From positions 9,362,001 to 9,426,000 of the forward strand of contig CM035350.1 of assembly GCA_020137815.1 (NCBI GenBank): 64,000 bases of DNA, written 5' to 3'. Both the position numbers and the translations under genes were made by a program. This DNA comes from Hormiphora californensis. Lineage: Eukaryota; Animalia; Ctenophora. Positions 1 to 64,000 of this stretch are shown one piece after another (the stretch's first letter is position 1; each line of letters opens with the position of its first letter). The notes beneath the pieces are model-generated. The model made no database searches, was not told the DNA's origin, and saw only the letters and a list, made by a program, of their open reading frames with translations.

Positions 1-543
1 GTTGTTATTTGTTAAGGCTCATATTGTAGTCATGCAGGGGGAGAGAGAGAGAGAGAAAAACGCAGGTCAGGGGGAAGAAGTTTCTGGTCAGCTTAGCCGA
101 TGAAAGAAATGAAGGCTTGGGAAATTACAGATCTCTAGACAGGTTCTCTAAACAGAATCTCTTCTAAGGCTGTAACACGTGTAACGATCCAGTATGGCAC
201 GTACCTTGATCAGTACAACTACTACACATGTATGACAGCACTGAGTGTGTGTTTTTCAAACAGAACGTACAACAAGTGTAAAGGTGTTGTTTGGCACAAT
301 AAACTGCATCAGACAACATTTACAGCAGGCAACGGGCCGGGGGTAAATTAGAAAACAACACTGTTTGTTTGACATTACATATAGCGCTGAGTACTTTGAA
401 TATAGTTTTAGACGGGGGCGTTTACAGGAGACGTGTGCTGCTTGTTAAGTGTGCGTCAGATACTATCAAACACAGAGTGTTGCTCAGATCTCATTCAGAG
501 TGTTGTCATAGGATATAATATAAACTATCTTTCTCTCTCTCTC

Positions 544-607
<64 letters not shown>

Positions 608-811
608 CTCTCTCTCTCTCTCATTCTATATTTTCTCTATCAATTCATCTGATCAGCTGGGTGATTGAGATCACTAATTCACCAAGAGAGCGTGGTATTG
701 CTAGTACAAAACAACAGACAGCTTAGTTACACAGGAAATCAGAAAATCATGTCCGGCACGTGCCTGTAATCATCTCTCTCTATATCACACACACACTCTC
801 TCTTTCTCTCT

Positions 812-842
<31 letters not shown>

Positions 843-1076
843 TTATCTCTCTCCCCAATGTTGGTTTTCTCTCCCATCCTCTGATTCTCTATCTTTTCTC
901 TATTTCTTTCACATTTCTGTTTCTCTAGGTAGGAGAGAGAATCAGATTTTTATTTTCCCTCCTCTTTATAAACCCGGCCCAATCTCTCCCATCTCTCTCT
1001 CACACACACTCTCTCTCGCTCACTCACTCCATCTCTCTCAATATTATTCCATTGGCCAGGTAAAGATTAAACCAAA

Positions 1077-3599
<2,523 letters not shown>

Positions 3600-3862
3600 C
3601 GCTATATTCAATAAGACAGATATGTTAAATGTGGTTTACATTGCTTGACATGCTAAAGTGCGATTTTTTCCCTGCCCGGGTGAACGCTGAGTGCATTCAC
3701 TCGAACTCAATCTTTTTAGCACGTGTGCTTAAAAGATTATACAGGGTTTAGAAATCTCGGATATGAAATAGCAACTCAAGCGTGGTCAAAATCGCGTAAC
3801 GTCACGTCACCGCATAGTAACTGCTTCATCAAACCAATTAACTGGTTTGGTGAAATATGATG

Positions 3863-4140
3863 TAAAGTCGGATTTTTTGAAGTTATCACCCCCCTTTTCA
3901 TGTGTGGCGTCGTATTTGCGTGTGACAGCCTCCATTTCCTCACTTCCTCTCATTTTTCGGCAAAAAGCCGCATATCATCGGAAAAAGCATAGTTTTGTGA
4001 GTCTGTAAAGTTTGTGTTTGACGAAATTGGTCAAGAAACAAAGGCGTGAGAGCCAAAATAAGTTTTTGGGACTTTCCGGCGTGCAAATAAAACATCGTGT
4101 GCCACCCAGGGGGGTGACAACTTCAAAAAATCCTACTTTA
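3863..4140. mobile_element. MITE-like element with ~32 bp terminal inverted repeats
   Basis: taaagtcggattttttgaagttatcacccccc ... gggggggtgacaacttcaaaaaatcctacttta. Related sequence occurs at 4975-5196 and about 8100-8190. Confidence 0.75.
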
Positions 4141-4312
4141 GCCATTTATAACCGAAATTGCGTGCCACCGTGAACGGCTTTTTAGGAACTTACTCCATGA
4201 ACTTAATCAATAAAAACGTCTAGCGCCATCCTGCTATGTAACCCTTCAATACACAGTAAGAGCATTATGAAAGGTGCTTGTGAGATCACATAATAACGAG
4301 GCTAAATATAAG

Positions 4313-4390
4313 TCCATACACGTGCTGCTAAATATGGGAGACAAGGCAGGATTTAGTTGATATAGAACTGGGTCAAAAACAAGGGTAAGG
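4313..4390 (-). pseudogene. Remnant of a sixth ZNF paralog (upstream region, acceptor-like site and ATG only)
   Basis: Near-identical to 7313-7390 (tgctaaatatgggagacaaggcaggatttagttga.atagaactgggtcaaaaacaagggta), the start region of the first ZNF gene, but no coding sequence follows. Confidence 0.7.
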
Positions 4391-4767
4391 AAAGAGCATA
4401 ATTTATTTAGACAATAGGTAGGGTAAGGTTAATTACTGGGTAACTTTTCAATGCAAGGGGTATAGATAGGATTGGACACACATTTAGACAATCAAATAAA
4501 AACAATTTTATAATATTTGTTGCTGGGGTAGTCAGTAGGGCTTGAGAGGATAGGGGAGAGGGGTAGAGAGTCAATAGGTGGTGAGGTGATTCAATAGAGG
4601 GTGAACTGCGTAATGGAAAACGATCTCTATAGCAGGTTTGACCTCTCATTGGCAAAGATGGATCTGGAGAACTTACAAGAATCATCAAGACGTAATATTT
4701 GAGTAGGTACATTTCGATTAGAACAAGCGTTAAGCTTAGTGAGCACATTGCTAAGTTGTGTTGGGGG

Positions 4768-5228
4768 AGGAGGGGGGTGCAGCCCCAAAAAATTAAACTT
4801 TTTCCGGAACCAAGGGTATGGCTGAATTTTTTTGTAAGTTTTTGATTTTTTTGACGCATGTATTTGATTTTCGCAATTTCAAAAAATGTTAAAAAATTAA
4901 AGAAGTTCTTGATCAGATCTTGATTGTTTTAAAAAAACGTCAAAAAACTTACCTTTTTAGGAATTCAGGGTATACTCGGATTTTTTGAAACTGTCACCCC
5001 CCTAAAATAACAAAATTTGTCATATGTCCGGTTCCTGATAAGATAGAGACTTGAAATTTAGAGGTTCGGAAGAACTTAGCAAGATCTTCGTAACTTCCAA
5101 ATTTCAAGTCTCTATCTCATCAGGAACCGGACTTATGGTCATTTAAAGAAATTTGAAAACTCTAGGGGGGTGACAGTTTCAAAAAATCCGACTTTATGGT
5201 TGACATTTTTTTGGCTGCACCCCCCTCC
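4768..5228. mobile_element. Composite foldback/MITE with nested inverted repeats
   Basis: Outer TIR ggaggggggtgcagcc / ggctgcacccccctcc. Inner TIR tcggattttttgaaactgtcacccccct / agggggtgacagtttcaaaaaatccga. Innermost IR gtccggttcctgat.agatagagacttgaaattt and its reverse complement. Confidence 0.75.
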
Positions 5229-5266
5229 ATTAATTACACCCCCTCCATTATATTACTCTTAGCCTC

Positions 5267-7318
<2,052 letters not shown>

Positions 7319-7632
7319 ATACGTAATGCTAAATATGGGAGACAAGGCAGGATTTAGTTGAAATAGAACTGGGTCAAAAACAAGGGTAAAGAAAAAGGTA
7401 GGGCAGGGTCAGCAGGGCAAGGGTGTGCCGACCCTCTTCTTAATTGCATTGAAAAGGTCTTAAAATTATCTTTCCAACGCTTTCGGGATCAAGTCTTAAG
7501 ATTGTCAGGAACTGCCCAAATCAAATTAACTGTGTGCCACCGGGTCGCATTATTAAAAATCGCACATAACACTATGAAGTCCATTTAATTAATAACTGTT
7601 CACTCCCTGATGTTTCTTTCATATTGGTAATA

Positions 7633-7780
7633 CAGTCGGACCCCGATTTAGTGACATCCTCGGGGGAAAAAACTAAATCGGGGTGTCCACTAAATCGGGG
7701 TCAAATACTGTTAATTTCCTATATCGGGGGACGATTATCCTGCCACTAAATCGGGGTGCCACTAAATTGGGGTCCGACTG
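7633..7780. mobile_element. Tc1/mariner/pogo-type MITE
   Basis: TIR cagtcggaccccgatttagtg / cactaaattggggtccgactg, TA at the left end, internal repeats of actaaatcgggg. Confidence 0.8.
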
Positions 7781-8433
7781 GTCTCCAGTTCCTGATAGAG
7801 ACTTCAGTTTGTATCTAACGCTGTATCTAACGCTGTATCTTATCACGAAGTGGAGATATCACTTGAATCATAAAAAAGGGTGAAAAAGAGAGAAAGTGTT
7901 TGTTGCCTAAACAGTTTTGTTTATCTCTGTTAAAAACATAACAATAACAGAGCTGTTTCTGCAACTAACAGACCTCGTTGGGATGGGTGATATCTCCATC
8001 CACTATACATGGGAACAAATGTAGAATAAGATGAGTATTATATTCGGTATACAGCTCACAAAATCATGCTCTTTCCGGTGAAATGCGAGTTTTTTGCCGT
8101 GGGGTTGCCACACGCAAATTAGACGCCACACGAAAATAGGGGGTGAACAGTTGAAAAATGGACTCTACGCCGTATATAACTGAAACCAGGTAATCACCCT
8201 TTTATAAAACACTTGTATAAAATATTGATATTGCACACTCTGGTACTGACATTGTTTTCCCCATCAGTGTGACATCATGTGGTTACTAAGGTGCCCCGAT
8301 CGGCGATCGAACAAATGTTTTTCCACATTGCTCACACTCATATGGTCGTTCTCCGTTGTGAATTCTCTGATGTTCAGTAAGGTAATCCAGATTGAGTAAA
8401 TGATTTTCAATATTCCTTACATTTGAAAGGCCG

Positions 8434-9647
8434 TTATCCAGTATGGATCTTCTGATGATTGTTGAGGTGACTAGCTCTGGTAAACGATTTTTCGCATTGT
8501 TCACATTCGTATCGACGTTCTCCGGTATGGATCCTCTGATGAACTGTAAGGGCACTGGATTGAGTAAATGCTCTTCCACATACGTTACATTTGAAAGGCC
8601 GCTCTCCAGTATGGATCCTCTGGTGATTGGTGAGGTGACTAGATGTGGTAAACGATTTTTCGCATTGTTCACATTCGTATCGACGTTCTCCGGTATGGAT
8701 CCTCTGGTGAACTGCAAGTGCACCAGATTGAGTAAATGCTCTTCCACATACGTTACATTTGAAAGGCCGCTCTCCAGTATGGATCCTCTGGTGATTGGTG
8801 AGGTGACTAGCTCTGGTAAACGATTTTTCGCATTGTTCACATTCGTATCGACGTTCTCCGGTATGGATCCTCTGGTGAACTACAAGGACACTAGATTGAG
8901 TAAATGTTTTTCCACATTCCTCACATTTGAAAGGCCTTTCCCCTGTATGGGTCCTCTGATGAACTATAAGTTTACTAGCTCTGGTAAATGCTTTTCCACA
9001 TTCCTTACATTTGAAAGGCCGTTCTCCGGTATGGATCACATAGTGGCGCCTGAGATTTCCAGATGTTGATAACTTTTTACCACATTCCTCACATTTGAAA
9101 GCACCTTCTCCAGAAGTCCTTATTGTAGATTTCCTTTTTTCTGAAACTTCTACGTTCGGTAGTGCAGTTAATCCGTTTTGGGATGCATTGGATGTATCAA
9201 AAGGATTGTTTTCCGGGGTGTGCAGATTCGTTAACAACCCAGCTGAAATGATAAAGGTTACAATTTGAAGAAATTATCAAAACAATACGATACCAGACAA
9301 AAAATGTTCCTGAATAACTCACCCTCTTGTGGTATTGTAGACAAGGGTGGAGGTGAGATATCGGAATTATCGCATACCGGAGAAACTGGTTCCATTTTCA
9401 CTAGGCCAGGCTCTTTTTTACAATCTACCTCTCCCTTTTCCTGTTTACATTTGATGCATCCTGGGAACACTTTACAATCTTCTGGTTCAGTTTTTATCTG
9501 AGGAGGATCAACCGTAATTTGCTCTGTTTTCAGGAACAGTCGTGGAGTAAACAATCCCACTTCCTGATAGTCACACAGTACCGGCTCCTGGACTTCACCA
9601 ATCATCCTGGTTTTAGATTTTCTGTCAGGCTGCTTTCTTAGTTTCAT
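8434..9647 (-). CDS. C2H2 zinc-finger protein ZNF-2 (8 intact fingers, then decayed fingers to about 8290)
   Basis: Exons 9323-9647 and 8434-9242. Internal 168-bp two-finger tandem repeats. A TGE linker codon has become TAA, and the fingers after it have C->Y and a second stop. Confidence 0.9.
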
Positions 9648-9786
9648 TCTGCTAAATAGGGAGACGGAGTTGTTTTAGTAGAAATGGAGAGAATATAGTG
9701 CGAATTAAAGGGTGAGGTAGGCGGTAGGAAGAGAAATTCAGAGAGCAGATGGGTTGTGACACTCAAAACATTATCCACGGTATTGT

Positions 9787-10423
9787 GAAGTGGCGGTTCA
9801 CTGAACCGTTCAGGGCCCATGTCGTATTTCGGAGCATAGCATCCTAGTGTCTGACTGTAGTCTAGAAACCTGAAGCTGAAGCTGATCGGAGTTTTTCCGA
9901 ATCAGCTTTTCGAGACGAAGGCAATGCAAACGGATTTAGCTTTCTATCTCATCGGGATGTTTGGGCCCCTTCATTTTTTCGTGTTTGAGCCAATCAGAGG
10001 CCATTATTTCGAAATCCAGGCTTCTAGGTTTCCAGACCACAAATAGACCACAGTCAGACACTATCTTGCATATTTAGAACGTCCTACGCACCAGTTACAG
10101 ATTGATACCCTGATATCAGGGGACGTTCCCTGATGGTCAGGCATGCAGGAGGGTCTGTGGGAACCATGCTGCATTGCTGCACGTCAAGTAAATTGAATAG
10201 AAAGTAAAGCTGAAAACGCATGTCAGCAGTCAGCACTCACTTTATTCCCAGCCATGCATCCATTGATGCCTGGGAACGAATCTGTAACTGGTCCCAATGG
10301 GGTTGCTCGGCCCACAATTAACCCTGCCGCACACAATTGCAGGCTTAAATCATGAGAAACTTGCTTTTCCTGCTAGCTGAGTCCCTAAAACCACCAGTAA
10401 CACGCAAAGTGGACCGCCACTTC
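9787..10423. mobile_element. Nested MITE cluster
   Basis: Outer TIR gaagtggcggttcac / gtggaccgccacttc. Inner TIR pairs tagtgtctgactgt / acagtcagacacta (9845-10063) and accagttacagatt / aatctgtaactggt (10090-10292). Confidence 0.7.
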
Positions 10424-10564
10424 TAAAGGAGACCGAGTATAGTCAGGAGTCGCTAGATTTAAAAGTTTAAAGTCATCAATAAAGTTCTTTTGTTCACACA
10501 TTATTATTGTCGGATACATTTGGTGTAGTTACACAAAAACAGCTTCACAGATTTCACGCTTCAT

Positions 10565-12175
10565 TTACTTTACTTTGTCGACACGGCACAGTCCTTTAAA
10601 ATTTGCTACAACATACAAATCCAAACTATTTTCCTCAAGAAATACCTCAATCTTGTACAAGGGATCTTGGATCCTCGGAGAAATGTAGTTGATAAAGCCA
10701 TTTCCATCCACAATCACCAAGGCAACGCTGCAGATATTCTCTATCTCCTTCACACTGGCGTCCTCTTTGAGACCCGTCTTGGTAAGGAACGTTTTGTAAG
10801 TCAATTTACCGGCTCCGTTCACTCGGTCTGTCCTCTGCAGATTGGAGATCTTGTTGTGTTGAGCTTTTCTCGACAATGTGACGTCACTAAGAATCTGTCG
10901 TCGTTTCTCCAAAACAGAGAGTCCTCGTAGAACACTTGCAGTCTTAAAGATTGATGTCATGCTCTTCTTCTCCATACTAGTAAAAATTGATATCTTCTCA
11001 GCATCGGGTTCCTCCGGGCGAAATAAATCACCACCGTAAAAATCCAAGAACTCTCGGCACAGAACTCCACAGAGAGGTAACAGCACTTTTCTCTTTACGC
11101 TTGATTGGATCTGGATCCGTTGGGAAACATGTTTTCCAGAGAGTTGATCTATAAATTTGGTCATTTGAGTATATCGGTCAGGCGAATCATTAGATGGTCC
11201 CTGTCCTCGAAACACTATATTGGAAGTACTAGCTGTGGTAAATGATTTTCCGCACTGTTCAAATTCGTATGAACGTTCTCCGGTGTGTATCCTCTGATGA
11301 ACTGCAAGGGCACCAGATTGAGTAAATGCTTTTCCACATTCCTTACATTTGAAAGGCCGTTCTCCAGTATGGATCCTCTGATGATTGTTGAGGTGACTAG
11401 CTCTGATAAACGATTTTCCGCACTGCTTACATTGGTATGGTCGTTCTCCTGTATGTGTTCTTTTGTGTATTTTAAGATAACATAACTCAGTAAACCCTTT
11501 ACCACAATCCTTACATTCATGAGGCCGATCTCCCGTATGTATCACACAGTGGCGCCTGAGACTTCTAGATGTTGATAACTTTTTACCGCATTCCTCACAT
11601 TCGAAAGTACCTTCACCTGAGGTCCAAATTGTAGATTTCCTCTTCTCTGAAACTAGTTCATGTGGCAGTGTAGTTGATCCGTTTTGAGATTCATCTGATG
11701 TATCATTATAAGGATTGTTTTCCGGGGTGTGCAGATTCGTTAACAACCCAGCTGAAATGATAAGGGTTACATTTTGAAGCAAATATCAAAATAATAAGAG
11801 ACCAGAAAAAAACATGTTTCTGGGCCTGAATAACTCACCCTCTTGTGGAATTGTAGACAAGGGTGGAGGTGATGTATGGGAATTATCGGATACCGGAGAA
11901 ATTAATTCCGTTTTCACTAGGCCAGGCTCTTTTTTACAATCTACCTCTCCTTCTTCCTGTTTGACGCATCCTGGATCGGTACCAACTTTTGGGAACACTT
12001 TACAATCTTCTGGTTCAGTTTTTATCTGGGGAGGATCAACCATAATTTGCTCTGTTTTCAGGAACGGTCGTGGAGTAAACGATCCCACTTCCTGATAGTC
12101 ACACAGTACCGGCTCCTGGACTTCACCAACCATCCTGGTTTTAGATTTTCTGTCCGGCTGCTTTCTTAGTTCCAT
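10565..12175 (-). CDS. C2H2 zinc-finger protein ZNF-3 (4 fingers plus a broken fifth) fused in frame to ~220 aa of non-ZNF sequence
   Basis: Exons 11839-12175 and 10565-11751. The finger pattern stops abruptly near 11228 (SFTTAS|TSNIV) but the frame stays open to 10565. Confidence 0.8.
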
Positions 12176-12272
12176 TCTGCTGAATAAAGAGACGGAGTTG
12201 TTAAGACACAGACAGACAGAAAAACAGAAATAGGGAAAAAGGGTTGTTTTAGTAGAAATGGTAACAATAAGA

Positions 12273-12365
<93 letters not shown>

Positions 12366-12496
12366 AATACAAATGGATTGGGATCAGAGAATGAAAGAGG
12401 TTAGGTTAAAAAAGAAAAGAAAAAGAGAACTCAGTGAGCAGATGGAGTTGCGGTTCTAGAAACGGTAAGTGGGGATTTTAGGGGTCCTACTACATA

Positions 12497-12761
12497 CAGG
12501 GTGGGCCAGAAATATGGAGCCACTTGGAGATAAAAATTGGAAAAATATCATCCTCTCTCCGTTGTACGGATCCACATTTCAACGTGTTACCCTGTCAGTT
12601 GACAGGCTGATAATTGTTAGGAAAGGGTGACTCTCTGTCGATCTCAATCCTTAGGGGACACTTTTTCTAGTCAATAGACCGTGAAAATTACACTGCACAT
12701 CGGTGAGCGAACTGCATTGACACATCAGTTATCTAAAAGTGGCTGTTTCTGGCCCACCCTG
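12497..12761. mobile_element. Tc1/mariner-type MITE with TA target-site duplication
   Basis: ta-cagggtgggccagaaa ... tttctggcccaccctg-ta. Confidence 0.85.
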
Positions 12762-13544
12762 TACAATGCATGTAGTTCAGAATGAATTTAATTATTCGGG
12801 GTGAGATAAGTACCGCCTGGGCCAAAAAAGTCATGGTACACCGAGCTTCATATCTCCCAAATCTTAACTTCCATCACTCTGATATTTTGACACAATATTT
12901 GTATGGGTACTCATTCGAGGAATCCAGAGTTTCAGCCCTCACGATTTGACAGGTTTATTACTTTTCATCTTAGGTCAAATTGAGGTGGGTTGGGCTGTGT
13001 TTTGGGGTATGCAGTGTAGTAGGGAAGGGGGGGCTTCAGGCTTGCTATTGCTTCTAAGCAGATAGTTGATTAAAAACACAATTTATAGCTGTAAAAATAA
13101 TTGATAAAATAAAAATGTCCATACACAATTATACAGGCTAACAATACTATTTGCATTATGTTCCCTGCCGTGTGAAATGCCTGGATACCGTTCCTGGATA
13201 TCGTTCCCAGGAACAGTATCTAGGCACGGCTCTTCTTCTTCTTGGAGGCCGTCTCTACTCTCTTAGGAAAGCTATATTTACACTACCATATGCGCCACAC
13301 ATTTCATGAAAACGTGTCAATGGAGTGGTTTATGAAGGAGCGGTTGGCATATGCAAGCCCCTCTCCGAGGGGCCTAGTAGGAAAACCGTACTAGAGGGGA
13401 ATACAGAATCAAGCAAAGCTTGAATAGGCATCCTGGTGAATTCCTTCGGCATTCACCCATGCAGGGAAAAAGAAGAAGACTTATAAAGTAAAATAACAAA
13501 ATTGTTTCCCATTCTAGAATCAGTTAATACCAGTGTCTCCTCTC

Positions 13545-15908
13545 CTATTCAAATTCATTAGATTCACTTTCATCACTTTCCCCAAAATGGCAATTAGGCT
13601 GATCAAAGTATTTACCCTTGTAAGGTCGATCAGTGGGAGTTAGACGAATATTAGGAACTAGCTCACGTTCATCCAAATCAGAACACTGTTGAGTGCAGAA
13701 ATAACTGATAATGTTTACAAGGTAGTTCTCCTTGTCATTCAATGCGTGGACAAGATCAGTAATTGCGGAGATGAGGTCCTGAGATGGCAGGTTTAGGGTT
13801 TCAATAAGAAGGAATCTGTCAGAGATCAACATTAGCCACGTAGGATGTTTGCTCCTAATCGCAAACTCGACCATCCATTCATCGGACATCGTAGCATCTT
13901 TCTTCTCGCTCATCCCCGTTACAAGGTAATTGAACACTCCGTCTACCTGGTACATGGTTGCCCACAGCAACATCCACTCCCAGACTTCTTTCAGAGTCGC
14001 ATGGTCATCAGCACCCTCCCCACCCTCACCCAGAATCAGCTTGAGGGCCTCCAAGACACGCTGAGGGGCTGAGGGAACGGTCATGGTTCGGGTTCGACCT
14101 TCCTCAAAACTTGAAGCAAGCATGCTTTTCAGAATGGGAGATGACAGATCTTTTTCGGTGACCTCCACACCTGGTACCCCTTCCTCCCCGACGATTTTCA
14201 CCATCCCTCCCCCTTGTTCATTCCTGGGAGATTTAACCTCTCTCGGATCCTCAAATTTAGTCTTTACGCCCTGGAGATACCGGACTAGACAGAGGAAAAA
14301 TCGGAGAAGTAGTTCCGGGGGATCAGATTCTCTGACCTCTAACTTTTCACAGACAAGAAGGGGAATCGCCTGCTCAGGGTTCCATCCCGCTACCAGTAGA
14401 ATATCCGAGAGTTCTTCCAGATATTCCTTAGGAGAAGTTTCACGCAGCTTAGTCACCAATGAAGGTTCCCTGCTGCTCCTCGCAAGCGCAAAGTTCCAAA
14501 AAGTCTTGGCATCAGTACGAGATTTCCGTAGTTTGTGAATCTGGCGGAGACCAATACCGCTAAGCAGGTGATGAGTGTTGATGTACCAATGTAAAGATTG
14601 GCATGGGTTACATGAATATCGAAACAACATGGTGAACCGTGTACCGTATTTAGCAAACAGGTCCATGACAAGGGTGATGCGATCTTTAGTCAGAGAATCA
14701 CGGAATACTGTGTCCTCAGCCAAGCCTATTACATCGTTTGTAACTGTGGCTGCAACTTCCATAACAGTTTCAGAGGAGGTGTATACACTGGTACAATCCA
14801 AGTCGCGAAGGACTTCTAGAAATGTTATGATGACTTCGTTAAGCCGTCTCTTTTGGGATTCCTCAGACACCCTTAGTTTCCCTCTCTCCAGAAAGATATA
14901 GAGGGCATCACGCGAAGCTTTCAACCAGGTCGTCCTACATTCACGGGGTTCCGATATTAAAGCAGATAGCGCCTGGTAAATCTCTTCAGAGATGGGTAGT
15001 CTCTTCCGATTAATCTTTCGAACTACCTCAATAACATCACTAACATCAAAGACCCGAGTTTTGAGATGGGTGGCGAAGGCTTTGTTCCTACTATCTTGAG
15101 CGGTTCTGTATAAAAACGTTTTGGTTTCACCATGAACATCTTTAAACAGATTAGCTAGGCCACCCGGGTTAAAAACAGATATATGCTCCACCAAATCACC
15201 AATAGTTTTCTTTAAATTTTCAACAAGACCACTTGTCAAGGGCGTATTTAGATGTAAGCTCAAAGATTTAAGAATCATATCAGCAATATCCAACACCATG
15301 CCCTCTTCCAAAGAATGGTGTTTTGCGTTCAACTCTGCAACGGAGTTAACCAGGGTCAAATAATCCTCTATTTCATTCTCACCTGCAAGCGAAAAGCGTT
15401 GGATCATCGTAGCAAGCTCATGAAAGAGCAGTTTATCATTTTTAGTCAGAGTCTTCTTACCCAATGATCGAGTTTCAAGATAAAGAAACACCTTCTGAAC
15501 AGCAAAGAGTGGAATCTTGGCTTGATGACTATATGACGTGTTGTTCAGAAACTTTAGGGATTGGAGGAAGCAGCCGGGTATGAGCATGAAATTGTCGACG
15601 ACGTAAGACCGATGATAGTGTATCCACTCAGTTACATATGTCAGCTGATTCAAAATTTTAAGAAGAATGTTAATAACATCCGGGGGAAGGTTCTTGCGAG
15701 AAATCAGGATGGGAATCGAGTATCTGAAGGTGGATACTTCAAGCTCCTCAACCTTTTTCCAAGCTCTGCAAATTCGAGAAATTCCATTGATAACTTTCTT
15801 TATCGCTTTGTAATCCCAGAAGTCTGGACTCTTTACAAGCAGAGCACGTAGATCCTCACAATAGTCTTCGATGCATCGAGCTCGGCGCTTGGCAGGTTGC
15901 TCAGTCAT
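13545..15908 (-). CDS. Intronless ~787 aa protein with a helical-repeat-like body and C-terminal BTB/POZ-like domain (ARMC5-like architecture)
   Basis: Long uninterrupted ORF. Likely start MTEQPAKRRAR (NLS-like) just after a ctctctttag acceptor. The segment SSPILKSMLASSFEEGRTRTMTVPSAPQRVLEALKLIL...ATMYQVDGV matches the BTB pattern. Confidence 0.75.
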   Translation of the reverse strand: MTEQPAKRRARCIEDYCEDLRALLVKSPDFWDYKAIKKVINGISRICRAWKKVEELEVSTFRYSIPILISRKNLPPDVINILLKILNQLTYVTEWIHYHRSYVVDNFMLIPGCFLQSLKFLNNTSYSHQAKIPLFAVQKVFLYLETRSLGKKTLTKNDKLLFHELATMIQRFSLAGENEIEDYLTLVNSVAELNAKHHSLEEGMVLDIADMILKSLSLHLNTPLTSGLVENLKKTIGDLVEHISVFNPGGLANLFKDVHGETKTFLYRTAQDSRNKAFATHLKTRVFDVSDVIEVVRKINRKRLPISEEIYQALSALISEPRECRTTWLKASRDALYIFLERGKLRVSEESQKRRLNEVIITFLEVLRDLDCTSVYTSSETVMEVAATVTNDVIGLAEDTVFRDSLTKDRITLVMDLFAKYGTRFTMLFRYSCNPCQSLHWYINTHHLLSGIGLRQIHKLRKSRTDAKTFWNFALARSSREPSLVTKLRETSPKEYLEELSDILLVAGWNPEQAIPLLVCEKLEVRESDPPELLLRFFLCLVRYLQGVKTKFEDPREVKSPRNEQGGGMVKIVGEEGVPGVEVTEKDLSSPILKSMLASSFEEGRTRTMTVPSAPQRVLEALKLILGEGGEGADDHATLKEVWEWMLLWATMYQVDGVFNYLVTGMSEKKDATMSDEWMVEFAIRSKHPTWLMLISDRFLLIETLNLPSQDLISAITDLVHALNDKENYLVNIISYFCTQQCSDLDERELVPNIRLTPTDRPYKGKYFDQPNCHFGESDESESNEFE

Positions 15909-17924
15909 GAATTGACGTCCTAAAGAGAGAGTGAATGAGTGAAGTAGAAAGAGTTTAGGGAGTTTAGACATTTTAGGGAGTTTAGAGATTTTAGAGAGTA
16001 ATAAGTAGGTGGTTGGTATACCATTGGTGATTGGACAGAAAATCTACAGTGTGGTGCAAAAAATCCCCCTTGAACGAGCACGGCTCTCGAAATCGTATGG
16101 GACAAATTAATAGGTCTACAAAAATGGATGTTTGTCTTTTAATCTCTCAAACGAATCGTTCTAGAAGTGAGCCAAATAGCTTTGGCTATCGAATTTCTTT
16201 TAAATGCGACCAATACACTATAAACCCAAAACGGAAATCCACAACAATGCACACAGTGGTCATATTTCTGACAGTGAATGAGGTCATGTGATTCGAATCG
16301 TGGATTAATCTGGATTGTTAAAATTGTGTCGGAGACGTATTGCAGCCACCAATAATGGATGAAGATGATGAGATCCAAATTATATCTTGACCAAAGTGCT
16401 CTCGAATCTCACGGCTCTTTTTCGGTACACATCCGGCCCTGATCCCTCATTAGCGACTGGTAAGCAACAATGCCACAATTGAATGACCAGTGACCACTGA
16501 CCACTGCTCATTTCTCTTTGCGTTCTAAGTGTTCTAAGTGTCGTTTGGCATGCTTTAACTTCAATCCATAAATCGTGTTGAAATCCGTTTTGGTTTTGAT
16601 TTTAGACATAAAAGTTGTTGTTCTTTAAAAAAAATTGCCTCTTTTTAATGATTTAAGCTAAAAAAGTTTATATGTATGTAGTATGTAGCATATAGTAGTG
16701 CATGGAAACACATACAGTCGTCATTTATAGACTCTAGGGGAACTGTATCAACCGTCAGATCCGACCAGCAGGGACCGGAAAAAATTCACAGCTATTTTTC
16801 GATGAAAAATTGCAGAAAATTTGAGACATAAAATATTCAAAGTTACCTAAACCCATCAAAATATGAACATATTTTAGATTTTGTAGACCCAATTCGATCT
16901 TAACAAATATATTAACATCAACTTGAATCGTGCTAAAATTTGGTCTTTTAGCTAATAAAATGTCTGAAATTGATGAAAAACGTCTGAAATTGATAAAATA
17001 CAGGGTGTTCATATAATGGGATCTTTACAAGCGTTGGGCTTCACCCAGAAAAAAAATTAACAAAATTATCTTATGAAACTTCATTCTTGGACTATTCTAT
17101 ACCCTCATTCAAGGTTCCTAGTGTTTCCGGAGCTCTACTACCCCTGGAAGTGTGTTTTTGGCATCAAAACTACCAGAAGGAATTTTTTGCTGATGCTGAG
17201 ACTTTACTAGAATGTTATTTGGGTATTTTCTATGTCAATTCCAAAGTTTCATGATGATTGGATGTGTGGTTCAGTCACCAAGTTCAAAATAAACTGGCTG
17301 GAAAGGCCCAAAAACAGCTCAAAAACGGCAAAAATTGATATTTTAGAGTCTTTCCAGGCACAAGAATAACTGCATTATGTTTCATAATGCTATGTTTCCC
17401 CGCCAACCTTTATTTTCATAACCATCTAATGTGAAGGAGGGACAGACATTTCCGATCATTTATGAATCACTCAAACCGTATAGAACAAATCTTTGTGTTT
17501 TAGTAGCACTAAATTGTGTGCCACATTGTGCGGCTCACATTTCCTGAAAACGTGCCATTGAAGTATTTGATGAAGGAGCAACACTGTTGTCCCTCGCAAC
17601 TGAGCGTGTTACGTTACAAAAAAAGCGTGACACTTAACTAGTATGTAAAATTGTCGAATTCTAAACCCCTATGCCTTTTTACAAAAGGCATCCGGGGGCT
17701 AGGGGGTGTTTTTCCCGCTGTGAGTGTGACAGTTAGGGGCATTTAGGGGCATGTTGGTAACGAAGTTACGGCCTGAGTTAGTGTGAGGTGTCTTCGATAC
17801 CAAGGGGCATGGATGTCTGATATAGTTAGGGTGACCCGCCCCCCCCCCCCCCCCCGACAGACAGACAGAAAAAACACAATAGACAAAAAGTTGTTGGTAA
17901 CATGTCAATCATATAAAAACCCTT

Positions 17925-19217
17925 CTATAAAACACTTGTTTCAAAGATTGATCTTGCACACTCTGGTATGATATTGTTTTCCCCATCGTGAGTCCTCATG
18001 TGCTTACTAAGTTGACCAGATTGAGTAAATGCTTTTCCACATTGCCCACATTGATACGGTCGTTCTCTCGTGAACTCTCTGTCGTGAACTCTCTTATGAA
18101 CAGAAAGTTTATTAGATGAACTAAACGCTTTTCCACATTCCTTACATTTGAAAGGCCGTTCTCCGGTATGGATCCTCCGATGAACCGTAAGGTTGCCAGA
18201 TGAGCTAAACGCTTTTCCACAATCCTCACATTTGAAAGGCTTTTCTCCAGAATGAATTCTCTGATGAACTTTAAGGTGACCAGCTCCAGTAAATGATTTT
18301 TCACACTGCTTACATTGATACGGTCGTTCACCTGTATGTGTTCTCTGATGTAATTTTAGGTTGTAAGCCTCTGAAAACCGTTTACCACAATCCTTACATT
18401 CGTGAGGTCGTTCTCTCGTATGTGTTCTCATGTGAGTACAATAATTAGTAGAGCTATAAAATCTTTTTCCACACTGTTCACATTCGTATGGTCGTTCTCC
18501 CGTATGTGTTCTCTGGTGTGTTTTTAGATTACAAGACTCAGCAAACCTTTTACCACAATCCTTACATTCATGAGGCCGATCTCCCGTATGTATCTTAGAG
18601 TGGCGCCTGAGACTTCCAGGTGTTGATAACTTTTTACCACATTCCTCACATTCGAAAGTACCTTCTCCTGAGTTTCCAATTGTAGATTTCCTCTTTTCTG
18701 AAACGTGTTCATTTCGTAGTGCAGTTAATCCGTTTTGGGATGCATTGGATGTATCAAAAGGGTTGTTTTCCGGGGTGTGCAGATTCGTTAACAACCCAGC
18801 TGAAATGATAAAGGTTACAATTTGAAGAAATTATCAAAACAATACGAGACCAGACAAAACAATGTTCCTGAATAACTCACCCTCTTGTGGAATTGTAGAC
18901 AAGGGTGGAGGTGATGTATTGGAATTATCGGATACCGGAGAAACTGGTTCCATCTTAACTAGACCAGACTCTTTTTTACAATCTACCTCTCCTTCTTCCT
19001 GTTTGATGCATCCTGGATCAGTACCAACTTTTGGGAACACTTTACAATCTTCTGGTTCAGTTTTTATCTGGGGAGGATCAACCATAATTTGCTCTGTTTT
19101 CAGGAACGGTCGTGGAGTAAACGATCCCACTTCCTGATAGTCACACAGTACCGGCTCCTGGACTTCACCAACCATCCTGGTTTTAGATTTTCTGTCCGGC
19201 TGCTTTCTTAGTTCCAT
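17925..19217 (-). CDS. C2H2 zinc-finger protein ZNF-4 (8 fingers)
   Basis: Exons 18881-19217 and 17925-18799. The N-terminal exon is nearly identical to those of ZNF-2 and ZNF-3. Confidence 0.92.
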
Positions 19218-19594
19218 TCTGCTAAATAGGGAGATGGAGTTGTTAAGACACAGACAGACAAACAGATGAGTAAGTAAAGAGACTGTGATTTTTGACTTGT
19301 GAGAGATAAAGGGAGAGGTAGGGAGAGAAAAGGAAAGTCAGGAAGCAGGTGGGGTAGGGTAACTCTAATCAGAGGGGAATGGGATTGGACAGGTAAAATA
19401 AAACTTAAAACAGGTTTTCCAGAGAGGTGGCAAGGTGACCAATTTAAATTGACAAATGCATTTTCTATTCCGCCCAATAACATTGTTTACTTGCTACCAA
19501 TAATCAATTTGCTAGTTCAAGTTGGTTGCGGGTTGAAAAATATCATCTTAGGAACCTGGTTTCGAAATATCAATCGACAATCCTCGCAGTGATA

Positions 19595-20573
19595 CTACTG
19601 ATGTAACTCAAGGTGTATTTCGAGGTGATCGGAATGAGAGAACATTTTTCCACACTCCTTACATTCGAATGGGCGTTCTTCGTGTTGCAGTTTGTGTACC
19701 TTGAGGCTACTAGACCCAGTAAAACTTCTTCCGCACTCCTCGCATTGGTGAGGCCGCTCCCCTTTATCATTATTATGTGTCCTACGATGAGCACTAAGAG
19801 CATGAGAAATGATAAATGAGTCCCCACATATTTCACATGCGTATGGACGTTCTCCGGTATGTATCCTCATATGACATGTAAGATGATTAGATTTGATAAA
19901 TGATTTCCCACATACCTTACATGGGTAAGGACGTTCGCCCGTATGGCTCCTCCTGTGTACTTTACGATCACTTGATGAACAAAATGTCTTTCCACATTCC
20001 TTACATTTGTAAGGTCGTTCTCCGGTATGGATCCTCCGATGGATATTAAAGTGACCAGCATGCATAAAAATTTTACCACAATCCTCACATTTATGTTGAC
20101 GCTTTTTAGAGTTCCCTATAGTAGATTTCCTCTTTCCTGAAACTTGCTCATGTGGCAACACAGTCGGTCTGTTTTGAGATTCATCTGATGTATCACAAGG
20201 ATTGTTTTCCGGGGTGTGCAGATTCGTTAACATCCCAGCTGAAATGATAAGGGTTAAATTTTGAAGCAAATATCAAAATAATAAGAGACCATAAAAACAT
20301 GTTCCTGGGCGTGAATAACTCACCCTCTTGTGGAATTGTAGACAAGGTTGGAATTTGGATATCGGAATTATCGGATACCGGAGAAACTGGTTCCATCTTA
20401 ACTAGACCAGGCTCTTTTTTACAATCTACCTCTCCTTCTTCCTGTTTGATGCATCCTGGATCGGTACCAACTTCTGGGAACACTTTACAATCTTCTGGTT
20501 CAGTTTTTATCTGGGGAGGATCAACCGTAATTTGCTCTGTTTTCAGGAACGGTCGTGGAGTAAACGATCCCAT
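19595..20573 (-). CDS. C2H2 zinc-finger protein ZNF-5 (6 fingers; 5'-truncated N-terminal exon)
   Basis: Exons 20324-20573 and 19595-20238. Similarity to the paralogs ends near 20582. Confidence 0.8.
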
Positions 20574-20746
20574 TTCCTGATACTATAAAGTATAAAGTTG
20601 AATTTTTATTTACTAGAGTACCCGTTTGCTGGGAACCCGTGACCTGGTAAATGGTAATTTATCCTCATATAACCGGTGACATTTGTGTTTGATTTTTAAA
20701 AGATAATTTGTTTGTTCCTTAGAGCAATGAGTCTCATAGTATAGTA

Positions 20747-20967
20747 GGAGCGGTTAGATCAGCACGTGCAGAAAGTCGCGCGCCAACCTAATCTCAGGTT
20801 ACTCTCACGGCTTCATTTCGCATCCAATCCAAAAGTGACCTTCCCAAGGAGAAGCGAAAACTTGAGGGACATTTCTTGATTGGATGCCCGATGCGACCTC
20901 GAGGAGCTATGACAATGCGCAAAACGGGCGGCACGCGACTTTAACCACGTGGTGATCTAACCGCTCC
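20747..20967. mobile_element. MITE with ~38 bp imperfect TIRs
   Basis: ggagcggttagatcagcacgtgcagaaagtcgcg ... cgcgactttaaccacgtggtgatctaaccgctcc. Confidence 0.8.
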
Positions 20968-22492
20968 AAACATCATACACATTGGGTTTTTGAAAAAACG
21001 GCCATTACAATTTTGGCGAGGCGGGTAAATCATTTACTGTAACGCGCGAATTTTCCCAAAAAAGTGCTGCTTTTTTACGCCGCGCGCGGAACCTAAAATT
21101 ACGCGCGTAGTGTAAAATTTTAAAATTCATTGAAAATTTCCTCGCGTTTTATGTCGCCAAAAAAAGTCGACGAAAAATTCCAAATTCGTGAATTATAAGA
21201 ACTCCGGTCAGTTCTCAATTCTCATCTTGCCAATCCGTTTTCCGGGAACCCCTGGCCAAAGGACATTAAAGTTCACATAACGACCAAGTTTCATATCGAT
21301 TGGATAAGATTTTGGGTGGCTACGGTGAAAAATATCGTATTTTTGGCATTTTTAACTTTCCCGACGCGATTTACGACCCTTAAACATTGAGTTACGGGAA
21401 ATCGCTATCATGTAAAATGAAGTTCAAACGATTCTCTTTCCCCACTATTGCGTTAGTTTTTTGATTTAGAGCCGTTTTCAGGGTCTTAGAAGCGTTTGAA
21501 AAATGTAAGTCTTTTTGTCGCAATGACGTCACCCCGTGACGTCACTGCTGTAAAGATCGGATCAAAAATCTGAGCCCGTACTTACATCCGCCTTGGTCCA
21601 AGGTACCAGTGTACAAATTTTCAGGGGTCTAGCTCAAAAACTGTAGGAGGAGTAGGGAGAAAACAATTATCGGACTAACATTTTGGAAATTATTATATGG
21701 ACGGGACAGGGGGTCTTTTCGACCTTATTTGAAGCGTGCCTTGGTCTGGTTCCAGATGAGATCAAAACTTCTTCTGGGAATAAGTCTCAATCTTATCAAG
21801 AACACGAGATATATGCGTTTCAAATAAGGTCAAAAAAGACACGTAAATAAATAGTTTGACTTTTAAGAAGAGGACTTTAAAAAAACGAGCTGCTTAAAAT
21901 AAATAAAATTGTTCAGTTCCAGTTTCGCCTCGCGCGCGGTCTGTTTATAAAGAACCGCGCGGCGGCTATTTGCAGCGCTAAAATGTAAAACAGGCAGATG
22001 TCGCCGTTTTCAGTTTTGATAGTGCTACGATCCGGATTGGGTCAGTGCCGGGAGACAATTAAATAGTTGTATTTACACAAATACAATGTTGTTACGTGTA
22101 AAAGTGAAAGTTTCAACACAACAATATAAATTTAATTATAATAAACCCTCCTAAAAATTCAAGAAGCGACTTTATATCATCGTATTATTTATTTAGGACA
22201 GTGTTCCAACTTCCAGTTCGACTAACTCCAGAATTCAGGCTGTCTCTCAAAACATGAAACAACAGTTTGGACAACGGACAGTATTATAGTACATACAACG
22301 CCGCGCTGATCAGTCAGATGCCTCAGCCAGGGTTCAAATTCACTAAATAATAATTAGTGAATAGCCGTCTGAGGCATGGTACAATAGTAATACTGTCCCT
22401 TGCGGCAGCCCCCCCCCCCTCGTGTTCAGGAAAGTCTCTAGAAGTAGAAGTAGAGTCAGTTTCCCAGTCTAGCTTGGCAAGCTTGTGCTACA

Positions 22493-22995
22493 TCAAGTTA
22501 ACTTCCTGGCGGTAATTGCATAGTTGACTGAGAGATCGGACGTTTTGCTCCACTGTCGCGTTAGGGGGTTGTATCGCATGCCAACAGTTTTCTCGACCTC
22601 AAAACCACCTGTGGAGAGTATAGAAGATTAAAGGAGGTTTCTGTTGCCAGGGCAACTTGGTAATGAAATTACCCCTCCGCAAAATAATAACAGGGGTGAC
22701 TTCGTAACCAACTGGTCCACTGTCTGGTCGTTTAGAGATCAGCAAGATATCGGTGAAGGGTCGCGGTAACAACTTAGTAAACTTGTTCACCCTCCCTCAT
22801 CTATCTTAAAGAATGGTATATATATCTACTCACAATCTCTTATTGCACCGGAGAGCTGCTGCGGAGGTACCAGTTTATGATACTCATGGGTACCGGGGGG
22901 CACAAACCCGACTATATTCTCCGCTGCAACGATAGCCAGCGCCCACGAGGCCATGGTTCGGTTGATTGTCGTGAACATGAGTCCACCGCCCGGCT

Positions 22996-23050
<55 letters not shown>

Positions 23051-24115
23051 AGAGAGAGATAGAGGATAGAGAGAGAGAGAGAGCAGAGAGAGAGAGAGAG
23101 AGAGAGGAGAGAGAAGAGAGAAGAGAGAGACGAGAGGAGATAGAAAGAGAGAGAGAAGAGAGGGGGGTTGTTGCGGGGGAGTGAGGACGATAGCTACCAA
23201 ATCTGTCAGGCCAATGCTCTGACCACGGTTCTCGTGTGCGTTTGAAATAAATGAGAATAGGGTCAGGCCAATGCTCTGACAGTTGTCAAAGAAGGAAATG
23301 TGTAATACCTTTACTCTTCTAGCACACTGTTCCACGAAAGAGGATACACATGGTACGTGTTCCTACGACCTCAGAACTAACTACAACGTCCCATTCCCCC
23401 TCCACGTCTTCAACCATGCCACATCTGTACTCCAAATCCAAGACTGGAGAAGGTAGAGTGTGTGGTAACATAGAGATGGGAAATAATGCATTATTACCCC
23501 ATTATAATGGTCTAAAAAAGTTCAAAATTGATAGAAATCACTAATCAGAAACCCAAAACATGGGCACATTTACCTGTCGGTGACAGTGCGGCATGTGCCC
23601 GTGCAATCCTTATCATCTCCTTGCTAGGATCCACCCCGGTTACACTCAGATCACCCTCTCGTGCGAGGAACTCTGCCAGATACCCTCCTCCACACCCAAC
23701 ATCCAGGACAGTACCTCCCCCTCCACCTCCAACCAGGGACCTCACTAAAGGAACACGGAGTTGGTTCATGAGCAGCAAGGGGTCCTTGTCATCTCTCCAC
23801 CACTCGGACGAGAGTTCCTCGAATTTTTCAACTTCTAGCTCATCCCTCCTGTTGGGGAGATGTTATTAATTGGGGCGGGGAGGTTAGCCAGAGTTGTTTT
23901 GATATTCAAAAACATTGGACCTTCCACTAGCTGGATACAGCTGGATATACTACCAGGAAGCTTCCAGAAGGATCACTGGTCGCACTGGAGTTTAATTCAC
24001 GTGCGAGGGTTCTTTCTAGTAGGGTTCTGTATTTAAAGATCTATACTCACATGGGAGAGGAAGAGAGGAGGCGGGAGCAGGCCTTCAATCTTGGGATCCG
24101 TCTCAAACATAACAT
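22493..24115 (-). CDS. COQ3: Ubiquinone biosynthesis O-methyltransferase COQ3 (UbiG family), mitochondrial; 5 exons
   Basis: Arg-rich presequence (24051-24115), then EVEKFEELSSEWW...LMNQLRVP, the SAM motif VLDVGCGGG, SEVVEHV (1-nt frameshift near 23363), PGGGLMFTTINRT...PGTHEYHK and GMRYNPLT...VNYA. Confidence 0.92.
23203..23282. mobile_element. Micro-element made of two direct copies of GTCAGGCCAATGCTCTGAC (copy 1, COQ3 intron)
   Basis: ctgtcag...ctgacag termini. A second copy lies at 35849-35917. Confidence 0.7.
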
Positions 24116-24442
24116 TTTCTAGAATGATCTAGGAGGAGTATCAGTTCAGAATATCTCACACAGACTCTGTCTGAACCTCTCTCAATCCCTCTCTTTCTGT
24201 CTATTGTGAACTTTAGTTCAATAGGTAGGGATGGAGAGGCAGGATTTAGGGAAAGGAGGTATCAGGAAGATCAAGGGGGGGTATGACACATTTATAAAAC
24301 ACGTTCTAGCAAAACTATACAAACCAATAAAATGTACGTATAAATTATTACGAGTCAAATAGTATTCTCTAAAATGATATATATGAAAAAAGAACCGTCA
24401 TAGTAAAACTTGTGTATATAATAATAGAGTTTGTTAGATGTT

Positions 24443-27400
24443 TCAAACTTGAGTAGAGGACCCAGACTTGGCTGGTTTCAGACCAGGTTTAGCTCCCCTG
24501 GATGCTGGACCACTGAGTCTTGGTGCAGCGGCTGCCTTGTTACTCAACCTTCCAGAGCTACCACTGCTTGCTGTACTGATAATACTGGGAGGTAATGTTA
24601 CCATGGTTACATAGTTGGGAGCAAGAAGTGACCCAATTTAGATCAAGTGAAATGGGATTGCAATGCTAATTGCTAGTGAGATATTCAAATCAAGTCTAAC
24701 TAAGTGGGAAGGGTCCATAAAATATGTCCAGGGGAGGTTCTCACCTTGAGGAGGCGAGGGGTTTCCGGGATATCTCTTTAGGTTTCACTGCAGCTGGTTT
24801 ACTAACAGGTTTACTAACAGGTGCGGTGATTGCCCCAGCACCAGGTGGTCTTCCCTCGTGTGGCGGGGGTGGGGGATGCTGCTCCCCCTCTGCACCCTCT
24901 CTCCCCTCCTCCATCATGAGGGTAGCCCGCTCCACGATATCAGGGTTCTGCTCCATCAGTTTAGCGTAGAACTCGTTGGGATCGAGACGGTTCAGTAGGT
25001 AGGAGAGGTGGTGTTCTGAGGCTGCACGGGATATCGTCTGGATCTGGGGGAGAGGGAGGTGTTAGTGAGTTACCTGAACTAACCAAACAGTAATAATAAT
25101 TTTCAGATGCCATGGTAACCATGGTAATCACTAATCATGGTAACCATGGTAACAACTCACGTTGATCAGTAGCTGGACAGTTAGAAGGGTAAAGTTGCTA
25201 TCAAAGGTCTTGATCATCTCCTCGAACCCGACCTCTTGGTGCATCCTCATGTTCTCCTCCGCTTGACTGGGTATAGAGACGGTAGCAGAGGGAATTAGCC
25301 TCATCATCGCATTACTAAAGGTAACACAGATAGCCTGGAGTTTAGCAAGGCACCTCAACAGTTCAGGGGTGGTCAGGAGGCAGTCCTTGAGACATGTTTC
25401 CAGGAAATCGTTGTGGATTTGGAGGACGTTATCAATCGTCTGGACACTTTTCATGCCCTCCAGGAAGAGGTGCCACTGCCGCTCAATAACCTCGAACATG
25501 GCATAGTAACTGTAGTTACTAATGAAACTTAGCATCCTCTGTCGGAGACAAAAAGCCGCCGCGTGCCACTTGGTGGTGTAGATGGGCTGCCATTTGGCTT
25601 GTTTGTGGGCTTGCCACACAGCACACAGCTGTCTCTCAACGTGCTTACAGTGGAACAAGTGCCGGAACAGGAGCTGGTATTTTGTAATGGCCTTCCGGGA
25701 TACTACTAGCGATACCGGCCACTCCACCTGGAAGAATGGTGGTTGTGTGTGGGTAGAGGTGATGAGATCTAGGGGTATATAATAGGAATTAGGGGCTGAG
25801 GATGCAAAGTATGCATGTTACTGCAGCATACTGAGTATCTAAAAGCTCTGTTAATCTTACCCTGTAATCCAGTGTGAAGGCTTCAACCCCAGTGAGACCT
25901 GAGGCATGAGGCTCAAATGCAGGGTAAACCTGCTCGCTAGGACCCAGAAGATGTCCTCGCACGTTGATGATCCTAAACAACTGGGTAATCAGATCATACG
26001 GGACAATATCTACTTTCAGGTCCTCTTTAAAGGGGTCAGATGCAGCGACACTGGTCCTAACCGCCAGGTCCAGGAGAGATTCAATACGAGATAGGACAAT
26101 GTCATCGTGTTTCTTTCGGAGTTCCTGGTCTGCCATATCCATAAAGTGGACAAACACGTCACCCTGTGGTGAAATGGGAGAGGGATTAGAAGGATATATC
26201 ACCCTGGAGAGGAATGGGAGAGGGTTTAGAAGGATATATCACCCTGGAGAGGAATGGGAGGAGGTTTAGAAGGATTTATAAAGCCCCGTGAAAGCACATT
26301 TTGCCATGAAGTCGGTTGACAATAGTAGACAATATTATAATTATTGCTAGTGCATTAATTTACCTGTCCCATGAGGAAGAAGCTCTTGATGCTCGATAAC
26401 CGGTCCATCAACCTGTGTTCCTCTAACAGCAAATCGAGCAACCTCCGAGCGGCAAAGGAGTATGCAGTCTCTATGCACTCTGTATACTTCCTTTCCACCA
26501 GTGTATACCTTATCTCGGTACTAGTCAGGACATTGGACGTTGTAGCCACACTGCCTGATTACGTTTAGGTACTTTCCCGTGTGGAGGACCTTGTCAGGAA
26601 AACTTCTTGAGGAACACCGGTACCTTTAGGAAGGGGAAAGTAATTAGTAACTATGTAGTTAGAAACTAATTGGTAGAAACTAATTCACGAGATGGCTGCA
26701 AAAAGAAGAAAAAAGGGCCAGAAGAATAATACCTGGTAATTGTTTAGACTGTATCTAAGGTACCTGGTGAATTGTTTAGACTGTATCTAAGGTACCTGGT
26801 GATTGTTTAGACTGTATCTAAGGTACCTGGTGATTGTTTAGACTGTATCTAAGGTACCTGGTGATTGTTTAGACTGTATCTAAGGTACCTGGTGATTGTT
26901 TAGACTGTATCTAAGGTACCTGGTGATTGTTTAGACTGTATCTAAGGTACCTGGTGATTGTTTAGACTGTATCTAAGGTACCTGGTGATTGTTTAGACTG
27001 TATCTAAGGTACCTGGTGATTGTTTAGACTGTATCTAAGGTACCTGGTGATTGTTTAGACTGTATCTAAGGTACCTGGTGATTGTTTAGACTGTATCTAA
27101 GGTACCTGGTGATTGTTTAGACTGTATCTAAGGTACCTGGTGATTGTTTAGACTGTATCTAAGGTACCTGGTGATTGTTTAGACTGTATCTAAGGTACCT
27201 GGTGATTGTTTAGACTGTATCTAAGGTACCTGGTGATTGTTTAGACTGTATCTAAGGTACCTGGTGATTGTTTAGACTGTATCTAAGGTACCTGGTGATT
27301 GTTTAGACTGTATCTAAGGTACCTGGTGATTGTTTAGACTGTATCTAAGGTACCTGGTGATTGTTTAGACTGTATCTAAGGTACCTGGTGATTGTTTAGA

Positions 27401-30400
27401 CTGTATCTAAGGTACCTGGTGATTGTTTAGACTGTATCTAAGGTACCTGGTGATTGTTTAGACTGTATCTAAGGTACCTGGTGATTGTTTAGACTGTATC
27501 TAAGGTACCTGGTGATTGTTTAGACTGTATCTAAGGTACCTGGTGATTGTTTAGACTGTATCTAAGGTACCTGGTGATTGTTTAGACTGTATCTAAGGTA
27601 CCTGGTGATTGTTTAGACTGTATCTAAGGTACCTGGTGATTGTTTAGACTGTATCTAAGGTACCTGGTGATTGTTTAGACTGTATCTAAGGTACCTGGTG
27701 ATTGTTTAGACTGTATCTAAGGTACCTGGTGATTGTTTAGACTGTATCTAAGGTACCTGGTGATTGTTTAGACTGTATCTAAGGTACCTGGTGATTGTTT
27801 AGACTGTATCTAAGGTACCTGGTGATTGTTTAGACTGTATCTAAGGTACCTGGTGATTGTTTAGACTGTATCTAAGGTACCTGGTGATTGTTTAGACTGT
27901 ATCTAAGGTACCTGGTGATTGTTTAGACTGTATCTAAGGTACCTGGTGATTGTTTAGACTGTATCTAAGGTACCTGGTGATTGTTTAGACTGTATCTAAG
28001 GTACCTGGTGATTGTTTAGACTGTATCTAAGGTACCTGGTGATTGTTTAGACTGTATCTAAGGTACCTGGTGATTGTTTAGACTGTATCTAAGGTACCTG
28101 GTGATTGTTTAGACTGTATCTAAGGTACCTGGTGATTGTTTAGACTGTATCTAAGGTACCTGGTGATTGTTTAGACTGTATCTAAGGTACCTGGTGATTG
28201 TTTAGACTGTATCTAAGGTACCTGGTGATTGTTTAGACTGTATCTAAGGTACCTGGTGATTGTTTAGACTGTATCTAAGGTACCTGGTGATTGTTTAGAC
28301 TGTATCTAAGGTACCTGGTGATTGTTTAGACTGTATCTAAGGTACCTGGTGATTGTTTAGACTGTATCTAAGGTACCTGGTGATTGTTTAGACTGTATCT
28401 AAGGTACCTGGTGATTGTTTAGACTGTATCTAAGGTACCTGGTGATTGTTTAGACTGTATCTAAGGTACCTGGTGATTGTTTAGACTGTATCTAAGGTAC
28501 CTGGTGATTGTTTAGACTGTATCTAAGGTACCTGGTGATTGTTTAGACTGTATCTAAGGTACCTGGTGATTGTTTAGACTGTATCTAAGGTACCTGGTGA
28601 TTGTTTAGACTGTATCTAAGGTACCTGGTGATTGTTTAGACTGTATCTAAGGTACCTGGTGATTGTTTAGACTGTATCTAAGGTACCTGGTGATTGTTTA
28701 GACTGTATCTAAGGTACCTGGTGATTGTTTAGACTGTATCTAAGGTACCTGGTGATTGTTTAGACTGTATCTAAGGTACCTGGTGATTGTTTAGACTGTA
28801 TCTAAGGTACCTGGTGATTGTTTAGACTGTATCTAAGGTACCTGGTGATTGTTTAGACTGTATCTAAGGTACCTGGTGATTGTTTAGACTGTATCTAAGG
28901 TACCTGGTGATTGTTTAGACTGTATCTAAGGTACCTGGTGATTGTTTAGACTGTATCTAAGGTACCTGGTGATTGTTTAGACTGTATCTAAGGTACCTGG
29001 TGATTGTTTAGACTGTATCTAAGGTACCTGGTGATTGTTTAGACTGTATCTAAGGTACCTGGTGATTGTTTAGACTGTATCTAAGGTACCTGGTGATTGT
29101 TTAGACTGTATCTAAGGTACCTGGTGATTGTTTAGACTGTATCTAAGGTACCTGGTGATTAGTTTAGACTGTATCTAAGGTACCTGGTGATTGTTTAGAC
29201 TGTATCTAAGGTACCTGGTGATTGTTTAGACTGTATCTAAGGTACCTGGTGATTGTTTAGACTGTATCTAAGGTACCTGGTGATTGTTTAGACTGTATCT
29301 AAGGTACCTGGTGATTGTTTATACTGTATCTAAGGTACCTGATAATTGTTTAGACTGTATCTAAGGTACCTGGTGATTGTTTAGACTGTATCTAAGGTAC
29401 CTGGTGATTGTTTAGACTGTATCTAAGGTACCTGGTGATTGTTTAGACTGTATCTAAGGTACCTGGTGATTATTTAGACTGTATCTAAGGTACCTGGTGA
29501 TTGTTTAGACTGTATCTAAGGTACCTGGTGATTGTTTAGACTGTATCTAAGGTACCTGGTGATTGTTTAGACTGTATCTAAGGTACCTGGTGATTGTTTA
29601 TACTGTATCTAAGGTACCTGGTGATTGTTTATACTGTATCTAAGGTACCTGGTGATTGTTTAGACTGTATCTAAGGTACCTGGTGATTGTTTAGACTGTA
29701 TCTAATGTACCTGGTGATTGTTTAGACTGTATCTAAGGTACCTGGTGATTGTTTAGACTGTATCTAAGGTACCTGATAATTGTTTAGACTGTATCTAAGG
29801 TACCTGGTGATTGTTTAGACTGTATCTAATGTACCTGGTGATTGTTTAGACTGTATCTAAGGTACCTGGTGATTGTTTAGACTGTATCTAAGGTACCTGG
29901 TGATTGTTTAGACTGTATCTAAGGTACCTGGTGATTGTTTAGACTGTATCTAAGGTACCTGGTGATTGTTTAGACTGTATCTAAGGTACCTGGTGATTGT
30001 TTAGACTGTATCTAAGGTACCTGGTGATTATTTAGACTGTATCTCTTCTCCCAGTATGTATCGTATACCACCTCATACTTTCTCTGAACCTGCTCCAACA
30101 CACTCCCGTCTGCAAATTCCTCCACAAAAAACTCCCCAGATGGGTCATCGATAATACCTGAAGAAGAAAGAGATTATCAATCCATTCTAAGATACAAATG
30201 AACAATAAAGCTACAAAAAAGAGAGAAATCAATACAAGTGGATCATGATAAACAATCAAAACACACAGCTGGAGAAAATCAATAAAAGTGACCACAATGG
30301 ACATAGAAGATGTACCTTTGTAAAGCCATTTTTCCAACATCCCAAAGTATGGAACACACGCAGCCTGTGTGAGGTAGAGACACAGGTCCTGTGAGGAGGG

Positions 30401-33400
30401 CTCCCCCACGTGCGAGTAGGTCTTCTCGTGAAGGAGAGACAGTGTTGTTCCCCCTCGACAGTTACCGTTTATAACATCTCTACACACAGTCGCCAGCACC
30501 TGTCACAATGATAGGGGGTGTTTGACAAGTCACTCAAGTCTAGATCATACATAATTCTCGGAACACAGCGGCAGTAATCAATGCCGGGCAGTAAGCTGTA
30601 GGAAGTCAGTGTGCAATGGAAATCTTTAAAAGATAATCCCCGCTCAGAATCTTACGTAGAAGGTGTTGATACAAGGCTGGATAAATAGCCACATTTTCTG
30701 AAGGCTGAGCTGTCCAAATGAGTACTGCTCCTCAAGCTGCGCCACCAGAATGATATACTCCTTCACCTAGAGAAGGATGATGACAATATATTAAGATAAG
30801 ATATATACCAAGCCGGGGATACCCTCCCCGTTCTTTCAACCCCCCGTGGCCCGCTTGTATATCGGTCTCTCCACATATCTCCCCTCCCTCCCTCCCTTTT
30901 TCAACCGTACCCCCATAGCCCCCCCCCCCCCTGGTATATCTCTATCTACGCTACCACTTACCAGAGTTTTAATGGCGGCACAAAGGGCCTGGTTGACCGT
31001 CCCTGATACGTATCTAGCGCTGTGGTCCAGGAACCTACTAACAATGGAGTAGCAGGAACACAGGGGCAGTATCTTGCTGACCAATCCCGCTAACCCTGCA
31101 TCCAGGCCAGTCTGAGTGGGAGGGAGATAGTGGATTTAGTTGTACACAGGTTAGGAAGTTATTAGAATTAATGTTTTGTTAAACCGAGAAGAATTTTGGT
31201 TCTTTTTATGTTTTGTATGACGTCTGTACGCTGTGTAGGCAGAAGGGGTTTGGTCCATACGATGAGCTCTCTAATCCCATTAATGTGTTTTCAGTTGCGT
31301 AGATATCTCTCAGAGAAAGAGAGAGTTTCCGAACATGTGTTTTCAATTGCCAGAGTTTCTAGCGCGACTAATGCCCTCTGTTTCTATCTATATTGGATAT
31401 AGAGACTAGAGAGAGAGTCTGTTCAACACCTTGCTCTCTCTCCATCATTTCCGGGTCATTTCCCTTTCTTGTTGTGTTTTATGGATCTCCCATTTCCATT
31501 CTAGCTCAGATAGAACGATTAGCGTTAACGGGGCGTTAACCGGTCTGACTATTAATAGTTTTATTCCCCCTTTCGAGTTGTTCTTCTTGTGTTCAGTTTT
31601 ATTGGTCTCCAACTTTTCCTTTCTAGCCCAGATAGACCGATTAGCGTCTAACCAATATTTGTATTTCCCTGTTAGCAGTATTTCCCCTGTTAGCAGTATT
31701 TCCCCTGTTAGCAGTATTTCCCCTGTTAGCAGTTTGAAAAACATCCGCGAGTGATGGTTCCTAGATACCTTATTCTTGCCATTGTACTGACTTCAACATA
31801 TGCAACATTGCCCCCGACAGGTGAGAGTAAACATAATTTCAAACAACCTCTGCTAACCAGAATCTTGATTCATCAGATATTGTTACAACACTGTGTATTT
31901 CAGAATGGGCGGACGTGGTGAGAAATGTGCCAATTGGGCCAATGTCAGATACCATCCCGATTGAAATTGAACAGGAAAACAATGAGAGGATGTCTGTTCG
32001 ATTGTATCATGGGTATTTGGGTATAAAAGATAGCAATGAATATTCGATATATAAGTGTACTGGAAAAAATTATAACTTTGTGAAATTTCCAAATGTTGAC
32101 GACATTCCCTCGAGCTCTGGCAAGCTTTGGAGATTTACCAAAAGTGCAGAAATGCTGGATATTCGTTGCAATGGTACCGTTGTGTTGGAGTTTAGGTTCG
32201 ACGACAGTGGCCATAATCCCAATTGTACGGACCTATGGTCAGGTGACCACTCCAACAAATGGGGGGTGCGACATGTTAATTTTGTTAACTTTGTTAATAT
32301 TAACATCGAGAAAACAGGTGATTTATTAACAAAATTAACAAAAAGTTAACAAACGTTAACAAATGCCATTTATGCCATCTCAATCCCCTTTAGCACGTGT
32401 TTTTGGTATTTAACACTTGTTCTGCAAGCAAAGTTGTTCCTTCTGCACGATTTGCATACCCCTACTACCCCCACTACGGCTTTTCTACCGTTTCTACAGC
32501 GATTTGTTCCATTGTGTAAATTTTGATAAAAACTAGCCAAACTAAACCGCAATTGAAGTCAAAAGACCCTAATCCACATTTTCAAACCCTAAAAACAAAA
32601 TAAGACTTATGAATCTACCTTAACACGAAAAATATCCCAAAAATCAATTTTTCTAAAAAAACACAAGGATTTGTAGCGAAGCAAATTTTCAATCGTTGAC
32701 CAAAAAATTGATTTTGGAAATATTGTATTTCTTTTTCCAACAGAAACGTTGTAAATCATCTTCCTAAGTCCAAAGAATCGATTACCAATTTAAAAATTAC
32801 GTTAAAGTGAGATTTTATACGCTAAATTGAAATATTAGTAACTTTTGGATTTTTATCGATTTTGAGCCAAAAACCCTGTATGGCGGACTTTGGTTATCGG
32901 GGGAGGCCTTGCTTGGGTATAAATGTGTTAGAGAAGTCGTTAAACTATAAAATTAAACCAGTTAAAGTCGTATTATTAACCAATAAGAACAGTCTTTTAG
33001 CATTTGTTAATTTTGTTAATTTTGTTAATTAACGTTAATTAACAAAATCGAAAAAAAGAGGTGATTTATTAACAATTAACATGTCGCCCCCCCCCCAACA
33101 AATACATTACTTTTAACAATAACACTAAAGATTCATCGAAACGGTACCGAGGTGAGAAAAATTACAAATCCCCGTCCCCCACCCTCCCTCCCTCTGTTCT
33201 TAATTGGATATTAGTACTGCAAAATCGTTGTTTCTCGCCCCCCACCTTCCCGCCATGAACTAAACTGATACATTTTCATATATATCCATGTGTTTCAGTT
33301 GTAGCGTGTCCACCACCATCCATCTCTAACAACATGGTCCACACGGGAGGTACTACCATCTACCCAGTTGGAGGGACATTGCAGGTTGGCTATCAGCCAG

Positions 33401-34020
33401 GGTGGAGGAGTCTGAATGGGGTTCAGACGATCACCTGTACTGAGGGCAGACAGTGGTCCAAGGAGAGGCCACAGTGCTACAAAGGTACGACATTGAGATG
33501 ACTAGGTTCATGAAATTTCATTTAAACAGTCTTGAATGCAGAATCAAATAACTAAGATATAATATATTCATTCAAAATGTGTGTGCAATAAAGGCTGCCG
33601 GCTGGTAGGTATTGAGTGTTCACTGCTCCGACTACTCTCTCAACATACATGTTAGAGATTTAAAGTTTGCTCAAGGTGGTATAACCCGAATATATTGTTG
33701 TTCTGTTTGTCTGTCAGTTAAAAACAGTTTAGTTATTAATAAAGGGGTTATAATTTACCAGTGGTTTGAAGCGGCGGTGAGCGAAGGGAGTATCCAGGGG
33801 TTCAACTTGTATAAACAATCCCTCAACGCCAACCAGAAGGTAGAGGAGGTCTTCAACCATTGCATTCTCTTGCTGTGGGAGGATTAGTTTGTAGTGAGGG
33901 AGAGAAAGAGAGAGATAGAGAGAGAAGGAGAGAAAATCTTTGTCTTTGAGTTGGGCGTGTCCCGGTAACAACAAGCTCTTGTGGCCTAGTTTGGCTGGAA
34001 CCCGGGGTTGGAACACACAG

Positions 34021-34101
<81 letters not shown>

Positions 34102-36090
34102 GGGGGGGATAGTAACATGTCCGACTACATAATGGTCAGTGGTCACTCCGTCATGAGAAAGAAAAATTTAAATCCTTCTCTCCCACACACACATAAAATA
34201 AAAATGTCAGCATTTCACTCTTAGAAACAAATCAACAAACAAAATTGTTTTTTGGATCGACGACAAAATTGTTTTTGAGATCGACTAACACTTTTCTTCG
34301 CGTGCAATGTGTGGGTAAGTAAGGAAGATCGCAAACAAACAAACAAACAAACAAACAGACAAACAAACAAACAAACAAAAACAAACAAACAAACAAAAAC
34401 AAACAAACAAAAACAAAAAGACAGACAAACAAACGAACAAACAAACAAACAGACAAACAAACATACACACAAACAAACAAACAAACAAACAGACAAACAA
34501 ACAAACATTAAACAAACAAACAAACAAACAAACAAACACACACAAACAGACACACACACACACACACACACAAACAAACAAACAGACAGACAGACAAACA
34601 AACAAACAAACATTAAACAAACAAACAAACAAACAAACAAACAAACAAACAAACAAACATTAAACACACACAAACAAACAAACATTACACACACACACAC
34701 ACAAACAAACAAACAAACATTAAACACACACACACACACAATTAAACAAATAAACCTGAAGGGCCGTCATGAGATGCAGTGGTTGAGTCTGGTATGATGA
34801 TTCCTGTTCCGTGATAACAAAATCTCTGGACAGCATGGGCCGACTGACAATGGCTGGCAGTTTTCTGTTCTGATATTTCAGTTTCTGCTCCTCGCTTGCC
34901 CTCACCACTGCCAGCTGGGTTCTCACCTCCTCAACCTCTCTCTGAGAAAGTGCCCTGGGGGAATCAATGATCATGTGCTAGAGAGATCATGAGAGGGTTG
35001 GATTTGGATACGAAGGTCAAGTAGTCTTATAAAATGTAAACGACTCGTACTGGAAGGACAACTCAATGGTTAGGGAACTATGGTTACTATGGTTACCGTG
35101 GAATAGTTTCCAGTACGAGATCGGATGCTTTCAAGTCTGAAGCGGAGACACCTTCCCTTCCCAACATTTCCAGATAGTCCAGCGTTCTGGGGTCCTCGAC
35201 ACACTGCAAAATAAATGAACTTTTTAGTGTCATGATCATCGGTATTTAGACTACCTAACTTCGTAACAAGTTACCAATAGTTTACAATTCTGAGCTTACA
35301 AGTTGCTGCAATTTTTTGGCACGACAATTACCTTCCCAAGGAAGTATGCAAATGGATCCAGCTCATATAACTGTTTAGTTTTTAGAGAGGTGTAAGTTCT
35401 CCTGAACTCAGCGGGGTCACGTCCCTGTTCCTGGGCATGCTTGCACAGCTTATTCTTGGCCGTGTGGACTGACGCCTAGTGTTAGAACATGGTGTTAGAA
35501 CATGGTGTTAGAACATGTTAGAACATGTTAGAACATGTTAGGGCCCTCCTCCTGGGCATGCTTACACAGCTTATTCTTGGCCGTGTGAACTGACGCCTAG
35601 AACAGGGATGGATGGTGTTAGGGATGGTGTTAGGGATGGTGTTAGGACATGGTGTTAGAACATGTTAGAACATGTTAGAACAGGGATGGATGGTGTTAGG
35701 CTTCTAACTCAGGTAACCAATTGGGCTAGTATTGAATCCAGTAAAGTGTAATAGAATAAATACATCTACCCCTTTTAGTCGTCCAGGTCTAGTAGAACAA
35801 GTACATGTCTACACTGTTACAAGTAGTTATACTCGAGGCGGGCACGAGCTGTCAGGCCAATGCTCTGACCACAGTTCTCGCGCGCTCCGAGAATGGGTCA
35901 GGCCAATGCTCTGACAGGGCACGAGAAAGTCTACTGTCTGTATTAAAACTCCAGGGGTTACCTGGGAAACGATGAAGTTGGAGGAGGATTGTCGAAAGAG
36001 GTCCTCTGCAAAACTCTCTGGAGGGAGGTCTGATCCGAGGGCTGAGAGGAGCTGCGAGGTCAAGTGGTGAACCTTGTACTCGCTTTGCAT
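24443..36090 (-). CDS. TUBGCP2: Gamma-tubulin complex component 2; about 14 exons
   Basis: N-terminus MQSEYKVHHLTSQLL, then QENAMVEDLLYLLVGVEG, YWEKRYSL..QVPVFL..DKVLHTGKYLNVIRQCG, QGDVFVHFMD, LTGVEAFTLDYRVEWPVSLV.SRKAITKYQLLFRHLFHCKHVERQL. Approximate exons: 35962-36090, 35332-35475, 35098-35203, 34756-34977, 33759-33884, 30961-31111, 30656-30766, 30316-30499, 30021-30158, 26364-26623, 25861-26163, 25161-25727, 24745-25044, 24443-24585. Confidence 0.95.
26159..26277. repeat. 40-bp x3 minisatellite containing the TUBGCP2 acceptor and the first exon bases
   Basis: Unit tcaccctggagaggaatgggagagggtttagaaggatata. On the sense strand each copy reads ...CAG|GGTGA, as at the true acceptor (26163). 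Confidence 0.85.
26731..30044. repeat. 31-bp minisatellite, about 107 near-perfect copies, derived from a TUBGCP2 exon end plus donor
   Basis: Unit ggtacctggtgattgtttagactgtatctaa; sense strand AGATACAGTCTAAACAATCACCAG|GTACCTT. The first 24 nt match the exon end encoding RYSLNNHQ. Confidence 0.98.
31754..33501 (+). pseudogene. Nested antisense gene in a TUBGCP2 intron: secreted protein (signal peptide, ~135 aa beta-rich domain, Sushi/CCP domain) disrupted by a transposon
   Basis: Exons 31754-31820 (MVPRYLILAIVLTSTYA), 31904-33151 (interrupted at 32261-33103) and 33299-33501 (CPPP...YPVG..LQVGYQPGW...ITC..GRQWS..RPQC). Splice phases are consistent. Confidence 0.8.
32261..33094. mobile_element. 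Non-autonomous DNA transposon, ~830 bp, with 8-9 bp TSD (Mutator-like or hAT-like)
   Basis: TIR gggggg(t)gcgacatgttaatt / aattaacatgtcgcccccccc, with ccaacaaat duplicated on both sides. Removing the element restores the reading frame (HSNK|YITFNNNTKDSSKRYR). Confidence 0.9.
34331..34750. repeat. (CAAA)n/(CA)n compound microsatellite
   Basis: Visible directly. It produces the spurious FVCL and KQTN ORFs. Confidence 0.95.
35476..35700. repeat. Partial duplicate of TUBGCP2 exon 2 (acceptor plus ~55 nt) embedded in tgttagaaca/ggtgttaggga repeats
   Basis: 35542-35596 aligns to 35421-35475 with 5 substitutions. Confidence 0.85.
35849..35917. mobile_element. 69-bp micro-transposon with 8-bp TSD (copy 2, TUBGCP2 intron 1)
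   Basis: ggcacgag|ctgtcaggccaatgctctgacc...ggtcaggccaatgctctgacag|ggcacgag. Confidence 0.85.
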
Positions 36091-36405
36091 CCTAAATGTG
36101 GGGAGAGCGTTATAGATCCTAGTAACTAGAAGTATGGGGGAGATTTAGAGCAAGATTTGGGAGGTGAAACGACAAATGGTTCAGTAGGAAGGGGGACAGA
36201 GCAATCAAACGAAATGAAATTTACCATGATGGTCGCGTGAACGCAATACAAAACTCAGTACACACAATAATTTAACTTCACTCCGCTAAGAGTCCTTTCT
36301 CTTTTCCAATTCCCTTCTCTCTCCCGATACTAATTACATCACAACCTCATTATTTCTCTAGTGATGTTTGATGATGTTTGAGACATCAGTAAAGAACTCC
36401 CTCCC

Positions 36406-36513
36406 CAGGAACCGACCGGCACAAGTAAACAACCAATCAGAGCTCGTTATTTAGGTCACGTGACTGGTTATCAGCCAATCAGGGACCAGTATTTCCTGAT
36501 TCGGTCGGTTCCT
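36406..36513. mobile_element. ~108-bp MITE between two 58-bp direct repeats of the NDUFA8 3' end
   Basis: TIR aggaaccgacc / ggtcggttcct. Direct repeats at 36345-36402 and 36511-36568. Confidence 0.85.
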
Positions 36514-36523
36514 CATTATTTCT

Positions 36524-37249
36524 CTAGTGATGTTTGATGATGTTTGAGACATCAGTAAAGAACTCCCTAGCAGACTCCCCCCAAGTCTGCATCCGGGAGA
36601 ATGGCTTGTCCTGGTACCATGTGAAGTCTCGTGCTATGTTCATCTTCTCCAGCATACACTGGTCAAATTCAACCTGGGTCTCTCTACAGTACTCAAACCT
36701 GGGGGAGGGGGTTATAGGGATATTTAGTGGAGAGGAATCAAGATCCCATCAAGATCCCATCAAGATTCATCAAATTTGATTGTTGATAAAATCCTCCCAA
36801 AATCCTATATCCCGATTGTTACAAATTAATTACTTTCTTCCAGAGAGATCGATACAAGTGGCATGCCGAGCGAGGGGCATCTTGCACTTCTCGTAAACCT
36901 GGTCCATGAACAGTTTAGTACAGTTGGTAACAACCTGACCCTCTCTGAGGCACTGTCTGGGGTCTCCACCGCTGTCAGTCCGGCACAACATGAACCTATC
37001 ATTGGCATCCTTACAGGCCTGCAAATATACAGATTATTGGCATGGGTGGAAATGTTCATGGGGAAGATTTGAAGGGCCACCGTGATATTTGAGAAGGGAT
37101 TTGTGGTTATTAAAAAAACGGAAAGGGAGGTTGTATAGGTGGGGGCTAACCTGTCCTAGGTGGTCGGCTGCCGCCATTATGGGTACAGTTGTTACATTAT
37201 AATCCTTGTAGTTGTCTAGTTCCTCCCAAGGAATCTTCTCGCACGACAT
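36524..37249 (-). CDS. NDUFA8: NADH dehydrogenase 1 alpha subcomplex subunit 8 (CX9C protein); 3 exons
   Basis: NVTTVPIMAAADHLGQ|ACKDANDRFMLC...DPRQCLREGQVVTNC...CKMPLARHATC...|FEYCRETQVEFDQC contains four CX9C motifs. Confidence 0.92.
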
Positions 37250-37584
37250 CGCTAGTTGGACGAGTGGTTGGGTTAAAGTGGTTGGACGAGTGGTTGGGTT
37301 AAAGTGGTTACTAGGGTGGTTGGGTTAAAGTGGTTACTAGGGTGGTTACTAGGGTGGTTGGTTACCGGAGAGTGGTTGGGATGTTACACCAGGGAGATTA
37401 TAACAAGTTAATTTGGTTGCTATGGCAACTGCAATTGGTATAAACAAAAAGTAAGCGTTTAAAAGGTATCAATGCACTAAACACAAAATATCACACACAG
37501 TACACTTGAAATGGTAATGTAATTAACCCTTACAAAATCTATCCCGTATCTGATGATCCTTAGAATAATCTAACTTCTAACGTC

Positions 37585-39343
<1,759 letters not shown>

Positions 39344-39594
39344 GCTAGGATATACGATGAGAGGTGGTTACAGTTGTTAAACGGAGGGGGACTGCAGAGA
39401 AAGGAGAAAGAGAGAGAGCTGGAAAATTGGTAAACAATTAACGGGATTTAAAGAAATGCAAAAAGTAAGAAAAACGGAAAGAGACTCTATTAGAAGAAGA
39501 ATAAACGAGTCAGGTTTTTCGGTAAAAGACGTTGTGGGTATTGTAGCGGGGACCTAAAATTATATATAACTTGTAATTATATATATAATATATA

Positions 39595-39629
<35 letters not shown>

Positions 39630-39952
39630 ATTATATAAGTTTAGGTGTTGTCACCCGATAAATCCCGTGTTTATAACCTTACAAAATAATACAAATAAGA
39701 AGCGCCATGTTTTAGAGATCATGGCCCACCACCAAACAACCACACTCACACACACTTAGAGGTACACTCACAGAGAGAGAAACGGACAATCACACACACA
39801 GACAATCACACTCACTCACACACAGACAAACACACACACAGACGCTCTCTCAGACTTGGTAAGAGACACACGTGTATCCTATGCACTAGAAAGATGTATC
39901 TAAGACTAGGTAGTTCTCAGTTTTTTGTTTCCCTAGACTCCCATTTTCTTTC

Positions 39953-41075
39953 TCACATACACGAACACGTCTTCCTTTTTTGTCGACCCGGGCTGCGCGT
40001 CTGAGAGTGCCTCAGGTCTATAACCGACTGAAAAAGAATGAAATTTAGGAATCTGTTACATTCGAAATGTGATAAATTAGTGTGTATTTTACTAATAGAC
40101 AACAATAACTTACCTCTATAAGTTTAATAAATGCTTCTTTGATGTTATCGCCCTCTTTTGCAGACGTTTCGATGTACTTTACACCTATAATAATAGCCAT
40201 GTGTTACACAATAGAGTAATGATGAATAATAAATGTAACACATTGTGTCACAATTTGTGTGTGTGTGTGTCACACTATGACACCCCTCTGCAATTACACT
40301 ATTCATCACTTACTGATGTCCTCTGCGTAAGACGCGGCTGCATCGTAGGTCACTTTCCTAGTGACGCTCAGGTCTGATTTGTTTCCCACCAGGAGCAGAC
40401 AACTCTGAAGAAGTTGGGTAATGTTACAGAGAAATTGAGTAACTGTTTGGAGAGAGAAATTCAGTTACTTTTTTTCTTTTTATGAGTAGCTTTTAAAACA
40501 AAATTTGTCGACTAAACTACCATGTTAGTGTACCTACCCTTGCTTGGATGTTTCGTTGAACTTGCGTGTGGAGATCTTTCACCATATCAAAGCTACCCTC
40601 GTCAGTAATGGAAAACACAATCATCACTCCGTCAGCTATAAAGGACGGATGTCGGATTCTCATTACTATCCATTGTCAAACTTAAACCTAACTTTCTAAT
40701 ACACCTAACTATCTAACATTGTCAAAACTCAAATGATACATCTATTAGCAATTTCTCTTACCCTCCTGTATCATTCTGTCCCTCATGCCCCAGTACTGAG
40801 CCAATCCCGCTGTATCCAATATCTCGATCTTACAGGTCCTGTCCTTTGCAACAATCTCCTTTTCTGTTTTGTTGTATTTCGTTAGGGATATACTCATCAG
40901 AAAACTGAAAAGCAGGGAAATGCGTGTAAAAGATTGTGACAAAAGAATATCCCCGGGGGCCCCTGCTAATAAACTTCATTCCTACCTCTCCTTTCGTCCA
41001 TTTTCGGATGATACAAGTTTTTCCCACGCTTGCAGCTCCCACCAGTATTATCTGATAGTCATCGTCTGCCGACAT
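39953..41075 (-). CDS. Ras-family small GTPase with CaaX box; 6 exons
   Basis: G1 GAASVGKT, G3 DTAGL, G4 VGNKSDL, G5 ETSAK, and C-terminal RQKRKTCSCM*. There is a 1-nt frameshift near 40883 in the effector loop. Confidence 0.9.
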
Positions 41076-42591
41076 AGCTAGCTGCAAGAGAAAACAAAGT
41101 TAACACCAAATCAATTGTGTTTTTAGATATGAATTAAATATGTTATATGAGTCATATATGAATGCCGAATGGGGGATAACCGATAAATAATGTCGCTACA
41201 CCATTCGACCTATCGGCTATCAGATTTCGAATTTCCTGGGAGAGATGGGTAGTCCTATAACTCATTGAGAATACTCAGAATTGTTCAGGGAAAGTCACGT
41301 GTTGCACGTAGAGATTATTACTCACCCCTTGTTCAGGCACGGGGTGACCTGATATTATTACTCACAACATGTACCCGTTATTGAACATTTCCGAGTATGT
41401 TTTTTCTTCAACAAACCCATTGTTTTTTAATTTCCACAATTCATCAAAACTTGTAATTCTATTTTTTGTAATTTGATCGCCGTGTTCATGTTTTTATTGT
41501 TTTTACGTTAAAATTGCTGCTAATAATTAACTTGAAATGTTCGTCCTGATCTACCGGGTAGAAGTGGACTAACAAAACCCTCAAACCAGGCCGGAGAAAC
41601 CCTTTGGGATCCAAGCCTTCATCTCAAAGCAAGAAGAGACAGCCTCCAAGAAGAAGAAGAAGCAGGATCTAAATTCTGGCGACCGATTTACGACACACGC
41701 CACGGTTTAAAATGTAAAAGTGTCATAGACTGGCAGTCTAAGACTGTCAATTCAAAGTTAGACTTATAAAGCTAGGTTTATAATGAAATCGATAGACAAG
41801 TTACAATAATTTACCACTCTTTCATACCGAAATGTAACAGTGCACTATTAACTGCACAGTTTTCAAAGCTGTGGCTGTTTCCATAGAGCCTACCAAGTCT
41901 GAGTTCGATGCAGAGCCGGGATTTAAGTTGTATTTGAATTATGAAACTTCATCATTTGTTTGATTTCCAGTCTTCCCAAGAAAATGCGCCTCGATTCTAG
42001 AAAAAATTCAATTTATTGAATCAGTTTGGCACAGCGCGGGATAAGGCAGCACTTTTCAATGAATCGGTCGTCCAGCCCTCTTCGCGGCATTAGCTTTAAA
42101 ATGGTAAGTAAGCTTCGCTGTATGGTATGTTCCCCCTCCCACTCCTCAGACGCAGTGGCACGGATAAAGGACTTTTGAATTTCGATGGGTAAAGACAGCA
42201 AAGTTAACATTGGGTGCCTTAAATTGTCCACAATTCTTCGATTTTGGCGTTCGAGACGGGTTAAGGCTGCCCGTTAGGTTTGGTTCATCGGTTAGCACTA
42301 TCAATGTTCTATCAAATACTGTTCAGTTTACTCAAATCGGCGATCTGGTTGGATGGCTAAAGCGGTATGGCAGCACAATTCAAGAGTGCCGCAAATTTTC
42401 AAAATTTAAAAAGTTAAGCTGTTTCAAATTTCAAATTTATTTATTTTGTTTTCGCGCTGCAAATAAATAAATTACCGTAACGCGCGGCATAATTTTGTTT
42501 TAATTGGATGCGCGGCGCGGCGCACGCAACTCGACAAATGCAAAGATCCAGATTTTAACGTTTTCTGTGGAAAACGTCGCCTCGGAATTTT

Positions 42592-43106
42592 GGGCGCCGT
42601 TACGATCTGGGTGTTTGGTGGCCTGTTTACAGGTGCGCGCTGCCAAAAAAGTTGATTCACTAAAACGGCTCTAACCGCCGAACCACTCAACCGTTTTGGC
42701 TAATTCAAAGTTTATCTGGTAGGGAATGTCAAGGCCTAACCCCAACCCAAACCCCAACCCTAACCCTAACCCTACTTTAGCCCTAACCCTAAAAAACCGT
42801 TTGTCAGCACTCACGAAACACCCAGATTTTAACGCTGGCCCGGAATTTTTGGCCAGCGTTAAAATCTGGGTGTTTTGGGAGTGCTGACAAACGGTTTTTT
42901 AGGGTTAGGGCTAAAGTAGGGTTAGGGTTAGGGTTGGGGTTTGGGTTGGGGTTAGGCATTGACATTCCTTACCAGATAAAATTTGAATCAGCCAAAACGG
43001 TTGAGTGGTTAGGACTTAGGCGGTTAGAGCCATTTTAGTGAATCAACTTTTTTGGCAGCGCGCACCTGTAAACAGGCCTCCAAACACCCAGATCGTAACG
43101 GCGCCC
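42592..43106. mobile_element. Foldback element with ~250-bp inverted arms containing telomere-like (CCCTAA)/(TTAGGG) tracts
   Basis: Arms mirror around a 10-nt loop (cggaattttt, 42841-42850). A third degenerate arm copy lies at about 43265-43370. An outer IR gataaggcagcacttttcaa / ttgaaaagcgctgccttatc lies at about 42040 and 43135. Confidence 0.8.
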
Positions 43107-43391
43107 GGAATTTTTTCGGAATTTTTTTTAAGCGTTGAAAAGCGCTGCCTTATCAGTTATCCCCATCGGGGGCCATGGCCCCCGACAGGGATAAGGCCGG
43201 CCAGCGGCGTTTGCCAATTTTAAGCGTGTGTTCGGGTTCGTGAATTCGTGTTTTAAGCGTCAGCCCTCACGGTTATTCAGGGTTAGGGCTAAGGTAGGGT
43301 TAGGGTTATGGCTGGGATTGGGGTAAGGGCTGGAGATTTCTTATTAGATAAACTTTGGATCAGCCAAATCTCCCCTTCAATCAATCAATCA

Positions 43392-43454
43392 CCACTGAGC
43401 GGTGTTGTGGTTTATGTTATGAATCATAACATCAACCACACCACCGCTCTGTGG
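43392..43454. repeat. 63-bp near-perfect palindrome
   Basis: ccactgagcggtgttgtggtttatgttatga-a-tcataacatcaaccacaccaccgctctgtgg; 31-bp arms with 3 mismatches. Confidence 0.85.
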
Positions 43455-44167
43455 CGGGGTGCCACTTTATTACTGGGAGAAAAATGAACAAATGAATATA
43501 AAGAAGATCTAAATATAGGTTTATACGAACACAAGATTTCGGTGTGGTGATGTGTGGTGATGTGATCCTGCTTTAGGAACAGTGCTGTCTGGTTCAGTGG
43601 TGGCGTTAAGGACTAAGGAGAGATGAGGCGCAAGAGACTAGAGAGAGATAAAATAGGGAGGGGAGAGAGAAACATTTTTTAGATGGAGAATGGGGTAGGA
43701 AAACACAGGTAGATACATGGAGAGCAAAAGGGATAGGGCCGTAGAATAAGACACAGTCCAGAAGAGACCCCTCCAAGGAGCTCCCCGCCTCCCCATCTTG
43801 TATTGGTTTCTTCTGGGTGTGGTGCGCTCGCCGTATCGTTCTCATTGTTCTTATTGTTCAATTTTCAATTTTCAAATCATATTCCAGTCTTAGTTTCTCC
43901 ACAATACTCTCGACTCTCGTTACTCTTGTTATGTTCTAACCCTCCCTTTACATTTGTAAAGGGCGGGGCGCGTGAAACTTTTCCATAGCTATGTGTTTTA
44001 CCCTTGTAAAGCCTTGTGATTAATATGGTTGATACTCGACCAACTGCTACCAACTTGGCCTAACAACCACTTTTCTCGTCTCTAGCCCAAGTCTCAGTTT
44101 GTTATTCGTGATTAGCTGCTTAGCTTGGAACGTTAACTACAAGTCTTCAACAGTGGGCCAGCTTTGA

Positions 44168-45247
44168 ATGGGTTAGTGTTATTGATTAGTTCATAGTTGA
44201 TGTAATGATCCCTCTCCCCAGAAGTTACCCCACTTAAATTTCACTTTTTATTCAGCAGGTGTGTGGATAGTGTTCTTTGCAGTGGTCGGATTATTGTCGG
44301 TGCATTGTGCTGCAGACGAACCGTCCACTGAACCAACAACTCAGTCTGTAGATGAGGTGGCTAAACTAACTTCTTTGGAAGCTGGAGCGGTTGAAAAGGG
44401 GAGTAGTGAAAAGACTGAAGGAGAATCAGAGAAACAGACAATCGAAGAAGGAAAAGGAGATGGTCAATCGGCTGTAAATGTGGATGATAAACCGGCTGTA
44501 AATGAAGATGATAAACCGGCTGCTGGCGCTGCTGCTAATGATACGTTGGAAACTGGTGATGATACGTTGGAAACTGGTGATGACACCAAAAAAAAGGAGG
44601 AGACAGCTCCTGATAATGTCGCTCCGTTAGCTGATGAAAGTAGCAAAGACAATAATGTGACAAACATTGAGAATGATAAATCAGCAGATGAACAGAAATC
44701 AATTGATGGTAATGACACATCTGATGATGTGATATCGGATGACAATGAATCAGAGCAGGTAAATGTTGTCGACACTGATGAAAACCAAGAGTCTGGAGAA
44801 TCAGAAGAAATGGAGGACAAACCAGACACATCAGAACAGCAGAGTAAAGAAGGAAGTGGGCAAGAAACTGGGGACAATTTAGCAGATAAAACGGGAGATG
44901 AAGCAGACAAATCAGAGGACAAATCAGAAGACAAACCAGAAGATAAATCAGAAGATAAATTAGAAGGACAAATCAGAAGATAAATCAGAGGACAACCCAG
45001 AAGATAAACATGAGGTAAAAGAGGAAGATTATACAGACGAAATGCTCAGATTCAAAGACACTCCCGACATTCCTCAGGGACCTAACATTTCATTTCTCAA
45101 CCTCTTTGTGATGGCATCAGCTGTATTCCTTCTATGTTATGTGGGGTACTTCTATAGACGGAAACTGGGGCGTATTTAGGAGGGGGTCGATCAGACATTC
45201 ATTATATCCCTCTCAGAACTATGCAAGAGAAGGCCGCTTATAATTGA
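44168..45247 (+). CDS. TGN38/TGN46 (TGOLN2)-like type I membrane protein
   Basis: A micro first exon ATGG (44168-44171) splices to 44256, giving the signal peptide MAGVWIVFFAVVGLLSVHCAA. Then an acidic repeat ectodomain (EDKS repeats), TM FSFLNLFVMASAVFLLCYVGYFY, RRK, and a tail with YxxL (HYIPL). Two 1-nt indels near 44966 and 45175. Confidence 0.7.
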
Positions 45248-45737
45248 TTCGAGTGTTTTTATTTTCTTACTGATTTGCCTGTTTGTGATCTGTGTGTTTT
45301 TTGATAAATATATTTAAATCAACTGTAGAATAAGCTGTGATGAAAGAATTCTTGGTTCAACCAAACTTTCGATTTTATTACACAACACTCTCATCTTACA
45401 TCTTTTTATCAAGTTTGAAATTTCACGGCCTGAATCCCATCTGTACACAAGTTCTGAGTTCATTCGACACCATTAAATCATTCCTTGCTCGACCCTCTTT
45501 CCGTGCTGTGCCCCACATTTAAGGGAACACCCACGCACATGAGATCATACAGTAGGGCGCGGTGACACCCTTATAACAAAAGTGTCCCATCAAAGCGCGC
45601 CGCGCGCACATAAACTTCACACCGGCTTCTGGGATACCGGAATTGATGAAATGTGAGCTGCGATCCCGTAAACAGGTTGAATCATGTTTTATGGGTCAGC
45701 TACCAGCCATGGCAACCTCTTTAAATTGATCAATCAA

Positions 45738-45865
45738 GGCCCAGAGTCTCTGTGGCAATCAGGTACGTCTGTGGAAATTCCTTGGAGCGCATCTCCTGAG
45801 AATTCTTGCGCGGAAAACCCACTGAGTTTGGGTTTGCGCGTTCCGTACCATGAGGACTCTGGGCC
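45738..45865. mobile_element. Small MITE-like element
   Basis: Terminal ggcccagagtc / gactctgggcc. Confidence 0.5.
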
Positions 45866-46269
45866 GTGAGCCTGCAGAAATGAAACGAATGGAGTTGTGT
45901 TATAACACGTCATAAGATGTGAAAATAACATTATATGGGGGTATAAAGGGAGGTCCAAAGGACACTCAAATTCAATTTTCATTGGTACTAAATTATTACT
46001 ATTTTGATGTAATCATTAAAGATTGTCTGGTTTCACGTGATGTCTCACAAGTCCTATGTATCTCTCTCTCTCCAGCCCGGGGCTAATAGAAAGCGTTAAA
46101 AACTATGCATACAAAAGTCTACCAATCTTCTAACGACAGCCAGAGGCCGGACATGGGGAGCAATAAATTAACCATAATAATAAAACGCATTAAAAAATTA
46201 AAAAGGAGACAGCCAGTAAGGGGAGAGAGACGTCCAGCCGCTTGGCTACTAAACCTATATGTGGGGGGA

Positions 46270-54272
<8,003 letters not shown>

Positions 54273-54349
54273 CGGGTGAAAACAGGTGTACAGAGAAACA
54301 ACGATCAAGCCAGAACAGCATCTGCCAAACCCTGTCACGCGTTGCGCCC

Positions 54350-54470
54350 CCTTTTTATACATAACAACCGCACTCGATTTTGCCCATCTTTAAGGTCTCA
54401 GATGGCACGACGCGGCAACAAAAACTGACAACTTTTCGCGCGCTACGTTTAATGTGGCGCTTTGGCGCGC
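54350..54470. promoter_or_regulatory. Divergent promoter between cyclin D and the CLIP4-like gene, with a TATA box and two E2F consensus sites
   Basis: TATAAAA on the minus strand at about 54353-54359; TTTCGCGC at 54434-54441; TTTGGCGC at 54461-54468. The two ATGs are only 363 bp apart. Confidence 0.6.
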
Positions 54471-54635
54471 GATAAATGTTTTATTTTATTTATTTTCTGT
54501 TGCTTTCCCTGTCCTTGTTTTCTTTTTACTTTCAACTTTCACGCTCAGAGATTTGTTTTGTCTTGTTTGTTCACCTTCCTCCCCTTTTCTGAGAGTCCTG
54601 ACATGAAATCTTTGGTCTAGCAATGCAGATAGAAG

Positions 54636-63586
<8,951 letters not shown>

Positions 63587-63722
63587 TAGTCAGATGGACG
63601 TTAGATTGACAGAGATAAACAGAGATAGAAAGAGAAACAGAGAGACAGAGAAAGAGAGATAGACATAGAGGTAGAGTGTAGATATAGCGAGATAGACATA
63701 GAGATAGACAGAGAATTGAAAA

Positions 63723-63814
<92 letters not shown>

Positions 63815-64000
63815 AGAAGGAACCAGGGATTAAACCCTGGGAATTGCATTCATTTATTTTAACTATCCCGTGATAATTTCAATTACATATTACTTTGTGA
63901 CTAGCTAATACTTTTCTTGCGTGTGTGTGTGTGTTATGTTTTCGGGTCACTGATAAATATTTTGGGTTGTTTTCTTCTTGCTTGACACGATCATGATAAC

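Follow-up and report, generated by a model that had tools for sequence, protein, structure and literature searches.

A probable boundary-spanning minisatellite repeats a GCP2 splice donor about 106 times within one intron of Hormiphora californensis

What becomes of an intron, and of the gene that carries it, when the end of the preceding exon is repeated together with its splice donor about a hundred times? The question is raised by the window analysed here, a stretch of 64,000 nucleotides from the ctenophore Hormiphora californensis, in which a first-pass annotation had proposed that such an array is a candidate recursive-splicing or intron-expansion system in an essential gene, possibly seeded from spliced RNA. 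The gene is identified as GCP2 (E = 2e-57 to 7as4_A, versus 2.5e-12 for GCP3), of which no second copy was found in the genome. Its exons, which were searched singly and not as a joined-exon model, include a 137-nt exon 'e' (30021..30157, minus strand; ...IIDDPSGEFF...YWEKRYSLNNHQ), delimited by translation, splice sites and tblastn of full-length GCP2 proteins, and the downstream exon 'f' (26364..26623, minus strand), delimited by read-derived contigs of runs X1, X5 and X7 and by its corrected translation. Exon 'e' is followed by the authentic and most upstream donor, CAG|GTACCT (30015..30023, minus strand), which is supported by the sequence and by an RNA contig of X7, shares 7 of 9 positions with the consensus CAGGTAAGT, and recurs unchanged in the donors reiterated downstream.

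The array occupies positions 26730..30044 (minus strand) and was detected by Tandem Repeats Finder as a 31-bp minisatellite (period 31, 106.9 copies, 99% matches), with the unit AGATACAGTCTAAACAATCACCAG followed by GTACCTT. A count on the minus strand gave 107 units, 95 of them identical; this total is approximate because two units of 32 nt may represent further indel errors. Unit 0 belongs to the exon itself, as it consists of the last 24 nt of exon 'e' (AGATACAGTCTAAATAATCACCAG, 30044-30021) followed by GTACCTT. Every unit contains CAGGT, and 106 CAG|GT sites lie after unit 0, with 105/106 reading CAG|GTAC. Both the array of about 107 AG|GT junctions and the composition of its unit, a coding-exon end plus donor, are thus as first described. 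Variant units are confined to the 29 exon-proximal units and the final two: units 1-28 form a variable exon-adjacent part (29145..30020, minus strand) with 9 variant units, and unit 18 has an AAATAAT variant in common with the exon. A homogeneous block of 76 identical units (26789..29144, minus strand) indicates a very recent expansion or homogenisation. The last copy in the array is partial and repeats the exon end (CAATTACCAG; 26733..26756, minus strand); it is followed by a donor-like GTATTA that opens a non-repeated tail of 109 nt (26624..26732, minus strand), presumed to be the original intron. The 3' end of this tail displays a pyrimidine tract (pyrimidine fraction of 0.88) and AAAG, leading to the acceptor cctaaag|GTACCGG at 26623. 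The array-bearing intron measures 3,397 nt, and the other short introns of GCP2 117-200 nt. No copies of the array were found elsewhere in the 110.7-Mb genome, and it therefore represents a single locus. Further, the palindrome AGGTACCT that had been reported in the unit is real but shows no special structure; when the exon end was folded as RNA together with six complete units, the outcome was unremarkable (z = -1.98), and an Rfam search of positions 24000-37000 retrieved no RNA family.

In relatives displaying 72-92% identity, both boundaries of exon 'e' are conserved, and the exon ends at the same ...RYSLNxxQ|V, after which the sequences diverge. The first-pass annotation had asked whether the introns of relatives start with GTACC; among eight read-through open reading frames, none starts with V-P, its translation, and none contains a repeat of the exon end after the donor within the first 20-120 nt of intron that are visible; two metagenome scans turned up no orthologous DNA. 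As relatives keep the boundary and lack the array just after it, the array appears to be an expansion of an old intron of ~109 nt. The suggestion that the terminal segment is the original intron agrees with the length of the other short introns and with the presence of an intron at the same position in relatives.

Regarding the processing of this intron, one assembled RNA contig (X7 record 20) contains the upstream exon, the 24-nt exon end and then GTACCGG..., and hence has exon 'f' immediately after the exon end; therefore, the whole 3,397-nt intron had been removed. X7 is a seawater run whose RNA type was guessed, and contigs of this kind give no usage frequency for the other donors. Reading past the first donor yields V-P-stop (GTA CCT TAG), in accordance with the earlier view that only this donor leads to an intact protein. 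It had also been argued that an essential gene tolerates the array, and this holds: with about 106 reiterated donors, the single-copy gene is intact in reads and still gives correctly spliced mRNA, as represented by that one RNA contig.

Taken together, we estimate at about 80% the probability that the array is an intronic minisatellite confined to one locus, in which the first unit extends across the exon-intron boundary, so that the intron came to contain about 106 repeats of the GCP2 donor. A tandem duplication at the DNA level would have comprised the final 24 exonic nt and the GTA of the old ~109-nt intron, with CCTT presumably arising at the joint, a model that fits the array length exactly (106 x 31 + 27). 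The 31-bp unit would then have been amplified through either unequal exchange or slippage during replication, with a final burst that was probably very recent, because 76 consecutive units are identical. The array itself would have no function. Splicing would excise the 3,397-nt stretch in a single piece, using the most upstream donor (30020) and the old acceptor (26624); by analogy with F7 IVS7, CBS and IFI6, the most upstream of the identical donors would be the one chosen. Use of any later donor leaves GTA CCT TAG in frame and therefore an early stop codon, and such transcripts would presumably be degraded. An array of this kind would illustrate a route for short introns to grow 30-fold in one step.

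We consider it very unlikely that the repeated donors are more than passive, whether as the outcome of a genome-wide junction-directed mutational process or as sites for stepwise spliceosomal removal of the intron via internal CAG|GT; if either were true, the genome would offer a natural setting in which to study how splice sites are chosen among as many as ~100 identical donors. The first of these proposals, according to which breaks or template switching at splice sites generate the arrays, instead of random duplication plus selection, can be weighed in a 264-kb sample containing 163 minisatellite arrays with a period of at least 10. At least five of the arrays in this sample are anchored at junctions, four in addition to the GCP2 donor array. 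In a mannosidase-like gene (L030), 53 copies of a 34-bp unit consist of a 31-nt exon end plus GTA and are followed by an intron of ~105 nt, and the unit of another array (L028, 41 bp x 4.3) consists of an exon end plus GTTAGTAGG. Acceptor-side arrays are located at 26159-26279 and 50599-51321, in GCP2 and cyclin D, respectively. The former, identified by repeat search and sequence in the next GCP2 intron (26159..26279, minus strand), comprises 3 copies of a 40-bp unit, ...CTCTCCAG|GGTGA, which reproduces the acceptor together with the opening 5 nt of exon 'g'; since one X1 contig omits 78 nt at this array, haplotypes differ in its copy number. This recurrence favors a junction-directed process, as do the unit boundary located right after GTA in both the GCP2 array and L030, and the mild over-representation of CAGGT in array units (5/63 versus 2.2 expected, a value reached by 22/300 shuffles). 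However, AGGT is not enriched in the same units (12/63 versus 13.6 expected), the majority of arrays in the sample lack a junction anchor, and it was calculated that ~40% of random intron-touching duplications would span a junction, given ~110-nt introns and 31-40-bp units. Indeed, because this genome is very rich in minisatellites and its introns measure ~110-200 nt, a random duplication of 30-40 bp that touches an intron would often include a junction. The CAGGT counts thus leave room for a modest junction bias beyond simple geometry, and we regard a junction-directed origin of the arrays as very unlikely.

Recursive splicing, in which each internal CAG|GT would serve as acceptor and then as donor so that the intron is removed in steps, is in our opinion improbable to a slightly greater degree. 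Recursive splice sites typically occur in very long introns (tens of kb), and ratchet points are characterized by a strong pyrimidine tract and a branch site upstream of AG|GT, as well as by conservation. In the GCP2 array, AG directly abuts GT in each unit and the resulting donor equals the authentic one, with its 7/9 consensus positions; furthermore, each step would regenerate the same exon end, and for this reason recursion would leave no trace in mature mRNA. The surroundings of the sites point in the opposite direction: the pyrimidine fraction at -20..-4 is 0.47 for CACCAG| and 0.53 for CCTTAG|, both below all nine real GCP2 acceptors (0.59-0.88, median 0.82), the intron of 3.4 kb is much shorter than the long introns with known recursion, and the array is absent just after the exon in every relative examined (first 20-120 nt visible). 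The assembled contigs contained no RNA intermediate either, although contigs do not provide a fair test of recursion. Judged by these sequence features, namely pyrimidine-poor AG sites, a 3.4-kb intron and unconserved positions, the recursive-splicing system put forward by the first-pass annotation finds no support.

The same annotation had suggested that spliced mRNA, in the form of the exon end joined to the GTACC of the next exon, may have served as the template of the first unit, which was subsequently amplified. The GTACC of the unit is indeed identical to the assembled start of exon 'f' (5 nt), and no intron of a relative starts with V-P, i.e., GTACC. On the other hand, the start of exon 'f' is polymorphic and reads GTGCC in X5; beyond the common GTA, the match comprises just 2 nt (CC), and 5/9 examined GCP2 exons start with GT after AG. 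Equal or better matches arise by chance: a longer one, CAGGTATTAT, is found at the terminal donor and again where the upstream exon 'e' begins, and positions 26619-26626 of the plus strand (GGTACCTT), at the acceptor, match the same motif over 8 nt of DNA in inverted orientation. The sister arrays also differ from what an RNA template would provide, as L030 contains the GTA of its own intron and not the GGTAAC of the next exon, and L028 contains 9 nt of intron; because they, like the two acceptor-side arrays, include genuine intron sequence, these arrays are DNA duplications. Seeding from spliced RNA is thus left without support, and we assign it a very low probability.

Even less probable is that the array, or its length, is an artefact of long-read assembly, which would be in line with the residual indel errors of the region and with the two units of 32 nt. 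Contigs on the repeat reached a depth of up to 2,873 in X1, versus about 30 on the flanking exons, and up to 28,185 in X5, an independent sample from 2025, versus about 520 on the flanking exons. The repeat is thus covered about 95-fold (X1) and about 54-fold (X5) above single-copy sequence, i.e., ~50-100x in two samples that differ in year and study; these figures are rough, being single depth values per contig with no read spanning the array. The two ratios hint at a copy number that differs between individuals, although contig depth does not equal copy number. Absence of the array from the raw reads, which had been named beforehand as a reason to abandon the observation, is contradicted by this high repeat depth in X1 and X5. 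The reads-based check covers the acceptor side of the array, where X1 contig record 8 extends over 26360-26768 at a depth corresponding to two haplotypes. Another X1 contig, diverging at 26717, was considered as an alternative haplotype and rejected, as it belongs to G000:C12:904091, with which it has a C/T-rich stretch in common.

Finally, exon 'f' as assembled carries two 1-nt frameshifts (26596/26597 and 26523/26524) and an in-frame stop, which are assembly errors because all contigs of X1, X5 and X7 omit both letters, and without these the exon reads as 86 clean codons (VPVFLKKFSDKVLHTGKYLNV...FFLMGQ). The reading in which these lesions mark a decaying pseudogene, whose array is tolerated since nothing depends on the gene, can therefore be rejected with hardly a doubt, as the extra letters are missing from every contig of three runs, all other GCP2 exons are open, this is the sole GCP2 copy found in the genome, and a spliced RNA contig exists. 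For annotators, residual 1-nt indel errors in exons near such arrays mimic pseudogenes.

A locus-specific minisatellite that spans an exon-intron boundary has counterparts in human genes. Intron 7 of F7 harbors a 37-bp VNTR of 5-9 copies whose first unit spans the exon-intron boundary, and whose copy number varies between alleles, and normal F7 mRNA is made with the most upstream donor alone; the donor is likewise repeated in the VNTR of CBS intron 13 (15-20 repeats), the minisatellite in intron 2 of the interferon-inducible gene 6-16 (IFI6) contains 25 pseudo-sites, and splicing in CBS and IFI6 additionally employs the first one or two pseudo-sites (Borensztajn et al., 2006, PMC1557585). The GCP2 array shares with these examples head-to-tail units of 10-100 bp at a single locus and a first unit that spans the boundary, as well as, with F7 in particular, an authentic donor followed by identical pseudo-donors, and, with CBS and IFI6, a donor repeated many times. 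It differs from F7 in that its unit includes 24 nt of exon instead of 4 nt, in its copy number of about 107, and in its host, a small marine-animal genome with ~110-nt introns, where the donor choice would follow by analogy; in contrast to CBS and IFI6, use of any pseudo-site in GCP2 would bring in a stop (GTA CCT TAG). Recursive sites of Drosophila and vertebrates also have AG immediately adjoining GT, whereas those of GCP2 have no pyrimidine tract, are unconserved and lie in a short intron. In the model of Rogers, tandem duplication of an exon segment containing AGGT leads to intron gain (Hellsten et al., 2011, PMC3265369; potato RdRp, PMC4974935), and in GCP2 too the AGGT duplication supplies extra splice sites, the duplicate is spliced out and the protein is unchanged; however, no new intron, which under this model would extend between the GT of one AGGT copy and the AG of the next, has arisen at an intronless position, since the intron is already present in relatives and splicing still employs the old acceptor (26624), and the duplication enlarged an existing intron about 30-fold. 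The idea of a new splicing system is accordingly not borne out, this repeat architecture being already known in human genes (PMC1557585): the GCP2 array is a very large example of the class of boundary-spanning minisatellites, and an extreme natural case, with ~106 pseudo-donors that match the real donor exactly across at least 31 nt, versus 4-25 in the human genes. Arrays of a similar kind recur in this genome, which could therefore, together with RNA data, be used to test whether the most upstream donor wins as a rule.

The 31-bp minisatellite at 26730-30044 is a real and recent array spanning an exon-intron boundary, and lies within an intron of a gene whose exons, judged by protein similarity, encode gamma-tubulin complex component 2 (GCP2): the 198-aa exon at 25134-25727 matches GCP2 chains with E = 2e-57, and GCP3 only with 2.5e-12. 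Full-length GCP2 proteins (tblastn) placed the exons from ~33890 to ~24930 on the minus strand; splice sites were located by eye and motif, and exons were searched singly by reference. Both the 198-aa exon and the exon preceding the array (exon e, 30021-30157) are single-copy in the genome. In the assembly, the following exon (exon f, 26364-26623) is broken by two 1-nt frameshifts and contains a stop, and a pseudogene was therefore considered at first; this was ruled out, since every contig from three sequencing runs (X1, X5 and X7) lacks one letter at 26596/26597 and one at 26523/26524, and without both letters the exon displays 86 clean codons aligning with GCP2. The two letters are thus residual indel errors of the long-read assembly in a gene that is intact. 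At 26609, also in exon f, the assembly differs from all X1 depth, the change being synonymous. On the plus strand, opposite GCP2, a 144-aa ORF (31915-32349), possibly a gene nested in GCP2 or a relic of a mobile element, lies inside the 2.6-kb intron between the exons at 33759 and 31111.

On the minus strand, exon e ends in ...TACTGGGAGAAGAGATACAGTCTAAATAATCACCAG at 30021, followed by GTACCTT and then by the same 24 nt reiterated. Tandem Repeats Finder reported a period of 31, 106.9 copies and 99% matches, and a separate parse gave 107 units (a length of 106 x 31 + 27), 95 of which are identical. Variant units are confined to the 29 adjoining exon e and the last two; the block at 26789-29144 (units 29-104) is uniform, and the AAATAAT variant of exon e is also present in unit 18. 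The final copy, CAATTACCAG|GTATTATTC, is followed by a 109-nt unique segment ending with a good pyrimidine tract and cctaaag|GTACCGG at 26623. CAGGT is present in every unit, and translation beyond the first donor yields Val-Pro-stop, so that the first-pass annotation had described the units, their tail and this stop accurately.

The unit is confined to this locus: a six-unit probe matched the 110.7-Mb assembly at 26 places, every one of them inside the array. Its presence in reads, one of the checks proposed earlier, was borne out by contigs placed on 25100-27040, the downstream side of the array, from X1 (2019, possibly the assembled sample) and X5 (2025, a different sample and study). Repeat contigs reached depths of 2,873 in X1 versus ~30 in flanking exons (~15 for haplotype-specific contigs), and of 28,185 in X5 versus ~520, an excess that rules out an artefact of assembly; contig depths do not measure copy number, however, and leave the figure of 107 approximate. 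In X1, exon f, the 109-nt segment and the last array copies are linked on a single contig (record 8, 407 nt, depth 30.5).

In X7, a seawater sample labelled RNA-Seq (the RNA label being a guess), a 156-nt contig (record 20) joins 71 nt of upstream exon (...GAGGTGGTATACGATACATACTGGGAGAAG), one 24-nt exon end and GTACCGGTG... of exon f. Its middle piece was placed on a repeat copy, since the true exon end fell outside the stretch examined, and the joint was reported as GT..AG with 7 ambiguous letters. Because searches with the 198-aa exon and exon e found no intron-less GCP2 copy in the genome, record 20 represents spliced mRNA with the complete 3,397-nt intron removed; as one contig, it says nothing on donor frequencies.

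Eight ORFs from other assemblies (72-92% identity) matched the read-through ORF of exon e. In all eight the conserved part ends at ...YWEKRYSLNxxQ|V and then diverges (VSSQ, VGS, VGF, VRIN, VANCHIS, VFSRD), which indicates that the intron position is old. None begins with Val-Pro (GTACC) after the boundary, and none repeats the exon end in the 7-39 codons visible. Together, these comparisons indicate that a short intron already in place was expanded in this lineage, rather than an intron gained: the intron expansion originally suggested stands, and no new intron arose, the boundary being shared by the relatives. In the simplest history, 27 nt comprising 24 nt of exon and GTA would have been duplicated in tandem with four filler nucleotides (CCTT) at the joint, the duplicated unit then being amplified into an array that is probably neutral.

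Stepwise (recursive) removal of the intron through the internal CAG|GT sites is very improbable. The array donor matches CAGGTAAGT at 7/9 positions, on a par with other GCP2 donors (6-8/9), and the pseudo-donors are therefore credible; however, the array AG sites are poor acceptors, with pyrimidine fractions of 0.47 and 0.53 versus 0.59-0.88 in all nine real acceptors, the intron is short, and the relatives lack an array directly after exon e within their visible codons. For RNA covering the exon end and six full units, the predicted fold gave an unremarkable z = -1.98, and Rfam returned no match in 24000-37000.

The window and twenty 10-kb stretches drawn at random, together 264 kb, contain 163 non-redundant arrays of period at least 10; the genome is thus very rich in minisatellites. 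Several lie on splice junctions. In the random stretch L030, a 34 bp x 53 array (2554-4360; G000:C10:5002554-5004360) reiterates the 31 nt that end a mannosidase-like exon (...EHRYKDKLYTQ), each time with GTA added, and after its terminal copy, with CAA|GTAAAC, come an intron of ~105 nt and the following exon (GNYFPMPTMAFIQD...); the array shares the architecture of the GCP2 array without filler, and was clearly copied from genomic DNA. In L028, 4.3 copies of 41 bp (9331-9505; G000:C9:5009331-5009505) combine an apparent exon end (…CAGCCCACAAG) with GTTAGTAGG, the array end being marked by the 5-nt microhomology GAGAG. Acceptors are also reiterated: in the GCP2 intron after exon f, three 40-bp units (26159-26279) each copy the acceptor (CTCTCCAG) and GGTGA, the first 5 nt of the following exon, and one X1 contig omits 78 nt here, indicating that copy number differs between haplotypes; at 50599-51321, ten 72-bp units carry the 3' terminus of an intron of cyclin D (…CCCGCTACTAG) together with 15 nt from the start of the exon (GTTGAGTGTCCCGTC), and the last copy is followed by the genuine acceptor and the cyclin-box exon. 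Array units show no overall enrichment of AGGT (12/63 versus 13.6 in shuffles), and CAGGT occurs in 5 versus 2.2 expected (22/300 shuffles reach 5), a modest junction bias being conceivable. With GCP2 introns of 117-200 nt and units of 31-40 bp, we calculate that roughly 40% of the duplications hitting an intron at random would also take in a junction, so that this recurrence needs no special mechanism. Multi-kilobase minisatellites are common in this genome. L024 holds a 35 bp x 108 array (1209-4973) whose unit contains AAAG|GTAGGG, with no clear exon adjoining, and L018 a 457 bp x 11 array (2017-7167). Inverted interstitial telomere-type repeats, (CCTAAC)x9.8 at 42735-42792 and (TTAGGG)x9.8 at 42899-42956, lie ~106 bp apart.

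The proposal that the first unit was templated from spliced RNA is unsupported: it depends on CC alone; 5/9 GCP2 exons examined begin with GT after AG; exon f begins GTGCC in X5; the plus strand at 26619-26626 (GGTACCTT) offers an 8-nt inverted match to the unit; and the L030 array arose from genomic DNA. Moreover, the terminal donor (26726-26735) and the acceptor and start of exon e (30151-30160) share the 10-mer CAGGTATTAT, so junction matches of such size arise by chance; we regard this match as fortuitous, and as a useful measure of how little such short matches at junctions can prove.

Intron gain by tandem duplication (PMC3265369, PMC4974935) is a related process, whose defining new intron is absent at the GCP2 array. 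Boundary-spanning minisatellites are a kind already known, including F7 IVS7 (37 bp x 5-9), CBS IVS13 (15-20 repeats), the interferon-inducible 6-16 gene (25 pseudo-sites), LMNB2 and PDGF; the F7 pseudo-sites are functional yet silent, since splicing selects the site lying furthest upstream (Borensztajn et al., PMC1557585). The GCP2 array belongs to the same class as F7, CBS and 6-16, as a new and far larger case from a distant animal, and its weight lies in its extreme copy number and in the recurrence of junction arrays in this genome.
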